Assembly (NCBI RefSeq): GCF_057098645.1
Contig: NZ_CM169472.1
DNA: 64,000 nucleotides
Strand: one strand, 5' to 3'
Below the pieces are notes generated by a model that saw nothing but the letters and a program-made list of their open reading frames with translations, had not been told where the DNA came from and did not search any database. Numbering within the stretch: the first letter of the stretch is position 1; each line of letters opens with the position of its first letter. This document shows, one piece after another, positions 1 through 64,000 of the stretch. Position numbers and translations under genes: made by a program.

Positions 1-79
1 CCAGCTTTTCAGCCAGGTGTTCTGCTACATATTCGGCACCGCCGAGGGTGCTGCCGCTGATAAGAGTGATATCTGCCAT
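1..79 (-). CDS. mioC: FMN-binding flavodoxin-like protein MioC, N-terminal fragment (gene continues beyond the window start)
   Basis: Reverse complement of 1..79 translates MADITLISGSTLGGAEYVAEHLAEKL, recognised as the MioC N-terminus; asnC lies immediately downstream as expected. Confidence 0.7.
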   Translation of the reverse strand, partial: MADITLISGSTLGGAEYVAEHLAEKL

Positions 80-168
80 AAACCGCCACCTTTATTAAGA
101 GTGGCGTATTGTACGCTGTGAACGCGTTGGGATCTACCTGTGGAAAAGTATGGGATTAAAAAAGCCGA

Positions 169-627
169 TCAGGGCTTGATGGTACGCATGATCGGGTTCT
201 GCAGGACGATCAGTGTCTCGGTGGACTGAATTTCATCAATTGTTTGGATCTTGTTGATAAGTACATGCTGGAGAGCATCGATCGAACGGCACATCACTTT
301 TATAAAGATGCTGTAGTGGCCGGTGGTGTAGTACGCCTCGGTCACTTCATCGAGGCTTTCCAGCTTTGCCAGCGCGGAAGGATAGTCTTTGGCGCTCTTT
401 AATATAATGCCGATAAAGCAGCCTACGTCATAACCGAGCTGCTTCGGGCTGACATCAATACGCGCCCCGGTAATGATCCCCGCCTGCTTCATTTTCTCTA
501 CTCGAACGTGAATCGTCCCCGGACTGACGCCAAATTGTTTCGCCAGTTCGGCGTAAGCGGTGCGCGCATTGCCCATTAATGCTTCCAGGATGCCACGGTC
601 CAGATTGTCGATTAGATAATTTTCCAT
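169..627 (-). CDS. asnC: Lrp/AsnC-family transcriptional regulator AsnC
   Basis: 152-aa ORF, divergent from asnA; protein recognised. Confidence 0.93.
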   Translation of the reverse strand: MENYLIDNLDRGILEALMGNARTAYAELAKQFGVSPGTIHVRVEKMKQAGIITGARIDVSPKQLGYDVGCFIGIILKSAKDYPSALAKLESLDEVTEAYYTTGHYSIFIKVMCRSIDALQHVLINKIQTIDEIQSTETLIVLQNPIMRTIKP

Positions 628-778
628 AGGATTTTCTTATGCAGATTGATGATTCATTCTATTTTAGCCTTCTTTTTTAATGAATCAAAAGTGTGTGAGG
701 CTTTTTATTGAATGATTATTGCATGTGTATCGGTTTTTGTTGCTTAATCATAAGCAACAGGACGCAGGAGTATAAAAA

Positions 779-1771
779 ATGAAAACCGCTTACATTGCCA
801 AACAACGTCAAATTAGCTTCGTGAAATCTCACTTTTCTCGTCAACTGGAAGAACGTCTGGGGCTGATCGAAGTCCAGGCGCCGATTCTTAGCCGTGTGGG
901 GGATGGCACGCAGGATAACTTGTCGGGCTGTGAAAAAGCGGTGCAGGTAAAAGTGAAAGCTCTGCCTGATGCCCAGTTCGAAGTGGTTCATTCACTGGCG
1001 AAGTGGAAACGTCAGACCTTAGGGCAACACGACTTCAGCGCGGGCGAAGGGCTGTACACGCACATGAAAGCCCTTCGCCCCGATGAAGACCGTCTTTCTC
1101 CGTTGCACTCGGTCTATGTAGACCAGTGGGACTGGGAACGCGTAATGGGCGACGGTGAGCGTCAATTCTCGACTCTGAAAAGCACGGTAGAGGCGATCTG
1201 GGCGGGAATTAAAGCAACCGAAGCTGCGGTTAGCGAAGAGTTTGGCCTAGCACCGTTCCTGCCGGATCAGATCCACTTCGTACACAGCCAGGAGTTACTG
1301 TCTCGTTATCCGGATCTCGATGCCAAAGGGCGTGAGCGGGCGATTGCGAAAGATCTTGGCGCGGTATTCCTCGTCGGGATTGGCGGCAAGTTGAGTGATG
1401 GTCATCGTCACGACGTGCGCGCACCGGATTATGATGACTGGAGCACCCCGTCAGAGCTGGGCCATGCGGGCCTGAACGGCGATATTCTGGTGTGGAACCC
1501 GGTACTGGAAGATGCGTTTGAGCTTTCTTCCATGGGGATCCGCGTGGATGCCGACACGCTGAAGCATCAGCTGGCGCTGACCGGTGACGAAGATCGCCTG
1601 GAGCTGGAGTGGCATCAGGCGCTGCTGCGCGGTGAAATGCCGCAGACCATCGGCGGCGGTATCGGCCAGTCTCGTTTGACCATGCTGCTGCTGCAACTGC
1701 CGCATATCGGCCAGGTTCAGTGTGGAGTATGGCCAGCTGCTGTTCGCGAGAGCGTCCCTTCTCTGCTGTAA
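779..1771 (+). CDS. asnA: aspartate--ammonia ligase (asparagine synthetase A)
   Basis: 330-aa ORF, protein recognised; divergent partner of asnC. Confidence 0.95.
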
Positions 1772-1775
1772 TAAT

Positions 1776-3227
1776 TTATCGCCGCCAGCGTCTGAGCAGG
1801 CGGCTTCGCATCCCGGTATCAAAGCGCCAGATATGATCGAAAATGCGCATGATGCCGGGTTTGCCGTGTGCCGACATCGCCACGGCATGAAAGCGATGCT
1901 GATGTACCCGCTGCAGCTCTTTCACTTTACTCGTCACGTCGTCAGGCAACCGCTGGGCGATAAAATCAGAAATCACCACCGCATCGGCATCAAACCATTC
2001 CCTGCTTTGCAAGCGTTCCATAATGGCGCGAAAACAACTGGCAAGATCGGTGCCGCCACGAAACTGCTGGCTTAAAAAACGGATTGCTTGTTCGATGCCT
2101 TGTGGGCCTGAAAGCTCATAACGGACGATCTCGGTGGAAAATAGCATAATATAACAGCGCCGGTTTTCAGCGAGAGCAATGCGCATCAAAGCCAGGCAGA
2201 ACGCTTTCGCACACTGTTCATTAAAGCCGCCCATTGAGCCGGAAGTATCCACGCAGACAATAAACGGTCCGCGCGGCTGTTCGTCGTAATCTTTATGCAC
2301 CACCGGGCGTTCGATCACTTTTTCACGCCACGACTCACCGTGCAGGCGATAGGTGAGCAACTGTTTTTCCACCAGCCGACGGTAAAACTCATACTCCAGT
2401 TCCGTTATCCCTAGTGTCGCCAGTTCTGGCGGCAGAAGACGTAAAATATCATCGCTTTGTTGCAGACCATCAACCTGCTCAGGAACCGTCGCCGGTTCGC
2501 GCACCATGGTGCGGAAGGTTTCCATCTGCGCATCGTTACGCGGTATTGATTTGGCTTCCCGAGAACGCCCCAGCTGCTCTGCCAGGCGTTTCAGTTCCGG
2601 CTGTTCGTTAAGAAATTCACCGTATTTCACAATCAACTGATAGTCGCCACGTTTAAGCTGACTGGCGCTCATATCCCACAGACGACCAGCTGCGGTATTG
2701 TTATCTGCGAGAATCGGTTCAAGTTGTCCGCTCAGCGTCATGCGTTCCTGAACTTCACTCAACAGTTGTTCGCGTTCTTCTTCTAATAGCTGTTGATTTA
2801 ACGTCGTTGCTTGCACGATCAGACTTAAACGCCAGCGCTGGAGAAAAAGCGTGTGTAACGCTGAAGTGATCGTGCTGTTAGTATCAACCAACTGCCGGGC
2901 TTGTTCTGCCCATGGGGAATTCAGACGATGCAGTAAGTCCATGATCTGTGGTAGCTGCACAATAAACTGCGGCGTGGAGAGGAGCTGGCTTTGCTGATAG
3001 CACATCACCTCTTCGGTGAGTTCCGGCGGGACTCGGGCATCTTTCAGCCGACTGCGCAGCGCCTCACGCCAGCGGGGAACATCATCAGTGATTGCCGCCT
3101 TCAGTCGTGGGAATTTTTCAAAGAAGACCGCCAGCTGCGGTGAGGCCAGCAGCGCGATGATCATCTCTTCGATCAATCCCTCTTCGCTGACGGCCAGCAT
3201 CACATTAAGCGTATCCAGCGTTAGCAT
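1776..3227 (-). CDS. viaA: VWA-domain protein ViaA, partner of RavA
   Basis: 483-aa ORF immediately downstream of ravA with a 7-bp overlap. Confidence 0.9.
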
Positions 3228-4717
3228 TGTTGTGCCTGGCGAATCTGTGCGCCGACATCCTGTAGGCTGGCTTCAATGCGACCTAACCAGTCGCCAGGGA
3301 TAAACAGACATCTTTGCTGTTCGCTGAATAAAGCGTGTTGCTTGCGCCAGTCGCTTTCAAGCTCTTCCAGTTGTTGTTTTATTTCACCTGGCAGACCTTC
3401 AGCCGATGAACCGGGAAGTGCCAGCGTACTGCCTTGTAAACTTACATCGCGTACAACAAGATGTTGGGCGCTATCCACTTCCAGATTCAATTTCTGGGCA
3501 AAGCCGATACCGTTCAGTTTGCCGCGAATTTCACCACCTTTACTCAGCCACTGTTCCAGCGCGTTACGCTCAAAGGAGATATGAACCACTTCCATATCAT
3601 GCAATTTTAACGGTTTTTGCAGCAGCAGAGTCAGAGTGGAAGCAGTAACGTTAACAGGAAGTTGATACTGCTGACGACGGCTGAAAATGCCGCCCAGACG
3701 AATTACCGTTAAGGCTGTTTTATCGCTTTGTTGCTGCTGGAGTTGCAGGTGACGTTGCACAATCGCACCAAGGCGAGTCAACATCCCTTGCTGTTGCCAG
3801 GCGTGACCGGTCATCAATACATCAATTTGTTGTTGTATCAAATTCAGGCTTTGCGCGTCATACCACAGGCAATCTTTCAGCAAAATGAGATCTACCGGGG
3901 CAACAGCACTGCGACCGCTAAAAAAGGCGCTGGCCTGCAATAAGCGGATCGCTTTTTTCCAGCGACGATCCGAGACATAAGGCGCATCCGGTAATTTATC
4001 CAGTTGCTGGCGCAGCATAAAAATCAGCTCAAATACATGATCGGGCAGCGTAATTTCACCAATCTCTTTCTGCCAGCGTTCATATTCTTCATCTGTGACC
4101 TGCAAGGCATCAGGAACCGGATTGTCGTTTTCATCCTGTTGACTGGTCAGCATGGAGCGGAAATTCGCTTTATCCTGCACTTTATCTAACCACAGACGAA
4201 TCAGCATGCGGTCATATAACGCTTCCAGACTGCTGTCTGCTTCCGGCAGCTCGTTGGAGGCCGCCACCAGCAGGCGCATCGGGATTTTTTCTACGTGTGC
4301 ACCGTTGCGGAACTGGCGCTCGTTAATGGCGGTGAGCAAGGTATTAAGAATTGCCGGACCCGCTTTCCAGATCTCATCCAGAAAGACAATTTCTGCTTCC
4401 GGCAGGTAACCGCTGGTTAAACGTTCATAGCGCCCTTCATCTTTTAGCGCCTGAATAGAAAGGGGACCAAAAACTTCTTCCGGCGTGGAGAAGCGGGTCA
4501 TCAGATATTCAAACGCGCGGGCATTCTGAAAGGCGAATTTTAAGCGCCGGGCGATCAAACTTTTGGCAATACCTGGCGGGCCAAGGAGGAACACACTTTC
4601 ACCACTTAATGCCGCTAATAAACACAAGCGGATGGCGTGGCTACGTTCATAAAGCCCCTTTTCCAACGAACTGCTCAGGCGGGAAATTCTTTCCGCTAAT
4701 AAATGAGGGTGAGCCAT
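3221..4717 (-). CDS. ravA: MoxR-family AAA+ ATPase RavA
   Basis: Walker A motif GPPGIAKS; start placed at internal Met (MAHPHLL) to give 498 aa, the ORF track starts 8 codons earlier. Confidence 0.9.
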
Positions 4718-4939
4718 AATGAAGTGGCGTCCTTTCGTCAAAAGTTCTGCGTAAATTGCGAGTATAGACGTTTCTTGCTGGTGGCTAAAATAGTCTCAAA
4801 GGGGGGGTATTTTTCTTTGAGCCAGGTTAATGTGGCCGCATTTAGGAGTACGATTTTGCCGTTAATCGTGCATACTGTGCGCTTTTTTGTGGGCCAAGGG
4901 ACTAAGCACACATTTCATATTTCAACGAAAGACTAGTCT

Positions 4940-6808
4940 ATGAGCACTGATAATAAGCAATCATTGCCCGCGATTACCCTCGCGGCGATTGGAGTTGTCT
5001 ACGGCGATATTGGTACCAGCCCGTTATATACACTTCGTGAATGTTTGTCCGGCCAGTTTGGTTTTGGCGTTGAACGCGATGCCGTGTTTGGCTTTTTATC
5101 GCTGATCTTCTGGCTGCTAATCTTTGTGGTTTCCATTAAATATCTCACCTTCGTGATGCGGGCAGATAACGCTGGTGAAGGGGGGATCCTGACGTTGATG
5201 TCGCTTGCCGGGCGTAATACGTCGGCGCGAACCACATCAATGCTGGTGATTATGGGGCTAATCGGCGGCAGCTTTTTCTATGGTGAAGTCGTCATTACCC
5301 CCGCAATTTCGGTGATGTCAGCCATTGAAGGTCTGGAAATCGTCGCCCCGCAGCTGGATACCTGGATAGTTCCCCTCTCAATTATCGTTCTCACTTTATT
5401 ATTTATGATTCAAAAACATGGCACGGCTATGGTTGGTAAGCTGTTTGCGCCGATCATGCTGACCTGGTTTTTGATTCTGGCAGGACTGGGGTTACGTAGC
5501 ATTATTGCTAACCCGGAAGTGCTGCATGCGCTGAATCCGATGTGGGCGGTGCATTTCTTCCTTGAATACAAAACGGTTTCTTTTATTGCATTAGGGGCAG
5601 TGGTGCTGTCGATTACGGGGGTCGAGGCGCTGTATGCTGATATGGGACACTTTGGTAAGTTCCCTATTCGTCTGGCGTGGTTCACTGTCGTATTACCTTC
5701 CTTAACTCTTAATTACTTCGGCCAGGGAGCGCTGTTGTTAAAGAACCCGGAAGCGATTAAGAACCCGTTCTTCCTGTTGGCACCGGACTGGGCGCTGATC
5801 CCACTGCTGATCATCGCCGCACTGGCGACGGTAATTGCCTCGCAGGCGGTTATTTCTGGCGTCTTCTCATTGACGCGTCAGGCGGTACGTCTGGGGTATT
5901 TGTCGCCGATGCGCATTATTCACACCTCCGAAATGGAGTCAGGGCAAATCTATATTCCGTTTGTGAACTGGATGCTCTATGTCGCGGTCGTGATTGTGAT
6001 TGTCAGCTTTGAGCACTCCAGCAACCTGGCGGCGGCGTACGGGATTGCGGTGACCGGAACCATGGTGCTGACGTCTATTCTCTCGACTACCGTGGCACGT
6101 CAGAACTGGCACTGGAATAAGTATTTTGTTGCGCTGATCCTGATTGCTTTCCTTTGTGTCGATATTCCATTGTTCACCGCTAACCTCGATAAACTGCTCT
6201 CCGGCGGCTGGTTGCCATTGAGCCTCGGTACTGTGATGTTTATCGTGATGACCACCTGGAAGAGCGAGCGTTTCCGCTTGCTGCGGCGGATGCATGAACA
6301 TGGTAACTCTCTGGAAGCGATGATTGCTTCGCTGGAGAAATCACCGCCTGTTCGCGTGCCCGGGACCGCGGTGTATATGTCGCGTGCAATCAACGTCATT
6401 CCCTTTGCGCTGATGCATAACCTTAAACATAACAAGGTATTGCATGAGCGGGTGATTCTGTTAACTCTGCGCACCGAAGACGCGCCATATGTCCATAACG
6501 TCCGTCGGGTACAGATTGAACAACTGTCGCCCACTTTCTGGCGCGTGGTGGCAAGTTATGGTTGGCGAGAAACGCCAAACGTGGAAGAAGTTTTCCACCG
6601 CTGCGGTCTGGAAGGATTAAGTTGCCGGATGATGGAAACCTCCTTCTTTATGTCGCATGAGTCGTTGATCCTCGGCAAACGCCCGTGGTATTTGCGTCTG
6701 CGCGGCAAGCTGTACTTGCTGCTGCAACGTAATGCGCTGCGGGCACCGGATCAATTTGAAATCCCGCCAAACAGGGTTATCGAACTGGGTACTCAGGTCG
6801 AAATCTAA
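4940..6808 (+). CDS. kup: KUP-family potassium uptake transporter
   Basis: 622-aa highly hydrophobic ORF, protein recognised. Confidence 0.95.
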
Positions 6809-6810
6809 CG

Positions 6811-6850
6811 CCAGACGCCTCCTTTCTCCATAAGGGGGCGTTTTTGTTTT
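6811..6850 (+). terminator. putative intrinsic terminator after kup
   Basis: GC-rich imperfect inverted repeat (acgcctcc ... gggggcgt) followed by tttttgtttt, directly after the kup stop. Confidence 0.5.
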
Positions 6851-6945
6851 CATGGTTAATCACCATGTAAAACGTTTCGAGGTTGATCACATTTCCGTAA
6901 CGTCACGATGGTTTTCCCAACTCAGTCAGGATTAAACTGCGGGTC

Positions 6946-6961
6946 AGCGAAACGTTTCGCT
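6946..6961. promoter_or_regulatory. perfect palindrome AGCGAAACGTTTCGCT, candidate RbsR (LacI-family) operator
   Basis: 16-bp perfect palindrome 14 bp upstream of the rbsD start; matches my recollection of the rbs operator. Confidence 0.7.
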
Positions 6962-6974
6962 GATGGAGAAAAAA

Positions 6975-7394
6975 ATGAAAAAAGGCACCGTTCTTAATTC
7001 TGATATTTCATCGGTGATCTCCCGTCTGGGACATACCGATACGCTGGTGGTGTGTGATGCTGGTTTACCCATCCCCAAAAGTACAACGCGTATCGATATG
7101 GCATTAACCCAGGGTGTACCTTCTTTTATGCAGGTGCTGGGCGTCGTCACAAATGAAATGCAGGTCGAGGCTGCCATTATCGCGGAAGAGATCAAACAAC
7201 ATAATCCGCAACTCCACGAAACGTTGCTCACTCACCTTGAGCAGCTGCAAAAACACCAGGGAAATACCATTGAAATTCGTTACACCACGCATGAACAATT
7301 CAAACAACAAACCGCAGAAAGTCAGGCGGTAATTCGCAGCGGAGAATGTTCTCCGTATGCGAATATCATTCTCTGTGCTGGCGTGACGTTCTGA
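6975..7394 (+). CDS. rbsD: D-ribose pyranase
   Basis: Start at MKKGTVLNS (139 aa); the ORF track starts 4 codons upstream. Confidence 0.9.
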
Positions 7395-7401
7395 GGCCGT
7401 C

Positions 7402-8907
7402 ATGGAAGCATTACTTCAGCTTAAAGGCATCGATAAAGCCTTCCCGGGCGTAAAAGCCCTCTCGGGCGCTGCGTTAAATGTCTATCCGGGCCGCGTGATG
7501 GCGCTGGTGGGCGAAAACGGCGCGGGTAAATCCACCATGATGAAAGTGCTTACTGGTATCTATACTCGCGATGCCGGCACGCTTTTATGGCTGGGGAAAG
7601 AAACGACATTTACCGGGCCGAAATCTTCCCAGGAAGCCGGGATTGGGATTATCCATCAGGAACTGAACCTGATCCCGCAGTTAACCATTGCCGAAAACAT
7701 TTTCCTCGGTCGTGAGTTTGTTAATCGCTTTGGCAAAATTGACTGGAAAACCATGTATGCCGAAGCGGATAAATTGCTGGCTAAACTTAACCTGCGCTTT
7801 AAAAGCGACAAGCTGGTGGGCGATCTTTCCATCGGTGACCAGCAAATGGTTGAAATCGCCAAAGTGCTGAGCTTTGAGTCGAAAGTCATCATTATGGATG
7901 AACCGACCGATGCGCTGACCGATACCGAAACCGAATCCCTGTTCCGCGTCATCCGCGAGCTGAAATCGCAAGGCCGCGGTATTGTCTATATCTCCCACCG
8001 CATGAAAGAAATCTTCGAGATTTGCGATGACGTTACCGTTTTTCGTGATGGGCAATTTATTGCTGAGCGCGAAGTGGCATCACTGACCGAAGATTCGCTG
8101 ATTGAGATGATGGTGGGTCGCAAGCTGGAAGATCAATATCCGCACCTGGACAAAGCGCCGGGAGATATCCGCCTGAAAGTCGATAATCTCTGCGGACCTG
8201 GCGTTAACGATGTCTCTTTTACTTTACGCAAAGGCGAAATTCTTGGCGTCTCTGGTTTGATGGGCGCAGGTCGTACCGAACTGATGAAAGTACTCTACGG
8301 CGCACTACCGCGCACCAGCGGTTACGTCACCCTGGATGGGCATGAAGTCGTTACCCGTTCACCGCAGGATGGCCTGGCAAACGGCATTGTGTATATCTCC
8401 GAAGACCGTAAACGTGACGGTTTAGTGCTGGGCATGTCCGTAAAAGAGAATATGTCGCTGACCGCGCTGCGCTACTTCAGCCGCGCTGGCGGCAGTTTGA
8501 AGCATGCCGATGAACAGCAGGCAGTGAGTGATTTTATTCGCCTGTTCAATGTGAAAACGCCGTCGATGGAACAGGCAATTGGTCTGCTTTCCGGTGGCAA
8601 TCAGCAAAAAGTGGCGATTGCCCGCGGTCTGATGACACGGCCCAAAGTATTGATCCTTGATGAGCCTACCCGTGGCGTAGATGTCGGCGCGAAAAAAGAG
8701 ATCTATCAACTGATTAACCAGTTCAAAGCCGATGGCTTGAGCATCATTCTGGTGTCATCGGAGATGCCAGAAGTATTAGGCATGAGCGATCGCATCATCG
8801 TCATGCATGAAGGGCATCTCAGCGGGGAATTTACTCGTGAGCAGGCCACCCAGGAAGTGTTAATGGCTGCCGCTGTGGGCAAGCTTAATCGCGTGAATCA
8901 GGAGTAA
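7402..8907 (+). CDS. rbsA: ribose ABC transporter ATP-binding protein (two nucleotide-binding domains)
   Basis: 501 aa, Walker [10 protein letters not shown], two ABC signature regions. Confidence 0.95.
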
Positions 8908-8911
8908 AAAA

Positions 8912-9877
8912 ATGACAACCCAGACTGTCTCTGGTCGCCGTTATTTCACGAAAGCGTGGCTGATGGAGCAGAAATCGCTTATCGCTCTGCTGGTGCTGAT
9001 CGCGATTGTCTCGACGTTAAGCCCGAACTTTTTCACCATCAATAACTTATTCAATATTCTCCAGCAAACCTCAGTGAACGCCATTATGGCGGTCGGGATG
9101 ACGCTGGTGATCCTGACGTCGGGCATCGACTTGTCGGTAGGTTCTCTGTTGGCGCTAACCGGCGCAGTTGCTGCATCTATCGTCGGCATTGAAGTCAATG
9201 CGCTGGTGGCTGTCGCTGCCGCTCTCGCGTTAGGTGCCGCAATTGGTGCGGTAACCGGAGTGATTGTAGCGAAGGGTCGCGTCCAGGCGTTTATCGCTAC
9301 GCTGGTTATGATGCTTTTACTGCGCGGCGTGACCATGGTTTATACCAACGGTAGCCCAGTGAATACCGGCTTTACTGAGAACGCCGATCTGTTTGGCTGG
9401 TTTGGTATTGGTCGTCCGCTGGGCGTACCGACGCCAGTCTGGATCATGGGGATTGTCTTCCTCGCGGCCTGGTACATGCTGCATCACACGCGTCTGGGGC
9501 GTTACATCTACGCGCTGGGCGGCAACGAAGCGGCAACGCGTCTTTCTGGTATCAACGTCAATAAAATCAAAATCATCGTCTATTCTCTTTGTGGTCTGCT
9601 GGCATCGCTGGCCGGGATCATTGAAGTGGCGCGTCTCTCCTCCGCACAACCCACGGCGGGGACTGGCTATGAGCTGGATGCTATTGCTGCGGTGGTTCTG
9701 GGCGGTACGAGTCTGGCGGGCGGAAAAGGTCGCATTGTTGGGACGTTGATCGGCGCATTAATTCTTGGCTTCCTTAATAATGGATTGAATTTGTTAGGTG
9801 TTTCCTCCTATTACCAGATGATCGTCAAAGCGGTGGTGATTTTGCTGGCGGTGCTGGTAGACAACAAAAAGCAGTAA
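8912..9877 (+). CDS. rbsC: ribose ABC transporter permease
   Basis: 321-aa hydrophobic ORF in operon position. Confidence 0.95.
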   Translation: MTTQTVSGRRYFTKAWLMEQKSLIALLVLIAIVSTLSPNFFTINNLFNILQQTSVNAIMAVGMTLVILTSGIDLSVGSLLALTGAVAASIVGIEVNALVAVAAALALGAAIGAVTGVIVAKGRVQAFIATLVMMLLLRGVTMVYTNGSPVNTGFTENADLFGWFGIGRPLGVPTPVWIMGIVFLAAWYMLHHTRLGRYIYALGGNEAATRLSGINVNKIKIIVYSLCGLLASLAGIIEVARLSSAQPTAGTGYELDAIAAVVLGGTSLAGGKGRIVGTLIGALILGFLNNGLNLLGVSSYYQMIVKAVVILLAVLVDNKKQ

Positions 9878-9901
9878 TAACGACTACAGGACATCTTGAA
9901 T

Positions 9902-10792
9902 ATGAACATGAAAAAACTGGCTACCCTGGTTTCCGCTGTTGCGCTAAGCGCCACCGTCAGTGCGAATACGATGGCAAAAGACACCATCGCGCTGGTGGTC
10001 TCCATGCTTAACAACCCGTTCTTTGTATCGCTGAAAGATGGCGCGCAGAAAGAGGCGGATAAACTTGGCTATAACCTGGTGGTGCTGGACTCCCAGAACA
10101 ACCCGGCGAAAGAGCTGGCGAACGTGCAGGACTTAACCGTTCGCGGCACAAAAATTCTGCTGATTAACCCGACCGACTCCGACGCAGTGGGTAATGCTGT
10201 GAAGATGGCTAACCAGGCGAACATCCCGGTTATCACTCTTGACCGCCAGGCAACGAAAGGTGAAGTGGTGAGCCACATTGCATCTGATAACGTACTGGGC
10301 GGCAAAATCGCCGGTGATTACATCGCGAAGAAAGCGGGTGAAGGTGCCAAAGTTATCGAGCTGCAAGGCATTGCTGGTACATCCGCAGCCCGTGAACGTG
10401 GCGAAGGCTTCCAGCAGGCCGTTGCTGCTCACAAGTTTAATGTTCTTGCCAGCCAGCCAGCAGATTTTGATCGCACCAAAGGTTTGAACGTAATGCAGAA
10501 CCTGTTGACCGCTCATCCGGATGTTCAGGCTGTATTCGCGCAGAATGATGAAATGGCGCTGGGCGCGCTGCGCGCACTGCAAACTGCCGGTAAATCGGAT
10601 GTGATGGTCGTCGGATTTGACGGTACACCGGATGGCGAAAAAGCGGTTAATGATGGCAAACTAGCAGCGACTATCGCTCAGCTACCCGATCAGATTGGCG
10701 CGAAAGGCGTTGAAACCGCAGATAAAGTGCTGAAAGGCGAGAAAGTTCAGGCTAAGTATCCGGTTGATCTAAAACTGGTTGTTAAGCAGTAG
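9902..10792 (+). CDS. rbsB: periplasmic ribose-binding protein
   Basis: Start [17 protein letters not shown] (signal peptide), 296 aa. Confidence 0.93.
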
Positions 10793-10917
10793 TTTTAATC
10801 AGGTTGTATGACCTGATGGTGACATAAATACGTCATCGACAGATGAACGTGTAATATAAAGAAAAGCAGGGCACGCGCCACCCTAACCCGGTGGCGCATT
10901 TTATGGACATCCCGAAT

Positions 10918-11847
10918 ATGCAAAACGCAGGCAGCCTCGTTGTTCTTGGCAGCATTAATGCTGACCATATCCTTAATCTTCACTCTTTTCCTACTCCAGG
11001 CGAAACCGTAACCGGTAACCACTATCAAGTTGCATTTGGCGGCAAAGGCGCAAATCAGGCTGTGGCTGCTGGGCGTAGCGGTGCGAATATCGCGTTTATT
11101 GCCTGCACTGGCGATGACAGTATTGGCGAGAGTGTTCGCCAGCAGCTCGCCACTGATAACATCGATATTACTCCGGTCAGCGTGATCAAAGGCGAATCAA
11201 CAGGTGTGGCGCTGATTTTTGTTAATGGCGAAGGTGAGAATGTCATTGGTATTCATGCCGGCGCTAATGCTGCCCTTTCCCCGGTGCTGGTGGAAGCGCA
11301 ACGTGAGCGTATTGCCAACGCGTCAGCATTATTAATGCAGCTGGAATCACCACTCGAAAGTGTGATGGCAGCGGCGAAAATCGCCCATCAAAATAAGACT
11401 ATCGTTGCGCTTAACCCGGCTCCGGCTCGCGAACTTCCTGACGAACTGCTGGCGCTGGTGGACATTATTACGCCAAACGAAACGGAAGCAGAAAAGCTCA
11501 CCGGTATTCGTGTTGAAAATGATGAAGATGCAGCGAAGGCGGCGCAGGTACTGCATGAAAAAGGTATCCGTACTGTACTGATTACTTTAGGAAGTCGTGG
11601 TGTATGGGCTAGCGTGAATGGCGAAGGTCAGCGTGTTCCTGGATTCCGGGTGCAGGCTGTCGATACCATTGCAGCCGGAGATACCTTTAACGGCGCGTTA
11701 ATCACGGCGTTGCTGGAAGAAAAACCGTTGCCAGAGGCTATTCGTTTTGCTCATGCCGCCGCTGCGATTGCCGTAACGCGTAAAGGCGCACAACCTTCCG
11801 TACCGTGGCGTGAAGAGATCGACGCATTTTTAGACAGGCAGAGGTGA
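10918..11847 (+). CDS. rbsK: ribokinase
   Basis: Start at MQNAGSLVVLGS, 309 aa, PfkB-family motifs. Confidence 0.93.
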   Translation: MQNAGSLVVLGSINADHILNLHSFPTPGETVTGNHYQVAFGGKGANQAVAAGRSGANIAFIACTGDDSIGESVRQQLATDNIDITPVSVIKGESTGVALIFVNGEGENVIGIHAGANAALSPVLVEAQRERIANASALLMQLESPLESVMAAAKIAHQNKTIVALNPAPARELPDELLALVDIITPNETEAEKLTGIRVENDEDAAKAAQVLHEKGIRTVLITLGSRGVWASVNGEGQRVPGFRVQAVDTIAAGDTFNGALITALLEEKPLPEAIRFAHAAAAIAVTRKGAQPSVPWREEIDAFLDRQR

Positions 11848-11850
11848 CGC

Positions 11851-12843
11851 TTGGCTACAATGAAAGATGTTGCCCGCCTGGCGGGCGTTTCTACCTCAAC
11901 AGTTTCTCACGTTATCAATAAAGATCGCTTCGTCAGTGAAGCGATTACCGCCAAAGTTGAAGCGGCGATTAAAGAACTCAATTACGCGCCATCAGCTCTG
12001 GCGCGTAGCCTCAAACTCAATCAAACACATACCATTGGCATGTTGATCACTGCCAGTACTAATCCTTTCTATTCAGAACTGGTGCGCGGCGTTGAACGCA
12101 GCTGCTTCGAACGCGGTTATAGTCTTGTCCTTTGCAATACCGAAGGCGATGAACAGCGGATGAATCGCAATCTGGAAACGCTGATGCAAAAACGCGTTGA
12201 TGGCTTGCTGTTACTGTGCACCGAAACGCATCAGCCTTCGCGTGAAATCATGCAGCGTTATCCGACAGTGCCTACCGTGATGATGGACTGGGCTCCGTTC
12301 GATGGCGACAGCGATCTTATTCAGGATAACTCGTTGCTGGGCGGAGACTTAGCAACGCAATATCTGATCGATAAAGGTCATACCCGTATCGCCTGTATTA
12401 CCGGTCCGCTGGATAAAACTCCGGCGCGCCTGCGGTTGGAAGGTTATCGGGCGGCGATGAAACGTGCGGGTCTCAACATTCCTGATGGCTATGAAGTCAC
12501 TGGTGATTTTGAATTTAACGGCGGGTTTGACGCCATGCGCCAACTGTTATCACATCCGCTGCGTCCTCAGGCCGTCTTTACCGGAAATGACGCTATGGCT
12601 GTTGGCGTTTACCAGGCGTTATATCAGGCAGAGTTACAGGTTCCGCAGGATATCGCGGTGATTGGCTATGACGATATCGAACTGGCAAGCTTTATGACGC
12701 CACCATTAACCACTATCCATCAACCGAAAGATGAACTGGGGGAGCTGGCGATTGATGTACTTATCCATCGGATAACCCAGCCGACCCTTCAGCAACAACG
12801 ATTACAACTTACTCCGATTCTTATGGAACGCGGTTCGGCTTAG
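11851..12843 (+). CDS. rbsR: LacI-family ribose operon repressor
   Basis: 330 aa, N-terminal helix-turn-helix [23 protein letters not shown]. Confidence 0.95.
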
Positions 12844-14236
12844 ATTTACGCTGTCTTTTGATCAAATTATTACCATCGGTTGTTTTCAGAAGCATGAACA
12901 TTGCTGCTGAAGCAACAGTAATAATGCCCATCGTGATAAACGTATAGTGGAATTGTTCGACAGTCGTTGTGCCTTCCATCCCTTCATAAACGCGAAGGAC
13001 GGCCGCACTTACAGCAACGCCTAAACTGATAGACAGTTGCTGCGTGACCGCCAGAACACTGTTACCGCTGCTGGCGTTGTCATCGGTCAGATCGGCAAGT
13101 GTGATGGTATTCATCGCGGTAAACTGCGTCGACATAGCCATCCCTAATATAAACAACGGCAAGATCAGCATCCATATCGCCATTGCCGGTGATTGCAAAG
13201 AGAACTGAGCGATCATTAGCCCAATAATCACCGTGATCCCCACTAATGTATGGCGATAGCCCAGACGACGTAAGACTTGGGTAACCATCGATTTTGCAAT
13301 AATGGAACCTAACGCTGTCGGTGCCATCATACAGCCGGCAATAAACGCCTGATAACCAAATCCTACCTGTAACATCAATGGCATAAGGAACGGTACACAG
13401 CCGGTCCCCAGACGGGTTGCAATATTGCCTACGATACCGATCGAGAAAGTGCGGGTTTTAAATAAATCTAATGAAATTAATGGGTTTGGCGTGCGTCGTG
13501 CATGGAGAATATAGAGAAGCAGTAACCCGATGCTGGTGACAATTACCGTCAAGGCAATCCAGCTGGCGACAATCTTTTCCCCGAATAGCTCTATTCCGCT
13601 TGAGAAGAGAACAAGGCTGAGGCCAAACAGCAAAAAGCCAGTGATATCGAATCTGCGTCGTGCGGTGGTGAAATTGGGCATATGTTTGCGCGCGTAAAGA
13701 AGGCCCGCAATACCTATGGGGATATTGATTAAAAATATCCAGTGCCAGGTTGCCCAGGTGACCAGCACGCCGCCAAGAACGGGGCCTAAAATTGGCCCCA
13801 CCAGACCCGGCATGGCGACAAAATTCAATACTGGAAGAAGTTCATTACGAGGATAAGCGCGCAGTAAGGCCAGCCGAGCAACAGGCATCATCATTGCGCC
13901 GCCTATCCCCTGAATAACCCGGAAGACAACCAGCTGTGGTAGCGAGTTGGAAAGTGCGCAGGCCAGAGAACCCAACGTGAACAGACTCACGGCAAGGGTA
14001 AAAATGCGACGCGTACCGAAGCGATCGGCTAGCCATCCGCTTACCGGAATAAGCATCGCCACCGTCAGCGTATAACTGATGATGGCTGATTGCATCGCGA
14101 GAGGAGAACGATTAAGGCTATGAGCGATTGCGGGTAAGGCGGTATTCAGAATAGTGGCATCAAGTGCCTGCATGAAGAAGGCCATCGCCGCGATCCACGG
14201 CAAACCCGCCATACTGCGCTTCTTTTTATCGCTCAT
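12821..14236 (-). CDS. hsrA: MFS-family efflux transporter (HsrA/YieO)
   Basis: 471-aa multi-helix ORF; its 3' end overlaps the rbsR 3' end by 23 bp; true start may lie slightly upstream. Confidence 0.85.
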
Positions 14237-14258
14237 TCAATGTCCTGTTATCGGGTTA

Positions 14259-14951
14259 TCACTTATCAGGTGAGCGTAGCAGCGCCTGACAAGCTTTAAA
14301 TGCCGCGTCGCCATCGCTTTGGATAATCGCATCGACAATCGCCTGATGCAGATCCAGCTTTATCACTGTGTCGCTGGTAATTGACGTGAAGTAAGTGTGA
14401 TAAACCGAATGGAATAGCGAGGCGAATGAGGTCAAAAACGGATTGGCGCTCATTTCATAGATATGCTCATGCCAGGCCATATCGACTTCGATCCAGCGTT
14501 CACGGCGAAAGTTCTCTTTTAATGCCGCCATTTCGGCCATTAACGTATTGAGATGCGCTTTCTGTTCTGCGGTGCCAACCGTTGCTGCCAGTAGGCAGGC
14601 TTGCGGCTCCAGACAGATACGCATAACCAGAAAGTGATCGATGACCTGATGAAAGTTCTCTTCTGTCATCCACCAGGTAAGCAATTCCTGATCAAGAAAA
14701 TTCCAGTTCGATTGTGGCATTACCCGGGTACCAATTCGCGGTCGCGGTAAAACCATCCCTTTTGCCGTTAACGTTTTGACCGCTTCGCGTACCGCTGTAC
14801 GACTCACTCCAAATTGCTCGCCCAGCTCAATCTCACCGGGCAAAATGGTGCCGGGTTCATATTCACCTTTTAAGATCCGTTGCGCCAGCTTCTCAGCCAG
14901 AACATACGAAAGGTTTTTCTGTGCAGCTAACTGTTGTGCGCTTAAAGGCAT
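14259..14951 (-). CDS. yieP: GntR/FadR-family transcriptional regulator
   Basis: 230 aa with N-terminal GntR-type helix-turn-helix. Confidence 0.85.
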   Translation of the reverse strand: MPLSAQQLAAQKNLSYVLAEKLAQRILKGEYEPGTILPGEIELGEQFGVSRTAVREAVKTLTAKGMVLPRPRIGTRVMPQSNWNFLDQELLTWWMTEENFHQVIDHFLVMRICLEPQACLLAATVGTAEQKAHLNTLMAEMAALKENFRRERWIEVDMAWHEHIYEMSANPFLTSFASLFHSVYHTYFTSITSDTVIKLDLHQAIVDAIIQSDGDAAFKACQALLRSPDK

Positions 14952-15103
14952 TACTAATCTTCCTTTTTCTTTTTATTCCTCCTTAGTATGCCACCAGGAA
15001 GTGTGATTACGGTTGCAAAAACGGCAAATTGCTTGTTTTATGGCACATTAACGGGGGTTTTGCTGAAAAAATGCGCGGTCAGAAAATTATTTTAAATTTC
15101 CTC

Positions 15104-15250
15104 TTGTCAGGCCGGAATAACTCCCTATAATGCGCCACCACTGACACGGAACAACGGCAAACACGCCGCCGGGTCAGCGGGGTTCTCCTGAGAACTTCAG
15201 CAGAGAAAGCAAAAACAAATGCTTGACTCTGTAGCGGGAAAGCGTATTAT
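15104..15250 (+). promoter_or_regulatory. tandem rRNA promoters P1 and P2
   Basis: P1 -35 TTGTCA (15104-15109) and -10 TATAAT (15126-15131), with an A/T-rich UP-like tract upstream; P2 -35 TTGACT (15223-15228) and -10 TATTAT (15245-15250). Confidence 0.8.
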
Positions 15251-15288
15251 GCACACCCCGCGCCGCTGAGAAAAAGCGAAGCGGCACT

Positions 15289-15300
15289 GCTCTTTAACAA
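15289..15300 (+). promoter_or_regulatory. boxA antitermination element in the rRNA leader
   Basis: GCTCTTTAACAA, an exact match to the boxA consensus. Confidence 0.8.
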
Positions 15301-15431
15301 TTTATCAGACAATCTGTGTGGGCACTCGAAGATACGGATTCTTAACGTCGCAAGACGAAAAATGAATACCAAGTCTCAAGAGTGAACACGTAATTCATTA
15401 CGAAGTTTAATTCTTTGAGCATCAAACTTTT

Positions 15432-16973
<1,542 letters not shown>

Positions 16974-17058
16974 CCTTAAAGAAGCGTTCTTTGAAGTGCT
17001 CACACAGATTGTCTGATAGAAAGTGAAAAGCAAGGCGTCTTGCGAAGCAGACTGATAC

Positions 17059-17134
17059 GTCCCCTTCGTCTAGAGGCCCAGGACACCGCCCTTTCACGGC
17101 GGTAACAGGGGTTCGAATCCCCTAGGGGACGCCA
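17059..17134 (+). tRNA. gltU: tRNA-Glu (anticodon UUC) in the 16S-23S spacer
   Basis: GTCCCCTTCGTCTAGAGG ... GGGGACGCCA, anticodon loop reads TTC. Confidence 0.95.
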
Positions 17135-17327
17135 CTTGCTGGTTTGTGAGTGAAAGTCACCTGCCTTAATATCTCAAAACTCATCTTCGGGTGATGTTTG
17201 AGATATTTGCTCTTTAAAAATCTGGATCAAGCTGAAAATTGAAACACTGAACAACGAGAGTTGTTCGTGAGTCTCTCAAATTTTCGCAACACGATGATGA
17301 ATCGCAAGAAACATCTTCGGGTTGTGA

Positions 17328-20232
<2,905 letters not shown>

Positions 20233-20324
20233 ACAACGCCGAAGCTGTTTTGGCGGATGAGAGAAGATTTTTAGCCTGATACAGATTAAATCAGAACGCA
20301 GAAGCGGTCTGATAAAACGGAATT

Positions 20325-20444
20325 TGCCTGGCGGCCGTAGCGCGGTGGTCCCACCTGACCCCATGCCGAACTCAGAAGTGAAACGCCGTAGCGCCGATGG
20401 TAGTGTGGGGTCTCCCCATGCGAGAGTAGGGAACTGCCAGGCAT
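20325..20444 (+). rRNA. rrfC: 5S ribosomal RNA
   Basis: TGCCTGGCGGCCGTAGCGCGGTGG ... GGGAACTGCCAGGCAT; 120 nt. Confidence 0.97.
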
Positions 20445-20496
20445 CAAATTAAGCAGTAAGCCGGTCATAAAACCGGTGGTTGTAAAAGAATTCGGT

Positions 20497-20573
20497 GGAG
20501 CGGTAGTTCAGTCGGTTAGAATACCTGCCTGTCACGCAGGGGGTCGCGGGTTCGAGTCCCGTCCGTTCCGCCA
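20497..20573 (+). tRNA. aspT: tRNA-Asp (anticodon GUC)
   Basis: GGAGCGGTAGTTCAGTCGG ... CCGTTCCGCCA, anticodon GTC. Confidence 0.95.
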
Positions 20574-20581
20574 CCCTAATT

Positions 20582-20657
20582 AGGGGCGTAGTTCAATTGG
20601 TAGAGCACCGGTCTCCAAAACCGGGTGTTGGGAGTTCGAGTCTCTCCGCCCCTGCCA
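20582..20657 (+). tRNA. trpT: tRNA-Trp (anticodon CCA)
   Basis: AGGGGCGTAGTTCAATTGG ... CCCCTGCCA, anticodon CCA. Confidence 0.95.
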
Positions 20658-20658
20658 G

Positions 20659-20692
20659 AAATCATCCTTAGCGAAAGCTAAGGATTTTTTTT
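20659..20692 (+). terminator. intrinsic terminator at the end of the rRNA operon
   Basis: Hairpin tccttagc-gaaa-gctaagga followed by T8. Confidence 0.8.
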
Positions 20693-20752
20693 ATCTGAAA
20701 TAACCCTCTCTGAAGTAAATCCTTCTACCGGCATCCTTGCCAGCCATTCAGA

Positions 20753-21592
20753 TTAATACACTTCATCCAGCACGTTAATTTTCAACAGATCGCGAATCAA
20801 CGTATTTTTATCGCTATTTTGCAGCCATATGGCATAAAGCGGCCGTGAAAGTGTTGTGCTATCGACAACGGTATGCAGGCCGCCTTTTTTACGCGCCCAG
20901 CTGACGGGTAGCCAGGTGCAACCATTAAGCATCGCAATCTGTTGCTGTGCCAGTTCAGCAGAACTGGTTGTCAGAATGGGCACTTCGTCAGCACCGATCA
21001 AACCTGCCTCATGCTGTTGAAAATCTGGCCCCCACTCCAGTCGCAGATAGTTAAGATCTCCCTTTAGTTTAGAAGGGGCACTGGTATAAAGCGCTAAAGT
21101 GAAATACCCCAGCAACTGACTACTAAATTCGTCCATTTTGGGCGCTTCAGTGGTAATAAGAAGATCAAGCTGGCGTTCATGCAGCTGTTTTACCAGAGAC
21201 TGCCGTTGGGCAATTCGCGCTTCGAACTGTAAGCCTGTATGGGCATCCTGATTTTGATACAAACGTCCCAGCCACTGATTAAGCATACATTCCCACAATG
21301 AGGCGCTGGCACCGATAGAAAACTCGTTATGTCGTGAGGTATGCGCCACCTCCTTACGGGCGGCCTGCCAGGTGCTCATGAGCGTTTCTGCATAAGGCAG
21401 TAGTTTTTCACCGGCAGCGGTTAAACGGATATTGTTTCTGTGGCGGGTGAAAAGATTCACACCCAGTTGATTTTCCAGTTGTCTGATTCGAAAGCTCACG
21501 GCTGATTGGGTCAGATAGAGCGATTCAGCCGCTCGACCAAAGTGACGCGTTCGGCTAACTTCCAGGAAAGTTTTTAACAATTCCGTATCCAC
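20753..21592 (-). CDS. hdfR: LysR-family transcriptional regulator HdfR
   Basis: 279 aa, N-terminal LysR helix-turn-helix. Confidence 0.9.
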
Positions 21593-21710
21593 AGTGCTCT
21601 CCGCAAAATTATTTGTCGTTATGATTTAAATGTTTTGTTTTACACTCTGTCAAGCGTAACTAATACTCCGCGCCATAACTAGCTCGGTCAAAGAATTAGG
21701 AGCGTGCAGG

Positions 21711-22049
21711 ATGGCGGAAAGCTTTACGACGACTAATCGATATTTCGACAATAAACATTATCCACGTGGATTCTCTCGTCATGGTGATTTCACCATCAAA
21801 GAGGCACAACTGCTTGAGCGTCATGGTTATGCCTTCAATGAGTTGGATCTTGGCAAACGCGAGCCGGTTACCGAGGAAGAGAAACTCTTCGTAGCAGTAT
21901 GCCGTGGCGAACGTGAGCCAGTGACAGAAGCAGAACGCGTGTGGTCCAAGTATATGACGCGTATCAAGCGTCCAAAACGTTTTCACACCCTTTCCGGCGG
22001 TAAACCGCAGGTTGAAGGTGCTGAAGACTACACCGATTCTGACGATTAA
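21711..22049 (+). CDS. yifE: conserved protein YifE (UPF0438 family)
   Basis: 112-aa ORF divergent from hdfR; protein recognised. Confidence 0.85.
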
Positions 22050-22072
22050 TAAAAAGGGCGAAATGCCCTTTT

Positions 22073-23593
22073 TTATGTCAGTAGTTTTTGCAGATGGATG
22101 AGCAAACGGTCAATCGCACGATAGCTAACTGCCTCCTGCAAATGCTGACGTGTGATAATGTCAGACTGATCAATATCAGCAATGGTTCGTGCAACTTTCA
22201 ATAACCGCTGCCAGGCACGAATCGATAACCCCAGATGGATCAGTGTTCCTTCCAACCACATCGCATCTTCGCTCTCAAGTTTGCAGAATTGGCGTATTTC
22301 CGGACTATCCAGCCAGGCATTCAGTTTATTCTGCCGCTTAAATTGGCGCTCTCTGGCGGCCATTACGCGTTGTTTAACGGTGGTGCTGCTTTCTCCCGGC
22401 ACTACCGTTTTACTCAAAATGCCGGGGGGTGGTAATGGGATCTCCAGTGAGAGATCGAAGCGGTCGAGAAAGGGCCCCGAGAGCCGGTTGAGATAACGTA
22501 ATGTCTGTTCTGGCGTGCAGCGGTTATGGTTTCCCTGATAATGTCCGGTAGGGCTGGGATTCATCGCCGCGACAAGCTGGAAACGGGCTGGATAGGTTAT
22601 TTTTGCTCGTGTGCGTGAAAGATGGATCTGCCCGGATTCAATCGGCTCTCGCAAGGCATCCAGTGTACGCCGTTCAAATTCAGGTAGCTCATCAAGAAAA
22701 AGCACGCCGTTATGCGCCAGCGAAATTTCACCTGGCCCTGGAATTGCACCACCGCCCACCATCGCAGTTAACGACGCACTGTGATGCGGTGAGCGGAACG
22801 GGCGCTGCCGCCATTGTTTTTGTACTGATTCAGCATTTACCAGACTTAATATCGCAGCGCTCTCCAGTGCCTCTTCATTGCTTAAATCTGGCAAAAGACC
22901 ATTAATACGGCTGGCGAGCATTGTTTTACCTGTTCCCGGCGGCCCAATCAGTAAAAGGTTGTGCCCGCCAGCGGCGGTAATTTCCAGTCCTCGCTTTCCT
23001 TGTTCCTGACCGACAACATCACTGAGATCATGTTGTAGCGCCCGGGATACTGCATCAGTTGGTTTCGGGCGTTCGAGAGTGTGCTTACCTTCCAGAAACG
23101 CACAGACAGCTTGCAGATGATCGGCTATCAGGCATCCTTCACCGTTAATTAGCCCCACTTCATCTTCGTTATCTTTCGCGACGATAATTTTTCTGCCCGA
23201 CTTAATAGCTTCAGTTGCACTGGAGATTGCACCGGGAACGCCACGCAGAGCGCCTGTAAGCGCCAGTTCTCCGACTAATTCATATTCATCTAACTTATTG
23301 GCTGTAAGCTGTTCTGAGGCCGCCAGCAACGCAATGGCGATAGGTAAATCATATCGTCCCCCTTCTTTTGGCAGATCGGCTGGAGCCAGGTTGATGGTGA
23401 TTTTTTGGGCCGGATATTCATATCCGCTATTGATAATGGCGCTGCGCACGCGATCGCGGGCTTCTTTTACCGTTGTTTCTGGTAAGCCCACCATCGTTAA
23501 GCCGGGTAGACCTTTACTGATATGTACCTCAACAGTGATTGGGGGCGCATTTACTCCCAGGGCTGCGCGGGTATGAACAATTGACAGTGACAT
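22073..23593 (-). CDS. comM: Mg-chelatase-like AAA+ protein ComM/YifB
   Basis: Walker A GPPGTGKT; start placed at MSLSIVHT (506 aa), the ORF track starts 10 codons earlier. Confidence 0.88.
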   Translation of the reverse strand: MSLSIVHTRAALGVNAPPITVEVHISKGLPGLTMVGLPETTVKEARDRVRSAIINSGYEYPAQKITINLAPADLPKEGGRYDLPIAIALLAASEQLTANKLDEYELVGELALTGALRGVPGAISSATEAIKSGRKIIVAKDNEDEVGLINGEGCLIADHLQAVCAFLEGKHTLERPKPTDAVSRALQHDLSDVVGQEQGKRGLEITAAGGHNLLLIGPPGTGKTMLASRINGLLPDLSNEEALESAAILSLVNAESVQKQWRQRPFRSPHHSASLTAMVGGGAIPGPGEISLAHNGVLFLDELPEFERRTLDALREPIESGQIHLSRTRAKITYPARFQLVAAMNPSPTGHYQGNHNRCTPEQTLRYLNRLSGPFLDRFDLSLEIPLPPPGILSKTVVPGESSTTVKQRVMAARERQFKRQNKLNAWLDSPEIRQFCKLESEDAMWLEGTLIHLGLSIRAWQRLLKVARTIADIDQSDIITRQHLQEAVSYRAIDRLLIHLQKLLT

Positions 23594-23946
23594 AAGCCCT
23601 CCTTGAGTCACCATTATGTGCATAAGATATCGCTGCTGTAGCCCGCTAATTCGTGAATTTTAGTGGCTGATTCCTGTTTATTTGTGCAAGTGAAGTTGAG
23701 TTGTTCTGGCGGTGGAATGATGCTCGCAAAAATGCAGCGGACAAAGGATGAACTACGAGGAAGGGAACAACATTTATACTGAAATTGAATTTTTTTTCAC
23801 TCACTATTTTCTTTTTAAAAAACAACAATTTCTATTGAAATTATTAAAGCCATCATAAAAATCGGCCAAAAAATATCTTGTGCTATTCGCAAAATCTATG
23901 GTAACTCTTTAGGCATTCCTTCGAACAAGATGCAAGAAAAGACAAA

Positions 23947-24045
23947 ATGACAGCCCTTCTACGAGTGATTAGTCTGGTCGTGATTAGCGTGGTGGTGATT
24001 ATTATCCCACCGTGCGGGGCTGCACTTGGACGAGGAAAGGCTTAG
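23947..24045 (+). CDS. ilvL: ilv operon leader peptide
   Basis: 32-aa peptide MTALLRVISLVVISVVVIIIPPCGAALGRGKA, dense in Leu/Val/Ile codons. Confidence 0.95.
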   Translation: MTALLRVISLVVISVVVIIIPPCGAALGRGKA

Positions 24046-24067
24046 AGATCAAGCCTTAACGAACTAA

Positions 24068-24101
24068 GACCCCCGCACCGAAAGGTCCGGGGGTTTTTTT
24101 T
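24068..24101 (+). terminator. ilv attenuator (leader terminator)
   Basis: GC-rich hairpin (cccccgcacc-gaaa-ggtccggggg) followed by T8, directly after the ilvL stop. Confidence 0.85.
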
Positions 24102-24131
24102 GACCTTAAAAACATAACCGAGGAGCAGACA

Positions 24132-24182
24132 ATGAATAACAGCACAAAATTCTGTTTCTCAAGATTCAGGACGGGGAACTAA
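24132..24182 (+). CDS. ilvX: small protein IlvX (16 aa)
   Basis: [19 protein letters not shown] preceded by AGGAG Shine-Dalgarno, between the attenuator and ilvG. Confidence 0.6.
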
Positions 24183-24184
24183 CT

Positions 24185-25831
24185 ATGAATGGCGCACAGT
24201 GGGTGGTACATGCGTTGCGGGCACAGGGTGTGAACACCGTTTTCGGTTATCCGGGTGGCGCAATTATGCCGGTTTACGATGCATTGTATGACGGCGGCGT
24301 GGAGCACTTGCTGTGCCGACATGAGCAGGGTGCGGCAATGGCGGCTATCGGTTATGCCCGTGCTACCGGCAAAACTGGCGTATGTATCGCCACGTCTGGT
24401 CCGGGCGCAACCAACCTGATAACCGGGCTTGCGGACGCACTGTTAGATTCTATCCCTGTTGTTGCCATCACCGGTCAAGTGTCCGCACCGTTTATCGGCA
24501 CTGACGCATTTCAGGAAGTGGATGTCCTGGGATTGTCGTTAGCCTGTACTAAGCACAGCTTCCTGGTGCAGTCGCTGGAAGAGTTGCCGCGCATCATGGC
24601 TGAAGCATTCGACGTTGCCAGCTCAGGTCGTCCTGGTCCGGTTCTGGTCGATATCCCAAAAGATATCCAGTTAGCCAGCGGCGACCTGGAACCGTGGTTC
24701 ACCACCGTTGAAAACGAAGTGACTTTCCCATATGCCGAAGTTGAGCAAGCGCGCCAGATGCTGGCAAAAGCGCAAAAACCGATGCTGTACGTTGGTGGTG
24801 GCGTGGGTATGGCGCAGGCAGTTCCTGCTTTACGAGAATTTCTCGCTACCACAAAAATGCCTGCCACCTGCACGCTGAAAGGGCTGGGCGCAGTTGAAGC
24901 AGATTATCCGTACTATCTGGGCATGCTGGGAATGCATGGCACCAAAGCGGCGAACTTCGCGGTGCAGGAGTGCGACTTGCTGATCGCCGTGGGTGCACGT
25001 TTTGATGACCGGGTGACCGGCAAACTGAACACCTTCGCACCACACGCCAGTGTTATCCATATGGATATCGACCCGGCAGAAATGAACAAGCTGCGTCAGG
25101 CACATGTGGCATTACAAGGTGATTTAAATGCTCTGTTACCAGCATTACAGCAGCCGTTAAATATCAATGACTGGCAGCTACACTGCACGCAGCTGCGTGA
25201 TGAACATGCCTGGCGTTACGACCATCCCGGTGACGCTATCTACGCGCCGTTGTTGTTAAAACAACTGTCGGATCGTAAACCTGCGGATTGCGTCGTGACC
25301 ACAGATGTGGGGCAGCACCAGATGTGGGCTGCGCAGCACATCGCCCACACTCGCCCGGAAAATTTCATCACCTCCAGCGGCTTAGGTACCATGGGTTTTG
25401 GTTTACCGGCGGCGGTTGGCGCACAAGTCGCGCGACCGAACGATACCGTTGTCTGTATCTCCGGTGACGGCTCTTTCATGATGAATGTGCAAGAGCTGGG
25501 CACCGTAAAACGCAAGCAGTTACCGTTGAAAATCGTCTTACTCGATAACCAACGGTTAGGGATGGTTCGACAATGGCAGCAACTGTTTTTCCAGGAACGA
25601 TACAGCGAAACCACCCTTACCGATAACCCCGATTTCCTCAAGTTAGCCAGCGCCTTCGGCATCCCTGGCCAACACATCACCCGTAAAGACCAGGTTGAAG
25701 CGGCACTCGACACCATGCTGAACAGTAATGGGCCATACCTGCTTCATGTCTCAATCGACGAACTTGAGAACGTCTGGCCGCTGGTGCCGCCTGGTGCCAG
25801 TAATTCAGAAATGTTGGAGAAATTATCATGA
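24185..25831 (+). CDS. ilvG: acetolactate synthase II large subunit, intact reading frame
   Basis: Uninterrupted 548-aa ORF with thiamine-diphosphate enzyme motifs; K-12 carries a frameshift in this gene. Confidence 0.93.
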
Positions 25832-26091
25832 TGCAACATCAGGTCAATGTATCGGCTCGCTTCAATCCGGAAACCTTAGAACGTGTTTTACGCGTGGTGC
25901 GTCATCGTGGTTTCCACGTCTGCTCAATGAATATGGCCGCCGCCAGCGATGCACAAAATATAAATATCGAATTGACCGTTGCCAGCCCACGGTCGGTCGA
26001 CTTACTGTTTAGTCAGTTAAATAAACTGGTGGACGTCGCACACGTTGCCATCTGCCAGAGCACAACCACATCACAACAAATCCGCGCCTGA
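25828..26091 (+). CDS. ilvM: acetolactate synthase II small subunit
   Basis: 87 aa; start overlaps the ilvG stop by 4 bp (ATGA). Confidence 0.93.
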
Positions 26092-26110
26092 GCGCAAAAG
26101 GAATATAAAA

Positions 26111-27040
26111 ATGACCACGAAGAAAGCTGATTACATTTGGTTCAATGGGGAGATGGTTCGCTGGGAAGACGCGAAGGTGCATGTGATGTCGCACGCGCTG
26201 CACTATGGCACCTCGGTTTTTGAAGGCATCCGTTGCTACGACTCGCACAAAGGACCGGTTGTATTCCGCCATCGTGAGCATATGCAGCGTCTGCATGACT
26301 CCGCCAAAATCTATCGCTTCCCGGTTTCGCAGAGCATTGATGAGCTGATGGAAGCTTGTCGTGACGTGATCCGCAAAAACAATCTCACCAGCGCCTATAT
26401 CCGTCCGCTGATCTTCGTCGGTGATGTTGGTATGGGCGTTAACCCGTCAGCGGGATACTCAACCGATGTGATTATCGCCGCTTTCCCGTGGGGAGCGTAT
26501 CTGGGCGCAGAAGCGCTGGAGCAGGGGATCGATGCGATGGTTTCCTCCTGGAACCGTGCAGCACCAAACACCATCCCAACCGCGGCGAAAGCCGGTGGTA
26601 ACTATCTCTCTTCCCTGCTGGTGGGTAGTGAAGCGCGCCGCCACGGTTATCAGGAAGGTATCGCGCTGGATGTGAATGGCTACATCTCTGAAGGTGCAGG
26701 CGAAAACCTGTTTGAAGTGAAAGACGGCGTGCTGTTCACCCCACCGTTCACCTCCTCAGCGCTGCCGGGTATTACCCGTGATGCCATCATCAAACTGGCG
26801 AAAGAGCTGGGAATTGAAGTGCGTGAGCAGGTGCTGTCGCGCGAATCACTGTACCTGGCGGATGAAGTGTTTATGTCTGGGACAGCGGCAGAAATCACGC
26901 CAGTGCGCAGCGTAGACGGTATTCAGGTTGGCGAAGGCCGTTGTGGTCCGGTCACCAAACGCATCCAGCAAGCCTTCTTCGGCCTCTTCACCGGCGAAAC
27001 CGAAGATAAATGGGGCTGGTTAGATCAAGTTAATCAATAA
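26111..27040 (+). CDS. ilvE: branched-chain amino acid aminotransferase
   Basis: Start at MTTKKADYIWFNGEM, 309 aa. Confidence 0.95.
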   Translation: MTTKKADYIWFNGEMVRWEDAKVHVMSHALHYGTSVFEGIRCYDSHKGPVVFRHREHMQRLHDSAKIYRFPVSQSIDELMEACRDVIRKNNLTSAYIRPLIFVGDVGMGVNPSAGYSTDVIIAAFPWGAYLGAEALEQGIDAMVSSWNRAAPNTIPTAAKAGGNYLSSLLVGSEARRHGYQEGIALDVNGYISEGAGENLFEVKDGVLFTPPFTSSALPGITRDAIIKLAKELGIEVREQVLSRESLYLADEVFMSGTAAEITPVRSVDGIQVGEGRCGPVTKRIQQAFFGLFTGETEDKWGWLDQVNQ

Positions 27041-27104
27041 ATACAAAAAATGGGACGGCACGCACCGTCCCATTTACGAGACAGACACTGGGAGTAAATA
27101 AAGT

Positions 27105-28955
27105 ATGCCTAAGTACCGTTCCGCCACCACCACTCATGGTCGTAATATGGCGGGTGCTCGTGCGCTGTGGCGCGCCACCGGAATGACCGACGCCGATTTC
27201 GGTAAGCCGATTATCGCGGTTGTGAACTCGTTCACCCAATTTGTACCGGGTCACGTCCATCTGCGCGATCTCGGTAAACTGGTCGCCGAACAAATTGAAG
27301 CGGCTGGTGGTGTTGCCAAAGAGTTCAACACCATTGCGGTGGATGATGGGATTGCCATGGGACACGGGGGGATGCTTTATTCACTGCCATCTCGCGAACT
27401 GATCGCTGATTCCGTTGAGTATATGGTCAACGCCCACTGCGCCGACGCCATGGTCTGCATCTCTAACTGTGACAAAATCACCCCGGGGATGCTGATGGCC
27501 TCTCTGCGTCTGAATATTCCGGTGATCTTTGTTTCCGGCGGCCCGATGGAGGCCGGGAAAACCAAACTGTCCGATCAGATCATCAAGCTCGATCTGGTTG
27601 ATGCGATGATCCAGGGGGCAGACCCGAAAGTTTCTGACTCCCAGAGCGATCAGGTTGAACGTTCCGCATGCCCAACCTGCGGTTCCTGCTCCGGGATGTT
27701 TACCGCTAACTCAATGAACTGCCTGACCGAAGCGCTGGGTCTGTCGCAGCCGGGCAACGGCTCGCTGCTGGCAACCCACTCTGACCGTAAGCAGCTGTTC
27801 CTCAATGCTGGTAAACGCATTGTTGAATTGACCAAACGTTACTACGAGCAAAACGACGAAAGTGCACTGCCCCGCAATATTGCTAGCAAAGCGGCGTTTG
27901 AAAATGCCATGACGCTGGATATCGCGATGGGTGGATCGACTAACACCGTTCTTCACCTGCTGGCGGCGGCGCAGGAAGCGGAAATCGACTTCACCATGAG
28001 TGATATCGACAAACTTTCGCGTAAAGTCCCGCAGTTATGCAAAGTTGCGCCGAGCACCCAAAAATACCATATGGAAGATGTTCACCGTGCTGGTGGTGTT
28101 ATCGGTATTCTCGGCGAACTGGATCGCGCTAACTTACTGAATCGCGATGTGAAAAACGTACTTGGCCTGACGTTGCCGCAAACGCTGGAACAATACGACG
28201 TTATGCTGACCCAGGATGACGCGGTAAAAAATATGTTCCGCGCAGGCCCTGCAGGCATTCGTACCACACAGGCATTCTCGCAGGATTGCCGCTGGGATAC
28301 GCTGGACGACGATCGCGCAAATGGCTGTATTCGCTCGCTGGAACACGCCTACAGCAAAGACGGTGGCCTGGCGGTGCTCTACGGAAATTTCGCGGAAAAC
28401 GGCTGCATCGTTAAAACCGCGGGCGTCGATGACAGCATCCTCAAATTCACCGGCCCGGCGAAAGTATACGAAAGCCAGGACGATGCGGTAGAAGCGATTC
28501 TCGGCGGTAAAGTTGTCGCGGGCGATGTGGTTGTTATCCGCTACGAAGGCCCGAAAGGCGGTCCGGGGATGCAGGAAATGCTCTACCCAACCAGTTTCCT
28601 GAAATCAATGGGTCTCGGTAAAGCCTGTGCGCTGATCACCGACGGTCGTTTCTCCGGCGGTACCTCTGGTCTTTCCATCGGTCACGTTTCACCGGAAGCG
28701 GCAAGCGGCGGCAGCATTGGCCTGATTGAAGACGGCGACCTGATCGCCATCGACATTCCGAACCGTGGCATTCAGTTACAGGTAAGCGATGCCGAACTGG
28801 CGGCGCGTCGTGAAGCGCAGGAAGCTCGGGGTGACAAAGCCTGGACGCCGAAAAATCGTGAACGTCAGGTCTCCTTTGCCCTGCGTGCTTATGCCAGCCT
28901 GGCAACCAGCGCCGACAAAGGCGCGGTGCGCGATAAATCGAAACTGGGGGGTTAA
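27105..28955 (+). CDS. ilvD: dihydroxy-acid dehydratase
   Basis: 616 aa, protein recognised. Confidence 0.96.
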
Positions 28956-28957
28956 TA

Positions 28958-30502
28958 ATGGCTGACTCACAACCCCTGTCCGGTGCCCCGGAAGGTGCCG
29001 AATATTTAAGAGCGGTGCTACGCGCACCGGTCTACGAGGCGGCGCAGGTTACGCCGCTACAAAAAATGGAAAAGCTCTCGTCTCGTCTTGATAACGTGAT
29101 TCTGGTGAAACGCGAAGATCGCCAGCCAGTGCACAGCTTTAAGCTGCGCGGCGCATACGCCATGATGGCGGGCCTGACGGAAGAACAAAAAGCGCACGGC
29201 GTGATCACTGCTTCTGCGGGTAACCACGCGCAGGGCGTCGCGTTTTCTTCTGCGCGGTTAGGCGTGAAGGCCCTGATCGTTATGCCAACCGCCACCGCCG
29301 ACATCAAAGTCGACGCGGTGCGCGGCTTCGGCGGCGAAGTGCTGCTCCACGGCGCGAACTTTGATGAAGCGAAAGCCAAAGCGATCGAACTGTCACAGCA
29401 GCAGGGCTTCACCTGGGTGCCGCCGTTCGACCATCCGATGGTGATTGCCGGGCAAGGCACGCTGGCGCTGGAACTGCTCCAGCAGGATGCTCATCTCGAC
29501 CGCGTATTTGTGCCAGTCGGCGGCGGCGGTCTGGCTGCTGGCGTGTCGGTGCTGATCAAACAACTGATGCCGCAAATCAAAGTGATCGCCGTAGAAGCGG
29601 AAGACTCCGCCTGCCTGAAAGCAGCGCTGGATGCGGGTCATCCGGTTGATCTGCCACGCGTGGGACTGTTCGCCGAAGGTGTCGCGGTAAAACGCATCGG
29701 CGACGAAACCTTCCGTTTATGCCAGGAGTATCTCGACGACATCATCACCGTCGATAGTGATGCGATCTGTGCGGCGATGAAGGATTTATTCGAAGATGTG
29801 CGCGCAGTGGCGGAACCCTCTGGCGCGTTGGCGCTGGCGGGAATGAAAAAATATATCGCTCAGCACAACATTCGCGGCGAACGCCTGGCGCATATTCTTT
29901 CCGGTGCTAACGTGAACTTTCACGGCTTGCGCTACGTCTCGGAACGCTGCGAACTGGGCGAACAGCGTGAAGCGTTGCTGGCGGTCACCATCCCGGAAGA
30001 AAAAGGCAGCTTCCTCAAATTCTGCCAGCTGCTTGGCGGGCGCTCGGTCACCGAGTTCAACTACCGTTTTGCCGATGCCAAAAACGCCTGCATCTTTGTC
30101 GGCGTGCGCCTGAGCCGCGGCCTCGAAGAGCGCAAAGAAATTTTAAAGATGCTCAACGACGGCGGCTACAGCGTGGTTGATCTCTCCGACGACGAAATGG
30201 CGAAGTTGCATGTGCGCTATATGGTCGGCGGGCGTCCGTCACATCCGTTGCAGGAACGCCTCTACAGCTTCGAATTCCCGGAATCACCGGGCGCGCTGCT
30301 GCGCTTCCTCAACACGCTGGGTACGCACTGGAACATTTCTTTATTCCACTATCGCAGCCATGGCACCGACTACGGGCGCGTACTGGCGGCGTTCGAACTT
30401 GGCGACCATGAACCGGATTTCGAAACCCGGCTGAATGAACTGGGCTACGATTGCCACGACGAAACCAATAATCCGGCGTTCAGGTTCTTTTTGGCGGGTT
30501 AA
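28958..30502 (+). CDS. ilvA: biosynthetic threonine deaminase
   Basis: 514 aa, protein recognised. Confidence 0.96.
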   Translation: MADSQPLSGAPEGAEYLRAVLRAPVYEAAQVTPLQKMEKLSSRLDNVILVKREDRQPVHSFKLRGAYAMMAGLTEEQKAHGVITASAGNHAQGVAFSSARLGVKALIVMPTATADIKVDAVRGFGGEVLLHGANFDEAKAKAIELSQQQGFTWVPPFDHPMVIAGQGTLALELLQQDAHLDRVFVPVGGGGLAAGVSVLIKQLMPQIKVIAVEAEDSACLKAALDAGHPVDLPRVGLFAEGVAVKRIGDETFRLCQEYLDDIITVDSDAICAAMKDLFEDVRAVAEPSGALALAGMKKYIAQHNIRGERLAHILSGANVNFHGLRYVSERCELGEQREALLAVTIPEEKGSFLKFCQLLGGRSVTEFNYRFADAKNACIFVGVRLSRGLEERKEILKMLNDGGYSVVDLSDDEMAKLHVRYMVGGRPSHPLQERLYSFEFPESPGALLRFLNTLGTHWNISLFHYRSHGTDYGRVLAAFELGDHEPDFETRLNELGYDCHDETNNPAFRFFLAG

Positions 30503-31392
30503 TGGTTCGGCAAAATCTTCCAGAACGCCTCAATCAGCGGCTCATGCAGCCGCTTTTTCTGCGCACAAACGCCCAGTTCAAACGGCGTTTTTTCATCGCT
30601 GCGCTCTAAAATCATCACGCGGTTACGCACCGGTTCGGGGCTGTTTTCCAGCACTACTTCCGGCAACAGCGCCACGCCACAGCCGAGCGCCACCATCGAT
30701 ACCATCGCTTCATGCCCGCCAACCGTGGCGTAAATCATCGGGTTACTGATTTTGTTACGCCGAAACCACAGTTCAATGCGGCGGCGTACCGGCCCCTGAT
30801 CGGCCATGATAAACGGCACCGTTGACCAGTCCGGCTTCTCTACCGACACCTGATTACGCACCGGGCAGGGCAGCGCGGGCGCAATCAGCACTACTGCCAG
30901 ATTCTCCAGCATCGAAAACGCCACTGCGCCGGGCAAGGTTTCCGGTTTACCCGCAATCGCCAGATCCGCTTCACCAGTGACCACCTTTTCCATCGCATCT
31001 GCCGCATCACCAGTAGTAAGTTTAATCTCCACCGACGGGTGTTCCGCGCGGAAGCGATCCAGAATCGGCGGCAGATGGCTGTAGGCAGCGGTCACCGAGC
31101 AGAAGATATGTAATTCGCCAGAGAGCGACGGCCCTTGCTGATCGATGGTGTGGCGCAGCTGCTGATACTGCAACAGCGTTTGCTGGGCGAAAACGCGCAG
31201 CTCTTCGCCCGCTTCCGTCAGCGTTACCGTGCGGTTATCGCGCACAAATAGCGGCTGACCAAGATCTTCTTCCAGGCGCTGAATCTGCCGTGAGAGCGTG
31301 GACGGGCTAACGTGCATCGCCCGCGCGCTGCGGCCAAAATGGCGGCTTTCCGCCAGATGCAGGAAGGTTTTCAGATCGCGTAAATCCAATGG
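30499..31392 (-). CDS. ilvY: LysR-family activator of ilvC
   Basis: Start placed at a TTG codon ([11 protein letters not shown]) to give the expected 297 aa; the ORF track starts at an upstream ATG that would run into the ilvC promoter. Confidence 0.85.
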
Positions 31393-31405
31393 CGCAGCCC
31401 TCAAT

Positions 31406-31437
31406 GTTGACGTTGCAGAAATTGCAATGTGACGTTG
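31406..31437. promoter_or_regulatory. candidate IlvY operator in the ilvY-ilvC divergent region
   Basis: Dyad TTGCAGAAATTGCAA (31413-31427) flanked by direct repeats TGACGTTG at 31406 and 31430. Confidence 0.55.
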
Positions 31438-31538
31438 TGAATATATCAATTTCCGCAATAAATTTCCTGTCATATAGTGAATTCAATCTCGCAAACGCGA
31501 ACCGAACAATAAGAAGCACAACATCACGAGGAATCACC

Positions 31539-33014
31539 ATGGCTAACTACTTCAATACACTGAATCTGCGCCAGCAGCTGGCACAGCTGGGCAAATGTCG
31601 CTTTATGGGGCGCGATGAATTCGCCGATGGCGCGAGCTACCTTCAGGGTAAAAAAGTGGTCATCGTCGGCTGTGGCGCACAGGGTCTGAACCAGGGTCTG
31701 AACATGCGTGATTCTGGTCTCGATATCTCCTACGCTCTGCGTAAAGAAGCGATTGCCGAGAAGCGCGCGTCCTGGCGTAAAGCAACCGAAAATGGTTTTA
31801 AAGTGGGTACTTACGAAGAACTGATCCCACAGGCGGATCTGGTGGTTAACCTGACGCCGGACAAGCAGCACTCTGATGTAGTGCGCACCGTACAGCCACT
31901 GATGAAAGACGGCGCGGCGCTGGGTTACTCGCACGGTTTCAACATCGTCGAAGTGGGCGAGCAGATCCGTAAAGATATCACCGTAGTCATGGTTGCGCCG
32001 AAATGCCCTGGCACCGAAGTGCGTGAAGAGTACAAACGTGGATTCGGCGTACCGACGCTGATTGCCGTTCACCCGGAAAACGATCCGAAAGGCGAAGGTA
32101 TGGCGATCGCTAAAGCATGGGCGGCAGCAACCGGTGGTCACCGTGCGGGCGTGCTGGAATCGTCCTTCGTTGCGGAAGTGAAATCTGACCTGATGGGCGA
32201 GCAAACCATTCTGTGCGGTATGTTGCAGGCTGGCTCGCTGCTGTGCTTCGACAAGCTGGTGGAAGAAGGCACCGACCCGGCATATGCAGAAAAACTGATT
32301 CAGTTCGGCTGGGAAACCATCACCGAAGCGCTGAAACAGGGCGGCATCACCCTGATGATGGACCGTCTCTCTAACCCGGCGAAACTGCGTGCTTACGCGC
32401 TGTCAGAACAGCTGAAAGAGATCATGGCGCCGCTGTTCCAGAAACATATGGACGACATCATCTCCGGCGAATTCTCCTCCGGTATGATGGCGGACTGGGC
32501 CAACGATGATAAGAAACTGCTGACCTGGCGTGAAGAGACCGGCAAAACCGCGTTTGAAACCGCGCCGCAGTATGAAGGCAAAATCGGCGAGCAGGAGTAC
32601 TTCGATAAAGGCGTACTGATGATCGCGATGGTGAAAGCGGGCGTTGAGCTGGCATTTGAAACCATGGTTGATTCCGGCATCATCGAAGAATCTGCTTACT
32701 ATGAATCACTGCACGAACTGCCGCTGATTGCCAACACCATCGCCCGTAAGCGTCTGTACGAAATGAACGTGGTTATCTCTGATACCGCCGAGTACGGTAA
32801 CTATCTGTTCTCTTACGCTTGTGTGCCGTTGCTGAAACCGTTTATGGCAGAGCTGCAACCGGGCGACCTGGGTAAAGCTATTCCGGAAGGTGCGGTAGAT
32901 AACGCGCAACTGCGTGATGTGAACGAAGCGATTCGCAGCCATGCAATTGAGCAGGTAGGTAAGAAACTGCGCGGCTATATGACAGATATGAAACGCATTG
33001 CTGTTGCGGGTTAA
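31539..33014 (+). CDS. ilvC: ketol-acid reductoisomerase
   Basis: Start at [14 protein letters not shown], 491 aa. Confidence 0.96.
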
Positions 33015-33030
33015 TAGCGATTCAGAGTTC

Positions 33031-33055
33031 AAGGCCTTCTCCCGGAGAAGGCCTT
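33031..33055. terminator. bidirectional intrinsic terminator between convergent ilvC and ppiC
   Basis: Perfect hairpin aaggccttctcc-cgg-agaaggcctt with T-rich flanks on both strands. Confidence 0.75.
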
Positions 33056-33059
33056 ACTG

Positions 33060-33365
<306 letters not shown>

Positions 33366-33539
33366 TCAGGCGGCGATTTTAGCATGATCCGCAGATGCTA
33401 ACGTAATTGTCAGTCAGGGAGGGGCTGGTACATATATGGCAAAAGCCCGGAAAATCCGGGCTTCGCAGGTCCCTCAAGGGGAGAAAACTTAGGGCCTCTA
33501 TGGGCTACAAAGTCATTATCGGGGATGGTGATTTTATTG

Positions 33540-33989
33540 TCAATTTATGAGCGATATGGCATTGATTGACTTGATGACCGCCCTCTGTATGTCTGCAACC
33601 AACTCATGTGGCAAACATTGATTAAGATACCCTCTGTAAGTTCTTGCTCTGTTTAATCTGTTTCGACTGACTTGTTGTACCAGGTCGGCTTTGGCCCAAC
33701 GAATCTGCTGATCAAAGAATTGCAGGTCATTGATAATATTACTGGCTATTTCAACATGCATTCCACGATTTAACTTGTCATGGTCGCGAGTGGTTGATAA
33801 TGGAACGACGATACATGCGTTGCCATTAATTTTTCCGTTGAGCACGACAACTAACCTGTTTTTTATCATTTCAGGAGGAATGCGGCCATCGTAATACGTG
33901 GTGCTGAACGGTCCATTTTGGCTAACAGGATAGTTACCAAAGTTGCATTCCAGTATTTCACCAACCTTAGGGCTGAAATTAATCGCCAC
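33540..33989 (-). CDS. yifN: PemK/MazF-like toxin-fold protein (yifN-like), 149 aa
   Basis: Start proposed at a GTG preceded by the strong Shine-Dalgarno AAGGAGAG; N-terminal GEILECNFG, then RLVVVLNG and IVVPLSTT, resemble the PemK/MazF fold; the longer 212-aa track ORF reads into the IS2 end. Confidence 0.6.
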
Positions 33990-34134
33990 GAGTAAACCTC
34001 TCCTTAGTAAACTCTGAAAAAGTAATAACACAACGTTACGACCTAGACTGGCCCCCTGAATCTCCAGACAACCAGTATCACTTAAATAAGTGATAGTCTT
34101 AATACTAGTTTTTAGACTAGTCATTGGAGAACAG

Positions 34135-34500
34135 ATGATTGATGTCTTAGGGCCGGAGAAACGCAGACGGCGTACCACACAGGAAAAGATCGCAATTGTT
34201 CAGCAGAGCTTTGAACCGGGGATGACGGTCTCCCTCGTTGCCCGGCAACATGGTGTAGCAGCCAGCCAGTTATTTCTCTGGCGTAAGCAATACCAGGAAG
34301 GAAGTCTTACTGCTGTGGCCGCCGGAGAACAGGTTGTTCCTGCCTCTGAACTTGCTGCCGCCATGAAGCAGATTAAAGAACTCCAGCGCCTGCTCGGCAA
34401 GAAAACGATGGAAAATGAACTCCTCAAAGAAGCCGTTGAATATGGACGGGCAAAAAAGTGGATAGCGCACGCGCCCTTATTGCCCGGGGATGGGGAGTAA
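34135..34500 (+). CDS. insC: IS2 OrfA (InsC), transposition regulator
   Basis: 121 aa starting [14 protein letters not shown]; helix-turn-helix protein. Confidence 0.93.
34452..34458 (+). other. A6G slippery heptamer, programmed -1 frameshift site joining insC to insD
   Basis: AAAAAAG near the end of insC; the insD frame is -1 relative to insC and overlaps it. Confidence 0.75.
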
Positions 34501-35363
34501 GCTTAGTCAGCCGTTGTCTCCGGGTGTCGCGTGCGCAGTTGCACGTCATTCTCAGACGAACCGATGACTGGATGGATGGCCGCCGCAGTCGTCACACTGA
34601 TGATACGGATGTGCTTCTCCGTATACACCATGTTATCGGAGAGCTGCCCACGTATGGTTATCGTCGGGTATGGGCGCTGCTTCGCAGACAGGCAGAACTT
34701 GATGGTATGCCTGCGATCAATGCCAAACGTGTTTACCGGATCATGCGCCAGAATGCGCTGTTGCTTGAGCGAAAACCTGCTGTACCGCCATCGAAACGGG
34801 CACATACAGGCAGAGTGGCCGTGAAAGAAAGCAATCAGCGATGGTGCTCTGACGGGTTCGAGTTCTGCTGTGATAACGGAGAGAGACTGCGTGTCACGTT
34901 CGCGCTGGACTGCTGTGATCGTGAGGCACTGCACTGGGCGGTGACTACCGGCGGCTTCAACAGTGAAACAGTACAGGACGTCATGCTGGGAGCGGTGGAA
35001 CGCCGCTTCGGCAACGATCTTCCGTCGTCTCCAGTGGAGTGGCTGACGGATAATGGTTCATGCTACCGGGCTAATGAAACACGCCAGTTCGCCCGGATGT
35101 TGGGACTTGAACCGAAGAACACGGCGGTGCGGAGTCCGGAGAGTAACGGAATAGCAGAGAGCTTCGTGAAAACGATAAAGCGTGACTACATCAGTATCAT
35201 GCCCAAACCAGACGGGTTAACGGCAGCAAAGAACCTTGCAGAGGCGTTCGAGCATTATAACGAATGGCATCCGCATAGTGCGCTGGGTTATCGCTCGCCA
35301 CGGGAATATCTGCGGCAGCGGGCTTGTAATGGGTTAAGTGATAACAGATGTCTGGAAATATAG
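34458..35363 (+). CDS. insD: IS2 OrfB (InsD), DDE transposase catalytic part
   Basis: 301-aa ORF in the -1 frame, recognised as IS3-family integrase; probably expressed as an OrfAB fusion. Confidence 0.9.
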
Positions 35364-35541
35364 GGGCAAATCCACGACCCGATATTTTCTAAGTCTAATG
35401 GATTCACGATGAACTCCGATTTCGGTCTTCTCTCTCTGATTTAAACATCCGCAGCCAACCGGTTAGCGGCTTACACGCGGTCACATTCAAATGCGATTCT
35501 GCTACAATCCTCCCCCCGTTCGAAGATTGAGCAATACACCT

Positions 35542-37563
35542 ATGCGTCTAAACCCCGGCCAACAACAAGCTGTCGAATTCGTTACCGGCCCCTGCCTGGT
35601 GCTGGCGGGCGCGGGTTCCGGTAAAACTCGCGTGATCACCAATAAAATCGCCCATCTGATCCGCGGTTGCGGTTATCAGGCGCGACATATCGCGGCGGTG
35701 ACCTTTACCAATAAGGCGGCGCGCGAGATGAAAGAGCGTGTAGGGCAGACGCTGGGGCGCAAAGAGGCGCGTGGGCTGATGATCTCCACTTTCCATACGT
35801 TGGGGCTGGATATCATCAAACGCGAGTATGCGGCGCTTGGGATGAAAGCGAACTTCTCGTTGTTTGACGATACCGATCAGCTTGCTTTGCTTAAAGAGTT
35901 GACCGAGGGGCTGATTGAAGATGACAAAGTTCTCCTGCAACAACTGATTTCGACCATCTCTAACTGGAAGAACGATCTCAAAACTCCGGCGCAGGCGGCG
36001 GCAGAGGCAAAGGGCGAGCGGGATCGTATTTTTGCCCATTGTTATGGGCTGTATGATGCACACCTGAAAGCCTGTAACGTTCTCGACTTCGATGACCTGA
36101 TTTTATTGCCGACGTTGCTGCTGCAACGCAATGAAGAAGTACGCGAACGCTGGCAGAACAAAATTCGCTACCTGCTGGTGGATGAGTATCAGGACACCAA
36201 CACCAGCCAGTATGAACTGGTGAAACTGCTGGTGGGCAGCCGCGCGCGCTTTACCGTGGTGGGTGACGATGACCAGTCGATCTACTCCTGGCGCGGTGCA
36301 CGTCCGCAAAACCTGGTGCTGCTGAGTCAGGATTTTCCGGCGCTGAAGGTGATTAAGCTTGAGCAGAACTATCGCTCTTCCGGGCGTATTCTGAAAGCGG
36401 CGAACATCCTGATCGCCAATAACCCGCACGTCTTTGAAAAGCGTCTGTTCTCCGAACTGGGTTACGGCACAGAGCTAAAAGTTTTAAGCGCGAATAACGA
36501 GGAACATGAAGCCGAGCGCGTTACTGGCGAGCTGATCGCCCATCACTTCGTCAATAAAACGCAGTACAAAGATTACGCCATTCTTTATCGCGGCAACCAT
36601 CAGTCGCGGGTATTTGAAAAATTCCTGATGCAAAACCGCATCCCGTACAAAATATCCGGTGGTACGTCGTTTTTCTCTCGTCCTGAAATCAAGGACTTGC
36701 TGGCTTATCTGCGCGTGCTGACTAACCCGGACGATGACAGCGCATTTCTGCGTATCGTTAACACGCCGAAGCGAGAGATTGGCCCGGCGACGCTGAAAAA
36801 GTTGGGTGAATGGGCGATGACGCGCAATAAAAGCATGTTTACCGCCAGCTTTGATATGGGCCTGAGTCAGACGCTTAGCGGACGTGGTTATGAAGCATTG
36901 ACCCGCTTCACTCACTGGTTGGCAGAAATCCAGCGTCTGGCGGAGCGGGAGCCGATTGCCGCGGTGCGTGATCTGATCCATGGCATGGATTATGAATCCT
37001 GGCTGTACGAAACATCGCCCAGCCCGAAAGCCGCCGAAATGCGCATGAAGAACGTCAACCAACTGTTTAGCTGGATGACGGAGATGCTGGAAGGCAGTGA
37101 ACTGGATGAGCCGATGACGCTCACCCAGGTGGTGACGCGCTTTACTTTGCGCGACATGATGGAGCGTGGTGAGAGTGAAGAAGAGCTGGATCAGGTGCAA
37201 CTGATGACTCTCCACGCGTCAAAAGGACTGGAGTTTCCTTATGTCTACATGGTCGGTATGGAAGAAGGGTTTTTGCCGCACCAGAGCAGTATCGATGAAG
37301 ATAATATCGATGAGGAGCGGCGGCTGGCCTATGTCGGCATTACCCGCGCCCAGAAGGAATTGACCTTTACGCTGTGTAAAGAACGCCGTCAGTACGGCGA
37401 ACTGGTGCGCCCGGAGCCGAGCCGCTTTTTGCTGGAGCTGCCGCAGGATGATCTGATTTGGGAACAGGAGCGCAAAGTGGTCAGCGCCGAAGAACGGATG
37501 CAGAAAGGGCAAAGCCATCTGGCGAATCTGAAAGCGATGATGGCGGCAAAACGAGGGAAATAA
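35542..37563 (+). CDS. rep: ATP-dependent DNA helicase Rep
   Basis: Start at [13 protein letters not shown] (673 aa); Walker A GAGSGKT; UvrD/Rep superfamily 1 motifs. Confidence 0.96.
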
Positions 37564-37609
37564 TCAAGGCCGGAAAAGATGCGTCAGCATCGCATCCGGC
37601 ACTTACTCA

Positions 37610-39094
37610 TTAATGCACTTCCAGCGGCCAGTGGACATAGCTCTGCCACTGGCTTTCCTGAGCAATAATCTCTTTACCCAGCGGATGTTGGGTTAGCCAA
37701 CCTTGCGGAAGCGTCAAGGTCAACAGTTCATGGTTAGCCTGTAATGTCATCTCTGGCACGAGATCGTCACGGCGACGGCTGGCAAAAATGATGGCCAGGC
37801 GTAGTAAACGGCAGAGTTGTTCTGCGACGCGCGGCGGTACGGCATTTTGCTGATGCAGCGATGAGAGATCGATCGGATTAGTCTGGTTGAGCAGTAGTGT
37901 CGCCAGCAATTTTTTCTGTGCGGGGGTAAAACCGGGAAGATCCAGATTACGCACCAGATAAGCAGCGTGTTGCGGCGCTTGTTTGAAGTCAACGCTCAGG
38001 CCGATTTCATGAAGCTGACAGGCGCTGATGAGCAAATCGCGGCTTATTGCTTCAAGATGCCATTCGTTTTCCACCTGATCGAAGAAGTTAGCCGCAACTT
38101 TGGCTACGCGCTGTGCCTGATCAATATCGATCATAAAGCGGCGTTGAATATTACGCAGCGTACGGCTGCGAATATCCTGCTCGACGGCCAGATGCAACAT
38201 GCCGTAGACCAGGCCTTCACGCAGCGCACCGCCCGCCAGGGTCATACACTGAATATTCAGTTCGGTAAAAATGGCGATCAGGATCGCCAGACCACTCGGG
38301 AACACTAACGCACGTTCCAGCGTCAGCCCGTCAATCTCTAGCTCTTCCAGCCGACCGCAATGAATGGCGCGTTGTTTCAGTTGCTGCAACTTTTCCAGGG
38401 TAATGCGTTCATCCATCCCCTGTGCCATCATGATTTCCTGTAACGCCTGCACGGTGCCGGAAGCACCAACGCACACTTTCCAGCCGTGATACCGTAATTC
38501 ATCGGCAACCGGACGTAACACTTCGCGTGCCGCTTTTTCTGCAGCATCAAAATTTTCCTGCCCCAGATTACGATCGGCAAAATAGCGTTCCAGCCAGGTG
38601 ACGCAGCCCATCGACAGGCTGAACAACGAGGTGGTTTGTGCACCCGTGCCGGTTACCAGTTCAGTACTGGCTCCGCCTATATCCACCACCAGGCGCTGAT
38701 CGGCACCACCAGTGGTGTGAGCAACGCCCTGATAAATCAGACGTGCTTCCTCTTCACCGCTGATCACCTGTACCGGACAACCGAGAATTTCCTGCGCTTT
38801 GGCAATAAAATCACCCGCATTGACGGCAAGGCGTAACGTCGCCGTAGCGACAACGCGAATTTGCGAGGGAGGAATATCTTGCAGACGTTCAGCAAACAGG
38901 CGCAGACATTGCCAACCGCGCTCCATTGCTTCATTGGAGAGGGCATTTTCGCTATTCAGGCCAGCAGCCAGACGCACTTTGCGTTTTATTCGCGTCAGCG
39001 TCTGGATGCTTCCAGCCACCTCGCGCACAACCAGCATATGAAAACTATTCGAACCGAGATCAATGGCTGCATACAGCGACGAGGTGGAACCCAT
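37610..39094 (-). CDS. gpp: guanosine pentaphosphate phosphohydrolase (Ppx/GppA family)
   Basis: Start at [19 protein letters not shown], 494 aa. Confidence 0.93.
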
Positions 39095-39227
39095 ACTCTT
39101 CATCCTTCAATCTGTCTCTGTGTTGGCTGCATTCTTTCACCTGAATCACTTACTACAGTAAGTGATTCAGGATTCATTCTCTTGCCATCTTGATACAGTT
39201 TGAATGATTTTGAGTATGACATTTTAT

Positions 39228-40493
39228 TTAACCTGAACGACGACGATTACGCGGAGCGCCAGTACGACGCGGACCATTGCCTGTACGTGGGCGCGTGAGG
39301 CGCAGCGGTTTTGGCAGATCGGTCATCAATGTGTCCGGATTGTATTTGCTTACCGGAATTGAGTGACCAATATAGGTTTCAATAGCAGGCAAATTCAATG
39401 CATACTCTTCACACGCCAGGCTGATAGAGTGACCGCTTGCGCCTGCGCGACCTGTACGACCAATACGGTGAACGTAATCTTCACAGTCATCGGGTAAATC
39501 GTAGTTAAAGACGTGCGTCACTGCCGGAATATGCAAACCACGCGCGGCAACGTCGGTGGCAACCAGAATATCCAGATCGCCACGGGTAAATTCATCAAGA
39601 ATACGCAGACGTTTTTTCTGCGCGACATCGCCTGTCAACAAACCGACACGATGACCATCTGCCGCCAGGTGGCCCCAGATCTCTTCACAACGGTGTTTGG
39701 TATTGGCGAAAATAATCGCTCTGTCTGGCCACTCTTCTTCGATCAGCGTTTGCAGCAAACGCATTTTTTCTTCGTTAGAAGGGTAGAAAAGCTCTTCTTT
39801 AATACGGTGGCCCGTTTTCTGTTCCGGTTCCACTTCAATATATTCGGCATTGTTCATCTGCTCGAACGCCAGTTCACGTACCCGGTACGAAAGCGTGGCG
39901 GAGAACAGCATGTTGAGGCGCTGGTTTGCAGGCGGCATACGGCGGAACAGCCAGCGGATATCTTTAATAAAGCCCAGATCGTACATGCGATCGGCTTCGT
40001 CCAGTACCACTACCTGAATGGCACCGAGGTTAATGTGGTTCTGCTTGGCGTAGTCAATTAAACGACCCGTGGTGCCAATCAGAATGTCAACGCCGCTTTC
40101 CAGCACTTTCAGCTGTTTGTCGTAACCATCACCACCGTAAGCCAGACCCAGCTTCAGGCCGGTAGCTTCCGCCAGCGGTTCCGCATCGGCATGGATCTGC
40201 ACGGCAAGTTCACGCGTCGGTGCCATAATTAAGGCACGCGGCTGATTCACCTTGCGATCGGCAATCGCAGGATGAGAGAGAAGATAATGAAACGTTGACG
40301 TAAGAAACGCCATCGTTTTCCCGGTACCGGTTTGCGCCTGCCCGGCTACGTCACGACCCGCCAGCGTCAGCGGAAGGGCCAGTGCCTGAATGGGCGTACA
40401 GTTATGAAACCCTTTTTTTTCAAGGGCTTCTACAACCTTCGGATGCAGGGCGAAGTCGGAAAACTTCTGTTCTGTTAAATGTGTTTTGCTCAT
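39228..40493 (-). CDS. rhlB: DEAD-box RNA helicase RhlB
   Basis: 421 aa; DEAD box (VVLDEADRM), Walker A-like AQTGTGKT, Arg-rich C-terminus. Confidence 0.95.
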
Positions 40494-40623
40494 AGTGTGG
40501 TAGAATATCAGCTTACTATTGCTTTACGAAAGCGTATCCGGTGAAATAAAGTCAACCTTTAGTTGGTTAATGTTACACCAACAACGAAACCAACACGCCA
40601 GGCTTATTCCTGTGGAGTTATAT

Positions 40624-40953
40624 ATGAGCGATAAAATTATTCACCTGACTGACGACAGTTTTGACACGGATGTACTCAAAGCGGACGGGGCGATCCTCGT
40701 CGATTTCTGGGCAGAGTGGTGCGGTCCGTGCAAAATGATCGCCCCGATTCTGGATGAAATCGCTGACGAATATCAGGGCAAACTGACCGTTGCAAAACTG
40801 AACATCGATCAAAACCCTGGCACTGCGCCGAAATATGGCATCCGTGGTATCCCGACTCTGCTGCTGTTCAAAAACGGTGAAGTGGCGGCAACCAAAGTGG
40901 GCGCACTGTCTAAAGGTCAGTTGAAAGAGTTCCTCGACGCTAACCTGGCGTAA
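40624..40953 (+). CDS. trxA: thioredoxin 1
   Basis: Start at [13 protein letters not shown], 109 aa, active site WCGPC. Confidence 0.97.
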
Positions 40954-41093
40954 GGGAATTTCATGTTCGGGTGCCCCGTCGCTAAAAACTGGACGCCCGG
41001 CGTGAGTCATGCTAACTTAGTGTTGACTTCGTATTAAACATACCTTATTAAGTTTGAATCTTGTAATTTCCAACGCTTCCCATTTTATCTTAA

Positions 41094-41195
41094 ATGCGAA
41101 GTGAACAGATTTCTGGCTCGTCGCTCAATCCGTCTTGTCGTTTCAGTTCTGCGTACTCTCCTGTGACCAGGCAGCGAAAAGACATGAGTCGATGA
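41094..41195 (+). CDS. rhoL: rho operon leader peptide
   Basis: 33-aa ORF MRSEQISGSSLNPSCRFSSAYSPVTRQRKDMSR in the rho leader. Confidence 0.75.
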   Translation: MRSEQISGSSLNPSCRFSSAYSPVTRQRKDMSR

Positions 41196-41279
41196 CCGTA
41201 AACAGGCATGGATGATCCTGCCATACCATTCACAACATTAAGTTCGAGATTTACCCCAAGTTTAAGAACTCACACCACT

Positions 41280-42539
41280 ATGAATCTTACCGAATTAAAG
41301 AATACGCCGGTTTCTGAGCTGATCACTCTCGGCGAAAATATGGGGCTGGAAAACCTGGCTCGTATGCGTAAGCAGGACATTATTTTTGCCATCCTGAAGC
41401 AGCACGCAAAGAGTGGCGAAGATATCTTTGGTGATGGCGTACTGGAGATATTGCAGGATGGATTTGGTTTCCTCCGTTCCGCAGACAGCTCCTACCTCGC
41501 CGGTCCTGATGACATCTACGTTTCCCCTAGCCAAATCCGCCGTTTCAACCTCCGCACTGGTGATACCATCTCTGGTAAGATTCGCCCGCCGAAAGAAGGT
41601 GAACGCTATTTTGCGCTGCTGAAAGTTAACGAAGTTAACTTCGACAAACCTGAAAACGCCCGCAACAAAATCCTCTTTGAGAACTTAACCCCGCTGCACG
41701 CAAACTCTCGTCTGCGTATGGAACGTGGTAACGGTTCTACTGAAGATTTAACTGCTCGCGTACTGGATCTGGCATCACCTATCGGTCGTGGTCAGCGTGG
41801 TCTGATTGTGGCACCGCCGAAAGCCGGTAAAACCATGCTGCTGCAGAACATTGCTCAGAGCATTGCTTACAACCACCCGGATTGTGTGCTGATGGTTCTG
41901 CTGATCGACGAACGTCCGGAAGAAGTAACCGAGATGCAGCGTCTGGTAAAAGGTGAAGTTGTTGCTTCTACCTTTGACGAACCCGCATCTCGCCACGTTC
42001 AGGTTGCGGAAATGGTGATCGAGAAGGCGAAACGCCTGGTTGAGCACAAGAAAGACGTTATCATTCTGCTCGACTCCATCACTCGTCTGGCGCGCGCTTA
42101 CAACACCGTTGTTCCGGCGTCAGGTAAAGTGTTGACCGGTGGTGTGGATGCCAACGCCCTGCATCGTCCGAAACGCTTCTTCGGTGCGGCGCGTAACGTG
42201 GAAGAGGGCGGCAGCCTGACCATTATCGCGACGGCGCTTATCGATACCGGTTCTAAAATGGACGAAGTTATTTACGAAGAGTTTAAAGGTACAGGCAACA
42301 TGGAACTGCACCTCTCTCGTAAGATCGCTGAAAAACGCGTCTTCCCGGCTATCGACTACAACCGTTCCGGTACCCGTAAAGAAGAGCTGCTCACGACTCA
42401 GGAAGAACTGCAGAAAATGTGGATCCTGCGCAAAATCATTCACCCGATGGGCGAAATCGATGCAATGGAATTCCTCATTAATAAACTGGCAATGACCAAG
42501 ACCAATGACGATTTCTTCGAAATGATGAAACGCTCATAA
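41280..42539 (+). CDS. rho: transcription termination factor Rho
   Basis: Start at [14 protein letters not shown], 419 aa, Walker A PPKAGKT. Confidence 0.97.
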
Positions 42540-42554
42540 ATTTGTCTTATGCCA

Positions 42555-42590
42555 AAAACGCCACGTGTTTACGTGGCGTTTTGCTTTTAT
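42555..42590 (+). terminator. intrinsic terminator after rho
   Basis: Hairpin aaacgccacgt-gttt-acgtggcgttt followed by a T-rich run. Confidence 0.8.
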
Positions 42591-42778
42591 ATCTGTAATC
42601 TTAATGCCGCGCTGGCGATGTTAGGAAAATTCCTGGAATTTGCTGGCATGTTATGCAATTTGCATATCAAATGGTTAATTTTTGCACAGGGCTGGTGGAT
42701 TCGGAACGGACTTTCCCTTCTGAATAAAGGTCTTCGAGGTTATACTTCTGCTAATAATTTTCTCTGAGAGCATGCATT

Positions 42779-43882
42779 GTGAATTTACTGACAGTGAGTA
42801 CTGATCTCATCAGTATTTTTTTATTCACGACACTGTTTCTGTTTTTTGCCCGTAAGGTGGCAAAAAAAGTCGGTTTAGTGGATAAACCAAACTTCCGCAA
42901 ACGTCACCAGGGATTGATACCTCTCGTTGGGGGGATTTCGGTTTACGCAGGGATTTGCTTCACGTTCGGAATTGTCGATTACTATATTCCGCATGCATCT
43001 CTCTATCTCGCTTGTGCCGGTGTGCTTGTTTTCATTGGCGCGCTGGATGACCGTTTTGATATCAGCGTAAAAATCCGTGCCACCATACAGGCCGCTGTTG
43101 GCATTGTTATGATGGTGTTCGGCAAACTTTATCTCAGTAGCCTGGGTTATATCTTTGGCTCCTGGGAGATGGTGCTCGGACCGTTTGGTTACTTCCTGAC
43201 GCTATTTGCCGTCTGGGCGGCCATTAATGCGTTCAACATGGTTGATGGCATTGATGGCTTGCTGGGCGGGTTGTCCTGCGTCTCGTTTGCAGCAATCGGT
43301 ATGATTTTGTGGTTCGACGGGCAAACCAGCCTCGCAATCTGGTGCTTTGCGATGATCGCCGCCATCCTGCCATACATCATGCTTAACCTTGGTATCCTGG
43401 GTCGCCGCTACAAAGTCTTTATGGGTGATGCGGGCAGTACGCTGATTGGTTTTACCGTGATCTGGATCCTGCTCGAAACGACCCAGGGCAAAACCCATCC
43501 CATCAGCCCGGTTACCGCTTTGTGGATAATCGCCATTCCGCTAATGGATATGGTGGCGATTATGTACCGTCGCCTGCGTAAAGGCATGAGCCCATTCTCT
43601 CCTGACCGTCAGCATATTCACCATTTGATCATGCGTGCCGGGTTTACTTCCCGCCAGGCGTTTGTGCTGATTACCCTTGCCGCAGCACTGCTCGCTTCCA
43701 TTGGCGTGCTGGCAGAATATTCTCATTTTGTCCCGGAGTGGGTCATGCTGGTGCTCTTTTTGCTAGCATTCTTCCTCTATGGATATTGCATTAAGCGTGC
43801 CTGGAAAGTTGCTCGCTTTATTAAGCGCGTAAAACGCAGACTGCGTAGAAATCGTGGTGGCAGCCCCAATTTAACCAAATAA
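42779..43882 (+). CDS. wecA: UDP-GlcNAc:undecaprenyl-phosphate GlcNAc-1-phosphate transferase
   Basis: 367-aa polytopic membrane protein with GTG start; first gene of the common-antigen cluster. Confidence 0.93.
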   Translation: MNLLTVSTDLISIFLFTTLFLFFARKVAKKVGLVDKPNFRKRHQGLIPLVGGISVYAGICFTFGIVDYYIPHASLYLACAGVLVFIGALDDRFDISVKIRATIQAAVGIVMMVFGKLYLSSLGYIFGSWEMVLGPFGYFLTLFAVWAAINAFNMVDGIDGLLGGLSCVSFAAIGMILWFDGQTSLAIWCFAMIAAILPYIMLNLGILGRRYKVFMGDAGSTLIGFTVIWILLETTQGKTHPISPVTALWIIAIPLMDMVAIMYRRLRKGMSPFSPDRQHIHHLIMRAGFTSRQAFVLITLAAALLASIGVLAEYSHFVPEWVMLVLFLLAFFLYGYCIKRAWKVARFIKRVKRRLRRNRGGSPNLTK

Positions 43883-43893
43883 ATGAGGATGTG

Positions 43894-44940
43894 ATGACAC
43901 AACCAATGCCTGGGAAACCGGCCGAAGACGCTGAAAATGAACTGGATATTCGTGGGTTGTTTCGTACCTTGTGGGCTGGGAAGCTATGGATTATTGGCAT
44001 GGGGCTGGCGTTTGCGTTAATCGCGCTGGCGTATACGTTTTTTGCTCGTCAGGAGTGGAGCTCGACGGCGATTACCGATCGTCCAACGGTGAATATGCTG
44101 GGGGGATATTACTCGCAGCAGCAATTTTTGCGTAACCTGGATGTCCGTTCAAACATGGCTTCTGCCGACCAACCATCGGTCATGGACGAAGCCTATAAAG
44201 AGTTTGTTATGCAACTGGCCTCGTGGGATACCCGCAGAGAGTTCTGGCTGCAAACCGACTATTACAAGCAGCGGATGGTGGGCAACAGCAAAGCCGATGC
44301 GGCGTTGCTGGATGAAATGATTAACAACATCCAGTTTATCCCCGGAGACTTTACCCGCGCGGTCAATGACAGCGTGAAGCTTATTGCCGAAACCGCGCCT
44401 GACGCTAATAACCTGTTACGTCAGTATGTTGCTTTTGCCAGCCAGCGTGCAGCCAGCCATCTGAATGATGAGCTGAAAGGCGCATGGGCGGCACGCACCA
44501 TCCAGATGAAAGCTCAGGTGAAGCGTCAGGAAGAGGTGGCGAAAGCCATCTACGACCGCCGGATGAACAGCATTGAGCAGGCGCTGAAAATTGCTGAGCA
44601 GCATAATATTTCGCGCAGTGCGACAGATGTGCCTGCCGAGGAATTACCTGATTCAGAAATGTTCCTGCTTGGGCGTCCAATGCTCCAGGCTCGACTGGAA
44701 AATTTACAGGCCGTCGGTCCGGCCTTTGATCTCGACTATGATCAGAATCGGGCCATGTTAAACACCCTGAATGTTGGTCCAACCCTGGATCCGCGTTTTC
44801 AGACCTATCGCTATTTGCGTACGCCGGAAGAACCGGTAAAACGCGATAGCCCACGTCGTGCCTTCCTGATGATTATGTGGGGCATTGTCGGGGGGCTGAT
44901 CGGGGCTGGTGTCGCATTAACCCGCCGTTGCTCGAAATAG
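43894..44940 (+). CDS. wzzE: common-antigen chain-length regulator
   Basis: 348 aa from the second Met (MTQPMPGK); transmembrane segments at both ends. Confidence 0.9.
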
Positions 44941-44995
44941 CAACACTGCTGCGGTGAGCGCAAAGGTGCTCGCCGCTTATTCGAAGAGAATCGAT

Positions 44996-46126
44996 GTGAA
45001 AGTACTGACTGTATTTGGTACGCGCCCGGAAGCCATCAAGATGGCTCCGTTGGTGCATGCGTTGGCAAAAGATCCTTTTTTTGAGGCTAAAGTTTGCGTC
45101 ACTGCGCAGCATCGGGAGATGCTCGATCAGGTGCTGAAACTCTTTTCCATTGTACCTGACTACGATCTCAACATAATGCAGCCAGGACAGGGCCTGACAG
45201 AGATAACCTGTCGGATTCTGGAAGGGCTAAAACCTATTCTTGCCGAGTTCAAACCAGACGTCGTGCTGGTTCACGGCGATACGACGACGACGCTGGCAAC
45301 CAGCCTGGCGGCGTTTTATCAGCGTATTCCTGTTGGTCACGTTGAGGCTGGTTTACGCACGGGCGATCTCTATTCGCCGTGGCCGGAAGAGGCTAACCGT
45401 ACATTGACCGGGCATCTGGCGATGTATCATTTCTCCCCAACCGAAACTTCCCGGCAAAACTTGCTGCGTGAAAACGTTGCGGATAGCCGAATCTTCATTA
45501 CCGGTAATACAGTCATTGATGCACTGTTATGGGTGCGTGACCAGGTGATGAGCAGCGACACGCTGCGTTCAGAACTGGCGGCAAATTACCCGTTTATCGA
45601 CCCCGATAAAAAGATAATTCTGGTGACCGGTCATAGGCGTGAGAGTTTCGGTCGTGGCTTTGAAGAAATCTGCCACGCGCTGGCAGACATCGCCACCACG
45701 CACCAGGACATCCAGATTGTCTATCCGGTGCATCTCAACCCGAACGTCAGAGAGCCGGTCAATCGCATTCTGGGGCATGTGAAAAATGTCATTCTGATCG
45801 ATCCCCAGGAGTATTTACCGTTTGTCTGGCTGATGAACCACGCCTGGCTGATTTTGACCGACTCAGGCGGCATTCAGGAAGAAGCGCCTTCGCTGGGGAA
45901 ACCGGTGCTGGTGATGCGCGATACCACTGAGCGTCCGGAAGCGGTGACGGCGGGTACGGTGCGTCTGGTAGGCACGGATAAGCAGCGAATTGTCGAGGAA
46001 GTGACGCGTCTTTTAAAAGACGAAAACGAATATCAAACTATGAGCCGCGCCCATAACCCGTATGGTGATGGTCAGGCATGCTCTCGCATTCTGGAAGCGT
46101 TAAAAAATAATCGGATATCACTATGA
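44996..46126 (+). CDS. wecB: UDP-N-acetylglucosamine 2-epimerase
   Basis: GTG start at [18 protein letters not shown] (376 aa); the ORF track starts 14 codons earlier. Confidence 0.9.
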
Positions 46127-47385
46127 GTTTTGCGACCATTTCTGTTATCGGACTGGGTTACATCGGGCTGCCTACAGCAGCAGCGTTTGCCTCACGGCAA
46201 AAACAGGTGATTGGTGTCGATATCAACCAACACGCGGTTGATACCATCAATCGTGGCGAAATCCATATCGTCGAGCCTGATTTGGCGAGCGTAGTAAAAA
46301 CTGCCGTAGAAGGCGGTTTTTTACGAGCGAGCACGACGCCAGTTGAAGCGGATGCCTGGCTGATTGCTGTACCCACGCCGTTTAAAGGCGATCATGAGCC
46401 AGATATGACCTACGTTGAATCGGCTGCTCGCTCCATTGCGCCAGTGCTGAAAAAAGGCGCGCTGGTGATCCTTGAATCCACCTCGCCGGTGGGGTCAACC
46501 GAGAAGATGGCAGAATGGTTAGCAGAGATGCGTCCGGATCTCACTTTCCCACAGCAGGTGGGCGAGCAGGCGGACGTCAACATTGCTTACTGCCCGGAAC
46601 GCGTGTTACCGGGCCAGGTTATGGTCGAGCTGATTAAAAACGATCGCGTGATTGGTGGTATGACGCCGGTTTGTTCGGCCCGCGCCAGCGAACTGTACAA
46701 AATTTTCCTCGAAGGTGAGTGTGTCGTCACTAACTCGCGGACGGCGGAAATGTGTAAGCTCACCGAAAACAGCTTCCGCGATGTGAATATCGCTTTTGCT
46801 AATGAATTGTCGCTGATTTGTGCCGATCAGGGGATTAACGTCTGGGAACTGATTCGCCTGGCGAATCGTCACCCTCGCGTTAATATTCTTCAGCCCGGCC
46901 CTGGCGTGGGCGGTCACTGCATTGCTGTTGATCCGTGGTTTATCGTGGCACAGAACCCCCAGCAGGCGCGGCTTATCCGTACCGCGCGCGAAGTGAACGA
47001 TCACAAACCGTTCTGGGTTATCGATCAGGTGAAAGCGGCGGTGGCTGATTGCCTGGCGGCTACCGATAAACGCGCCAGTGAACTGAAAATCGCCTGCTTT
47101 GGTCTGGCGTTTAAACCGAATATTGATGACCTGCGCGAAAGCCCGGCGATGGAAATCGCTGAACTGATCGCCCAGTGGCATAGCGGCGAAACTCTGGTTG
47201 TTGAGCCTAACATCCACCAGTTGCCGAAAAAACTGACCGGGCTTTGTACTCTGGCGCAGCTTGACGAGGCGCTGGCAACGGCAGACGTGCTGGTGATGCT
47301 GGTCGATCATAGTCAGTTCAAAGTTATCAATGGCGACAATGTCCATCAGCAGTATGTCGTCGATGCCAAAGGAGTCTGGCGCTGA
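46123..47385 (+). CDS. wecC: UDP-N-acetyl-D-mannosamine dehydrogenase
   Basis: 420 aa, N-terminal Rossmann GxGxxG ([10 protein letters not shown]); 4-bp overlap with wecB. Confidence 0.95.
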
Positions 47386-48452
47386 TGAGAAAAATTCTGA
47401 TAACAGGTGGTGCCGGGTTTATTGGCTCGGCGCTGGTGCGTTATATCATCAACGAAACGAGCGACGCGGTGGTAGTGGTCGATAAGCTGACCTACGCCGG
47501 AAACCTGATGTCGCTGGCACCGGTCGCGCAAAGCGAGCGCTTTTCCTTTGAGAAAGTTGATATCTGCGATCGGGCAGAACTGGCGCGCGTATTCACTGAG
47601 CATCAGCCAGACTGTGTCATGCATCTGGCAGCCGAAAGCCATGTTGACCGTTCTATTGACGGCCCGGCAGCGTTTATTGAAACCAACATTGTCGGGACTT
47701 ATACATTGCTTGAAGCGGCGCGGGCTTACTGGAATGCGCTGACGGAAGATAAAAAATCAGCGTTCCGTTTTCATCATATCTCCACTGACGAAGTATATGG
47801 TGACCTGCACTCGACGGATGATTTCTTCACTGAAACCACGCCGTATGCGCCGAGCAGCCCTTATTCCGCGTCAAAAGCCAGCAGCGACCATCTGGTGCGC
47901 GCCTGGCTGCGAACCTATGGTATGCCAACGCTTATCACCAACTGCTCGAATAACTACGGTCCTTACCACTTTCCGGAAAAACTGATCCCGCTGATGATCC
48001 TCAACGCGCTGGCGGGTAAATCGCTGCCGGTATATGGCAACGGGCAGCAAATCCGTGACTGGCTGTATGTGGAAGATCACGCCCGCGCGCTGTATTGCGT
48101 GGCGACCACCGGGAAAGTCGGTGAAACCTATAATATTGGTGGTCACAACGAGCGTAAGAATCTCGATGTTGTGGAAACCATTTGCGAGCTGCTGGAAGAA
48201 CTGGCTCCGAACAAGCCGCACGGCGTGGCGCACTATCGTGACCTGATCACCTTTGTCGCTGACCGTCCGGGGCATGATCTGCGTTATGCCATTGATGCTT
48301 CGAAAATTGCCCGTGAACTTGGCTGGCTGCCGCAGGAAACCTTTGAAAGTGGAATGCGTAAAACGGTTCAGTGGTATCTGGCTAATGAAAGCTGGTGGAA
48401 GCAGGTGCAGGACGGCAGCTATCAGGGCGAGCGTTTAGGTCTGAAAGGCTAA
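47385..48452 (+). CDS. rffG: dTDP-glucose 4,6-dehydratase
   Basis: 355 aa, [11 protein letters not shown]-binding motif; 1-bp overlap with wecC. Confidence 0.95.
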
Positions 48453-48470
48453 TTTTCAGCGGAGGCAAAC

Positions 48471-49352
48471 ATGAAAGGTATTATCCTGGCGGGCGGTTCC
48501 GGCACCCGATTGCATCCGATTACGCGCGGCGTATCGAAGCAACTGTTGCCGATTTACGATAAACCAATGATTTACTATCCGCTGTCGGTGCTGATGCTGG
48601 CCGGTATCCGCGAAATTCTCATCATCACTACGCCGGAAGATAAAGGTTATTTCCAGCGCCTGCTGGGCGATGGTAGTGAGTTCGGTATCCAGCTGGAATA
48701 TGCCGAACAGCCCAGCCCGGACGGTCTGGCGCAGGCCTTTATCATCGGTGAAACCTTCCTTAATGGTGAACCTTCTTGTCTGGTGCTGGGCGATAACATC
48801 TTCTTCGGTCAGGGCTTCAGTCCGAAGCTGCGTCATGTTGCGGCGCGCACGGAAGGGGCGACGGTTTTTGGCTATCAGGTGATGGACCCGGAACGCTTTG
48901 GCGTGGTGGAGTTTGACGACAATTTCCGCGCTATCTCGCTGGAAGAAAAGCCAAAACAGCCGAAGTCAAACTGGGCGGTGACCGGGCTTTATTTCTACGA
49001 CAGTAAAGTCGTGGAGTACGCAAAGCAGGTGAAGCCGTCGGAGCGTGGTGAACTGGAGATTACCTCCATCAACCAGATGTACCTCGAGGCGGGCAACCTG
49101 ACCGTTGAACTGCTCGGGCGCGGATTTGCCTGGCTGGACACTGGCACTCACGACAGCCTGATTGAAGCCAGCACCTTTGTACAGACGGTGGAAAAACGAC
49201 AGGGCTTTAAGATTGCCTGCCTGGAAGAGATCGCCTGGCGTAACGGCTGGCTCGATGACGAGGGTGTGAAGCGTGCTGCCAGTTCATTAGCGAAAACTGG
49301 CTACGGCCAATATCTGCTGGAGTTACTTCGTGCCCGTCCGCGCCAGTATTGA
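48471..49352 (+). CDS. rffH: glucose-1-phosphate thymidylyltransferase
   Basis: 293 aa, GGSGTRL motif. Confidence 0.95.
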
Positions 49353-50004
49353 GCCACTAACCTGGGAAAACGCCTTCTTTGGTGTTAACAGCGCCATCGT
49401 GCGCATTACGTCTGAAGCACCGCTCCTGACGCCAGACGCGTTAGCGCCGTGGTCACGGGTGCAGGCCAAAATTGCGGCATCAAATACGGGTGAACTGGAT
49501 GCCCTGCAACAGCTGGGATTCTCCCTGGTAGAAGGTGAAGTTGATTTGGCGCTACCCGTGAACAATGCCAGTGATAGCGGTGCTGTAGTGGCACAAGAGA
49601 CCGATATTCCCGCATTACGTCAGTTAGCCAGCGCCGCATTTGCGCAAAGCCGTTTTCGTGCGCCGTGGTATGCGCCTGACGCCAGCAGTCGCTTTTATGC
49701 ACAGTGGATTGAAAATGCCGTGCGCGGCACCTTTGATCATCAATGTCTGATTTTACGTGCGGCGTCCGGCGATATTCGCGGCTATGTCTCTTTACGGGAA
49801 CTCAATGCGACAGATGCGCGAATTGGCCTGCTGGCTGGACGCGGTGCAGGTGCTGAGCTGATGCAAACGGCGCTAAACTGGGCGTATGCTCGCGGTAAAA
49901 CAACTTTGCGGGTGGCGACCCAAATGGGCAACACCGCCGCGCTTAAACGATACATACAAAGTGGTGCGAATGTAGAAAGCACCGCGTACTGGTTATACAG
50001 GTGA
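49330..50004 (+). CDS. wecD: dTDP-fucosamine acetyltransferase (GNAT family)
   Basis: 224-aa ORF overlapping the rffH 3' end by 23 bp; start position uncertain, a shorter product from an internal start is possible. Confidence 0.8.
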
Positions 50005-50008
50005 TCAC

Positions 50009-51139
50009 ATGATTCCATTTAACGCACCGCCGGTGGTGGGAACCGAACTCGACTATATGCAGTCGGCAATGGGTAGCGGCAAACTGTGTGGCGATGGCGG
50101 TTTTACCCGTCGCTGCCAGCAGTGGCTGGAGCAACGTTTTGGCAGCGCCAAAGTGTTACTGACGCCGTCCTGCACCGCTTCGCTGGAGATGGCGGCGCTG
50201 CTGCTCGATATCCAGCCTGGCGATGAAGTGATCATGCCGAGCTACACCTTTGTCTCCACCGCCAATGCCTTTGTGCTGCGTGGCGCAAAAATCGTTTTTG
50301 TGGATGTTCGCCCGGACACCATGAACATCGACGAAACGCTGATTGAAGCGGCGATCACCGACAAAACGCGCGTTATCGTGCCGGTCCATTACGCGGGTGT
50401 GGCCTGCGAAATGGACACCATTATGGCGTTGGCAAAAAAGCATAATTTGTTTGTGGTAGAAGATGCCGCTCAGGGCGTGATGTCCACTTACAAAGGGCGT
50501 GCACTGGGAACCATTGGTCATATTGGCTGCTTTAGCTTCCATGAAACCAAAAACTACACGGCGGGTGGTGAAGGCGGCGCGACGCTGATTAACGATAAAG
50601 CGTTAATCGAACGAGCCGAGATCATCCGTGAAAAGGGCACTAACCGCAGCCAGTTCTTCCGTGGTCAGGTCGATAAATATACCTGGCGCGATATTGGCTC
50701 CAGCTATTTGATGTCCGATCTGCAAGCTGCGTACCTGTGGGCGCAACTGGAAGCAGCGGATCGTATCAACCAGCAACGTCTGGCGCTGTGGCAAAACTAC
50801 TACGATGCGTTAGCACCTCTGGCGAAAGCCGGGCGTATCGAGCTGCCGTCGATTCCCGATGGCTGCGTGCAGAACGCGCATATGTTCTACATTAAACTGC
50901 GGGATATTGATGACCGGAGCGCGTTGATTAACTTTCTGAAAGAAGCGGAAATTATGGCGGTGTTCCATTACATTCCGCTGCACGGTTGCCCTGCGGGGGA
51001 ACGCTTTGGTGAGTTCCACGGTGAAGATCGCTACACCACCAAAGAGAGCGAGCGCCTGCTGCGCCTGCCGCTGTTCTACAACCTGTCGCCCGTCAATCAG
51101 CGTACGGTAATTGCGACTTTGTTGAACTACTTCTCCTGA
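50009..51139 (+). CDS. wecE: dTDP-4-keto-6-deoxyglucose aminotransferase
   Basis: 376 aa, DegT/DnrJ-type PLP enzyme. Confidence 0.95.
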   Translation: MIPFNAPPVVGTELDYMQSAMGSGKLCGDGGFTRRCQQWLEQRFGSAKVLLTPSCTASLEMAALLLDIQPGDEVIMPSYTFVSTANAFVLRGAKIVFVDVRPDTMNIDETLIEAAITDKTRVIVPVHYAGVACEMDTIMALAKKHNLFVVEDAAQGVMSTYKGRALGTIGHIGCFSFHETKNYTAGGEGGATLINDKALIERAEIIREKGTNRSQFFRGQVDKYTWRDIGSSYLMSDLQAAYLWAQLEAADRINQQRLALWQNYYDALAPLAKAGRIELPSIPDGCVQNAHMFYIKLRDIDDRSALINFLKEAEIMAVFHYIPLHGCPAGERFGEFHGEDRYTTKESERLLRLPLFYNLSPVNQRTVIATLLNYFS

Positions 51140-51140
51140 T

Positions 51141-52391
51141 ATGTCGTTGGCGAAAGCGTCCTTGTGGACGGCGGCCAGTACACTGGTCAAGATTGGGGCC
51201 GGGTTACTGGTCGGTAAGTTGCTGGCGGTGTCATTTGGTCCTGCGGGGCTTGGGCTGGCGGCAAATTTCCGCCAGTTGATTACCGTGCTCGGCGTGCTTG
51301 CCGGGGCTGGCATCTTTAACGGTGTAACCAAATACGTTGCCCAGTACCATGATAATCCGCAACAGCTGCGCCGCGTGGTCGGCACTTCATCAGCGATGGT
51401 ACTTGGTTTCTCTACGCTGATGGCGCTGGTTTTTGTGCTGGCAGCAGCGCCAATCAGCCAGGGATTGTTTGGTAATACCGACTATCAGGGGCTGGTACGT
51501 TTAGTGGCGTTGGTGCAAATGGGGATTGCCTGGGGCAACCTGTTACTGGCGTTGATGAAAGGCTTTCGCGATGCCGCAGGTAATGCGTTATCTCTGATTG
51601 TTGGCAGCTTGATTGGCGTTCTTGCGTACTACGTCAGTTACCGTTTGGGCGGTTATGAAGGGGCGTTGCTGGGTCTGGCGCTGATTCCCGCGCTGGTGGT
51701 AATTCCTGCCGCCATCATGTTGATCAAACGTGGTGTCATCCCGTTAAGCTATCTGAAACCCAGCTGGGATAACGGTCTGGCAGGGCAGTTGAGCAAATTT
51801 ACGCTCATGGCGTTGATTACGTCGGTGACCTTGCCTGTTGCTTACATCATGATGCGTAAACTGCTGGCGGCGCAGTATAGCTGGGATGAAGTGGGGATCT
51901 GGCAAGGGGTGAGCAGTATTTCCGATGCCTACCTGCAATTTATTACGGCATCGTTCAGCGTATATTTACTGCCCACGTTGTCGCGGCTAACGGAAAAGCG
52001 CGATATCACCCGGGAAGTGGTTAAATCGCTGAAATTCGTCTTACCGGCAGTGGCGGCGGCGAGTTTTACCGTCTGGTTGCTGCGTGATTTTGCTATCTGG
52101 CTGCTGTTGTCGAATAAATTTACCGCTATGCGCGATCTCTTTGCCTGGCAGTTGGTGGGTGATGTGTTAAAAGTGGGCGCTTATGTCTTTGGTTATCTGG
52201 TGATCGCCAAAGCTTCACTGCGGTTTTATATTCTGGCGGAAGTCAGCCAGTTCACTTTATTGATGGTATTTGCCCACTGGCTAATCCCTGCGCATGGTGC
52301 ACTGGGCGCGGCGCAGGCCTATATGGCAACCTATATCGTCTATTTTTCTCTTTGTTGTGGCGTGTTTTTACTCTGGCGTAGGCGGGCATGA
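51141..52391 (+). CDS. wzxE: common-antigen lipid III flippase
   Basis: 416-aa polytopic membrane protein. Confidence 0.93.
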
Positions 52392-53467
52392 CTGTACTGA
52401 TTCACGTACTGGGATCGGATATCCCTCACCATAACCGAACCGTTTTGCGGTTTTTCAATGACGCGCTGGCCGCGACGAGCGAGCACGCGCGCGAGTTTAT
52501 GGTTGTTGGCAAGGACGACGGCTTAAGTGATAGCTGTCCGGCGCTTTCTGTGCAATTTTTCCCTGGGAAAAAATCGCTGGCGGAAGCGGTCATCGCGAAA
52601 GCAAAAGCTAACCGTCAGCAGCGTTTTTTCTTCCACGGTCAGTTCAATCCCACACTGTGGCTGGCTTTGCTGAGTGGTGGCATTAAGTCCCGCCAGTTTT
52701 TCTGGCATATCTGGGGGGCAGATCTGTATGAGCTTTCCAGTGGCTTGAGATATAAGCTTTTTTACCCGCTACGTCGCCTGGCGCAAAAGCGAGTCGGCTG
52801 TGTATTTGCCACCCGCGGTGATTTGAGCTTTTTTGCCAAAACGCATCCAAAGGTGCGGGGCGAACTGCTGTACTTCCCGACGCGGATGGATCCTTCTCTC
52901 AATACGATGGCGAACGATCGGCAACGTGAAGGGAAAATGACCATTCTGGTGGGGAACTCCGGCGACCGCAGCAATGAGCATATTGCTGCCTTGCGCGCCG
53001 TTCATCAGCAATTTGGCGATACGGTAAAAGTGGTGGTGCCGATGGGATATCCGCCTAATAACGAAGCGTACATCGAGGAAGTTCGTCAGGCGGGGCTGGA
53101 GTTATTCAGCGAAGAAAATCTGCAAGTTCTGAGCGAAAAACTGGAATTTGACGCCTATCTGACGCTACTTCGTCAGTGCGATCTCGGTTACTTTATTTTT
53201 GCCCGCCAGCAGGGCATCGGCACGCTGTGCTTGTTGATTCAGGCGGGCATTCCTTGTGTGCTTAACCGGGAAAATCCGTTCTGGCAGGATATGACGGAAC
53301 AGCATTTGCCGGTGCTGTTTACTACCGACGATCTCAACGAGGATATTGTGCGTGAAGCGCAGCGCCAGTTGGCGTCGGTGGATAAAAACACCATTGCCTT
53401 CTTTAGCCCGAACTATCTGCAAGGCTGGCAGCGGGCGCTGGCTATTGCCGCCGGGGAGGTTGCATGA
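52388..53467 (+). CDS. wecF: TDP-Fuc4NAc:lipid II Fuc4NAc transferase
   Basis: 359 aa; 4-bp overlap with wzxE. Confidence 0.93.
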
Positions 53468-54816
53468 GTCTGCTGCAATTCAGTGGCCTGTTTGTTGTCT
53501 GGCTGCTCTGCACGCTGTTTATTGCCACGCTGACCTGGTTTGAGTTTCGCCGTGTGCGCTTTAACTTCAATGTCTTCTTTTCATTGCTGTTTTTGCTCAC
53601 CTTTTTCTTCGGCTTCCCGCTGACCAGCGTGCTGGTATTTCGCTTTGATGTTGGTGTCGCGCCGCCAGAAATCTTGTTGCAGGCGTTGCTTTCTGCGGGC
53701 TGCTTCTACGCGGTTTACTATGTCACCTACAAAACCCGCCTACGCAAACGCGTTGCTGATGTACCGCGCCGTCCGCTGTTTACCATGAACCGCGTGGAGA
53801 CCAATCTTACGTGGGTGATCCTGATGGGTATCGCGCTGGTAAGCGTCGGCATCTTCTTCATGCACAACGGCTTTTTGCTGTTCCGGCTTAACTCCTACAG
53901 TCAGATCTTTTCCAGTGAAGTCTCCGGCGTGGCGTTAAAACGCTTCTTTTACTTTTTCATCCCGGCGATGCTGGTGGTCTACTTTCTGCGCCAGGACAGC
54001 AAAGCGTGGCTGTTTTTCCTCGTCAGCACGGTCGCCTTTGGCCTGCTGACTTACATGATTGTCGGCGGTACTCGCGCCAATATCATCATCGCATTCGCTA
54101 TCTTCCTGTTTATCGGCATTATTCGCGGCTGGATTTCACTGTGGATGCTGGCGGCGGCGGGCGTGCTGGGGATTGTTGGCATGTTCTGGCTGGCGCTAAA
54201 ACGCTACGGAATGAACGTGAGCGGCGATGAGGCGTTCTATACATTTCTCTATCTCACTCGCGACACCTTCTCGCCGTGGGAGAATCTGGCGTTGCTGTTG
54301 CAGAACTACGACAACATCGACTTCCAGGGACTGGCGCCAATTGTCCGCGATTTCTATGTCTTTATCCCTTCCTGGCTGTGGCCGGGGCGCCCGAGTCTGG
54401 TGCTGAACTCCGCCAACTACTTTACCTGGGAAGTGCTGAATAACCACTCCGGTCTGGCGATCTCGCCTACGCTTATTGGTTCACTGGTTGTTATGGGCGG
54501 CGTGCTGTTTATTCCTCTGGGGGCGATTGTGGTTGGTCTGATCATCAAATGGTTCGACTGGCTGTATGAGCTGGGCAACCGCGAAACTAATCGCTATAAG
54601 GCTGCGATATTGCACAGTTTCTGCTTCGGGGCAATCTTCAATATGATCGTGCTGGCGCGTGAAGGGCTGGATTCGTTTGTCTCACGCGTAGTCTTTTTTA
54701 TCGTGGTCTTCGGCGCATGTCTGATGATCGCAAAACTGTTGTACTGGCTTTTTGAAAGCGCCGGACTCATTCATAAACGTACAAAATCATCGCTCCGGAC
54801 GCAGGTTGAAGGATAA
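53464..54816 (+). CDS. wzyE: common-antigen polymerase
   Basis: 450-aa polytopic membrane protein; 4-bp overlap with wecF. Confidence 0.93.
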
Positions 54817-54818
54817 CA

Positions 54819-55559
54819 ATGAATAACAACACCACGGCACCGACCTATACGCTGCGTGGCTTACAGTTGATTGGTTGGCGTGATATGCAGCACGCCCTCG
54901 ATTATCTGTTTGCTGACGGGCAGCTTAAGCAGGGAACGCTGGTTGCCATTAATGCTGAAAAAATGCTGACCATTGAAGATAACGCCGAGGTCAGGGAGTT
55001 AATTAACGCTGCCGAATTTAAATATGCGGATGGCATCAGCGTTGTACGTTCAGTACGTAAAAAGTACCCGCAGGCGCAGGTTTCCCGCGTTGCCGGTGCC
55101 GATCTCTGGGAAGAGCTGATGGCGCGCGCAGGCAAAGAAGGGACGCCAGTATTTCTTGTGGGCGGTAAACCTGAAGTGCTGGCGCAAACTGAAGCTAAAC
55201 TGCGCAACCAATGGAATGTGAATATCGTTGGCAGTCAGGATGGTTATTTTAAACCCGAGCAGCGTCAGGCGCTGTTTGAACGCATTCATGCCAGCGGAGC
55301 GCAAATCGTCACCGTTGCGATGGGATCGCCAAAGCAGGAGATCTTCATGCGCGACTGCCGTCTGGTGCATCCAGATGCGCTGTATATGGGCGTTGGCGGG
55401 ACTTACGATGTTTTCACCGGTCACGTAAAACGCGCACCGAAAATCTGGCAAACGCTGGGACTGGAGTGGCTCTACCGCCTGCTTTCGCAGCCGAGCCGCA
55501 TTAAGCGTCAGCTTCGTTTGCTGCGTTATTTACGCTGGCACTACACCGGCAACCTCTGA
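54819..55559 (+). CDS. wecG: UDP-ManNAcA transferase
   Basis: 246 aa, last gene of the cluster. Confidence 0.93.
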
Positions 55560-55576
55560 TTTTCCTCTCTTTGTAA

Positions 55577-55616
55577 AGCGACGGAGTGGTCACTTCGTCG
55601 CCTGTCTGCTTTTTTA
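55577..55616 (+). terminator. putative intrinsic terminator after the common-antigen cluster
   Basis: Inverted repeat gcgacg ... cgtcgc followed by ctgcttttttatt. Confidence 0.6.
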
Positions 55617-55749
55617 TTACACAAAGCATTCAAATTTTTAATGCTTTATTTGCCATTTCTCCTGAATTACGAAAACATTCGCAACACTCGATGTACCCAT
55701 AACGATAACCGGTAACACCGGAAAGCATGCAAACACAACACGAGGATTT

Positions 55750-57135
55750 ATGGCAGATAACAAACCAGAGCTACAGCGTGGGCTGGAAGCTCGACATATC
55801 GAACTCATCGCCCTGGGGGGCACCATTGGCGTCGGCCTGTTTATGGGGGCCGCCAGTACCCTGAAATGGGCCGGGCCATCCGTATTGTTGGCCTATATCA
55901 TCGCCGGGCTGTTCGTCTTTTTCATCATGCGTTCAATGGGCGAAATGTTGTTCCTCGAACCGGTTACCGGTTCGTTCGCAGTTTATGCGCATCGTTATAT
56001 GAGCCCGTTCTTTGGCTATCTCACCGCCTGGTCTTACTGGTTTATGTGGATGGCGGTGGGGATCTCTGAAATCACCGCCATTGGCGTTTATGTCCAGTTC
56101 TGGTTCCCGGAGATGGCGCAGTGGATACCCGCATTGATCGCAGTGGCGCTGGTGGCGTTGGCGAATCTGGCGGCGGTGCGGTTGTACGGCGAAATCGAGT
56201 TCTGGTTCGCGATGATCAAAGTCACCACGATTATCGTGATGATTGTCATTGGCCTGGGCGTGATTTTCTTTGGCTTTGGCAATGGCGGGCAGTCGATTGG
56301 TTTTAGCAATCTCACAGAGCATGGCGGTTTCTTTGCGGGTGGCTGGAAAGGGTTCCTGACCGCACTGTGTATTGTGGTGGCGTCCTACCAGGGCGTGGAG
56401 CTGATTGGCATTACTGCCGGTGAAGCGAAGAATCCGCAGGTGACGCTGCGCAGTGCCGTAGGCAAGGTGCTGTGGCGGATCCTGATTTTCTACGTAGGCG
56501 CGATTTTCGTTATCGTCACCATCTTCCCGTGGAATGAAATAGGCAGCAACGGCAGCCCGTTCGTACTGACTTTTGCCAAAATCGGTATTACCGCAGCAGC
56601 GGGCATTATCAACTTTGTGGTGCTGACGGCTGCGCTCTCTGGCTGTAACAGCGGCATGTACAGTTGCGGACGTATGCTCTACGCACTGGCGAAAAACCGT
56701 CAGTTACCGGCGGCGATGGCGAAAGTTTCCCGTCACGGCGTACCAGTTGCGGGTGTGGCAGTATCTATTGCTATTCTGCTAATTGGCTCATGCCTGAACT
56801 ACATCATTCCCAATCCGCAGCGTGTGTTTGTCTACGTCTACAGTGCCAGCGTGCTTCCGGGGATGGTGCCATGGTTTGTGATATTGATAAGCCAGCTGCG
56901 TTTTCGGCGTGCACATAAAGCGGCGATTGCCAGCCATCCGTTCCGCTCAATCCTGTTCCCGTGGGCCAACTACGTAACGATGGCATTCCTGATTTGCGTT
57001 TTGATCGGCATGTACTTTAATGAAGATACGCGTATGTCGCTGTTTGTTGGCATCATCTTTATGCTGGCGGTGACGGCGATTTATAAAGTTTTTGGCCTTA
57101 ATCGCCACGGGAAAGCGCATAAACTGGAGGAATAA
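55750..57135 (+). CDS. yifK: APC-family amino acid permease
   Basis: 461-aa 12-helix transporter. Confidence 0.9.
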
Positions 57136-57237
57136 GCAGCAAAACGCACAAACCGTAACCAAATGCGCAATTTATTTAAAAAGGGACTAGACAGAGGGGT
57201 GGGAAGTCCGTATTATCCACCCCCGCAACGGCGCTAA

Positions 57238-57314
<77 letters not shown>

Positions 57315-57372
57315 TTTAGTCCCGGCGCTTGAGCTGCGGTGGTAGTAATACCGCGTAACAAGATTTGTAGTG

Positions 57373-57448
57373 GTGGCTATAGCTCAGTTGGTAGAGCCCT
57401 GGATTGTGATTCCAGTTGTCGTGGGTTCGAATCCCATTAGCCACCCCA
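57373..57448 (+). tRNA. hisR: tRNA-His (anticodon GUG)
   Basis: GGTGGCTATAGCTCAGTTGG ... TAGCCACCCCA, anticodon GTG. Confidence 0.95.
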
Positions 57449-57469
57449 TTATTAGAAGTTGTGACAATG

Positions 57470-57555
57470 CGAAGGTGGCGGAATTGGTAGACGCGCTAGC
57501 TTCAGGTGTTAGTGTCCTTACGGACGTGGGGGTTCAAGTCCCCCCCCTCGCACCA
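57470..57555 (+). tRNA. leuT: tRNA-Leu (anticodon CAG)
   Basis: GCGAAGGTGGCGGAATTGGTAGACGC ... CTCGCACCA with long variable arm, anticodon CAG. Confidence 0.93.
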
Positions 57556-57596
57556 CGACTTTAAAGAATTGAACTAAAAATTCAAAAAGCAGTATT

Positions 57597-57674
57597 TCGG
57601 CGAGTAGCGCAGCTTGGTAGCGCAACTGGTTTGGGACCAGTGGGTCGGAGGTTCGAATCCTCTCTCGCCGACCA
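57597..57674 (+). tRNA. proM: tRNA-Pro (anticodon UGG)
   Basis: CGGCGAGTAGCGCAGCTTGG ... CTCGCCGACCA, anticodon TGG. Confidence 0.93.
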
Positions 57675-57675
57675 A

Positions 57676-57710
57676 TTTTGAACCCCGCTTCGGCGGGGTT
57701 TTTTGTTTTC
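57676..57710 (+). terminator. intrinsic terminator after the tRNA cluster
   Basis: Hairpin ccccgc-ttcg-gcgggg followed by ttttttgtttt. Confidence 0.8.
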
Positions 57711-57820
57711 TGTGCATTTCGTCACCCTCCCTTCGCAATAAACGCCCGTAATAACTCATTGCCCCACGGTATGATTTCGCCCTTAACGTATTGAAGGATG
57801 ACTTCAGGCAAGGAGCGACC

Positions 57821-59056
57821 ATGCTGCAACAGGTTCCAACGCGTGCTTTTCATGTGATGGCGAAACCGAGCGGTTCCGATTGTAATCTGAACTGTGACTA
57901 CTGTTTTTATCTCGAAAAACAATCCCTTTACCGCGAAAAGCCAGTCACGCATATGGACGATGACACGCTGGAAGCGTATGTCCGTCACTATATCGCTGCC
58001 AGCGAAACCCAAAACGAAGTGGCTTTTACCTGGCAGGGCGGCGAACCAACGTTACTCGGGCTGGATTTTTACCGCCGTGCCGTGGCTCTACAGGCGAAAT
58101 ATGGTGCTGGCAGGAAGATAAGTAACAGCTTCCAGACTAACGGCGTACTGCTCGATGATGAATGGTGTGCATTTCTGGCAGAAAATCATTTTCTTGTTGG
58201 GTTATCGCTGGATGGTCCGGCTGAGATCCACAATCAATATCGCGTGACCAAAGGTGGCAGACCAACGCATAAGCTGGTGATGCGTGCCCTGACGCTGCTG
58301 CAAAAACATCATGTCGACTATAACGTGCTGGTCTGCGTCAACCGCACCAGCGCGCAGCAACCGTTGCAGGTTTATGATTTTTTGTGCGATGCGGGAGTGG
58401 AATTCATCCAGTTTATTCCGGTGGTCGAGCGCCTGGCTGATGAAACAGCTGCCCGCGATGGACTGAAACTACATGCGCCTGGTGATATTCAGGGGGAACT
58501 GACGGAATGGTCGGTGCGCCCCGATGAATTTGGTGAATTTCTGGTGGCGATATTCGACCACTGGATCAAACGCGACGTCGGCAAGATTTTCGTGATGAAT
58601 ATCGAATGGGCGTTTGCCAATTTTGTCGGTGCGCCGGGTGCGGTTTGCCATCATCAGCCAACCTGTGGGCGCTCGGTGATTGTTGAGCACAACGGCGACG
58701 TTTACGCCTGCGATCACTATGTTTATCCGCAATATCGGTTGGGGAATATGCACCAGCAAACAATTGCAGAAATGGTAGATTCTCCGCAGCAGCAGGCTTT
58801 TGGTGAAGATAAATTTAAGCAGTTACCGGCGCAGTGTCGCAGTTGCAACGTGTTAAAAGCGTGCTGGGGAGGCTGCCCGAAACACCGCTTCATGCTCAAT
58901 GCCAGCGGTAAACCGGGGCTGAATTATTTGTGTGCCGGGTATCAGCGTTATTTCCGCCATCTACCGCCATATCTTAAAGCAATGGCTGATTTGCTGGCGC
59001 ACGGTCGCCCGGCCAGTGACATTATGCAGGCACATTTGCTGGTGGTGAGTAAGTAG
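57821..59056 (+). CDS. aslB: anaerobic sulfatase-maturating enzyme homologue (radical SAM)
   Basis: Start at MLQQVPTRAFHVMAKPSG (411 aa); CNLNCDYC radical-SAM cysteine triad and C-terminal Cys clusters. Confidence 0.9.
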   Translation: MLQQVPTRAFHVMAKPSGSDCNLNCDYCFYLEKQSLYREKPVTHMDDDTLEAYVRHYIAASETQNEVAFTWQGGEPTLLGLDFYRRAVALQAKYGAGRKISNSFQTNGVLLDDEWCAFLAENHFLVGLSLDGPAEIHNQYRVTKGGRPTHKLVMRALTLLQKHHVDYNVLVCVNRTSAQQPLQVYDFLCDAGVEFIQFIPVVERLADETAARDGLKLHAPGDIQGELTEWSVRPDEFGEFLVAIFDHWIKRDVGKIFVMNIEWAFANFVGAPGAVCHHQPTCGRSVIVEHNGDVYACDHYVYPQYRLGNMHQQTIAEMVDSPQQQAFGEDKFKQLPAQCRSCNVLKACWGGCPKHRFMLNASGKPGLNYLCAGYQRYFRHLPPYLKAMADLLAHGRPASDIMQAHLLVVSK

Positions 59057-59078
59057 AAATCGGCGGCCGCCTGCGGTT

Positions 59079-59190
59079 GATTGCCGGATGCGATGCTGAC
59101 CGCATCTTATCCGGCCTACAGAACGCTACAATTTATTGAATTTGCAAGGCTTGTAGGCCGGATAAGGCGTTCACGCCGCATCCGGCAAGG
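59079..59190. repeat. pair of inverted REP (repetitive extragenic palindromic) elements
   Basis: TGCCGGATGCGATGCTGACCGCATCTTATCCGGCCTACA and, in opposite orientation, TTGTAGGCCGGATAAGGCGTTCACGCCGCATCCGGCAA, between convergent aslB and aslA. Confidence 0.85.
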
Positions 59191-59222
59191 TCAGTGTGGC
59201 CCGATGTAGCGATATCGCCGGC

Positions 59223-60878
59223 TTAATCAGATTTAATCTGCGCGCGTGGTGGATATTTTTTCAGGATCTCCATATACGCGTGCATTTCGGTCTGTAGCGG
59301 TACACCCATCGGAATATGGCGCACGCCGATAGAGTCGCTCTCCTGCGGATCGGTGTACAGGTTAAACACCGACGATCCGGCTGTTTGCATTACTGTGCCG
59401 GTGAATCCACCCTGATATCCGCTCTGGGTATAAGCGTAAGGTTGCTGAATCAGGACGTGATACTTGAATTCATCCATACGCACAGCAGCGAGTTTACCGT
59501 TGAGGAAGTAGTGCTCGGCCTTACGGTTAGACTGACCATTTGTTCCCAGGAAGAAAGATGTCTGGTCCACACCATCGATAAAGGTGGTTTTCGGCACTAA
59601 ATTCGCCACTTTCGCGCCAGGATGCCCTGCCAGATCCAGCGCGGTAGGGAAGAGATCTGCCAGATCGACAATACCGTCAGATTTACGCGGTTGGATCATC
59701 CCTTTCCAGTACACGAAAGTCGGAACGCGAACGCCGCCTTCCCAGGTCGAACCTTTCGCACCACGGAACGGTGTGCGTCCGTGCGGCGGTACTTCGGCTT
59801 CCGGTCCGTTATCGGAGGTAAAGACAATCAGCGTGTTATCAAGCTGACCGTTTTTTTCCAGTGCTTTATACAGATTAGCGAACACATCGTTCATTTCCAC
59901 CATGCAGTCGCCATACGAGGTGCGTGCCGGAGAGCTACCCGCATATTTGGCGTTCGGGTAGTTATCGAAGTGACAGCCGCGAGTGCCGTAATAGAGGAAG
60001 AAAGGCTTATCACTCTTCGCCATCTTGTCGAGGAACTTAACGCCATATTCCATCCAGCGTTGATCCAGATCTTCCATATATTTCGGCGTAATGTCGGCAA
60101 TGGCCTGTTGTTCGCCGCCGCGCACCGCATGAACGTCATCTTTGCTAAATGGTAATTGCTTGATGTATTCAGAACGGTCCGGACTCAGGGCCACTTCCGG
60201 GTTTACGTGAACGTCGCGCCATTCGGTGTACATATCAGACACCGAGTTAAAGCCACGGAAATCATCAAAGCCAACGTTCTGCGGCTGCGACTCTTTGTTT
60301 TCCCCCATATGCCATTTCCCGATGGCCTGAGTGACGTAGCCCTGATCGTGCAGCAACTGCGGCAGCGTGGTTAACCCTTGCAGCCCGCCCGGTTGCCCAT
60401 ACATTGGCGGCATCAGAATGCCGTGGTGGATGGAGTATTGTCCGGTGAGAATAGTGGCGCGGGTTGGGGAAGAGCTTGGTTGAGAATACGCCGAAGTTAA
60501 AATCAGCCCCTGGCTGGCAACGGCGTCGATATCTGGTGTATGGTTACCCACTGCCACGCCGCCACCGTTAAAACCGACGTCCATCCAGCCCACATCGTCC
60601 AGCAAGAAAACAACCACATTCGGTTTCTTACCGGTTTTTTTCTCAAGTTCTGCCAGCTTCTGCTGGGTTTCTTTATCCTGCGCCGGATGCTGCATTACTG
60701 GCATCATGTTGTCGGCAATAGTGGTCGCCGGTTTAACCAGATACTGGTTTGGGTGATCGTATCCGGCAAAGCCTTTGCGTGCGGTGGCAGTTGACGGGGT
60801 ATCTGCTGCGCTGGCCATGAGAGGAAGAGCGGCGGCGACAGCAACAACAAGACGTTTGGGTGAAAACGAAAATTCCAT
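59223..60878 (-). CDS. aslA: arylsulfatase-like protein
   Basis: 551 aa with signal peptide and sulfatase signature S-S-P-T-R in [15 protein letters not shown]. Confidence 0.92.
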
Positions 60879-61302
60879 GCAAAATGCTCCGGTTTCATGT
60901 CATCAAAATGATGACGTAATTAAGCATTGATAATTGAGATCCCTCTCCCTGACAGGATGATTACATAAATAATAGTGATAAAAATAAATTATTTATTTAT
61001 CCAAGAAATGAATTTAAAAATCAGGAGAGCGTTTTCAATCCTACCTCTGGCACAGTTGATATGTAAGGCAGGTTTATTATATCGCGTTGATTATTGATGC
61101 TGTTTTTAGTTTTAACGGCAATTAATATATGTGTTATTAATTGAATGAATTTTATCATTCATAATAAGTATGTGTAGAATCAAGCTCAGGGTAAATATTC
61201 ACTCAGAAAGTTATTACTCAGGAAGCCAAGAGGATTACAGAATTATCTCATAACAAGTGTTAAGGGATGTTATTTCCCGATTCTCTGTGGCATAATAAAC
61301 GA

Positions 61303-61510
61303 GTAGATGCTCATTCCATCTCTTATGTTCGCCTTAGTGCCTCATAAACTCCGGAATGACGCAGAGCCGTTTACGGTGCTTATCGTCCACTGACAGATGT
61401 CGCTTATGCCTCATCAGACACCATGGACACAACGTTGAGTGAAGCACCCACTTGTTGTCATACAGACCTGTTTTAACGCCTGCTCCGTAATAAGAGCAGG
61501 CGTTTTTTTA
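61303..61510 (+). ncRNA. glmZ: small regulatory RNA GlmZ
   Basis: Sequence from GTAGATGCTCATTCCATCTC to the terminator hairpin GCCTGCTCCGTAATAAGAGCAGGCGTTTTTTT matches GlmZ as I recall it; no ORF; a -10-like CATAAT lies just upstream. Confidence 0.9.
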
Positions 61511-61556
61511 TGTGTCAGGAAGGCCCCGGAGGTGCTTGCCTCCGGGTGAGAAGGAA

Positions 61557-62753
61557 CTACTGTGGTGGGTTGTTCTGCAACGTTAACATCAAACCGTCGC
61601 GACGCATCGCTGCAGCTTCTTCCGGCTTGTGCAGTCTGTCCAGCGCGTCGGCAAGCCATGCGTAATCGTAGGCGTCCGGACGTTGTTTCAGCGCTGCGCG
61701 GAAGGCGAGCGATGCTTCCTGCCATTCTCCGTGCTTCATCAGTGACTGGCCCAGTGTGCTCCACAACAGCGGGCGATCGCCGACGTTTTTGATTTGCTGG
61801 CGCAGCACTTTTTCCAGCTGTTCCGGATTGTTTGTTTTCAGTCGAGGAATCGGCAGCAGTAGGCGATCGTCGTACTGGCGTTTCAGGCCATCGATGATAA
61901 TTTGCTGGGCAGTATCATGATCGTCACATTCAATAAGATGTTCCGCCATTGCCACCTGCAACGCTACCTGATGACGCGTTTTCCGGCTTTGGTTTTTCCA
62001 CCAGTTACGCAAACCTTCGCTACCGTTATCGGCACGCGCCTGATCCATCAGGCCAATCCATGCCTGTTGTTCCAGCATTGCACGATGTTCTTCATCACCA
62101 ACATGGGCTTTCGCCATTGATGGGATAATATCCAGCAGCGAACTCCATGCTCCTGTGCGGATATACGCCTGTTCCGCCAGACGTAATACTTCCGGATGGC
62201 GTGGCGTAACTTCCAGCAGCTTATCCACGCCGTGGCGTGCAGCATGGTTTTCATTACGGGCCAGTTGCAGACGTACACGGGTGATTTCTACCGGAATGGT
62301 GTCATTGCCGGCCAGCTCCGCTGCGCGTTCCAGATGTTGGTTGGCGCGCGCTTCATCACCACGTTGTTGCGCGGCTTCGGCAGCCAGTAGATAGTTCACC
62401 ACCGGTTGTTCAGCGTGATCGGCATTTTTCGCCATCAGCTTTTCAACTTGCTGATAATCGCCTTCCGCCAGTTTCAGCAGCGCCTGTTCGGTCTGCTTAC
62501 GTGCACGGCGACGCTTACGCCCGACAAACCACCCACGGGTGTGCGCGCCAGTGCGGAAGATCCGCCGCAGTAGCCACTCAATGGCAAACAGCACTACCAT
62601 CGCCAGAATCAATATGATCGCCAGGCCCGTGACGCTGGTTTCGATATTGTAGTTGTCGGTCTGGATCAGCACATAACCCTGATGATCGGCAATCATCGGG
62701 CCAACCACGATCCCCGCAATCAGCAACACAAAGAGCAATAACACTTTTAGCAT
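61557..62753 (-). CDS. hemY: HemY protein (TPR-containing inner-membrane protein)
   Basis: 398 aa with N-terminal transmembrane segments. Confidence 0.92.
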   Translation of the reverse strand: MLKVLLLFVLLIAGIVVGPMIADHQGYVLIQTDNYNIETSVTGLAIILILAMVVLFAIEWLLRRIFRTGAHTRGWFVGRKRRRARKQTEQALLKLAEGDYQQVEKLMAKNADHAEQPVVNYLLAAEAAQQRGDEARANQHLERAAELAGNDTIPVEITRVRLQLARNENHAARHGVDKLLEVTPRHPEVLRLAEQAYIRTGAWSSLLDIIPSMAKAHVGDEEHRAMLEQQAWIGLMDQARADNGSEGLRNWWKNQSRKTRHQVALQVAMAEHLIECDDHDTAQQIIIDGLKRQYDDRLLLPIPRLKTNNPEQLEKVLRQQIKNVGDRPLLWSTLGQSLMKHGEWQEASLAFRAALKQRPDAYDYAWLADALDRLHKPEEAAAMRRDGLMLTLQNNPPQ

Positions 62754-62755
62754 GG

Positions 62756-63943
62756 TTATTCTCCTTGCGGCGCGGCTGCCGGAGTATCAGCTTGCGGTGC
62801 AGGTGCAGGTGCAGGTTTGGCTTCCGTTGCCCCCGCTGCCGGTTGTGCCAGCAGGTTACGCACGCGAGTCTGCATCAGTTTTTCTAGCATCGTCTGGCTT
62901 TGCAGTGTTTCCGGGAGATCCATCGAAATACTTTGCTGACTTAACTGGTCCACCTCGTCGAGGAATGCTTTGGTCGTTGCATCTTCAGTATCGTAATAAG
63001 CACGAACCCAGGTGGAGACATTCTCCAGTGCCTGGCGGTAAGTCTCTTCCTGATGACGCGGCACAGCTTGTGCGGCGACCAGCAGACGGGAACGAATATT
63101 TTCGCGCAGATAGATATCCTGATTTGGCGCTAACAGCGGTACGGCGGTGTCATCACGACGGCGAATCGTAATGAAGTTGTCCATAAAGTTCTGCCAGCTT
63201 TTTTGCAGATTGATACGCCATTCGCTGATGGAACTGGAAAGCTCTTCACCGTCGGAATCCATCGGCGAACCATCGCTGTCATTATCGGCCAGACGCAGGT
63301 TATCTACCTGATTTGAAAGCTGATTAAGCTTAAGGATGATGCCGTCATAATCCACCTGCGATACTGCAGAAAGGCTGGCGATATCATCGGTAATTGCCCG
63401 ACGAACGGTAATCAGACTTGGGTCATTCATATCCGCCAGGCTGGCGTCTGCACTTTTCAGCAACGCTGCAGCGGTCGTGACGTCCTGATCGCTCCACAGC
63501 TTCCGTCCGGCGAGTTTCACCAGAAAATCGGCCTGAGCCAGCAGCCAGGTTTTAGCATCGCTGCCGGAAATGGTGGCGACCTTTTGTTGGACTTCATCCA
63601 ACTGTTTTGCCAGCGTTTCTTGCTGACGATTCGCCTGTTCAAGCTGTGCAGCTTGTTGCTTGATAATGCCTTCCAGCTCGGCTTTTTGGCTCTCCTGGGC
63701 TTTTTGCAGCGCCGTGAGTTGGCTTGCCAGGGCATCGCTGGTGGCAGTCTGACTGACGGCCTGTTGTTTACCCCAGCCATACAACCCGACGCCTGCTGCC
63801 AGAGCAATGGCGATAGCCACCGCACTGAGAATCAGAGCGGTACTGTTCTTACTCTTCTTTTCTGCAACGACAGGTTGTGGCGTGGTGTCCACGGCCTCCC
63901 TGGTATCTTCAACCACGGCGGAGGTTTTTTCTTGTTCCGTCAT
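62756..63943 (-). CDS. hemX: HemX protein (membrane-anchored, coiled-coil, Pro/Ala-rich tail)
   Basis: 395-aa ORF; start overlaps the upstream stop codon (TAATG). Confidence 0.9.
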
Positions 63944-64000
63944 TATGGCTTCCTGTTATGAGAGTTATTATAATGCCCGTAATAGCGCATCGTTGTCAGC
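63943..64000 (-). CDS. hemD: uroporphyrinogen-III synthase, C-terminal fragment (gene starts beyond the window end)
   Basis: Open frame on the minus strand ending in a TAA that overlaps the hemX ATG; assigned from the expected hemCDXY order, the 19 visible codons are not diagnostic. Confidence 0.5.

Follow-up and report, generated by a model that had tools for sequence, protein, structure and literature searches.

Tail-to-tail overlap of rbsR and hsrA in Escherichia coli and its probable origin by drift of stop codons

Convergent genes whose coding regions overlap at the 3' ends are a well-described class in bacteria. A census of E. coli found 663 overlapping pairs of adjacent genes, 75 of them convergent (PMC4161906). 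Members of such prokaryotic pairs are bona fide genes that share short 3' ends (Kingsford et al. 2007; Huvet & Stumpf 2014). According to the former study, as cited in PMC3887535, the lengths of convergent overlaps are explained by random extension of a 3' end to the next stop codon.

Three further described situations resemble the locus considered here. Excludons are neighbouring genes with overlapping transcripts, their defining property being mutually exclusive expression. ExcludonFinder (NAR 2025) lists pairs by overlap of transcript boundaries, which are defined by coverage; synteny is higher for the listed pairs than for other pairs, and the dsRNA (p19) validation was unsuccessful for convergent pairs (PMC12288877). 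The genes mscL and arfA lie tail to tail in Enterobacterales, with spacing that ranges from overlapping to proximal depending on the species, and their mRNAs have complementary 3' ends. In E. coli this pair has antisense regulation, established by deletion and complementation, and arfA contains a stem-loop cleaved by RNase III (PMC10070815). Finally, Rho terminates read-through RNA that is untranslated or antisense (PMC7815308; Peters et al. 2012, as cited there), and antisense regions, at 51.5%, outnumber every other class of Rho termination region (PMC7815308).

The overlap of rbsR and hsrA, two real genes joined tail to tail, is ordinary and most likely results from drift of stop codons rather than from selection for regulation. 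Nothing essential distinguishes it from the other convergent overlapping pairs, and it is one of about 75 in E. coli. As in prokaryotic convergent pairs generally, the length of the overlap shifts among relatives through loss and gain of stop codons and through frame shifts, the 4-bp class being common. The overlap itself is already known: E. coli genomes, K-12 among them, are routinely annotated with it, and a published list of overlapping transcription units contains the pair. Being a member of a well-described class, it matters little as such. Three points are added here. The 23-bp form is an allele of the O145 STEC lineage created by one SNP, which is synonymous in rbsR but introduces a stop codon in hsrA; across Enterobacteriaceae the junction has slid between a gap of 2-3 nt and an overlap of 53 bp, with both stops moving; and the shared bases are constrained by RbsR rather than by HsrA.

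The window is the whole analysed stretch of 64,000 nucleotides of E. coli DNA. In it, rbsR occupies positions 11851-12843 of the plus strand (330 aa, TTG start, TAG stop at 12841-12843), and hsrA, also called yieO, occupies 12821-14236 of the minus strand (471 aa, the TAA stop being the reverse complement of TTA at 12821-12823). Both genes are present in the ORF list and in the RefSeq annotation of the O145 strain RM9872, which is 99.9% identical to the window over 901 nt across the junction (12400-13300) and has rbsR and hsrA with identical ends. The earlier note on this DNA had reported a convergent 3' overlap of 23 bp at 12821-12843, and this is exact in the raw sequence, in the ORF list and in the RM9872 annotation. 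The shared segment encodes the end of RbsR, LMERGSA, and its stop on the plus strand, and the end of HsrA, (K)PNRVP, and its stop on the minus strand. The genes thus lie on opposite strands and share 3' coding sequence including both stop codons, as expected of a convergent overlapping pair.

Judged by homology, both genes are genuine protein-coding genes, since RbsR matches an NCBIfam equivalog and HsrA matches models of MFS transporters. RbsR is the ribose operon repressor of the LacI family; model NF007743 covers residues 1-330 of 330 with 697 bits, and the match to Pfam Peripla_BP_3 extends to residue 329. HsrA is a transporter of the DHA2 type of the MFS, with Pfam MFS_1 at residues 17-406 and NCBIfam NF007799 at residues 13-465. 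The last six residues of HsrA, all encoded by the overlap, are outside every family model matched. Orthologues with 82-96% identity were found in 80 species (the 80 best loci of the scan described below). One could suppose that either RbsR or HsrA really ends elsewhere than at its annotated stop, so that there is no true coding overlap. The variation of the hsrA stop between strains (471 or 475 aa) and the position of the HsrA tail outside all family models would agree with such an annotation artefact. However, a reading frame fixes its stop, both frames are backed by full-length homology to within a few residues, independent annotations agree, and either stop of hsrA still gives an overlap, of 23 or 35 bp. 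This explanation is hardly credible.

The gene yieP, encoding a regulator of the FadR/GntR family, lies 22 nt upstream of hsrA (14259-14951, minus strand; ORF list and annotation). yieP and hsrA have been described as one operon, and YieP activates its own transcription (PMC11340327). The transcription of hsrA is thus likely to come from yieP. The name of hsrA is not uniform. In thousands of genomes, RM9872 among them, RefSeq/PGAP labels it "mdtD: multidrug transporter subunit MdtD", and in the K-12 record it is hsrA, "putative transporter". The former label comes from NF007799, a subfamily model that the protein matches with 458.7 bits, the cutoff being 426. As a name transferred from this model, it does not indicate MdtD function.

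In K-12 the annotated overlap is longer. There rbsR occupies 3938227-3939219 and hsrA 3939185-3940612 (475 aa), so that 35 bp are shared. Alignment of the window with K-12 reveals a single base difference inside the overlap, at position 12822, which is T in the window and G in K-12. In rbsR this SNP changes CTG to CTT, both leucine codons, and is synonymous; in hsrA it changes the serine codon TCA (Ser472) to the stop codon TAA. HsrA thereby loses its last four residues (SESE) and has 471 aa instead of 475, and the overlap shrinks from 35 bp to 23 bp. The stop of the K-12 type, TAA at 12809-12811 of the minus strand, is still in frame, 12 nt beyond the new one (stop scan and alignment). The earlier note had held that a different true stop of either gene would refute its reading. 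For hsrA, most E. coli indeed have their stop 12 nt further on, but this lengthens the overlap to 35 bp instead of removing it.

The K-12 allele (exact match of 56 nt) was found in 4414 of 5413 complete E. coli records (about 81%), and the allele of the window (also exact, 56 nt) in 31 complete E. coli records, mostly O145 or O145:H28. A third allele that was inspected, in strain CX12, also has a 35-bp overlap. By these counts the norm of E. coli is 35 bp, and the 23-bp form is an allele mostly of named O145 strains, that is, of the O145 STEC lineage. Two natural isolates have a disrupted junction. In strain 1162C (NZ_CP051659.1, 1329-2498) an element of the IS3 family, ISEc52, is inserted between rbsR and hsrA, both of which are truncated. 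In isolate JNE181771 (NZ_AP027156.1, 1752-3838) a deletion joins a truncated rbsK to a truncated hsrA, and rbsR is gone.

The species survey was one scan of species-representative genomes, of which the 80 best loci, from Escherichia to Buttiauxella and Klebsiella, were considered. In all 80 species an rbsR orthologue is convergent with and abuts hsrA, with a gap of at most 3 nt or an overlap. Among these best loci, a gap of 2-3 nt was observed in eight species, of Kluyvera and Phytobacter. The two stop codons overlap by 4 bp in 26 species. An overlap of 9 bp is present in six species, mostly of Kosakonia, and one of 24 bp in a single species. The largest class, of 35 bp, contains 34 species of Escherichia, Citrobacter, Salmonella, Enterobacter and Leclercia. 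Five species (Lelliottia, Huaxiibacter and one Enterobacter) have 53 bp. In the latter class the usual stop of rbsR is lost and RbsR gains six C-terminal residues (…RGSVSAGGDL). The overlap is that long because RbsR is six codons longer, and both stops have shifted.

A trace of a shorter arrangement is visible in E. coli. The minus strand contains a TAA triplet at 12840-12842 (stop scan), which is out of frame for hsrA (frame offset 1). It occupies the same place relative to the rbsR stop as the stop of hsrA in the 26 species with the 4-bp overlap. The classes differ in how far the rbsR stop lies from the conserved NLIK codons, by numbers of nucleotides that are not multiples of three. Consequently, a change of frame in the HsrA tail most likely bypassed the old stop, with translation continuing to the next one. 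The overlap length is not conserved between species, and in the compared genomes its variation is attributable to changes of stop codons and of frame in the unconserved tail of HsrA.

The following sequence of events would account for these observations. rbsR, the last gene of rbsDACBKR, and hsrA, the second gene of yieP-hsrA, would have been adjacent without a spacer since before the divergence of the sampled Enterobacteriaceae, and the older state was likely the 4-bp overlap of two stop codons. In the group of Escherichia, Citrobacter, Salmonella and Enterobacter, a change of frame in the cytoplasmic tail of HsrA, which is short and not conserved, would have skipped the old stop. Translation of HsrA would then continue to the next TAA, situated within the Leu-Thr codons of rbsR, which gives 35 bp. 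In the O145 STEC lineage the G-to-T substitution, silent in rbsR, would have made a TAA four codons earlier and reduced the overlap to 23 bp. An extension of this size does not need a special explanation. Once a stop is lost, random sequence would continue for 10 codons without another one with a probability of 0.62, so a run-on like that at the junction is unremarkable and the overlap is not beyond chance.

The two proteins do not contribute equally to the conservation of the shared segment. The conserved core of HsrA ends at about …KDGRNLIKERHK, and beyond this point both length and sequence vary. Where the overlap is 35 bp (34 species), mean pairwise identity over the 11 C-terminal residues is 88% for RbsR, with nine variants, against 66% for HsrA, with 24 variants. 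For RbsR the overlap encodes residues of a folded domain, versus only a tail outside all models for HsrA. The frames are offset such that the wobble positions of rbsR are the second codon positions of hsrA, and thus silent drift in rbsR rewrites the HsrA tail. The pattern of substitutions indicates that the shared bases are constrained by RbsR, the HsrA tail being a passenger.

We analysed the junction for signals of transcription termination. On the plus strand, a consensus scan of 11500-14600 found no terminator-like hairpin followed by a T-run. On the minus strand of the same region it found four terminator-like sites, against 3.2 expected from shuffled sequences, and the first 780 nt or so past the hsrA stop contain none of these. 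A segment of 181 nt across the junction does not fold better than shuffled sequences do (z = +0.08 and -0.06 for the two strands), and Rfam has no match at the junction. The claim of the earlier note that there is no terminator between the genes thus agrees with the consensus scan, the folding and the Rfam search. A bidirectional intrinsic terminator, that is, a G+C-rich hairpin between an A-tract and a T-tract, was also considered and rejected, as there is no terminator-like site near 12821-12843 on either strand and the fold z-scores are close to zero. Further away, at 15059-15310 of the plus strand, just upstream of the 16S rRNA gene, there is a sub-threshold Rfam match to the Yersinia sRNA Ysr197 (82 bits, gathering threshold 167, E = 1e-18), which is probably a conserved leader or promoter region of rrn and not an sRNA.

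A notable structure is inside the 5' part of rbsR. A perfect hairpin of 9 bp at 11923-11946 (both strands, -12.6 kcal/mol, z = -3.3) is followed on the minus strand by CUUUAUUGAU and is the most convincing terminator-like element on the path of hsrA read-through. It looks like an intrinsic terminator for the latter. On the plus strand, a Term-seq 3' end of K-12 at 3938325, which corresponds to window position 11949, lies 3 nt past the hairpin, and a region of Rho termination is recorded at 3938387 (window 12011, score 3.77), also on the plus strand inside the 5' part of rbsR (PMC7815308). The combination of the hairpin, the 3' end and the Rho region some 60 nt further suggests that rbs transcripts are prematurely terminated or processed inside rbsR. 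With the 3' end at 11949 and the Rho region at 12011, many rbs transcripts in LB never reach the junction. Still further upstream, K-12 has an annotated sRNA, RbsZ, derived from the 3' end of rbsB and equivalent to about 10669-10902 of the window. A very strong Term-seq 3' end coincides with its 3' boundary at 3937278 (PMC7815308). This implies a terminator upstream of rbsK-rbsR, which limits the transcription able to reach the junction of rbsR and hsrA.

All transcript data are from K-12, which has the 35-bp allele and not that of the strain of the window; the offset between the two coordinate systems is 3926376. In the direction of hsrA, Adams et al. (2021) recorded a bicyclomycin-sensitive region of Rho termination on the minus strand at 3938923, classified as "antisense rbsR", with a Rho score of 2.78 and p of 7.6e-6 (PMC7815308, supplementary file 2). 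The numbers of reads upstream and downstream are 102 and 32 in untreated cells, and 164 and 143 with bicyclomycin, so that the downstream/upstream ratio is 0.31 and 0.87, respectively (PMC7815308). In the window this corresponds to 12450-12700 of the minus strand, the recorded position mapping to about 12547, which is 262 nt past the hsrA stop of K-12 and 274 nt past that of the window. The plus strand has a GC skew of +0.18 to +0.22 at 12450-12549 and 12600-12699, and accordingly the RNA of the minus strand is richer in C than in G. Thus the K-12 literature has shown that hsrA read-through is terminated by Rho within antisense rbsR. The junction shares the drop sensitive to bicyclomycin with other cases of antisense read-through, being documented in one direction. 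In the rbsR direction, the tables of the same study list neither a 3' end nor a Rho region from the rbsR stop as far as 3947193, and on the minus strand they contain no discrete Term-seq 3' ends for hsrA or antisense rbsR (PMC7815308). Past the rbsR stop the excess of C over G on the plus strand is modest.

The earlier note had stated that transcription of one gene must run antisense into the other. Indeed, an mRNA containing its own stop is antisense to the partner gene over at least 23 nt, and the K-12 data agree with this. Antisense overlap of transcripts, as in excludons, is required by the overlap of the coding regions, and is consistent with the K-12 literature. Each RNA polymerase would transcribe past its own stop into the antisense strand of the partner gene, as the genes leave no space for a terminator between them and none of the hairpin type is close by. 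Such mutual read-through would produce two mRNAs with complementary 3' ends. The read-through RNA would be untranslated and terminated by Rho, as follows from the K-12 data for the hsrA direction and as we infer for the rbsR direction. Both genes being weakly transcribed, any effect on their expression is probably negligible; in K-12 few reads were counted for either direction, about 100 per 800 nt (PMC7815308).

One alternative is that the junction acts as a non-canonical, Rho-independent terminator, where converging polymerases collide, stop and release each other in both directions. Such terminators are prevalent between convergent pairs of E. coli according to Ju et al. (2019), as summarised in bioRxiv 10.1101/2022.10.23.513370, and no canonical terminator was found at the junction of rbsR and hsrA. 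On the other hand, by the account in this preprint, the mechanism requires a stem-loop in the RNA that fixes where the polymerases collide, and favours highly expressed pairs, whereas this junction has no stem-loop and both genes are weakly expressed. Moreover, the minus-strand read-through is sensitive to bicyclomycin, that is, Rho-dependent, and Term-seq 3' ends are not reported at the junction on either strand (PMC7815308). Termination by collision is therefore very unlikely here.

Another possibility is that the pair is a functional convergent excludon, in which the junction is maintained without a spacer and transcription of one unit represses the other. It could act by head-on collision of RNA polymerases, by cleavage of the 3'-end duplex by RNase III, or by both. 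The repressing unit could be rbsDACBKR, induced by ribose and acting on yieP-hsrA, or yieP-hsrA, activated by YieP and acting on rbsR. The transcript overlap is unavoidable, and rbsR-hsrA is among the 165 convergent excludons of ExcludonFinder, being recorded in at least 50% of 58 transcriptomes of K-12 MG1655 (PMC12288877). Read-through from hsrA continues for at least 262 nt antisense to rbsR (PMC7815308), the abutment is kept in 80 of 80 species (80 best loci), and the analogous mscL-arfA pair provides a precedent of antisense regulation in E. coli. The abutment in all the sampled species could reflect selection for it, and not mere inheritance.

However, as the listing uses boundaries defined by coverage, expressed pairs with overlapping coding regions enter it almost automatically. 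rbsR-hsrA shares with excludons the convergent neighbours and the overlapping transcripts, and is listed by coverage overlap alone; reciprocal expression of rbsR and hsrA was not found in the literature. The failure of the p19 validation concerns convergent pairs in general. The junction varies from a gap to 53 bp and has no conserved sequence or structure beyond the coding of RbsR, and in this it is unlike mscL-arfA with its cleaved stem-loop. The reads are low, and in LB most rbs transcripts are already cut in the 5' part of rbsR by Rho and at the internal 3' end. Finally, the junction is destroyed in some natural isolates, by the insertion of ISEc52 and by the deletion. Taken together, this makes a functional excludon unlikely. 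To our knowledge, there is no functional link between ribose catabolism and HsrA. A selected cis-regulatory coupling is also quite improbable. Under such coupling, ribose-induced read-through would silence yieP-hsrA, or hsrA transcription driven by YieP would lower the synthesis of RbsR, through collision or through RNase III decay triggered by the duplex, with Rho setting the antisense reach. If the regulatory reading were true, it would add one further control of the excludon type, tying a sugar operon to an uncharacterised efflux pump, which would be of moderate interest only. In summary of the evidence on the K-12 transcripts and on the species survey, a regulatory consequence of the overlap between ribose regulation and efflux is unlikely, and an ordinary overlap formed by drift of stop codons is preferred.

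Similar junctions occur nearby. The window and the corresponding stretch of RM9872 are collinear base for base only up to about 23,800. In the RM9872 stretch there are seven convergent pairs of coding regions, and two of the seven overlap by annotation. The genes ilvA and ilvY of RM9872 overlap by 4 bp at 30497-30500 of the stretch, past about 23,800, where its collinearity with the window stops. The genes asnA and viaA are separated by 4 nt (1771/1776), and maoP and yifB by 23 nt (22049/22073); both pairs of positions are from the RM9872 annotation and hold as window coordinates. The ilvA/ilvY and asnA/viaA pairs have the same architecture as rbsR/hsrA, with a shorter overlap or a small gap. 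The pair asnA-viaA is also in the excludon list (PMC12288877), and Rho regions were recorded antisense to both of its genes (PMC7815308).

Follow-up and report, generated by a model that had tools for sequence, protein, structure and literature searches.

ilvL, the attenuator and ilvX ahead of ilvG in Escherichia coli: a textbook control region whose 16-codon ilvX frame may act as a positional uORF

What could a 16-codon open reading frame be doing between a transcription attenuator and the first enzyme gene of a biosynthetic operon? The question is raised by a region of the window (the whole 64,000-nt stretch of DNA that was analysed, read on one strand) in which a leader peptide gene, an intrinsic terminator and the small frame ilvX precede ilvG. 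Our account as a whole is that the region is the ilvLXGMEDA leader, that it works by attenuation and that ilvX has a role in cis, and we would give it a probability of about 0.9. Its parts are not equally firm, and each is worded below according to its own strength.

The identity of the region is nearly certain: it is the leader through which the ilvLXGMEDA operon of E. coli is regulated, by attenuation. Chromosomes of E. coli O145:H28 matched a 701-nt query at 99.9% identity, and the stretch was found in 5,425 of the 5,426 complete E. coli genomes. The RefSeq features at the matching positions of the best-hit genome and of K-12 are “ilv operon leader peptide,” “peptide IlvX,” and “acetolactate synthase 2 catalytic subunit,” the K-12 MG1655 counterparts being ilvL (b3766), ilvX (b4669) and ilvG (b4488). 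Between 23896 and 24200 the single difference from K-12 is one synonymous base in ilvL codon 9; the leader through ilvX is otherwise the same, and the 51 nt of ilvX are identical to the annotated K-12 ilvX, at the same position. The IlvL peptide matched the Pfam family PF08046 (IlvGEDA_leader) over its full length, 1-32, with 61.5 bits (cut-off of 25, E = 4.2e-17). The region was also matched by RF02744, a curated Rfam 5' UTR family covering the ilv leader in soft-rot enterobacteria. The names ilv leader, ilvX and ilvG, which the original prediction had assigned, agree with the RefSeq annotation at the same places and with the PF08046 match. The leader, the attenuator and ilvX are already known and annotated and form a textbook control region; the annotation of ilvX dates from 2008-2009.

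Table 1. Positions in the window of the features of the ilv leader region
Feature	Position	Strand	Details and evidence
RF02744 (Rev39_5p_UTR) match	23876..24165	+	158.8 bits vs gathering score 88, E = 4.8e-48, model 1-300 of 300
ilvL leader peptide gene	23947..24045	+	ATG to TAG, 32 codons; ORF list and translation, PF08046, RefSeq ilvL
Regulatory codon run, ilvL codons 4-20 (LLRVISLVVISVVVIII)	23956..24006	+	Leu, Val or Ile in 14/17
Protector hairpin (segments 1:2), inside ilvL, GCGUGGUGG x CCACCGUGC	23987..24015	+	-15.5 kcal/mol, z = -4.05
Antiterminator (segments 2:3), GUGCGGGG (24012-24019) x CCCCGCAC (24071-24078)	24012..24078	+	8 perfect pairs, duplex -17.7 kcal/mol
Small 7-bp hairpin across the ilvL stop codon	24037..24057	+	-7.5 kcal/mol, z = -1.94
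Intrinsic terminator (attenuator)	hairpin 24066-24097, U8 at 24094-24101	+	GAAA loop, one C-C mismatch
ilvX Shine-Dalgarno GAGGAG	24120..24125	+	6 nt before ilvX ATG; anti-SD duplex -8.1 kcal/mol (row identical to window)
Hairpin at the ilvX start, Shine-Dalgarno and spacer (24120-24129) x ilvX codons 7-10 (24151-24160)	24120..24160	+	AUG in loop; -11.4 kcal/mol, z = -3.27
ilvX	24132..24182	+	16 codons and TAA (24180-24182); translation, annotated ilvX / b4669
Conserved nucleotide motif CAGCAYAAAATYCTGY, ilvX codons 3-8	24140..24155	+	Alignments, per-site entropy
ilvG Shine-Dalgarno GGGGA, inside ilvX codons 14-16	24173..24177	+	Anti-SD duplex -7.0 kcal/mol
ilvG, intact, acetolactate synthase II large subunit	24185..25831	+	548 codons; ORF list, Pfam TPP_enzyme N, M and C domains, RefSeq

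The leader peptide reads MTALLRVISLVVISVVVIIIPPCGAALGRGKA, with Ile, Leu or Val at 15 of its 32 residues. A 32-codon leader rich in Leu, Val and Ile codons had been predicted from the DNA, and both its composition and its coordinates proved exact; a review likewise describes the ilv leader as a peptide of 32 residues of which 15 are branched-chain (PMC6123439). The density of the regulatory run was unique among the 70,508 stop-free 17-residue stretches found in the six frames of the window.

The attenuator itself was readily recognized by folding. The terminator hairpin folded at -21.6 kcal/mol (z = -4.31), with none of 200 shuffled sequences folding as well, and exactly eight T continue directly from it. 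The original prediction had a GC-rich hairpin and T8 following the leader at once; the hairpin and the T8 were there, whereas “at once” did not hold, the terminator foot lying 20 nt from the ilvL stop codon with the small 7-bp hairpin spanning that stop. A simple terminator scan called no + strand terminator at the attenuator because the stem carries one C-C mismatch, which is a limit of the scan and not counter-evidence. The protector hairpin was seen in the minimum-energy fold of the leader and was matched by 0 of 200 shuffles. The antiterminator competes with both of these structures for the same nucleotides, having 24012-24015 in common with the protector and 24071-24078 in common with the 5' arm of the terminator. 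Thus, the fold check that had been proposed for the leader recovered protector, antiterminator and terminator helices that are mutually exclusive, so that the alternative structures on which the proposed attenuator depended do exist; the attenuation arrangement is borne out by this folding and by the published experiments on K-12.

How these helices would be switched could not be read from equilibrium folding. The minimum-energy fold of the full leader contained both the protector and the terminator, the probability of the terminator at equilibrium was about 0.97, and the same value of about 0.97 was obtained at every stall position when a ribosome footprint was masked. Since the terminator always beats the antiterminator at equilibrium, as a kinetic switch would lead one to expect, the switch depends on a kinetic, co-transcriptional argument, which we have modelled crudely. 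The nascent RNA was folded as it stands before the 3' arm of the terminator exists, using only the RNA ahead of the stalled ribosome, with the leading edge of the ribosome set at 8, 10 or 13 nt; allowing the RNA behind the ribosome to pair with that ahead gave erratic results. Under these conditions the antiterminator had a probability of 0.98-1.0 as long as the A site was no farther than codon 18, and this probability went to 0 once the A site was beyond codon 19-21, for any leading edge from 8 to 13 nt. The modelled switch point is thus the end of the Ile/Leu/Val run, as the classical attenuation model demands. Two outcomes of the nascent-RNA model did not follow expectation. In the run without a ribosome, the antiterminator and a shortened protector still formed and termination without translation was not reproduced; with the longest footprint, termination was predicted for stalls at Pro21-22, as opposed to the read-through seen in experiment (PMC8384417).

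Published data on K-12 show the attenuator at work. RNA-seq density falls 45-fold across it, and ribosome stalling in ilvL raises ilvG 3.1-fold, an effect abolished by mutating the stall codons (PMC8384417). In laboratory evolution, adaptive mutations arose repeatedly at ilvL +47/+48 (PMC4166923), which correspond here to 24092/24093, on the 3' side of the terminator stem. The mechanism of attenuation is established for K-12, and the region described here contains its parts. By that mechanism, a ribosome would translate the 32-codon leader as transcription enters ilvL. With charged tRNA for Leu, Val or Ile in short supply, it would stall within codons 4-20, unzipping the protector or preventing its formation and freeing GUGCGGGG for CCCCGCAC; the terminator would then lose its 5' arm to the antiterminator, and RNA polymerase would continue into ilvX-ilvG. 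With Leu, Val and Ile all plentiful, the ribosome would move past codon 20 and cover 24012-24019, the terminator with its U8 would form and transcription would stop.

The read-through transcript leads to ilvX. A 16-codon ORF with its own Shine-Dalgarno and with a stop 2 bp from the ilvG ATG had been described at this place, and all of its coordinates were exact; the two intervening nucleotides are CT. From the ilvL stop to the ilvG start there is a gap of 139 nt. The mean strengths of the two Shine-Dalgarno sequences are similar (-7.4 kcal/mol for ilvX and -7.0 kcal/mol for ilvG), and that of ilvG is predicted to be 0.65 unpaired in E. coli. The ilvX gene is cited as a small peptide gene whose product was reported to be detectable, according to the passage of PMC9299463 that refers to Hemm 2008 and 2010, and it has been used as a translational GFP fusion (PMC9299463). 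Our literature search found no functional test of the enteric ilvX and no statement of its coupling to ilvG; among the papers that mention it, ilvX never occurred in a title or abstract, and several of them used the name for an unrelated gene of mycobacteria.

We have relied on the comparison of relatives. Loci came from three sources: reference genomes, searched for IlvG homology; public assemblies, searched with the exact IlvL sequence; and metagenomes, searched for an exact match to the invariant leader core with a variant base by which E. coli-like sequences were left out. This gave 42 distinct ilvX-ilvG junction sequences. The ORF is present in 40 of them, among which are E. albertii, Citrobacter, Superficieibacter, two Enterobacter, one Klebsiella, Acerihabitans, a probable Salmonella type and 28 metagenomic enteric-like loci. 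The latter are the distinct sequences from 34 matched contigs, chosen by exact leader-core match and not phylogenetically independent, and the comparative counts given below ignore the relatedness of the sequences.

The geometry of ilvX was strongly conserved in this set. A Shine-Dalgarno and a start codon were present in 40/40 loci, the start being ATG except for GTG in two; GTG is the start in the probable Salmonella type. Counted from the ilvX start, the ilvG ATG lay 53 nt away in 39 of the 40 loci and 52 nt away in the remaining one, and between the T-run and the start of ilvX there were 29 to 48 nt. The ilvX stop lay 2 nt from the ilvG ATG, 1 nt from it (one locus), or in a 4-nt ATGA overlap with it. 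Among the 39 ungapped sequences, the ilvX frame contained no stop codon against 6.8 expected from column composition, and the other two frames had 61 against 61.9 and 42 against 48.3; no indels were found over 45 nt of ilvX. Where the stop has been lost (L102 and L106), the frame extends by two codons and ends at a TGA overlapping the ilvG ATG.

The encoded peptide behaved differently, with 36 distinct sequences among the 39 aligned. The mean entropy at the three codon positions was 0.72, 0.92 and 0.95 bits, so that third positions are not relaxed, and codons 9-13 were near saturation at all three positions. Cys8 was invariant in 39/39 relatives, with TGT and TGC both in use; Ser/Arg4, Ile/Thr5 and Lys6 were fairly conserved; and Gly15, whose codon is the ilvG Shine-Dalgarno, was kept in 37 of the 39. 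Within the CAGCAYAAAATYCTGY motif, the third positions of codons 5-7 were more conserved than the second. Photorhabdus has kept this motif and has no ilvX ORF. In composition the motif is CA-rich, like GcvB targets.

Farther from E. coli, the arrangement changes. The terminator of Aeromonas and Marinobacter lies only 24-30 nt from the ilvG ATG, so that a uORF would not fit there, and none is present; in some further relatives, too, the space is lacking. Three Vibrio species have unrelated ORFs of 15-20 codons with a Shine-Dalgarno and with a stop overlapping the ilvG ATG (ATGA), and the ORFs found before ilvG in Pasteurellaceae had no Shine-Dalgarno. The distribution that we claim for uORFs before ilvG is Enterobacterales and Vibrio.

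The ilvX start is also structured. The hairpin that encloses it (10 bp) was equalled by only one of 200 shuffles, and the ilvX Shine-Dalgarno was predicted to be 2% unpaired in E. coli. An equivalent helix is present at the ilvX start in the Rfam RF02744 consensus, and in the relatives 77% of the cells of the helix were paired, against 47-54% in slid controls. No covariation was found in this helix among the relatives, and conservation was confined to the C-A-G / C-U-G pairs at its centre. The ilvX initiation region folded better than its own shuffles in 39/39 relatives, with a mean z of -1.98 and 17 of the 39 below -2.

Several other elements around ilvX were considered as candidate regulators. 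In a candidate helix between 24150-24155 and 24171-24176, the latter at the ilvG Shine-Dalgarno, 97% of the cells were paired where slid controls gave 56-70%, and one compensatory pair alternated between C-G, U-A and U-G. The helix is weak, and in E. coli, where the ilvG Shine-Dalgarno is mostly unpaired, it has no energetic advantage (z about 0); we have kept sequestration of the ilvG Shine-Dalgarno by 24150-24155 as a lead only. Lrp is reported to bind in the ilv leader, a finding ascribed to Rhee et al. in 1996. The Lrp consensus YAGHAWATTWTDCTR matches 24140-24154 at 13 of 15 positions on the minus strand, but such matches occur in the window at chance frequency (78 vs. 69.5 +/- 9.5), and the site was rejected. 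Chimeras of GcvB and ilvX are enriched in RNA-RNA interaction data, and GcvB had no regulatory effect on the ilvX fusion (PMC9299463). We have rejected pairing with GcvB, as the energy of the duplex was no better than with shuffled targets and the published reporters showed no regulation of ilvX.

Which kind of selection has kept ilvX open can now be weighed. That the 16-codon ORF and the Ile/Leu/Val-rich leader-like ORF are both accidents of sequence has practically no chance of being right: short ORFs are indeed common, dozens of 20-60 codons occurring in the window, but the Ile/Leu/Val run is unique there, the leader matches a Pfam family, both ORFs are annotated, and their conservation across genera has already refuted the idea. 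IlvX might instead be a micropeptide acting in trans, for instance on acetolactate synthase II or via its cysteine, with the adjacency to ilvG meaning co-expression only. Such a peptide would account for the invariance of Cys8 under two synonymous codons, for the fairly conserved residues 4 to 6 and for the detection of IlvX reported in the cited passage (Hemm 2008 and 2010, via PMC9299463). It would be hard to reconcile with 36 distinct peptides among 39 and with the near saturation of codons 9-13 throughout; moreover, the excess of third- over second-position conservation in codons 5-7 is the opposite of what protein selection leaves, the same nucleotide motif persists in Photorhabdus where there is no ORF, and the alternation of TGT and TGC tracks a possible RNA pairing partner. 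We regard a function in trans as unlikely.

On another reading, the ORF would be incidental and a non-coding RNA or DNA element would be what is conserved, be it the ilvX-start hairpin, a hairpin at the ilvG Shine-Dalgarno, or a site for Lrp or for GcvB/Hfq. This is compatible with the conservation of CAGCAYAAAATYCTGY as nucleotides, Photorhabdus included, and with the stability of the ilvX-start hairpin, its place in the Rfam consensus and a region structured in 39/39 relatives. The 97% pairing and the compensatory pair of the helix at the ilvG Shine-Dalgarno, the enriched GcvB-ilvX chimeras (PMC9299463) and the 13/15 Lrp match on the minus strand could each be counted in the same direction. 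However, three of these candidates are weakened by the results already given, namely the z of about 0 for the ilvG Shine-Dalgarno helix in E. coli, the chance frequency of Lrp-consensus matches, and a GcvB duplex no better than shuffles together with an unregulated ilvX fusion. An element of this kind would also leave the open frame unexplained, with its 0 stops against 6.8 expected, its 45 nt free of indels, and an ATG or GTG with a Shine-Dalgarno in every case. We consider this reading still less probable than a peptide acting in trans.

An open frame and a fixed spacing, yet a variable peptide with unrelaxed third positions, point to a cis-acting uORF. To judge from the comparative data, ilvX would be maintained as a translated frame adjoining ilvG and not for its peptide, a view that we hold tentatively, at slightly less than even odds. 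On the broader matter of whether ilvX acts in cis at all, our judgement from the sequences is evenly balanced. Several points stand against a role in cis: the Shine-Dalgarno that ilvG has itself, the invariance of Cys8 with both synonymous codons, which could mean selection on the peptide, the absence of the ilvX ORF from Photorhabdus, and the choice of the metagenomic loci by exact leader-core match, with their lack of phylogenetic independence.

On the read-through transcript, ilvX would be translated from its own Shine-Dalgarno, and translation would end 2 nt before the ilvG AUG. Acting in cis, the frame could hand ribosomes over to ilvG, by coupling or re-initiation; alternatively, a ribosome on ilvX could cover the transcript in the 139-nt gap between ilvL and ilvG, which would otherwise be naked. 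The strongly conserved geometry would allow translational coupling of ilvX and ilvG, which makes such coupling plausible. The Shine-Dalgarno of ilvG is of similar strength to that of ilvX and is mostly unpaired, so that ilvG need not depend on ilvX. Coupling by unmasking of the ilvG start is not supported by the predicted folds, and coupling by hand-over of ribosomes, or a protection of the untranslated gap, is possible. Taken together, ilvX may be a positional uORF, and no ordinary peptide gene, that was inserted between the attenuator and ilvG in enteric bacteria; selection would keep it translated over exactly 16 codons and ending at the ilvG start, with a drifting peptide and a start held in a hairpin, and it would load a ribosome on read-through transcripts for efficient translation of ilvG and for shielding from Rho; we would put this proposal, too, a little short of an even chance. 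Should it be correct, the ilvX uORF would place a second checkpoint, at translation, behind the one at transcription, and the Vibrio ATGA uORFs would represent the same device, either arisen independently or diverged. One of the best-studied bacterial operons would then offer a neat case of a uORF that is conserved because it is translated. The part of this work that goes beyond annotation is the comparative signature only, that is, a fixed-length abutting open frame with an unconstrained peptide and a structured start.

The closest known system is the leader-attenuator of the ilvGMEDA (ilvLXGMEDA) operon of E. coli K-12, with which the region shares the 32-residue leader and its 15 branched-chain residues, the terminator and the location ahead of ilvG. 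The K-12 leader-attenuator is said to have been described in 1980 by Lawther and Hatfield and by Nargang et al. The region differs from K-12 in that ilvG is intact here, whereas K-12 lacks the 2 bp at window positions 25161-25162 and has a pseudogene, and in four substitutions clustered at 23882-23895, upstream of the leader. The ilvX frame resembles the ribosome-delivering uORFs (reviewed in PMC12548453; the iraD uORF is cited in 10.1101/511675) in having its stop near the downstream AUG, a Shine-Dalgarno inside the uORF and a poorly conserved peptide. It differs from them in that ilvG is itself equipped with a competent Shine-Dalgarno and in that a dependence of ilvG translation on ilvX is putative. 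A further parallel lies in the same operon, where ilvD and ilvA are likewise in adjacent frames. The translational coupling of ilvD and ilvA joins two enzyme genes and was tested by experiment, as Harms et al. 1988 is cited in PMC12548453, whereas a coupling of the ilvX-ilvG pair is conjectural. With the trp, his, leu, thr and ilvBN attenuators, finally, the ilv leader shares a leader ORF that is short and contains codons of the end-product amino acids, mutually exclusive antiterminator and terminator helices, and a terminator with a U-run before the first structural gene. It stands apart from them as a multivalent leader, responding to three amino acids over a 17-codon run, and in the extra 16-codon ORF that lies between the attenuator and the first enzyme gene.

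The ilvG gene is intact in the window, with an open reading frame of 548 codons (24185-25831). When this sequence was compared with that of K-12 MG1655, two bases (AT, window positions 25161-25162) located inside ilvG were found to be missing from the latter, and the resulting frameshift makes the K-12 MG1655 ilvG a pseudogene. Besides this deletion, the comparison revealed 33 more mismatches across ilvG.

We have also compared the region upstream of the ilv leader with K-12. The 14 bp lying just 5' of the leader (23882-23895) carried a cluster of four substitutions (TTGTGCTATTCGCAAAATC in the window vs. TTGTACTATTTACAAAACC in K-12), with a single base difference in the 300 bp 3' of the cluster. 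These substitutions fall within the putative ilv promoter region. Lrp has reportedly been found to bind within the ilv leader. On the minus strand, 13 of the 15 positions in 24140-24154 agreed with YAGHAWATTWTDCTR, the consensus for Lrp binding. In the window, matches to this consensus were as frequent as in shuffled sequence, and therefore the stretch is regarded only as a lead.

The additional features located in this part of the analysis are listed in the table below. For yifB, the longest ORF comprised 516 codons (ATG at 23623), whereas the RefSeq annotation of the best-hit genome gives 506. Thus, the mechanically assigned start is probably 10 codons too far upstream.

Features in the window and short ORFs at the Vibrio loci (L-numbers; each locus has its own coordinates)
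Feature	Coordinates	Remarks
rRNA operon, complete	15432-20657	16S, tRNA-Glu(UUC), 23S, 5S, tRNA-Asp, tRNA-Trp
StyR-44	17212-17320	Rfam match; spacer 5' of 23S gene, same rRNA operon
yifB (Mg chelatase-like ATPase)	22073-23623	minus strand; longest ORF
TrxA 5' UTR thermometer	40554-40653	Rfam match, 78.8 bits (gathering score 58)
tRNA cluster, four genes	57238-57674	Arg(CCG), His(GUG), Leu(CAG), Pro(UGG)
GlmZ small RNA	61303-61509	full-length match, 218 bits
Vibrio short ORF	L015 1157-1204	MCSNKANTT...
Vibrio short ORF	L016 1142-1204	MCNRTNSD...
Vibrio short ORF	L018 1151-1204	MTCNTTQD...

Regarding ilvX, the 16-codon ORF preceding ilvG, both Photorhabdus loci (L010 and L012) kept the motif CAGAACAAAATTTTGT ~60 nt 5' of ilvG, and despite this neither contained the ilvX start codon or open frame. 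In three Vibrio species, short ORFs of 15-20 codons with a Shine-Dalgarno sequence were found 5' of ilvG, their stop codon overlapping the ilvG ATG (ATGA). These ORFs showed no sequence similarity to ilvX, of which they are a possible analogue.

Follow-up and report, generated by a model that had tools for sequence, protein, structure and literature searches.

[quoted passage not shown] In MG1655, this frameshift brings about a premature UGA; when one base of the respective TGA is deleted, the frame is open again and the cells can grow at 1 mg/ml valine (PMC8605374). The lesion is also described there, with reference to Parekh & Hatfield 1997, as polar on the downstream genes of ilvGMEDA. Another isozyme of E. 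coli, AHAS I, is valine-sensitive (PMC8605374).

Outside K-12, an intact ilvG is described for B strains (PMC3446290) as well as for W, B and Crooks (PMC3032704). The ilvG of CFT073 is functional, and AHAS II is the isozyme that this strain requires to grow in urine; repair of the frameshift in MG1655 rescues growth (bioRxiv 10.1101/2025.10.31.685768). Both the K-12 frameshift and the intact ilvG of non-K-12 strains are already textbook knowledge.

In the following, we describe the ilvG gene in a 64,000-nucleotide stretch of DNA, referred to as the window, and compare it with these alleles. We are close to certain that it represents an ordinary, ancestral and functional ilvG allele in a non-K-12 E. 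coli, whose nearest relatives are Shiga-toxin-producing strains (STEC) of type O145:H28; its activity, the valine resistance it should confer and its non-polarity are deduced from the literature cited above.

The ilvG gene and its product

The gene occupies positions 24185-25831 of the plus strand. In the list of open reading frames, it is a frame of 548 codons that runs from ATG to TGA, and its translation contains a terminal stop alone. The chance of a frame of 548 codons staying open is (61/64)^548, or about 4e-12, so that the open ilvG frame lies far beyond chance. At its 3' end, which reads ...AAATTATCATGATGCAA..., the TGA of ilvG (25829-25831) and the ATG of ilvM (25828-25830) are joined in a 4-bp ATGA overlap (25828-25831). 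The first-pass annotation of this DNA had proposed an intact frame of 548 codons from the ATG at 24185, with a stop codon that shares bases with the start of ilvM, and both proposals are borne out by the frame, its translation with one terminal stop and the ATGA.

The encoded protein belongs to the AHAS II family. With the NCBIfam equivalog NF006524 ('acetolactate synthase 2 catalytic subunit'), it scores 1071.3 bits (cutoff 738), and the match runs end to end, with residues 1-547 of the protein aligned to positions 1-547 of the 548 in the profile. The NCBIfam equivalogs for AHAS III and for the generic large subunit stayed below their own cutoffs for IlvG, those for AHAS III by a wide margin, with the general TIGR00118 as the exception. 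In NCBIfam, IlvG is thus scored as AHAS II and as neither AHAS I nor AHAS III. Furthermore, it exhibits the three-domain architecture of ThDP enzymes, since the Pfam domains TPP_enzyme_N/M/C (PF02776, residues 1-115; PF00205, residues 186-321; PF02775, residues 374-522) are all found far over their gathering scores. The NF006524 score and these three domains confirm the identity as AHAS II large subunit that had been assigned to the gene from the sequence alone.

Several motifs are present in the protein: RHEQGA at residues 45-50, the motif with the catalytic Glu; GDG...DN at residues 427-455, the motif that binds ThDP and Mg2+; and a further segment at residues 399-410. The nearest solved structure by sequence is 6lpi, the large subunit of E. 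coli AHAS I (IlvB), to which residues 2-544 of IlvG can be aligned with E = 1e-160; plant and yeast AHAS rank next. Both RHEQGA and the motif at 427-455 are conserved in this alignment. IlvB and IlvG share their fold family and their chemistry, but they represent different isozymes, AHAS I and AHAS II, respectively. By homology, and judging from K-12 strains with a restored frame, the product of the window ilvG is predicted to be a valine-insensitive acetolactate / acetohydroxybutyrate synthase.

The ilv operon and allelic variation

The gene sits in a complete ilvL-ilvX-ilvG-ilvM-ilvE-ilvD-ilvA operon on the plus strand, behind a leader-peptide attenuator. The first of these genes, ilvL (23947-24045), encodes a leader peptide of 32 residues that is rich in Ile, Val and Leu. 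IlvL matches NCBIfam NF007744 over its full length (81.9 bits, cutoff 59), and the annotation of the O145:H28 strain RM13514 puts ilvL at coordinates identical to those in the window. It is followed by the hairpin CCCCCGCACCGAAAGGUCCGGGGG (24069-24100, plus strand) and a U8 run, which, given the established regulation of ilvGMEDA, we take to be the attenuator terminator. In an RNA fold of positions 23947-24105, with a minimum free energy of -62.2 kcal/mol (z = -4.37), this GC-rich hairpin appears at the end, together with the U run. A simple terminator scan of the plus strand did not report the ilv attenuator, which the RNA fold shows clearly, and we take this miss as a limit of the scan pattern. 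The leader region (23876-24165) also matches the Rfam family RF02744 with 158.8 bits (gathering score 88). This family bears the name 'Soft rot Enterobacteriaceae Rev 39 5'UTR', which is apparently a different name for the ilvL leader.

Between the attenuator and ilvG lies ilvX (24132-24182), an ORF for a peptide of 16 residues that ends 2 nt ahead of the ilvG ATG and is annotated both in RM13514 (WP_001387183.1) and in K-12. Directly 3' of ilvG, ilvM (25828-26091) encodes the cognate small (regulatory) subunit of AHAS II. The 87-residue protein matches NF008362 with 133.9 bits (cutoff 68) and contains the Pfam domain ACT_5. The remaining genes, ilvE (26111-27040), ilvD (27105-28955) and ilvA (28958-30502), are open and have identical coordinates in the annotation of RM13514.

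Upstream of ilvL, two homopolymers differ in length between the window and its relatives. The run at 23783-23790 is T8 in the window and T7 in both RM13514 and K-12, whereas that at 23863-23868 is A6 in the window and in K-12 and A5 in RM13514. Either difference could be promoter-region variation or a sequencing error.

For comparison, we extracted five wild ilvG alleles, all of which are open over 1647 bp. Among other wild and industrial E. coli (B, W, Crooks, CFT073, APEC O2:K1:H7), ilvG is, like that of the window, an open frame of 1647 bp for 548 amino acids that overlaps with ilvM. The sampled alleles differ by 51-79 nucleotides and 9-15 amino acids. Many alleles of the B2 type feature the substitution N328D, which adjoins the site of the K-12 lesion. 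Conversely, five residues of the window IlvG, namely Y183, L332, T335, K486 and N515, are absent from the five other alleles compared. In the alignment with 6lpi, all five are found at positions that differ between AHAS II and AHAS I, so that no conserved position is affected.

These residues bear on the question of whether the open frame also yields a working enzyme, as lineage-specific missense mutations or an altered promoter region could leave it inactive or unexpressed. The five residues that are unique among the six alleles compared would fit this scenario, as would the T8/T7 and A6/A5 differences from RM13514. However, IlvG scores far over the NF006524 cutoff over its full length, its catalytic and cofactor motifs are intact, and AHAS I and AHAS II differ from each other at the variant positions. 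Moreover, the identical coding sequence has been retained in 26 independent genomes, and the A6 run is shared with K-12. We therefore regard an open but inactive or unexpressed ilvG as extremely unlikely. It is likewise very unlikely that the five residues, together with the T8/A6 configuration upstream, alter the kinetics of AHAS II, its herbicide or valine response, or its expression in the O145:H28 lineage.

Comparison with K-12 and the origin of the window

In the MG1655 genome (NC_000913.3), ilvG (b4488) is annotated as a pseudogene of 1645 bp. Locus and flanking genes are as in the window, with a nucleotide identity of about 98% between the two ilvG copies, and the products of ilvL, ilvX and ilvM are identical. 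When the two ilvG sequences are aligned globally, K-12 has one gap of 2 bp, which faces positions 25161-25162 of the window. The two bases at these positions, AT on the plus strand, are missing from K-12 and hold the frame open. Owing to a local AT/TA repeat, the gap can be placed inside AAATATCAATGA only to within one or two bases.

The junction accordingly reads TTAAATATCAATGA in the window, where AT corresponds to 25161-25162, and TTAAATCAATGA in K-12. Without the 2 bp, the K-12 frame stops at an in-frame TGA after codon 327, and 658 nt up to ilvM are left untranslated. A 2-bp deletion of this type, recognizable by the junction TTAAATCAATGA, was not found in the window ilvG, which reads through. 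The frameshift that the first-pass annotation had attributed to K-12 is hence located in the alignment and visible in the pseudogene of NC_000913.3, in agreement with the literature (PMC8605374). [quoted passage not shown]

An open frame alone would also be seen in a K-12 derivative in which ilvG has been repaired, be it as a spontaneous revertant of the ilvO type or by engineering. Such strains exist. Evolved MG1655 lines regain the ilvG frame via 1-bp deletions (PMC8605374), and the databases include FELIX_MS508 (NZ_CP148116.1), which the K-12 junction probe (see below) matched at 92%. At its ilvG locus (547-2193), this strain features an open frame of 548 codons on a K-12 backbone, with a 2-bp AT insertion and four adjacent, recoding substitutions. 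It is otherwise identical to the K-12 ilvG, and the repair was apparently engineered. In BH212 and THB42-F4, two genomes with the K-12 junction, ilvG does not differ from that of MG1655 at any position.

The window looks different. Besides the 2 bp, its ilvG is separated from that of MG1655 by 33 substitutions (2%), 9 of which are amino-acid differences once the K-12 gene is repaired in silico. The K-12 backbone is therefore absent outside the lesion as well, and the window ilvG is no repaired K-12 allele. Its relatives are found elsewhere: the segment from ilvL to ilvM (2201 bp) is 100% identical in 26 genomes, nearly all of them labelled as O145 or O145:H28 STEC and with an ilvG that is annotated as intact, and the next-best genomes follow at 99.5%. 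RM13514 is identical to the window over ilvL-ilvX-ilvG-ilvM, with the same operon layout, and its ilvG (WP_001012635.1) is annotated at the same coordinates as in the window. In a blastn comparison of the whole window, the two sequences are 99.9% identical, with 46 small differences and one extra segment of 1331 bp in the window; no differences to RM13514 were detected inside ilvG. For a 25-kb stretch free of insertion sequences, 40 records reach at least 99%, the best of which are O145:H28 strains, and among the matches listed, all belong to the O145:H28 lineage or its close kin; a strictly identical record for this stretch was not found.

Given the 33 substitutions and the identity to O145:H28 sequences, the source of the window can be identified from its sequence as closely related to the O145:H28 lineage, and a K-12 derivative it is not. 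A repaired K-12 strain is scarcely conceivable as the source, and we reject this explanation. The first-pass annotation had left the choice between a non-K-12 and an ilvG-restored source; it is settled in favor of the former by the 33 substitutions, the 100% identity from ilvL to ilvM and the 99.9% identity to RM13514. We also reject the notion that an error of assembly or sequencing masks a real frameshift in ilvG, which is next to impossible. Long-read errors can show up as differences in homopolymer length, and the window has a few of these in comparison with its closest relative. However, the 2 bp at 25161-25162 lie outside any homopolymer, ilvG has zero differences from RM13514, and independent assemblies of 26 genomes contain the same 2201 bp.

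The extra segment of 1331 bp is a complete copy of IS2 (34044-35374, plus strand), with orfA at 34090-34500 and orfB at 34458-35363. It is flanked by a 5-bp target duplication, CGACC, and located in the intergenic region between a gene for a PemK/MazF-like toxin (33540-33989, minus strand) and rep. This copy is missing from RM13514, and the genome collection holds no 100% match to the stretch 34044-35374, the best match being 99.2%. Laboratory strains of the W3110-P type also have an IS2 nearby, but at another site than the window, namely within the toxin gene. Furthermore, seven clustered differences from the corresponding RM13514 copy, including two 1-bp indels, are found at 16433-16469, in the 16S rRNA gene of an rrn operon (approximately 15430-20440). 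This cluster looks like heterogeneity between rrn copies or gene conversion.

The state of ilvG across E. coli and its meaning

To place this allele within the species, we searched 5,426 complete E. coli genomes with short junction probes, which seed a 28-mer on the matching allele alone. The K-12 junction was detected in 343 genomes (6.3%), the intact junction of the window type in 3,495, and an intact junction with the adjacent N328D polymorphism in 1,237. The longest exact word common to the two intact probes measures 27 bases, so that their counts do not overlap, and the intact junction is consequently present in at least 4,732 genomes (at least 87% of the 5,426). About 350 genomes are left unclassified by the three junction probes, which makes all these figures lower bounds; presumably, further polymorphisms block the 28-mer seeding in these genomes.

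Among the matches listed, the genomes with the K-12 junction are overwhelmingly laboratory derivatives of K-12, with sizes of 4.5-4.76 Mb. They include MG1655, W3110, DH10B, BW25113, JM109, XL1-Blue, EPI300 and MC4100, but also O16:H48 mouse-colonisation isolates and transconjugant recipients. In two such genomes that are labelled with a host, ilvG is identical to that of MG1655, and one of them is explicitly a transconjugant. The K-12 junction thus appears to be confined to K-12-derived strains, which makes it a reliable lineage marker.

We also used a probe of 131 bp. In a 40-row spread of its matches, the full-length hits span 131 bp, which is the intact length, save for three laboratory strains of the K-12 type at 129 bp and for NCCP12480, which has a deletion from ilvG to ilvA. 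The locus of NCCP12480 (NZ_CP068680.1, 2086-4319) represents an ilvG lesion of a non-K-12 type, in which ilvG breaks off after 954 nt (318 codons) and is fused to the 3' part of ilvA, with the loss of ilvM, ilvE and ilvD. One further ilvG match is located on a record classed as a plasmid and features the N328D-type intact junction.

Within E. coli, ilvG is usually intact, and the broken K-12 copy is the exception, a point that the first-pass annotation had missed. Given that it is the norm of the species, the intact gene in the window shows only that its source is not K-12.

For an ordinary, functional allele in a close relative of O145:H28 STEC, the expected course of events is straightforward. 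The ilvL leader and the attenuator would control the transcription of the ilv operon, and the translation of ilvG would run to the stop that overlaps the ilvM start, an arrangement through which the two subunits of AHAS II would be made together. The enzyme should then condense pyruvate with a second pyruvate or with 2-ketobutyrate, free of feedback inhibition by valine, and the strain should for this reason grow in the presence of valine. We infer, on good grounds, that the source strain is valine-resistant. Likewise, ribosomes would cover the whole of ilvG, so that the Rho-dependent polarity on ilvMEDA that is seen in K-12 should not arise. That ilvMEDA is spared frameshift polarity may reasonably be inferred from Parekh & Hatfield 1997, as cited in PMC8605374.

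Beyond bookkeeping, the intact ilvG matters little: it marks the window as not originating from a K-12 laboratory strain. For the physiology of the organism, it predicts valine-resistant growth and a normal expression of ilvMEDA, without the polarity known from K-12.

What the first reader, a model, noticed from the sequence alone, without database searches (positions are those of the whole stretch)
33540..33989. Solitary PemK/MazF-like toxin-fold gene with no adjacent antitoxin
The 149-codon frame has a strong Shine-Dalgarno (AAGGAGAG) before a GTG start, and the sequence after the start (GEILECNFG, then RLVVVLNG and IVVPLSTT) resembles the PemK/MazF/Kid fold. I see no small antitoxin-like ORF in either flank: ppiC is 198 bp downstream, and IS2 and then rep lie upstream. 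It therefore looks like an orphan toxin-fold protein, a decayed toxin-antitoxin remnant, or a gene whose regulation has been rewired by the IS2 insertion. The six-frame track hides this by extending the ORF 45 codons into the IS2 left end.
Basis: partly seen in the sequence, partly recalled or inferred. Interest (0 to 1): 0.45.

Follow-up and report, generated by a model that had tools for sequence, protein, structure and literature searches.

The report
MazF-like toxin with a hidden RNA partner
The gene is the intact E. coli yifN, a MazF-type RNA-cutting toxin-fold protein that has no protein antidote, but the "empty" spacer behind it holds a conserved small RNA gene that travels with it everywhere and is the likely antidote.

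Summary

This spacer holds an independent small-RNA gene at 33508-33438 (minus strand). It has a near-consensus promoter overlapping the yifN stop codon, two short hairpins and a terminator.

- A covariance model finds this RNA beside every full-length YifN homologue of at least 39% identity, in gamma- and beta-proteobacteria and on plasmids. In some genomes it sits in a different orientation.
- In the reverse test, 29 of 29 metagenome contigs found through the RNA carry yifN.
- The RNA was seen by RNA-seq and northern blot in K-12 (ecr3777, 79 nt), with no function assigned.

The most likely reading is a mobile two-part module: a MazF-fold endoribonuclease neutralised by a dedicated RNA. It works like a type III system but is built differently. 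Toxicity and RNA-protein binding are inferred, not shown. The IS2 element 54 bp upstream is a strain-specific insertion.

The parts
33540..33989 (-). yifN coding sequence: 149 aa, GTG start, TGA stop. MazF/PemK-fold protein.
33998..34005 (-). Shine-Dalgarno sequence AAGGAGAG, 8 nt upstream of the GTG start.
   Evidence: Read directly from the sequence.
33515..33543 (-). Promoter of the small RNA: TTGACA (33543-33538, contains the yifN stop codon), 17-nt spacer, GATAAT (33520-33515). It matches 11 of 12 consensus positions.
   Evidence: Promoter scan. An aligned TTGAC- and -10 hexamer are seen in most homologous loci. Pseudomonas has TTGACA-17-TATTAT.
33438..33508 (-). Small non-coding RNA gene, about 71 nt, starting GUAGCCC and ending GGGCUUUUGCC. 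It corresponds to the K-12 sRNA ecr3777.
   Evidence: Covariance model R1 gives 78.1 bits, E 9e-17, and this is the only strong match in the 64-kb window. RNA-seq and northern blot in K-12: Romero et al. 2014, PMC4681348, Fig. 7 and Table S5, 79 nt. No Rfam family matches.
33494..33505 (-). Hairpin P1 of the RNA: GCC / CAUAGA loop / GGC.
   Evidence: All cells pair in 36 distinct sequences, with two G-C/C-G flips and two G-U pairs. Support is weak because the stem is nearly invariant.
33470..33482 (-). Hairpin P2 of the RNA: UCCC / CUUGA loop / GGGA.
   Evidence: Three of its four pairs show compensatory changes. One pair, for example, occurs as CG 22, GC 5, UA 3, UG 3.
33442..33464 (-). Intrinsic terminator hairpin (GAAGCCCGGA / UCCGGGCUUU), followed by U and GCC. 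It ends both the RNA and any yifN read-through transcript.
   Evidence: RNAalifold predicts 10 pairs, 7 with compensatory changes; 99% of cells pair.
34044..35374 (+). IS2 (1331 bp), 54 bp upstream of the yifN start, with its left end towards yifN. Target duplications CGACC at 34039-34043 and 35375-35379.
   Evidence: Sequence and comparison with IS-free loci.
33358..35538 (.). Accessory ppiC-rep segment carrying yifN, the RNA and, in this strain, IS2. About 27% of complete E. coli genomes have an unrelated 86-bp spacer here instead.
   Evidence: 3982 of 5426 genomes hold the segment; the rest match only the ppiC end. Locus L004 and its alignment.

Best explanation
The ORF is the intact allele of E. 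coli yifN. It belongs to a small, distinct subfamily of MazF/PemK-fold endoribonuclease-like proteins.

This subfamily has no protein antitoxin. Instead it forms a two-gene module with a dedicated structured small RNA of about 71-79 nt. In E. coli the RNA is transcribed from a strong promoter of its own that overlaps the yifN stop codon. It ends at a terminator that also serves yifN read-through transcripts.

My proposal is that YifN is an RNA-cleaving toxin and that the abundant RNA binds it directly and keeps it inactive. That mode is like a type III system, in which an RNA antitoxin inhibits a protein toxin. If RNA synthesis stops, through plasmid loss or host shut-off by phage, free YifN would cleave cellular RNA.

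**Shown**
- The fold.
- Conservation of the MazF catalytic positions.
- That the RNA exists and is expressed.
- The RNA's conserved structure.
- Its strict genetic linkage to yifN.

**Inferred**
- Toxicity of YifN.
- RNA-protein binding.
- Neutralisation of YifN by the RNA.

The IS2 upstream is an incidental, strain-specific insertion.
For: **Protein**
- Pfam PemK_toxin, 42.3 bits.
- YifN E40, R45 and S65 align with E. coli MazF E24, R29 and T52. All three are invariant in 43 homologues. The role of R29 and T52 as catalytic residues is from my own knowledge of the MazF literature.

**No protein partner**
- Neighbours differ from genus to genus, and no conserved flanking ORF appears in 31 loci.

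**RNA**
- Near-consensus promoter plus terminator.
- Homologous sequence downstream of yifN in Serratia and Pseudomonas.
- The covariance model finds the RNA next to every full-length homologue of at least 39% identity, and once in the window.
- 97% of cells pair, 11 of 17 pairs have compensatory changes, and 0 of 500 shuffles reach the observed values.
- The reverse search by RNA pattern gave 29 of 29 contigs with yifN directly upstream.
- Linkage survives rearrangement. The RNA is convergent with yifN in Shewanella. In Herbaspirillum it is divergent and duplicated in tandem. In Massilia it is divergent.
- It is also present with plasmid copies, in pCAR1 and an E. coli IncX1/F plasmid.
- It is expressed in K-12, by northern blot and RNA-seq.
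- A 44-bp spacer deletion in ETEC6334 spares the RNA exactly.
- Loci with a broken yifN and an intact RNA are common: K-12 and at least 13 of 29 contigs. No locus with an intact yifN lacked the RNA.
Against: - No experiment shows that YifN is toxic, cleaves RNA or binds this RNA.
- The architecture differs from every characterised type III system. The RNA is single-copy rather than a tandem array. It lies downstream rather than upstream and has its own promoter. No tandem repeats were found.
- The hhalign probability for the MazF residue alignment is low (3%), although the alignment agrees with the significant Pfam match.
- The bias towards broken yifN with intact RNA is not statistically decisive. 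The RNA is a six-fold smaller mutational target, and many of the contigs share a single frameshift.
- Covariation in P1 is weak.
- The covariance-model alignment is fitted to the proposed structure.
- Strict linkage would equally fit an obligate RNA cofactor or substrate.
Confidence: 0.5

Rival explanations
1. YifN and the RNA form a non-toxic ribonucleoprotein. The RNA would be the protein's dedicated substrate, cofactor or guide, for example a processing enzyme acting on a regulatory RNA. It would not be an antitoxin.
For: Strict two-way linkage fits this reading as well as it fits an antitoxin. The loop sequences are conserved, which points to protein recognition. No toxicity data exist.
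Against: The MazF catalytic positions are retained and invariant. The closest structures are all toxins. The module sits on many conjugative plasmids and in a strain-variable islet, and yifN is often pseudogenised while the RNA persists. These are the habits of toxin-antitoxin modules.
Confidence: 0.2
2. The RNA is a type I-like antisense antitoxin. It would pair with codons 5-20 of the yifN mRNA and block translation or trigger decay.
For: In 6 of 21 loci the best duplex site across the whole mRNA falls at nucleotides 14-60 of the coding sequence. The duplex is strong in Photorhabdus (-34 kcal/mol) and Herbaspirillum (-38.7). This coding region pairs better with the RNAs in general than a control region does, -23.8 against -18.8 kcal/mol.
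Against: Cognate pairs are no better than non-cognate pairs (-23.3 against -23.8), and several cognate duplexes are poor, at -13 to -17. There is no excess over shuffles at the translation start region. No consistent inverted repeat was found. The pairing region is locked inside conserved hairpins. Type I toxins are small hydrophobic peptides, which YifN is not.
Confidence: 0.1
3. This is a truly orphan toxin-fold gene or a decaying toxin-antitoxin remnant. The downstream RNA would be only a conserved 3' end and terminator, or an unrelated sRNA.
For: There is no protein antitoxin. The gene is a pseudogene in K-12 and is absent from about 27% of E. coli genomes.
Against: The window copy is intact and keeps all invariant residues. 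The family is conserved at about 150 aa across classes. The RNA has its own conserved promoter. It stays linked to yifN when it lies on the opposite strand or upstream, which a 3' UTR cannot do.
Confidence: 0.08
4. The biologically relevant feature is IS2. The insertion would have silenced or re-promoted yifN, and that rewiring would explain how a lone toxin gene is tolerated.
Against: Thousands of genomes carry an intact yifN without IS2, so tolerance does not depend on it. No outward promoter was detected at the IS2 left end.
Confidence: 0.05

Closest known systems
MazF/PemK(Kid)/ChpBK type II toxins (Pfam PF02452)
   Same: Significant sequence-profile match, the same fold, and conserved counterparts of MazF E24, R29 and T52. 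Presence on plasmids and in variable chromosomal islets.
   Different: About 40 aa longer, with a 27-residue beta1-beta2 loop carrying an invariant PPEM-K motif. No MazE/PemI-type protein antitoxin gene upstream in any locus examined. The family profile is far from bulk MazF: only 474 clusters reach E<1e-3 among 1.84 billion representatives.
Type III toxin-antitoxin systems (ToxIN, AbiQ/antiQ, CptIN, TenpIN)
   Different: No sequence match to the ToxN, AbiQ or CptN families. The RNA is not a tandem array of direct repeats upstream of the toxin. It is a single-copy gene, usually downstream, with its own promoter. Whether the toxin processes the RNA is unknown.
Trans-encoded type I pairs (tisB/istR-1, zorO/orzO, dinQ/agrB)
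   Same: An adjacent, separately transcribed sRNA that does not overlap the toxin gene.
   Different: The toxin is a 149-aa soluble RNase-fold protein, not a small membrane peptide. Complementarity is weak and not specific to cognate pairs.
E. coli K-12 sRNA ecr3777(d+) (Romero et al. 2014; also Conway et al. 2014)
   Same: The same locus and strand (ppiC-yifO/yifN intergenic region). The reported 79 nt compares with the 71-nt core predicted here.
   Different: It was reported only as a newly detected transcript. No function, structure, phylogenetic distribution or link to yifN was described in the text I could read.

Membership tests
PemK/MazF toxin family (PF02452) | Profile match above Pfam's gathering score | tested here: met
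   42.3 bits against a cut-off of 23.1, E 9.4e-11; residues 38-141 cover profile positions 15-108 of 109.
PemK/MazF toxin family (PF02452) | MazF/Kid/CcdB SH3-like barrel fold with a C-terminal helix | tested here: met
   [not shown]
PemK/MazF toxin family (PF02452) | Catalytic Arg and Thr/Ser (E. coli MazF R29 and T52), plus E24 | tested here: met
   R45, S65 and E40 align to these positions and are invariant in 43 homologues. The alignment probability is low, but the alignment agrees with the Pfam match.
PemK/MazF toxin family (PF02452) | Sequence-specific endoribonuclease activity and growth inhibition | not testable with these tools
   Requires expression and cleavage assays.
Type II toxin-antitoxin system (the name given by PGAP) | Adjacent co-transcribed protein antitoxin (MazE/PemI-like) | tested here: not met
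   No small ORF in either flank. No conserved neighbouring ORF in 31 loci. Neighbours differ by genus.
Type III toxin-antitoxin system | Toxin belongs to the ToxN/AbiQ, CptN or TenpN sequence families | tested here: not met
   The only Pfam family above its curated cut-off is PemK_toxin, and PADLOC returns nothing. The relation to these toxins is at fold level only.
Type III toxin-antitoxin system | Antitoxin is a tandem array of direct RNA repeats upstream of the toxin, with a terminator between them | tested here: not met
   No tandem repeats in the E. coli or pCAR1 loci. The RNA is single-copy, downstream, and has its own promoter.
Type III toxin-antitoxin system | The RNA binds the toxin protein directly and inhibits it | not testable with these tools
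   Inferred only from linkage and from conserved hairpin loops.
Type I toxin-antitoxin system | Antisense RNA with functional complementarity to the toxin mRNA | tested here: inconclusive
   No excess at the translation start. A recurrent but weak site at nucleotides 14-60 of the coding sequence. Cognate pairs are no better than non-cognate pairs.
Type I toxin-antitoxin system | Small hydrophobic toxin peptide | tested here: not met
   A 149-aa soluble MazF-fold protein.
Rfam families (any known RNA family) | Match at the family's gathering score | tested here: not met
   The best overlap is rnk_pseudo at 20.3 bits against a gathering score of 55, E 2.5.

The most novel reading that the evidence does not exclude
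YifN and its RNA define a new class of toxin-antitoxin module. A bona fide MazF/PemK-family endoribonuclease is neutralised by a single-copy, separately promoted, hairpin-rich small RNA, not by a MazE-type protein or a repeat-array RNA.

The module spreads on conjugative plasmids and as a chromosomal islet across Proteobacteria. A diverged, longer RNA accompanies the shorter, roughly 140-aa homologues in alpha-proteobacteria and one planctomycete genome. The function-less K-12 sRNA ecr3777 would then be the antitoxin left behind after the K-12 toxin gene was frameshifted.
Probability: 0.4. Interest if true: 0.75.

Novelty: new variant of a known kind. Interest (0 to 1): 0.6.

Why it matters
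- **A new combination.** MazF toxins are the textbook type II family, paired with protein antitoxins. A MazF-family branch that has swapped the protein for a dedicated small RNA would blur the line between type II and type III. It would also add a new RNA-antitoxin architecture.
- **A function for an orphan sRNA.** It would give a role to an E. coli K-12 sRNA detected in 2014 that has none.
- **A blind spot in surveys.** Thousands of genomes carry a "type II toxin" annotated without an antitoxin. Toxin-antitoxin surveys that look only for protein partners would miss RNA partners of this kind and score such genes as orphan toxins.
- **A practical warning.** K-12 hosts make the RNA from their chromosome, so toxicity screens in K-12 would probably miss this toxin.
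- **Plasmid biology.** The module sits on catabolic and virulence plasmids such as pCAR1, pND6-1 and p1448A-A. It may therefore contribute to plasmid maintenance or phage defence.

Tried and rejected
- **Known families.** NCBIfam, PADLOC and a PDB sequence search gave nothing useful for the protein. PHROGs returned only one family of unknown function. Rfam at E up to 10 gave no family for the RNA.
- **Viral sources.** The RNA pattern had 0 hits in viral contigs. A protein search of phage records found only three weak Vibrio hits, so the module is not obviously phage-borne.
- **Antisense pairing.** I tested the RNA against the yifN translation start and the whole mRNA, and compared cognate with non-cognate pairs. 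There was no specific signal, so I rejected this as the main mechanism.
- **Repeats.** No consistent inverted repeat links the gene's 5' end and the RNA. Neither the E. coli nor the pCAR1 locus has tandem repeats.
- **A 47-aa ORF antisense to the RNA (33407-33550, plus strand).** It clustered across a few genera. I rejected it as coding for three reasons. Indels in the RNA alignment are not multiples of three, most loci lack the ORF, and the promoter, terminator and experimental transcript are all on the yifN strand.
- **RNAalifold on the MAFFT alignment.** It recovered only the terminator. P1 and P2 had to be specified by hand and re-aligned with the covariance model.
- **Literature.** Searches for yifN, for a PemK toxin with an RNA antitoxin, and for orphan toxins found no functional study.
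- **pCAR1 transcriptome.** The literature search gave nothing relevant.

Full report
**1. The observation**

The window is the E. coli ilvA-ilvY-ilvC / ppiC / rep region.
- On the minus strand, 33989-33540 reads as 149 codons plus a stop. The start is GTG, and AAGGAGAG lies 8 nt upstream.
- The ppiC start codon is 198 bp beyond the stop.
- IS2 (1331 bp, 34044-35374) sits 54 bp upstream of the start. It is flanked by a CGACC target duplication.
- The mechanical ORF continues 63 codons further upstream, 45 of them inside IS2.

**2. Identity of the protein**
- The product matches Pfam PemK_toxin at E 9.4e-11 (42.3 bits, cut-off 23.1) over almost the whole domain.
- An AlphaFold2 model built on 43 homologues has a mean pLDDT of 79.
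- RefSeq annotates the same frame in O157:H7 as a 'type II toxin-antitoxin system PemK/MazF family toxin'. In K-12-like genomes it is marked as frameshifted. From my own knowledge, this is the K-12 pseudogene yifN. JGI names homologues 'YifN (PemK superfamily)'.
- YifN E40, R45 and S65 align with E. coli MazF E24, R29 and T52 and are invariant in the family. An RNase active site is therefore plausibly kept.
- The extra length relative to MazF comes mainly from a long beta1-beta2 loop with an invariant PPEM-K motif.

**3. The family and its contexts**
- Homologues of about 150 aa occur in Enterobacterales, Pseudomonas, Aeromonas, Shewanella, Legionellaceae, Xanthomonas and beta-proteobacteria.
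- The family is small. Of 1.84 billion cluster representatives, 474 score E<1e-3 and 30 score E<1e-30.
- 120 PLSDB plasmids carry the gene. Among them are pCAR1, pND6-1, the large plasmid of P. savastanoi 1448A, and E. coli IncX1/F plasmids.
- In E. coli, 3982 of 5426 complete genomes have the locus. The others have an unrelated 86-bp ppiC-rep spacer.
- Neighbouring genes differ in every genus, and a systematic look at flanking ORFs in 31 loci finds no conserved protein partner.

The lack of a protein antitoxin is therefore a property of the family, not a sign of decay in this strain.

**4. The missed partner**

The promoter scan found TTGACA-17-GATAAT (11 of 12 consensus positions) on the yifN strand, with the -35 hexamer containing the yifN stop codon. 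About 70 nt further on lies a GC-rich hairpin followed by a U-run.

Serratia and Pseudomonas yifN homologues are followed by the same arrangement, and their sequence is clearly homologous.

nhmmer, and then a covariance model built with two short hairpins and the terminator, gave these results:
- The element lies next to yifN in every locus whose YifN is full-length and at least 39% identical to the E. coli protein.
- It occurs once in the 64-kb window (33508-33438, 78 bits).
- It is absent from the yifN-less E. coli locus.

On 36 distinct sequences, 97% of the cells pair and 11 of 17 pairs show compensatory changes. None of 500 shuffles reaches these values, and partners slid by one to three columns pair in only 29-61% of cells. 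Most of this support comes from the terminator and P2. P1 is nearly invariant.

The linkage does not depend on co-transcription. In Shewanella the RNA gene is convergent with yifN. In one Herbaspirillum there are two tandem copies, and in Massilia a single copy. In both genera the RNA is divergent, upstream of a wHTH ORF that abuts yifN.

The reverse test used an RNA sequence pattern against the metagenome collection. It returned 29 contigs, and all 29 have yifN directly upstream. At least 13 of these copies are frameshifted or truncated.

A natural 44-bp deletion in the ppiC-yifN spacer of strain ETEC6334 spares the RNA exactly.

**5. Experimental support for the RNA**

Romero et al. 2014 (PMC4681348) detected a new sRNA in E. 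coli K-12 'downstream of yifN on the same strand'. They used RNA-seq and northern blot (Fig. 7). Their Table S5 lists it as ecr3777(d+), in the ppiC-yifO intergenic region, 79 nt, and notes that Conway et al. 2014 also saw it.

No function was given. Rfam has no family for it.

**6. Mechanism**

Three readings were compared.
- **Antisense (type I-like).** There is no excess complementarity to the translation start. A recurrent but weak site lies at nucleotides 14-60 of the coding sequence. Cognate pairs are no better than non-cognate pairs, and there is no consistent inverted repeat. This reading is unlikely.
- **Direct protein binding (type III-like).** Several points favour it. The hairpin loop sequences are conserved (CNUNGA), and the two hairpins look like a repeated unit, with a third in Roseateles chitinivorans. 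In Herbaspirillum the whole RNA gene is duplicated. The promoter is strong and constitutive-looking, and the toxin fold is shared with CptN, ToxN and AbiQ. The module is carried on plasmids, and many genomes keep the RNA although yifN is broken. However, the canonical type III architecture is absent.
- **Non-toxic RNP.** This cannot be excluded, because strict linkage fits it equally well.

I commit to the RNA-antitoxin reading at about 0.5. The genetic and structural facts are shown. Toxicity, binding and neutralisation are inferred.

**7. IS2**

ST540 carries another IS2 nearby. A laboratory-evolved line acquired IS2 inside yifN (PMC4340650). The region is therefore an IS2 hot spot.

The insertion leaves yifN, its ribosome-binding site, the RNA gene and the rep promoter intact. 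No outward promoter was detected. Its effect on yifN transcription is unknown.

**8. Distant relatives**

Homologues of about 140 aa in alpha-proteobacteria and one planctomycete genome (27-34% identity) lack the long loop. They too are followed by a GC-rich, hairpin-forming element of 110-130 nt that ends in a terminator. It shares a YUNAAG(U/A)CC-like motif after the first hairpin.

The covariance model scores these only weakly, and there are too few sequences for covariation analysis. This suggests, but does not prove, that the protein-RNA pairing is older than the YifN subfamily.

**9. Novelty and verdict**

The gene and its fold assignment are already in the databases. The sRNA is already in one published table. 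What appears to be new is the link between them: a MazF-family protein whose only conserved partner is a dedicated small RNA. None of the papers I could search describes this link. Subscription-only literature was not searchable.

I rate it a new variant of a known kind, with interest 0.6. The genetics is solid, the mechanism is untested, and the experiments in E. coli are straightforward.

Noticed in passing
[not shown]
   Followed up: partly
window 33358-35538 compared with L004 3059-3128: The ppiC-rep intergenic region exists in two unrelated forms in E. coli. One is about 865 bp and carries yifN and the RNA. The other is 86 bp. The breakpoints lie 17 nt upstream of the ppiC ATG and just before the rep ATG, so the promoters of ppiC and rep differ between the two forms.
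   Followed up: partly
L002/L003 near 3480 (window equivalent about 33779, codon 71): The K-12-type yifN pseudogene is a 1-bp deletion in the His71 codon. The same split at residues 70/71 appears in 9 of 29 metagenome contigs, while the RNA sequence remains identical to that of intact strains.
   Followed up: partly
L049 1982-2060 and 2139-2219 (minus strand), ORF 2459-2989; L046 2136-2214: In one Herbaspirillum and in Massilia the RNA gene lies upstream and divergent. Herbaspirillum has two tandem copies and Massilia has one. It sits beyond a 176-190-aa HTH_36/DnaD_N-like ORF that abuts yifN. The Herbaspirillum YifN also has a 65-aa Ala/Gln-rich C-terminal tail.
   Followed up: partly
L054, L056, L058-L065, L067, L070, L072 (100-130 nt after each gene): Distant YifN-like proteins of about 140 aa, in alpha-proteobacteria and one planctomycete genome, are followed by a longer GC-rich hairpin element with a terminator. 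An example is GUAGUGCGCCUCAAGUCCAC...GUGGCGA...CAAGCC...terminator. This may be a diverged form of the same RNA.
   Followed up: partly
window 33407-33550 (+): A 47-aa ORF antisense to the RNA gene recurs in a few genera. I judge it a by-product of RNA sequence conservation, not a gene.
   Followed up: yes
window 33384-33413 and 33340-33369 (minus strand): Two CTGACA-18-GATCAT promoter-like sites lie upstream of ppiC, inside the accessory segment. The 44-bp deletion in ETEC6334 (window 33360-33403) removes part of this region.
   Followed up: no
yifN start region, window 33989 and upstream: The Ribo-RET preprint (bioRxiv 10.1101/520783) reports ribosome initiation signals for yifN. They lie at the annotated start and at an upstream in-frame start, and the authors suggest two isoforms. 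In this window the upstream frame now runs into IS2.
   Followed up: no
L004 1-2355: In the yifN-less strain T309.Ta3, an MFS transporter gene and a C-terminal-binding-protein-type gene lie to the left of ppiC, where this window has ilvC. This is a second structural difference at the locus.
   Followed up: no
L103 (pCAR1 81041-91487): On pCAR1 the module sits in a run of about 20 small co-directional hypothetical genes. The run also includes an N-6 DNA methylase, a GNAT acetyltransferase and protein phosphatases. It resembles an early-entry or leading region of a conjugative plasmid.
   Followed up: no

Follow-up and report, generated by a model that had tools for sequence, protein, structure and literature searches.

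IS2, a member of the IS3 family, is among the earliest insertion sequences ever described, and to our knowledge it is generally considered to be without a defined target determinant; IS911 and IS30 have target sequences which resemble their own ends. In EMBO J in 1983, Sengstag, Shepherd and Arber are said to have described a region of phage P1 which is a 'hot target' for IS2. Among 58 reconstructed IS2 duplications no target motif was found (PMC5009759). The two ends of IS2 have a specific asymmetry, with the left (IRL) and right (IRR) repeats differing at positions 2, 5 and 7 and an extra base at position 9, and the outward −35 hexamer TGGAAA forms the junction promoter in the IS2 minicircle (PMC3219604, PMC3299598). 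The same outward −35 at the right end of IS2 has built fusion promoters at ampC (Jaurin and Normark 1983) and at acrEF, both covered in PMC9330008, while in laboratory-evolved K-12 a new IS2 was described in yifN', between nucleotides 359 and 360 (PMC4340650).

The window, i.e. the whole stretch of 64,000 nucleotides analysed here (contig NZ_CM169472.1), contains only one IS2 copy (34044-35374), which lies between a yifN-like gene and rep. The original prediction described it as a complete IS2 of 1331 bp with intact insC and insD frames, an A6G frameshift site and flanking CGACC repeats, and all coordinates were confirmed by reading the sequence:

34039..34043: target-site duplication, left copy, CGACC
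34044..35374, plus strand: complete IS2 (IS3 family), 1331 bp, transposase genes pointing toward rep
34044..34085, plus strand: IRL, 42 bp, tip TAGACTGG
34135..34500, plus strand: insC (orfA), from ATG to stop, 121 aa, helix-turn-helix (HTH), IS2 TnpA repressor
34452..34458, plus strand: A6G (AAAAAAG) programmed −1 frameshift site
34458..35363, plus strand: insD (orfB) frame, 301 aa, integrase-core catalytic domain
35353..35358, plus strand: outward −35 hexamer TGGAAA within IRR, facing rep, placed by the 17-bp spacer rule (PMC3299598, PMC3219604)
35334..35374, minus strand: IRR, 41 bp, minus-strand tip TGGATTTG
35375..35379: target-site duplication, right copy, CGACC

Direct reading gave TAGACTGGCC / TAGACTGGCCCCC as the first letters of the element and GGCAAATCCA / GGGGCAAATCCA as its last, and the tips (left TAGACTGGC, right CAAATCCA) carry TA on the left and CA-3' on the right. 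When the two repeats were aligned they mismatched at positions 2, 5 and 7, with the additional base of IRL at position 9. A simulated −1 slip at the A6G site predicts a stop-free OrfAB of 409 aa, and the parts of a minicircle junction also appear to be present, as the right-end TGGAAA and the left-tip TAGACT would stand 17 bp apart given a 1-bp spacer. As far as can be judged from sequence, every defining feature of IS2 open to such a test is present, and the copy looks intact and is presumably mobile.

Over its full 1331 bp the element matches an IS2 copy of FDAARGOS_943 with 100% identity; its nucleotide identity to the K-12 copies is 99.7%, with differences at IS positions 32 (inside IRL), 274, 606 and 900. 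The fused protein scored above the cut-offs of three NCBIfam models, i.e. NF006918 (IS2 TnpB, 723.9 bits, cut-off 597), NF006928 (IS2 TnpA, 238.8 bits, cut-off 229) and NF033516 (IS3 family, 279.5, cut-off 160), while Pfam assigned HTH_Tnp_1 to InsC and HTH_21, rve and rve_3 to InsD, and the nucleotide matches are annotated as 'IS3-like element IS2 family transposase'. The exact InsC protein was found in 80,750 collection blocks and the exact InsD protein in 23,327, the K-12 copies among the latter, and IS2 was found in 4853 of the 5426 complete E. coli genomes, with a median of four places per genome. The element is an ordinary, intact one of an already known kind, and a new strain-specific copy of it is routine.

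The insertion lies in the divergent intergenic region between the following genes, one of which has a candidate promoter:

33540..33989, minus strand: yifN-like gene, GTG at 33989, 149 aa, PemK/MazF-family toxin fold (PF02452, E = 9.4e-11)
35480..35508, plus strand: best rep promoter candidate, GTCACA / 17-nt spacer / TACAAT with an upstream TG (consensus match only)
35542..37563, plus strand: rep (DNA helicase Rep), ATG at 35542

With one CGACC copy counted in, IS2 is 54 bp from the yifN-like GTG and its right end is 167 bp from the rep ATG, exactly as originally predicted. The yifN-like gene is intact and its product is identical to WP_000996686.1 of O145:H28, whereas the K-12 yifN allele is frameshifted (a pseudogene). 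None of the NCBIfam models matched the protein, and no antitoxin-sized co-oriented ORF was seen beside the gene in the ORF list, which holds ORFs of at least 40 aa only; it looks like an orphan toxin-like gene. The 212-aa ORF at 33540-34178 (minus strand) is an artefact in which the 149-aa toxin-like gene is extended through the 54-bp spacer into the left end of IS2, and annotators should be cautious here, as automated annotation could miscall it. Another ORF-listing artefact is the 541-aa ORF at 31389-33014: this is ilvC, whose product has 491 aa in annotated relatives, with 50 spurious codons added upstream. In a transcriptome study of K-12, a previously undetected small RNA was described downstream of yifN on the same strand (PMC4681348), and the equivalent 198-bp spacer between ppiC and the toxin-like gene (33342-33539) is present in the window. 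Positions 1-80 of the window are within mioC, which places oriC just past its left edge, at about 34 kb from IS2, whose transposase genes are, like rep, co-directional with replication.

Deleting IS2 together with one CGACC gave the exact, continuous sequence of close O145:H28 relatives, which was the check put forward with the original prediction, and CGACC is present in single copy in the empty alleles. While the chance of a 5-bp identity is 1/1024, it is the exact joining of the flanks in relatives, more than this identity, which proves a simple insertion. In O145:H28 strain RM12761 the flanks abut at 4578720|4578721, where the 25-kb left flank stops and the 25-kb right flank begins, and the left and right alignments to this genome overlap only by the duplication and one further base which is shared by chance. 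Aligned directly with RM12761, the window shows 21 mismatches and three gaps in the 34 kb on the left side and three mismatches in the 15.9 kb on the right side, i.e. 24 mismatches in about 50 kb once the element is left out. A 400-bp query consisting of the joined flanks with one CGACC, counted at ≥80% coverage, found the empty site in 4004 of the 5426 complete E. coli genomes, including K-12, with 100% identity in O145 strain RM9872 and 99.8% in K-12 derivatives. About 1360 of the 5426 genomes match the rep end alone, so that both the toxin-like gene and the adjoining part of the intergenic region are missing from them.

The insertion is thus missing from essentially all genomes, whereas its general presence would have counted against the original prediction, whose statement that K-12 has no IS at the locus proved right. 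The closest O145:H28-type genomes have no IS2 insertion here, the same insertion allele was found in none of the 5426 complete E. coli genomes, and the exact left junction had no matches in metagenome contigs. All ten of the further places listed with an identical toxin-like protein are IS-free, each with an intergenic region of 216 bp. Because the empty site is widespread, the close relatives are empty and the allele occurs in no complete genome, this is a young, lineage-specific insertion, in line with the recent simple transposition that was originally proposed. We put at about 0.96 the probability that this is an intact IS2 which arrived by recent simple transposition in one O145:H28-like lineage, and which likely affects rep little, if at all.

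The original prediction missed that IS2 has recurrently targeted this site and its surroundings. Using chimeric junction queries, we found IS2 near the site in 25 other genomes, and each group was placed exactly on the empty allele L008:

L008 3196-3200, CGACC: ST540 (three records), same pentamer, reverse orientation
L008 3195-3199, ACGAC: Z226-5 and Z226-6, one base to the left, with a diverged IS2 variant (97.8% identical)
L008 3129-3133, GCTGA: MB06101
L008 3008-3012, CTAAC: EPSSH018
L008 2808-2812, GTTTA: W3110-P lineage (seven records), laboratory strain
L008 2783-2787, GATAC: ETEC1730 group (ten records; base-level check on ETEC1730 only)
L008 2752-2756, GCAAC: N51

With the insertion in the window included, these amount to eight independent IS2 events in 450 bp (L008 2752-3200, corresponding to about 33595-34043 of the window), three of them within one base, and the IS2 variants involved are 95.7% to 100% identical. 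The laboratory hop of PMC4340650 falls in the GATAC pentamer of the ETEC1730 group, provided that its nucleotide numbering begins at the same codon. With the same query design, no genome had IS2 near either of two divergent intergenic regions of the window that served as controls (upstream of kup and of maoP), versus 22 genomes here. The toxin-like gene and the intergenic region have a G+C content of 42% and 44%, respectively, versus 52% for the window, and 17 IS2 sites sampled regardless of their flanks had a mean of about 40% over the surrounding 120 bp. The toxin-like gene is also dispensable: about a quarter of the genomes lack it, and K-12 has it as a pseudogene. The plain explanation of the regional recurrence is tolerance, combined with the general presence of IS2 in moderately AT-rich accessory DNA. 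An IS481-family transposase gene is present in MB06101 between ppiC and the toxin-like gene (L003 332-1378), with IS2 at the 5' end of the latter, so the ppiC-rep interval gathers other insertion sequences as well.

An extended target consensus was considered, as many unrelated IS2 sites matched the flank over 9-35 bp and three sites shared GTTAC-AC. This was rejected, since control chimeric queries with unrelated flanks gave chance extensions of 16-32 bp and the 17 sites sampled regardless of flank share no motif, in line with PMC5009759. The left-end 30-mer of IS2 gave just nine loci in species-representative genomes, most of them truncated, and matches to the exact proteins were used to sample IS2 sites instead. 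Read from the left to the right end of IS2, the first base of the duplication is G or C in 15 of these 17 unbiased sites, while duplications ending in AC make up 3/17 of them and 4/8 of the sites in the rep region; both may reflect a weak preference, which is absent from published sequence logos.

One reading of the single insertion in the window is that it is not there at all, and that IS2 was misplaced in the assembly through mis-joined repeats. Repeats are a classic source of misassembly, and most E. coli genomes have more than one IS2 copy, but a mis-join would not yield a perfect duplication of a pentamer which is single in relatives, with unique flanks that are collinear and adjacent; the assembly is taken to be correct in the source strain because of the perfect duplication and the exact joining of the flanks, and we regard an artefact as extremely improbable. 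It is also very unlikely, although less so, that the insertion was adaptive, i.e. that rep expression was changed by read-out or a hybrid promoter, or the toxin-like gene silenced, and that this was selected. The right end does face rep with its outward −35, as in the known fusion promoters, but the hexamers at spacers of 15-19 from it (ACGACC, CGACCC, GACCCG, ACCCGA and CCCGAT) match TATAAT at only 0-2 of six positions, and since none is a usable −10 a fusion promoter toward rep was rejected. The rep promoter candidate, the sole promoter-like site found in the region by a consensus scan, is intact and the same as in the empty allele, 106 bp past the end of IS2 and 34 bp before the rep ATG; from its position and the absent −10 we infer that IS2 would be without effect on rep. 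The original prediction had suggested a change in rep expression: its hybrid promoter fell with the missing −10 and the unchanged candidate, and read-out was not supported either, though no terminator-like site was found between insD and rep, so that weak read-through from the weak, self-repressed transposase promoter could still reach rep. Its further suggestion, that the yifN-like gene was cut off from its native promoter, was not borne out, because no consensus promoter for this gene was found in either the intact or the IS2-bearing allele and the retained 54 bp contain TGTTATTAC (34030 to 34022 on the minus strand), which by eye resembles an extended −10. Selection might also be read from the orientation of the eight mapped events, seven of which have the transposase genes toward rep, and ST540 alone was recovered when the opposite orientation was searched for specifically; this bias is not significant (two-sided binomial about 0.07) and only suggestive. 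Finally, five of the insertions lie 60-450 bp away from the one-base cluster. They reach as far as 606 bp from the rep ATG, and most of them fall within the toxin-like gene, itself a pseudogene in K-12, a scatter which fits tolerance better than a regulatory benefit common to all.

Three hits within one base are beyond what tolerance explains, with an estimated chance of roughly 1e-3 or less given eight events in 450-900 bp, and close to them is a sequence in the host DNA which resembles the IS2 minicircle junction:

35392..35404, plus strand: AGTCTA-A-TGGATT (AGTCTAATGGATT), IS2 minicircle-junction look-alike, host DNA

This 13-mer consists of the right-end tip in reverse complement, a single base and then the left-end tip; it matches the abutted IS2 tips perfectly (6+1+6), with the 1-bp spacing that a functional minicircle junction requires (PMC3299598). 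Situated 12 bp past the duplication, it has no other match in the 64-kb window and is conserved in 12/12 empty alleles, and a match this good is expected in about one per 3000 random 120-bp sequences, with spacers of 0-3 and both strands allowed. It could act as a decoy junction which captures the transposase-minicircle complex and steers insertion to the adjacent pentamer, and the three independent insertions within 1 bp do start 12-13 bp from it; if true, a target determinant would have been defined for IS2 for the first time. Such sequence-directed targeting is nonetheless as doubtful as an adaptive origin. The look-alike was spotted after the fact, and it was missing from all 25 further distinct IS2 sites that were scored (maximum 9/12, the random level), so the minicircle-junction mimic was rejected as a general feature; the absence of a motif among the 58 published duplications points the same way. 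The likeness also ends at six bases per tip, while it is the inner portion of the repeats that transposase requires for binding (PMC3299598), and the five insertions outside the one-base cluster are left unexplained by it. The position of the 13-mer next to CGACC is probably coincidental.

We therefore return to a recent simple transposition, for which the mechanism is inferred from the work on IS2 and its minicircle (PMC3299598, PMC3219604). IS2 would have moved by the normal copy-out/paste-in route of the IS3 family, in which a figure-of-eight intermediate gives rise to a minicircle that makes a staggered attack on the target. It landed, as a recent event in a single O145:H28-like lineage, in the 216-bp divergent intergenic region between the orphan PemK/MazF-like gene and rep, with duplication of the pentamer CGACC. 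The target is accessory DNA of AT-poor-to-moderate composition (about 42-44% G+C), where IS2 arrives and is tolerated unusually often; the consequence is most likely little or none for rep and probably unimportant for the toxin-like gene. The insertion can be used as a lineage marker for the O145:H28-like strain. With no fewer than eight independent IS2 insertions, natural or from the laboratory, and one published laboratory insertion in 450 bp, the ppiC-rep interval is a natural test bed for the question how an element that supposedly lacks target specificity picks its sites.

Compared with the IS2 copies of K-12, the element has the same 1331-bp length, imperfect repeats of 42 and 41 bp, TA/CA tips, two frames, A6G site, 5-bp duplication and InsD protein, and differs by the four bases given above, while the K-12 locus is unoccupied. 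At ampC and acrEF the right end of IS2 with its outward −35 likewise faces the downstream gene, but here there is no −10 at 16-18 bp, and the start of rep is 167 bp away with a promoter candidate of its own. The insertions in ST540, Z226, MB06101, EPSSH018, W3110-P, ETEC1730 and N51 share the 450-bp stretch with the one in the window, although they are in unrelated backgrounds and are independent by position, by orientation (ST540) or by IS2 variant (95.7-99.9%). With regard to the hot target in phage P1, the recurrence described here is chromosomal, includes the exact same site and was deduced from genome comparison rather than from a transposition assay, while both regions share clustered IS2 insertions in a short region, which in P1 too are reportedly at varied positions and without a strict consensus.

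Follow-up and report, generated by a model that had tools for sequence, protein, structure and literature searches.

Results

The DNA analysed here is a window of 64,000 nt from contig NZ_CM169472.1 of assembly GCF_057098645.1. It holds one IS2 copy, at 34044–35374 on the + strand, on an E. coli chromosome of O145:H28 type, where it occupies the 217-bp spacer that separates the divergent yifN and rep genes. On the left of the element lies yifN (33540–33989, − strand), an intact 149-aa PemK/MazF-like toxin gene (PF02452) with a GTG start at 33989, and on the right lies the ORF for the DNA helicase Rep (rep, 35542–37563, + strand), with the right end of IS2 167 bp upstream of its ATG at 35542. 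The left end of IS2 is 54 bp from the yifN start, and because of this proximity the element may affect the toxin gene. No annotated antitoxin gene was found adjoining yifN, and the gene, intact in the lineage of the window, is frameshifted in the K-12-type genomes examined. The single promoter-like site called between IS2 and rep is at 35480–35508. A hybrid outward promoter, with a −35 element in the right inverted repeat (IRR) reading into rep, was also considered and was rejected, as no acceptable −10 element was seen by eye 16–18 bp past the right end.

An earlier reading of the window from its sequence alone had described this element as an undecayed and probably transposition-competent IS2, pointing to its exact length, its target duplication, its overlapping reading frames and a slippery heptamer. 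The length is indeed 1331 bp, with TAGACTGG at the left end (34044) and CAAATCCA at the right end (35374), and the 5-bp target duplication is perfect, with CGACC at 34039–34043 and again at 35375–35379. The left inverted repeat (IRL, 34044–34085, + strand) is 42 bp long, starts with TA and reaches to the end of the inverted-repeat arm at 34085, numbered here 1–42 as in PMC3299598. The IRR (35334–35374, + strand) is 41 bp long, ends with CA-3′, is the same as in the IS2A copy of E. coli K-12 and corresponds to the end described as the donor (PMC3219604, PMC3299598). Complementarity between the terminal inverted-repeat arms (34053–34085 and 35334–35366) is 79%. Just inside the left end, the primer description in PMC3219604 places the weak extended −10 promoter PIRL in a region that spans 34086–34126 (+ strand) and equals K-12 IS2A; within it, TGATAGTCT at 34091–34099 probably represents the TGn and −10 motif of PIRL, according to our own motif assignment. 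An element of about 1.33 kb with imperfect terminal inverted repeats, an IRL starting with TA, an IRR ending with CA-3′ and a 5-bp direct target duplication is what is expected of IS2.

The coding capacity is also that of IS2, with a −1-frame orfB that overlaps orfA in the 0 frame, an N-terminal helix-turn-helix (HTH) and a DDE (rve) core. Specifically, insC (orfA, 34135–34500, + strand) runs from an ATG at 34135 to a stop codon ending at 34500 and encodes a 121-aa, 13.5-kDa helix-turn-helix regulator identical to the MG1655 product, whereas the insD (orfB) frame (34458–35363, + strand) comprises 301 codons in the −1 frame relative to insC. The overlap of the two frames noted in the sequence-only reading measures 43 nt. 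Pfam matches in the IS2 frames were HTH_Tnp_1, HTH_21, rve and rve_3, the last two in insD, and the NCBIfam models “IS2 repressor TnpA”, “IS2 transposase TnpB” and “IS3 family transposase” were matched with 238.8 bits (cut-off 229), 723.9 bits (cut-off 597) and 279.5 bits (cut-off 160), respectively. Joining insC codons 1–108 to insD by a −1 slip gives a predicted OrfAB of 409 aa and 46.4 kDa carrying the DDE catalytic domain.

The element was compared with the reference copy IS2A of E. coli K-12 MG1655 (381260–382590, insC1/insD1), with which it shares 1327 of 1331 bases (99.7% nucleotide identity), the difference consisting of four substitutions and no indels. Under the ISfinder convention, elements sharing roughly 95% or more DNA identity carry the same IS name. 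One substitution on the + strand, A32G (element position 32, window 34075), falls in the IRL; the other three are synonymous, namely C274G (window 34317; GTG for GTC, Val), A606C (window 34649; CCC for CCA, Pro) and C900G (window 34943; GTG for GTC, Val). InsC, InsD and the predicted 409-aa OrfAB are accordingly all identical to the K-12 products, and the possibility raised earlier that inactivating substitutions might separate this copy from the reference was not borne out, there being no nonsense, frameshift or missense difference from K-12 IS2A.

A copy that looks intact could still be immobile if A32G, the rare synonymous C274G or the local context impaired end recognition or expression. 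This concern has some basis, as element position 32 lies within the protein-binding part of the IRL, and an effect of the rare synonymous G274 on the mRNA is possible. The distribution of IS2 in E. coli nevertheless speaks against it. IS2-like sequence was present in 4853 of 5426 complete E. coli genomes, and an exact match to the 80-bp left end carrying G32 was found in 2408 of the 7201 E. coli records holding an IS2 left end, i.e. about one third, so that A32G was discarded as an inactivating private mutation. The G32 haplotype one base removed from the copy under study occupies many unrelated chromosomal and plasmid sites, for example in genes for PAS-domain, phage tail, autotransporter, fimbrial and MFS proteins and in yahL, and occurs at up to 12–19 places per genome. 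Its presence at so many distinct sites implies repeated transposition, and hence that G32 is not disabling; in our own alignment of the two ends, moreover, position 32 is one at which IRL and IRR differ anyway.

The truly rare base is G274. Many matches among the E. coli genomes were 99.9% identical and differed from the copy under study at position 274 alone, whereas a 100% identical copy was present in one record only among the 5426 complete genomes, that of E. coli FDAARGOS_943, which has IS2 at 19 places. In that genome the identical copy is inserted in yejO, and its PGAP annotation is that of an intact IS2 transposase with a programmed frameshift, so that the G274 variant too is found at a second site. 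Since the copy in the window is itself a fresh insertion, an intact-looking but immobile element appears improbable, and mobility of the present copy is the reading that is followed below. As a separate observation, G274 at 34317 could mark the donor lineage from which this IS2 copy came. As a rough proxy for the genome-wide number of IS2 copies in this type of strain, two IS2 left-end matches were found in O145 strain RM9872.

The slippery heptamer A_AAA_AAG, a −1 ribosomal frameshift site corresponding to the A6G window of IS2 (PMC3219604), lies at 34452–34458 on the + strand, in the context ...gaa tat gga cgg gca aaa aag tgg ata gcg.... Its position agrees with the sequence-only reading, and the insC-frame codons at 34450–34458 are GCA AAA AAG, which gives the X_XXY_YYZ phase that tandem −1 slippage requires. 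By itself the AAAAAAG heptamer is statistically unremarkable in the window, with 21 copies against an expected 13.8 ± 3.7. Among these 21 copies, however, the ORF context of the one at 34452–34458 is unique, the 0 frame being open for 121 codons upstream and closing 15 codons later while the −1 frame is open for 301 codons downstream. It is thus an in-phase heptamer placed within the overlap of orfA and orfB, as expected of a frameshift signal of this kind.

In addition to the heptamer, a downstream hairpin that had not been mentioned in the sequence-only reading was found and is also intact. A 6-nt spacer, UGGAUA (34459–34464, + strand), invariant in all eight aligned sequences, separates the heptamer from a 72-nt interrupted hairpin (34465–34536, + strand) that, judging from its folding energy and its pairing in relatives, is a probable frameshift stimulator. 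Its G+C-rich lower helix of 9 bp pairs 34465–34473 with 34528–34536 (+ strand; GCGCACGCG with CGCGUGCGC), and in the fold an upper helix of 12 bp pairs 34482–34493 with 34514–34525 (+ strand). The hairpin has a folding energy of −36.8 kcal/mol, or 0.511 kcal/mol/nt, and ranks first of the 1260 72-nt windows in IS2, for which the local mean is 0.324 ± 0.051 kcal/mol/nt. A 94-nt stretch containing it has a minimum free energy of −40.9 kcal/mol (z-score −2.9), with none of 200 shuffled sequences being as stable. For comparison, the stimulatory hairpins of the IS3 family (n = 271) average 0.452 ± 0.124 kcal/mol/nt (Sharma et al. 2014, PMC4066793), a range that includes the IS2 value. [quoted passage not shown]

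The structure was further examined in an alignment of eight IS2-group sequences, seven of them distinct, in which the plasmid-borne relatives were 76–97% identical. A_AAA_AAG is kept in seven of the eight sequences. Pairing in the lower helix is complete (100%) in the relatives, with one compensatory change (n = 1), C-G to U-A at 34472/34529, and amounts to about 80% in the upper helix across the seven distinct sequences, in a region that also lies under two overlapping reading frames. These relatives support the hairpin, short of proof, given the small sample and the constraint that both reading frames place on this stretch. A search of Rfam over 33900–35500 (E-value ≤1) gave no family matching the frameshift signal. 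From the fold and its conservation we infer that the 72-nt hairpin would stimulate the −1 slip. One relative departs from the heptamer: in the sequence from the Klebsiella pneumoniae plasmid CP023937.1 (76% identical), CGA AAA TGG replaces the AAA AAG TGG aligned to 34447–34461, leaving only an A_AAA tetramer at the heptamer spot beside an unaltered spacer and lower helix, and slippage at this tetramer may be weaker or of a different kind.

The insD product might also be reached without ribosomal slippage at the heptamer, either if transcription slipped on the A run or if InsD were translated separately from the GTG at 34458 and acted unfused. The GTG is in frame with insD, and in the K-12 annotation insD appears as a gene of its own, of 301 aa. 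Six A residues in a row are, however, few for efficient transcriptional slippage, and the phase of the heptamer, the 6-nt spacer and the hairpin together fit ribosomal −1 frameshifting. The experimental literature points the same way: A6G has been described as a ribosomal slippage site giving low-level OrfAB, and its replacement by A7G, i.e. the addition of one A, makes fused OrfAB, the active transposase, the main product (PMC3219604). The predicted mass of the fusion, 46.4 kDa, moreover agrees with the title of Hu et al. 1996, cited in PMC3219604, which names a 46-kDa IS2 protein. Recoding by a route other than ribosomal slippage at A_AAA_AAG is hence judged very improbable, and programmed −1 frameshifting is retained as the reading of this signal.

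The insertion could be dated by comparison with closely related genomes. Over the 24.6 kb that lie right of IS2, several E. coli O145:H28 genomes show 100.0% identity to the window, and one O145:H28 strain, RM12761, has yifN next to rep, without an IS and with a single CGACC. Removal of IS2 and one CGACC from the window gave a match to RM12761 at 3300 of 3301 bases, and over a 50-kb comparison IS2 was the only large difference between the two, with identities of 99.93% on the left and 99.975% on the right. Three small gaps distinguish the window from RM12761 in the left 34 kb, one of which is a poly-T tract upstream of the ilv leader (~23790–23797) with T8 in the window and T7 in RM12761. The preservation of the empty site in near-identical O145:H28 genomes indicates that the insertion is recent. 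The IS2 junction at the yifN–rep spacer was absent from all complete E. coli genomes searched, O145:H28 included, so that the insertion is young and specific to the source strain or to a narrow clade; the perfect duplication and the lack of any private non-synonymous change are consistent with such a young insertion.

That all complete O145:H28 genomes in the collection are without IS2 at this place could be expected if IS2 had been put in the yifN–rep spacer by an assembly artefact, through the collapse or misplacement of a repeat. Against such an error, the 5-bp duplication precisely repeats bases that are single at the empty site, which is the signature of real transposition, and the same target has been used in two other, unrelated genomes, so that we give an artefact almost no credence. 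With the insertion taken as genuine, the evidence from the ends, the frames and the flanking DNA makes it highly probable that 34044–35374 is a full-length, undecayed IS2 (IS3 family, IS2 group) that transposed recently into the yifN–rep spacer of an O145:H28-type E. coli.

The search for this junction also showed that the neighbourhood of yifN has received IS2 more than once. In strain ST540, an IS2 differing by six bases from the copy under study occupies the same CGACC in the opposite orientation, and in strains Z226-5 and Z226-6 an IS2-like element diverging at 29 bases (2%) lies 1 bp away with the duplication ACGAC. Together with the copy in the window, these make three independent IS2 insertions within 1 bp of CGACC upstream of yifN. 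Further independent 1331-bp insertions in other E. coli genomes, at least five of them within the 450 bp of yifN, lie at positions equivalent to 33599, 33630, 33655, 33855 and 33976 of the window in yifN, 33150 in ppiC and 32781 in ilvC. Each of nine other IS2 insertions examined had its own 5-bp duplication (9/9). The yifN region has a G+C content of 41.7%, compared with 52% for the window.

A strict orientation bias of IS2 near yifN, suggested by 23 genomes in which all insertions were co-oriented, proved to be an artefact of a search that joined pieces on one strand only. With an inverted IS2 as the query, four more genomes with insertions in the yifN region were recovered. Counted as distinct events, insertions in the orientation of the window and in the inverted orientation number 8 to 2 across ilvC, ppiC and yifN; for yifN with the spacer upstream of it the split is 7 to 1. 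The events are too few to establish a clear bias. It can be proposed, tentatively and as a reading that may well not hold, that IS2 integration has a true site-specific hot spot in the pentamer CGACC, which lies 54 bp upstream of yifN, an orphan gene for a PemK/MazF-like toxin. At least three independent insertions no more than 1 bp apart, involving different IS2 variants and both orientations, together with repeated insertion in the body of yifN, would be in keeping with this proposal, and persistence of the insertions might then come about through changed expression of yifN or rep.

Discussion

The element and its recoding signal are already known biology, the signal being a textbook one, and the pathway that this copy would follow can be taken from the open-access papers of the Lewis laboratory (PMC3219604, PMC3299598). 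According to that work, orfA and orfB would be carried on one transcript from PIRL, the weak extended −10 promoter within the left part of the element. Normal translation would give the 121-aa InsC/OrfA regulator, while at A_AAA_AAG a small share of ribosomes would slip back by one base into the insD frame, yielding the 46-kDa OrfAB transposase of 409 aa with its helix-turn-helix N-terminus and DDE core. OrfAB would cut the IRR alone, because the left end with its TA-3′ terminus lacks donor function in step I (PMC3219604, PMC3299598), and would join the IRR beside the IRL, giving a figure-of-eight and from it a minicircle. At the minicircle junction the abutted ends would form the strong promoter Pjunc, and the circle would then insert both ends into a target with a 5-bp duplication.

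All the cis and trans parts of this pathway are present in the copy under study and equal to the reference, A32G in the IRL aside. As far as its sequence can tell, the copy arose through recent insertion by this pathway, and its fresh arrival at a site that relatives retain empty lends indirect support to transposition through figure-of-eight and minicircle intermediates. It also appears undecayed by every sequence criterion and is probably mobile, so that the sequence-only reading of a transposition-competent element is supported by proteins identical to those of K-12, by intact ends, promoter and duplication, and by the recency of the insertion. Wild-type IS2 is tightly limited by low frameshifting, by its weak promoter and by a left end without step I donor function (PMC3219604), and for this reason even an intact copy may move only rarely.

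The intact IS2 at yifN, being absent from all related complete O145:H28 genomes, offers a usable strain marker, and its presence points to recent IS2 activity in this Shiga-toxin-producing lineage. Beyond such strain bookkeeping it is of little import. More generally, recombination between IS2 copies seeds duplications and deletions, and one such case began with an IS2 hop into yifN: during laboratory evolution of K-12, new IS2 insertions, one of them into yifN, were followed by IS2-flanked amplifications of 39 kb and 250 kb (PMC4340650).

Among related recoding systems, the frameshift signal of IS911 includes an upstream Shine-Dalgarno-like stimulator. No Shine-Dalgarno-like 4-mer (GGAG, GAGG or AGGA) was found by reading the 30 nt upstream of the IS2 signal, and the structure in IS2 differs from those of IS911, IS150 and IS3 in being a long interrupted hairpin, here a putative stimulator. 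The likeness to IS911, IS150 and IS3 lies in ORFs arranged in the 0 and −1 frames, an A-rich slippery motif in their overlap, an RNA structure placed 4–10 nt downstream and low-level production of OrfAB (PMC3219604, PMC4066793). Closer relatives are found in the IS2 group itself, in ISEc27-like and other elements on Klebsiella and E. coli plasmids, which are 76–85% identical in the signal region. These share with the present copy the position of the heptamer, the 6-nt spacer and the 9-bp lower helix, with its C-G to U-A change, but they are distinct elements and not IS2, and the relative at 76% identity is without the full heptamer. The closest comparison remains K-12 IS2A, which has the same length, promoter region, heptamer, hairpin and right end and a left end differing only by A32G, and from which the copy under study is set apart by its chromosomal site in the yifN–rep spacer of an O145:H28-type strain. 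The K-12 IS2 that was active in the evolution experiment of PMC4340650 encodes the same proteins as the copy described here.

Follow-up and report, generated by a model that had tools for sequence, protein, structure and literature searches.

The rhoL-rho leader as a very probable cis-acting site of Rho autoregulation, with conservation in the leader RNA

The region between the start codon of rhoL and that of rho is very probably the transcribed leader of rho and the cis-acting site of Rho autoregulation; in our judgement the RhoL peptide is not what selection maintains. We examined this region (41094-41279, from the rhoL ATG through the last base before the rho ATG) in a 64,000-nt stretch of contig NZ_CM169472.1 (RefSeq assembly GCF_057098645.1), hereafter the window. 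An earlier note on the same DNA had read it as a regulatory element rather than as spacer, on the grounds that Rho terminates within its own leader. The established attenuation of rho, published Rho-dependent 3' ends and the conservation of the leader RNA all bear out the regulatory reading, and the first interpretation is supported in this sense; the mechanism itself has been known since the 1980s. The comparison with relatives, set out below, indicates where in the leader selection may have acted.

Identity and setting of the small open reading frame

The 33-codon ORF that had been noticed between trxA and rho is exactly as described (Table 1). The order trxA, small ORF, rho, all on one strand, is confirmed by the coordinates, and the same layout is found in RefSeq E. 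coli genomes. The ORF encodes the peptide MRSEQISGSSLNPSCRFSSAYSPVTRQRKDMSR, and it lies in the same frame as rho, its ATG being 186 nt upstream of the rho ATG.

Table 1. Features of the trxA-rho region, in window coordinates
Feature	Position	Strand	Remarks
rhlB	ends 40493	-	
trxA	40624-40953	+	
trxA-rho spacer			326 nt
Putative rho (rhoL) promoter	41023-41051	+	TTGACT 41023-41028, 17-nt spacer, TATTAA 41046-41051; recognised by eye and by conservation
5'-proximal hairpin	41074-41103	+	predicted; outer stem CGCUUC/GAAGUG, inner stem CAUUU/AAAUG
rhoL ORF	41094-41195	+	ATG 41094, TGA 41193-41195; 33 codons and stop
Long stem-loop	41114-41198	+	predicted; covers most of rhoL
C-rich, G-poor candidate rut tract	41209-41299	+	from just after rhoL into the first rho codons
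Mapped Rho-dependent termination zone	41280-41367	+	rho start; 3' end at 41330, bicyclomycin-region peak at 41367 (Adams et al. 2021, supplementary files 2 and 3)
rho	41280-42539	+	
wecA	from 42779		

On sequence grounds the small ORF is unambiguously the annotated E. coli rhoL, because the RefSeq annotation, a protein family match and near-identity to strain MG1655 all identify it. The label "rhoL: rho operon leader peptide RhoL" stands on exactly this ORF in every E. coli record among the matches listed (35 rows), and the peptide matches the NCBIfam equivalog model NF007433 over its whole length (95.2 bits against a cutoff of 85, E = 1.5e-27, alignment 1-33 of 33). In K-12 MG1655, rhoL is b3782 (3966231-3966332) and rho (b3783) begins at 3966417; MG1655 coordinates are window coordinates plus 3,925,137. 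The two sequences differ by three substitutions in the 801 nt compared (40902, 41082 and 41123), and they agree fully in the ORF, in its placement relative to rho and in the peptide, which amounts to no substantive difference between the leaders. The stretch is present at 95% identity or more in 5,425 of 5,426 complete E. coli genomes (megablast of 40950-41300). The leader has no exact match in any complete E. coli genome of the collection, the best match being 99.5%. No Pfam domain was found in the RhoL peptide.

Upstream of trxA, an Rfam scan placed the TrxA_thermometer family (RF02773) at 40554-40653 on the + strand, in the trxA 5' UTR, with 78.8 bits against a gathering score of 58 (E = 1.9e-13). 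The same scan found no family in the rho leader, its remaining match being a sub-threshold Fluoride hit inside rho. Downstream of the trxA stop there is a hairpin without a U tract (40960-41008, + strand; dG -20.3 kcal/mol, z = -1.49), whose 3' arm, CTGGACGCCCG, is invariant in eight aligned Enterobacteriaceae. Published Term-seq 3' ends of trxA, at MG1655 3966142 and 3966145, correspond to 41005 and 41008 in the window, just upstream of the putative rho promoter.

That promoter is largely conserved in an eight-species alignment. A consensus promoter scan of 40400-41700 called nothing; it missed this promoter because the -10 hexamer, TATTAA, lacks the final T. Judged from these hexamers, transcription would start near 41058 and the leader would measure about 222 nt. 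The trxA-rho spacer of the Salmonella-like sequences is longer than that of the window (418 nt vs 326 nt), the extra sequence lying between trxA and the rho promoter.

Rho-dependent termination and a candidate Rho-loading tract

Attenuation by Rho of its own transcription in the rho leader goes back to Barik (1985) and Matsumoto (1986), as cited in PMC6582626 and PMC12121999. Published mapping in K-12 transfers directly to the window because the two sequences are nearly identical. In the bicyclomycin comparison by DirectRNA-seq of Adams et al. 2021 (PMC7815308), a Rho termination region peaks at 3966504, which is 41367 in the window (Rho score 7.8, p = 1.3e-215), and downstream coverage rises from 297 to 2386 reads with bicyclomycin. 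A Term-seq 3' end of the same study lies at 3966467 (41330), 50 nt into rho; it has a Rho score of 7.07, is flagged "Yes", and has an intrinsic-terminator score of 1.2, the threshold being 3. Another Term-seq 3' end, seen in two other growth conditions, is at 3966322 (41185), in rhoL codon 31 and on the 3' flank of the predicted long stem. This end is without a Rho score and may result from processing; on the predicted fold, it may be a point of release upstream of the others, or else the end left when an attenuated transcript is trimmed as far as the stem.

Thus, of the claim that Rho autoregulates by terminating within its own leader, the autoregulation stands, whereas the strongest bicyclomycin-sensitive signal lies 50-90 nt inside the rho coding sequence and not in the leader. 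The check by term-seq with and without bicyclomycin, which the earlier note had proposed for the leader, is in large part covered by the published K-12 data.

Other published observations concern the same region. ChIP of RNA polymerase, with the rhoL region as the reference for normalisation, gives a 12-fold increase in occupancy within rho for the rho R66S mutant (PMC12121999), and IS2 insertions in rhoL are rho-down alleles. In Salmonella, the small RNA SraL is reported to counter attenuation in the rho leader (Silva et al. 2019, through a secondary citation). For Bacillus subtilis rho, the same logic of self-attenuation is described (Ingham 1999, as cited in PMC6582626), with an unrelated leader sequence.

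We infer that the best candidate for a Rho-loading (rut) site is the C-rich, G-poor tract that begins 14 nt past the rhoL stop. In 78-nt windows its C/G ratio is 2.0-2.6, which places it at the 99.3rd-99.9th percentile of the + strand of the 64-kb window, and it lies 30-70 nt upstream of the mapped bicyclomycin-sensitive sites. There is a second, weaker pyrimidine-rich stretch at 41053-41143. A Rut peak in the rho 5' UTR has been found by H-SELEX (PMC9499579).

A canonical Shine-Dalgarno sequence is lacking ahead of the rho start codon (41255-41279), and in many of the sampled Gammaproteobacteria (L002-L081) a stretch of 15-25 nt leading up to the rho ATG is rich in C and poor in G, as in ...aagaacccaccattATG and ...catccaccacaATG. 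Within the sample the leader cannot be aligned beyond Enterobacterales, although trxA-rho synteny and a C-rich, Shine-Dalgarno-poor region before rho are found in many of the Gammaproteobacteria.

A small conserved hairpin (41205-41222, + strand) holds two nested AUGs, at 41208 and 41212. The ATG at 41208 is in the rho frame and would extend Rho by 24 codons; the one at 41212, with an AGG 5 nt upstream, opens a 9-codon ORF (MILPYHSQH, then a stop). This ORF is kept by most Enterobacterales of the sample, Yersinia and Photorhabdus among them, and is interrupted in L004, L006 and L009. We considered both as coding, the first as the start of an N-terminally extended Rho and the second as a mini-ORF, and rejected both, as each is without a coding signature and is broken in some relatives.

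Conservation of the leader RNA and the coding status of rhoL

Leaders of relatives were gathered by three routes, one of which, a pattern scan of metagenomes, added 14 leaders, mostly near the Citrobacter-like or Salmonella-like ones; a look-up with the exact Rho protein yielded E. coli-type loci only. Statements about relatives apply to this sample, which holds no authentic Klebsiella pneumoniae or Enterobacter cloacae complex genome. In a comparison of 14 Enterobacteriaceae sequences, variable sites make up 28% of the leader (41120-41279) and 64% of the wobble positions of rho (p = 3e-11). Over its final ~80 nt the leader can still be recognised as conserved in Yersinia and Photorhabdus, while the body of rhoL cannot. 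The conservation continues into rho, where wobble sites of the first 17 codons (41280-41330) vary in only 2 of 17 cases, in comparison with 113 of 176 downstream (p = 3e-5). This pattern suggests a constraint at the level of RNA over early rho, overlapping the mapped termination zone.

The behaviour of rhoL in the same 14 sequences is quite different from that of a protein-coding gene. Its variable sites are spread evenly over codon positions 1, 2 and 3 (8, 11 and 9; p = 0.69 against a uniform distribution), whereas those of rho number 9, 5 and 121. The rhoL ATG occurs only in Escherichia among the genera sampled, being absent from Salmonella-like, Citrobacter-like and other Enterobacteriaceae leaders, and some relatives have indels of 1 nt or 5 nt in the leader, with the rhoL TGA moved or lost. 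The frame is open in most relatives, which is to be expected where the nucleotides themselves are conserved. Altogether, rhoL failed the test of protein-coding behaviour, whether by conserved start, by frame or by synonymous excess. Nor is there a purine-rich Shine-Dalgarno sequence upstream of the rhoL ATG (ttttatcttaaATG). The length of the ORF is by itself statistically unremarkable, as a complete ATG ORF of at least 33 codons turned up in 1089 of 5000 dinucleotide-preserving shuffles of the 222-nt leader and in 1996 of 5000 of the 326-nt spacer (22-40%).

The lack of a coding signature weakens the claim of a conserved peptide and leaves the identity of the ORF with the annotated E. coli gene untouched. 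Because the leader varies less than the wobble sites of rho, and does so without a codon-position bias in rhoL, we judge that the leader RNA, and not the RhoL peptide, is the conserved and selected object. Moreover, given the constraint on the final ~80 nt of the leader and on the opening 17 codons of rho, selection would be strongest over the RNA on which Rho should load and act.

Several of the relatives carry annotations or changes that touch on the same frame. ORFs of 27-44 amino acids have been called "RhoL-like" with ATC, ATT or ATA starts in Salmonella-like (L083, L086, L087, L089 and L090) and Citrobacter-like (L085 and L088) sequences; these calls are probably homology-driven annotation of a conserved RNA region. 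In L005, L113 and L115, both stops between rhoL and rho have been lost (TGA to TGG, TAA to TTA or CTA). The rhoL frame of L005 and L113 runs open into rho, while in L115 a 2-nt deletion puts it out of register with rho; a canonical start far enough upstream for a full-length RhoL is absent from all three.

Two structures are predicted in the leader. The 5'-proximal hairpin is stable (dG -10.4 kcal/mol, z = -4.86, with none of 200 shuffles as stable), and it is predicted at the equivalent place in most of the relatives folded, with compensatory changes in the outer stem (for example UGCUUC/GAAGCA in Superficieibacter) and a variable apex. In the predicted fold the rhoL AUG (41094-41096) is in the 3' arm of the inner stem. 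Position 41082 is A in the window and G in MG1655 and the other retrieved leaders of E. coli (cccAtttt vs cccGtttt), and the change from G to A turns a G.U pair of this hairpin into an A-U pair. The long stem-loop (predicted dG -27.5 kcal/mol, z = -1.95) is recovered in the consensus fold as well; its covariation term is +0.21, with changes on both sides in only 4 pairs, so that covariation among sequences this similar lends it little support.

Taken together, we propose the following mechanism. Transcription would start downstream of the trxA 3' end, at about 41058, and the nascent leader would be pyrimidine-rich and G-poor, moderately so in the upstream stretch and strongly so in the candidate rut tract. 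Rho hexamers would load on this RNA, perhaps including its upstream part, and RNA polymerase would be released a few tens of nucleotides further on, where the leader ends and within the first ~50-90 nt of rho. More active Rho would then mean fewer full-length rho transcripts. The conserved entity would be the hairpin together with the leader body and the C-rich tract, and the rhoL AUG would be a variant, specific to Escherichia, in the apical region of that hairpin. Any role of rhoL translation would be in cis, through the folding of the leader or the covering of its upstream pyrimidine-rich half, and in this lineage only.

Possible roles of rhoL translation and comparison with other leaders

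It would be tempting to regard rhoL as a translated regulatory upstream ORF, an idea that would supplement rather than exclude autoregulation through the leader RNA, and that we consider possible but doubtful. Ribosomes translating rhoL would unfold the predicted long stem, cover the upstream pyrimidine-rich RNA and thereby alter Rho loading, so that Rho synthesis would respond to translation capacity or to Mg2+, as in mgtL-mgtA, corL-corA and the topAI upstream ORF. These systems, together with tnaC (mgtL-mgtA and corL-corA being from Salmonella), resemble the rho leader in having a long 5' leader with a short ORF, a rut-like tract and premature termination by Rho close to the start of the regulated gene. 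In favour of the idea, the published text of PMC11429745 gives a Ribo-RET signal at the rhoL start, with an increase of at least 3-fold when Mg2+ is low, so that the small ORF, for which the earlier note had proposed ribosome profiling, may be translated in E. coli. In addition, rhoL overlaps both the predicted long stem and a YC-rich stretch, and EcoCyc lists it among leader peptides.

However, several points speak against a role of this kind. In mgtL, corL, tnaC and the topAI upstream ORF, translation has been shown to set the accessibility of the rut site and the ORF is conserved, whereas the rhoL start is confined to Escherichia and has no Shine-Dalgarno sequence, its AUG lying in a predicted hairpin stem. 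The AUG is absent in Salmonella, Citrobacter and others sampled, although their leader is conserved, and both autoregulation and control by SraL are reported in Salmonella. The strongest rut-like tract lies beyond the rhoL stop, and hence would be left uncovered by ribosomes on rhoL. Tetracycline, which has an effect at topAI, caused no significant change in RNA polymerase occupancy within rho (PMC12121999). The rho leader differs from all four systems also in that the regulator is the product of the gene itself.

The comparison with Salmonella bears on the same point. From about 41110 to the rho ATG, the Salmonella-like sequences, which stand for the rho leader reported to be under the control of SraL (RyjA) by Silva et al. 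(2019), are nearly identical to the window, yet they are without the rhoL ATG. In the E. coli leader no pairing site for SraL (RyjA) could be assigned, the best 24-nt local duplex reaching -19.2 kcal/mol against a shuffled-leader mean of -21.5.

A more specific idea is that an Escherichia-only variant in the apex of the hairpin made the rhoL AUG, whose weak and condition-dependent translation would open the predicted long stem, cover the pyrimidine-rich RNA upstream and so add an input from translation capacity to Rho homeostasis, with the non-AUG "RhoL" calls in Salmonella-like and Citrobacter-like sequences being artefacts. We regard this idea as speculative and rather unlikely.

That RhoL is a functional small protein acting in trans seems very improbable to us. 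It is an annotated protein with an NCBIfam equivalog model of its own, and phenotypes in RpoS activity and in lake-water fitness have been reported for rhoL deletions. Against this stand the even distribution of changes over codon positions, the lineage-specific start codon, the frameshifts in relatives and the lack of a Pfam domain. Moreover, deletions of rhoL or insertions in it necessarily alter the rho leader and so the levels of Rho, which is a simpler account of the phenotypes.

A classical ribosome-mediated attenuator of the trpL or hisL type, with a choice between terminator and antiterminator, is hardly credible: rhoL shares with trpL, hisL, thrL, ilvL and pheL the position of a short ORF upstream of the regulated gene and the annotation "leader peptide", whereas the intrinsic terminator, the alternative hairpins and the stalling at cognate codons that mark those leaders are all lacking in the rho leader, whose + strand has no G+C-rich hairpin with a U tract (a scan of 40400-41700 returned no terminator-like site, and the predicted structures end without one), which has no run of regulatory codons tied to the function of the product, and whose termination is bicyclomycin-sensitive, with a sub-threshold intrinsic-terminator score at the mapped 3' end.

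Thus, the leader RNA as a cis-acting site of Rho autoregulation is the reading that we prefer. Rho terminates a large fraction of the transcription units of E. coli, and an element that sets the levels of Rho is physiologically important. Since the rho leader is already known and annotated, what we add is modest and comparative in nature, namely that selection appears to act on the 5' hairpin, on the C-rich tract and on about 17 codons at the start of rho. The results also advise caution against treating rhoL as a bona fide small-protein gene, and phenotypes of rhoL deletions should not be read as effects of the peptide. We suggest viewing rhoL as belonging to a conserved regulatory RNA, in preference to calling it a conserved gene for a small protein.
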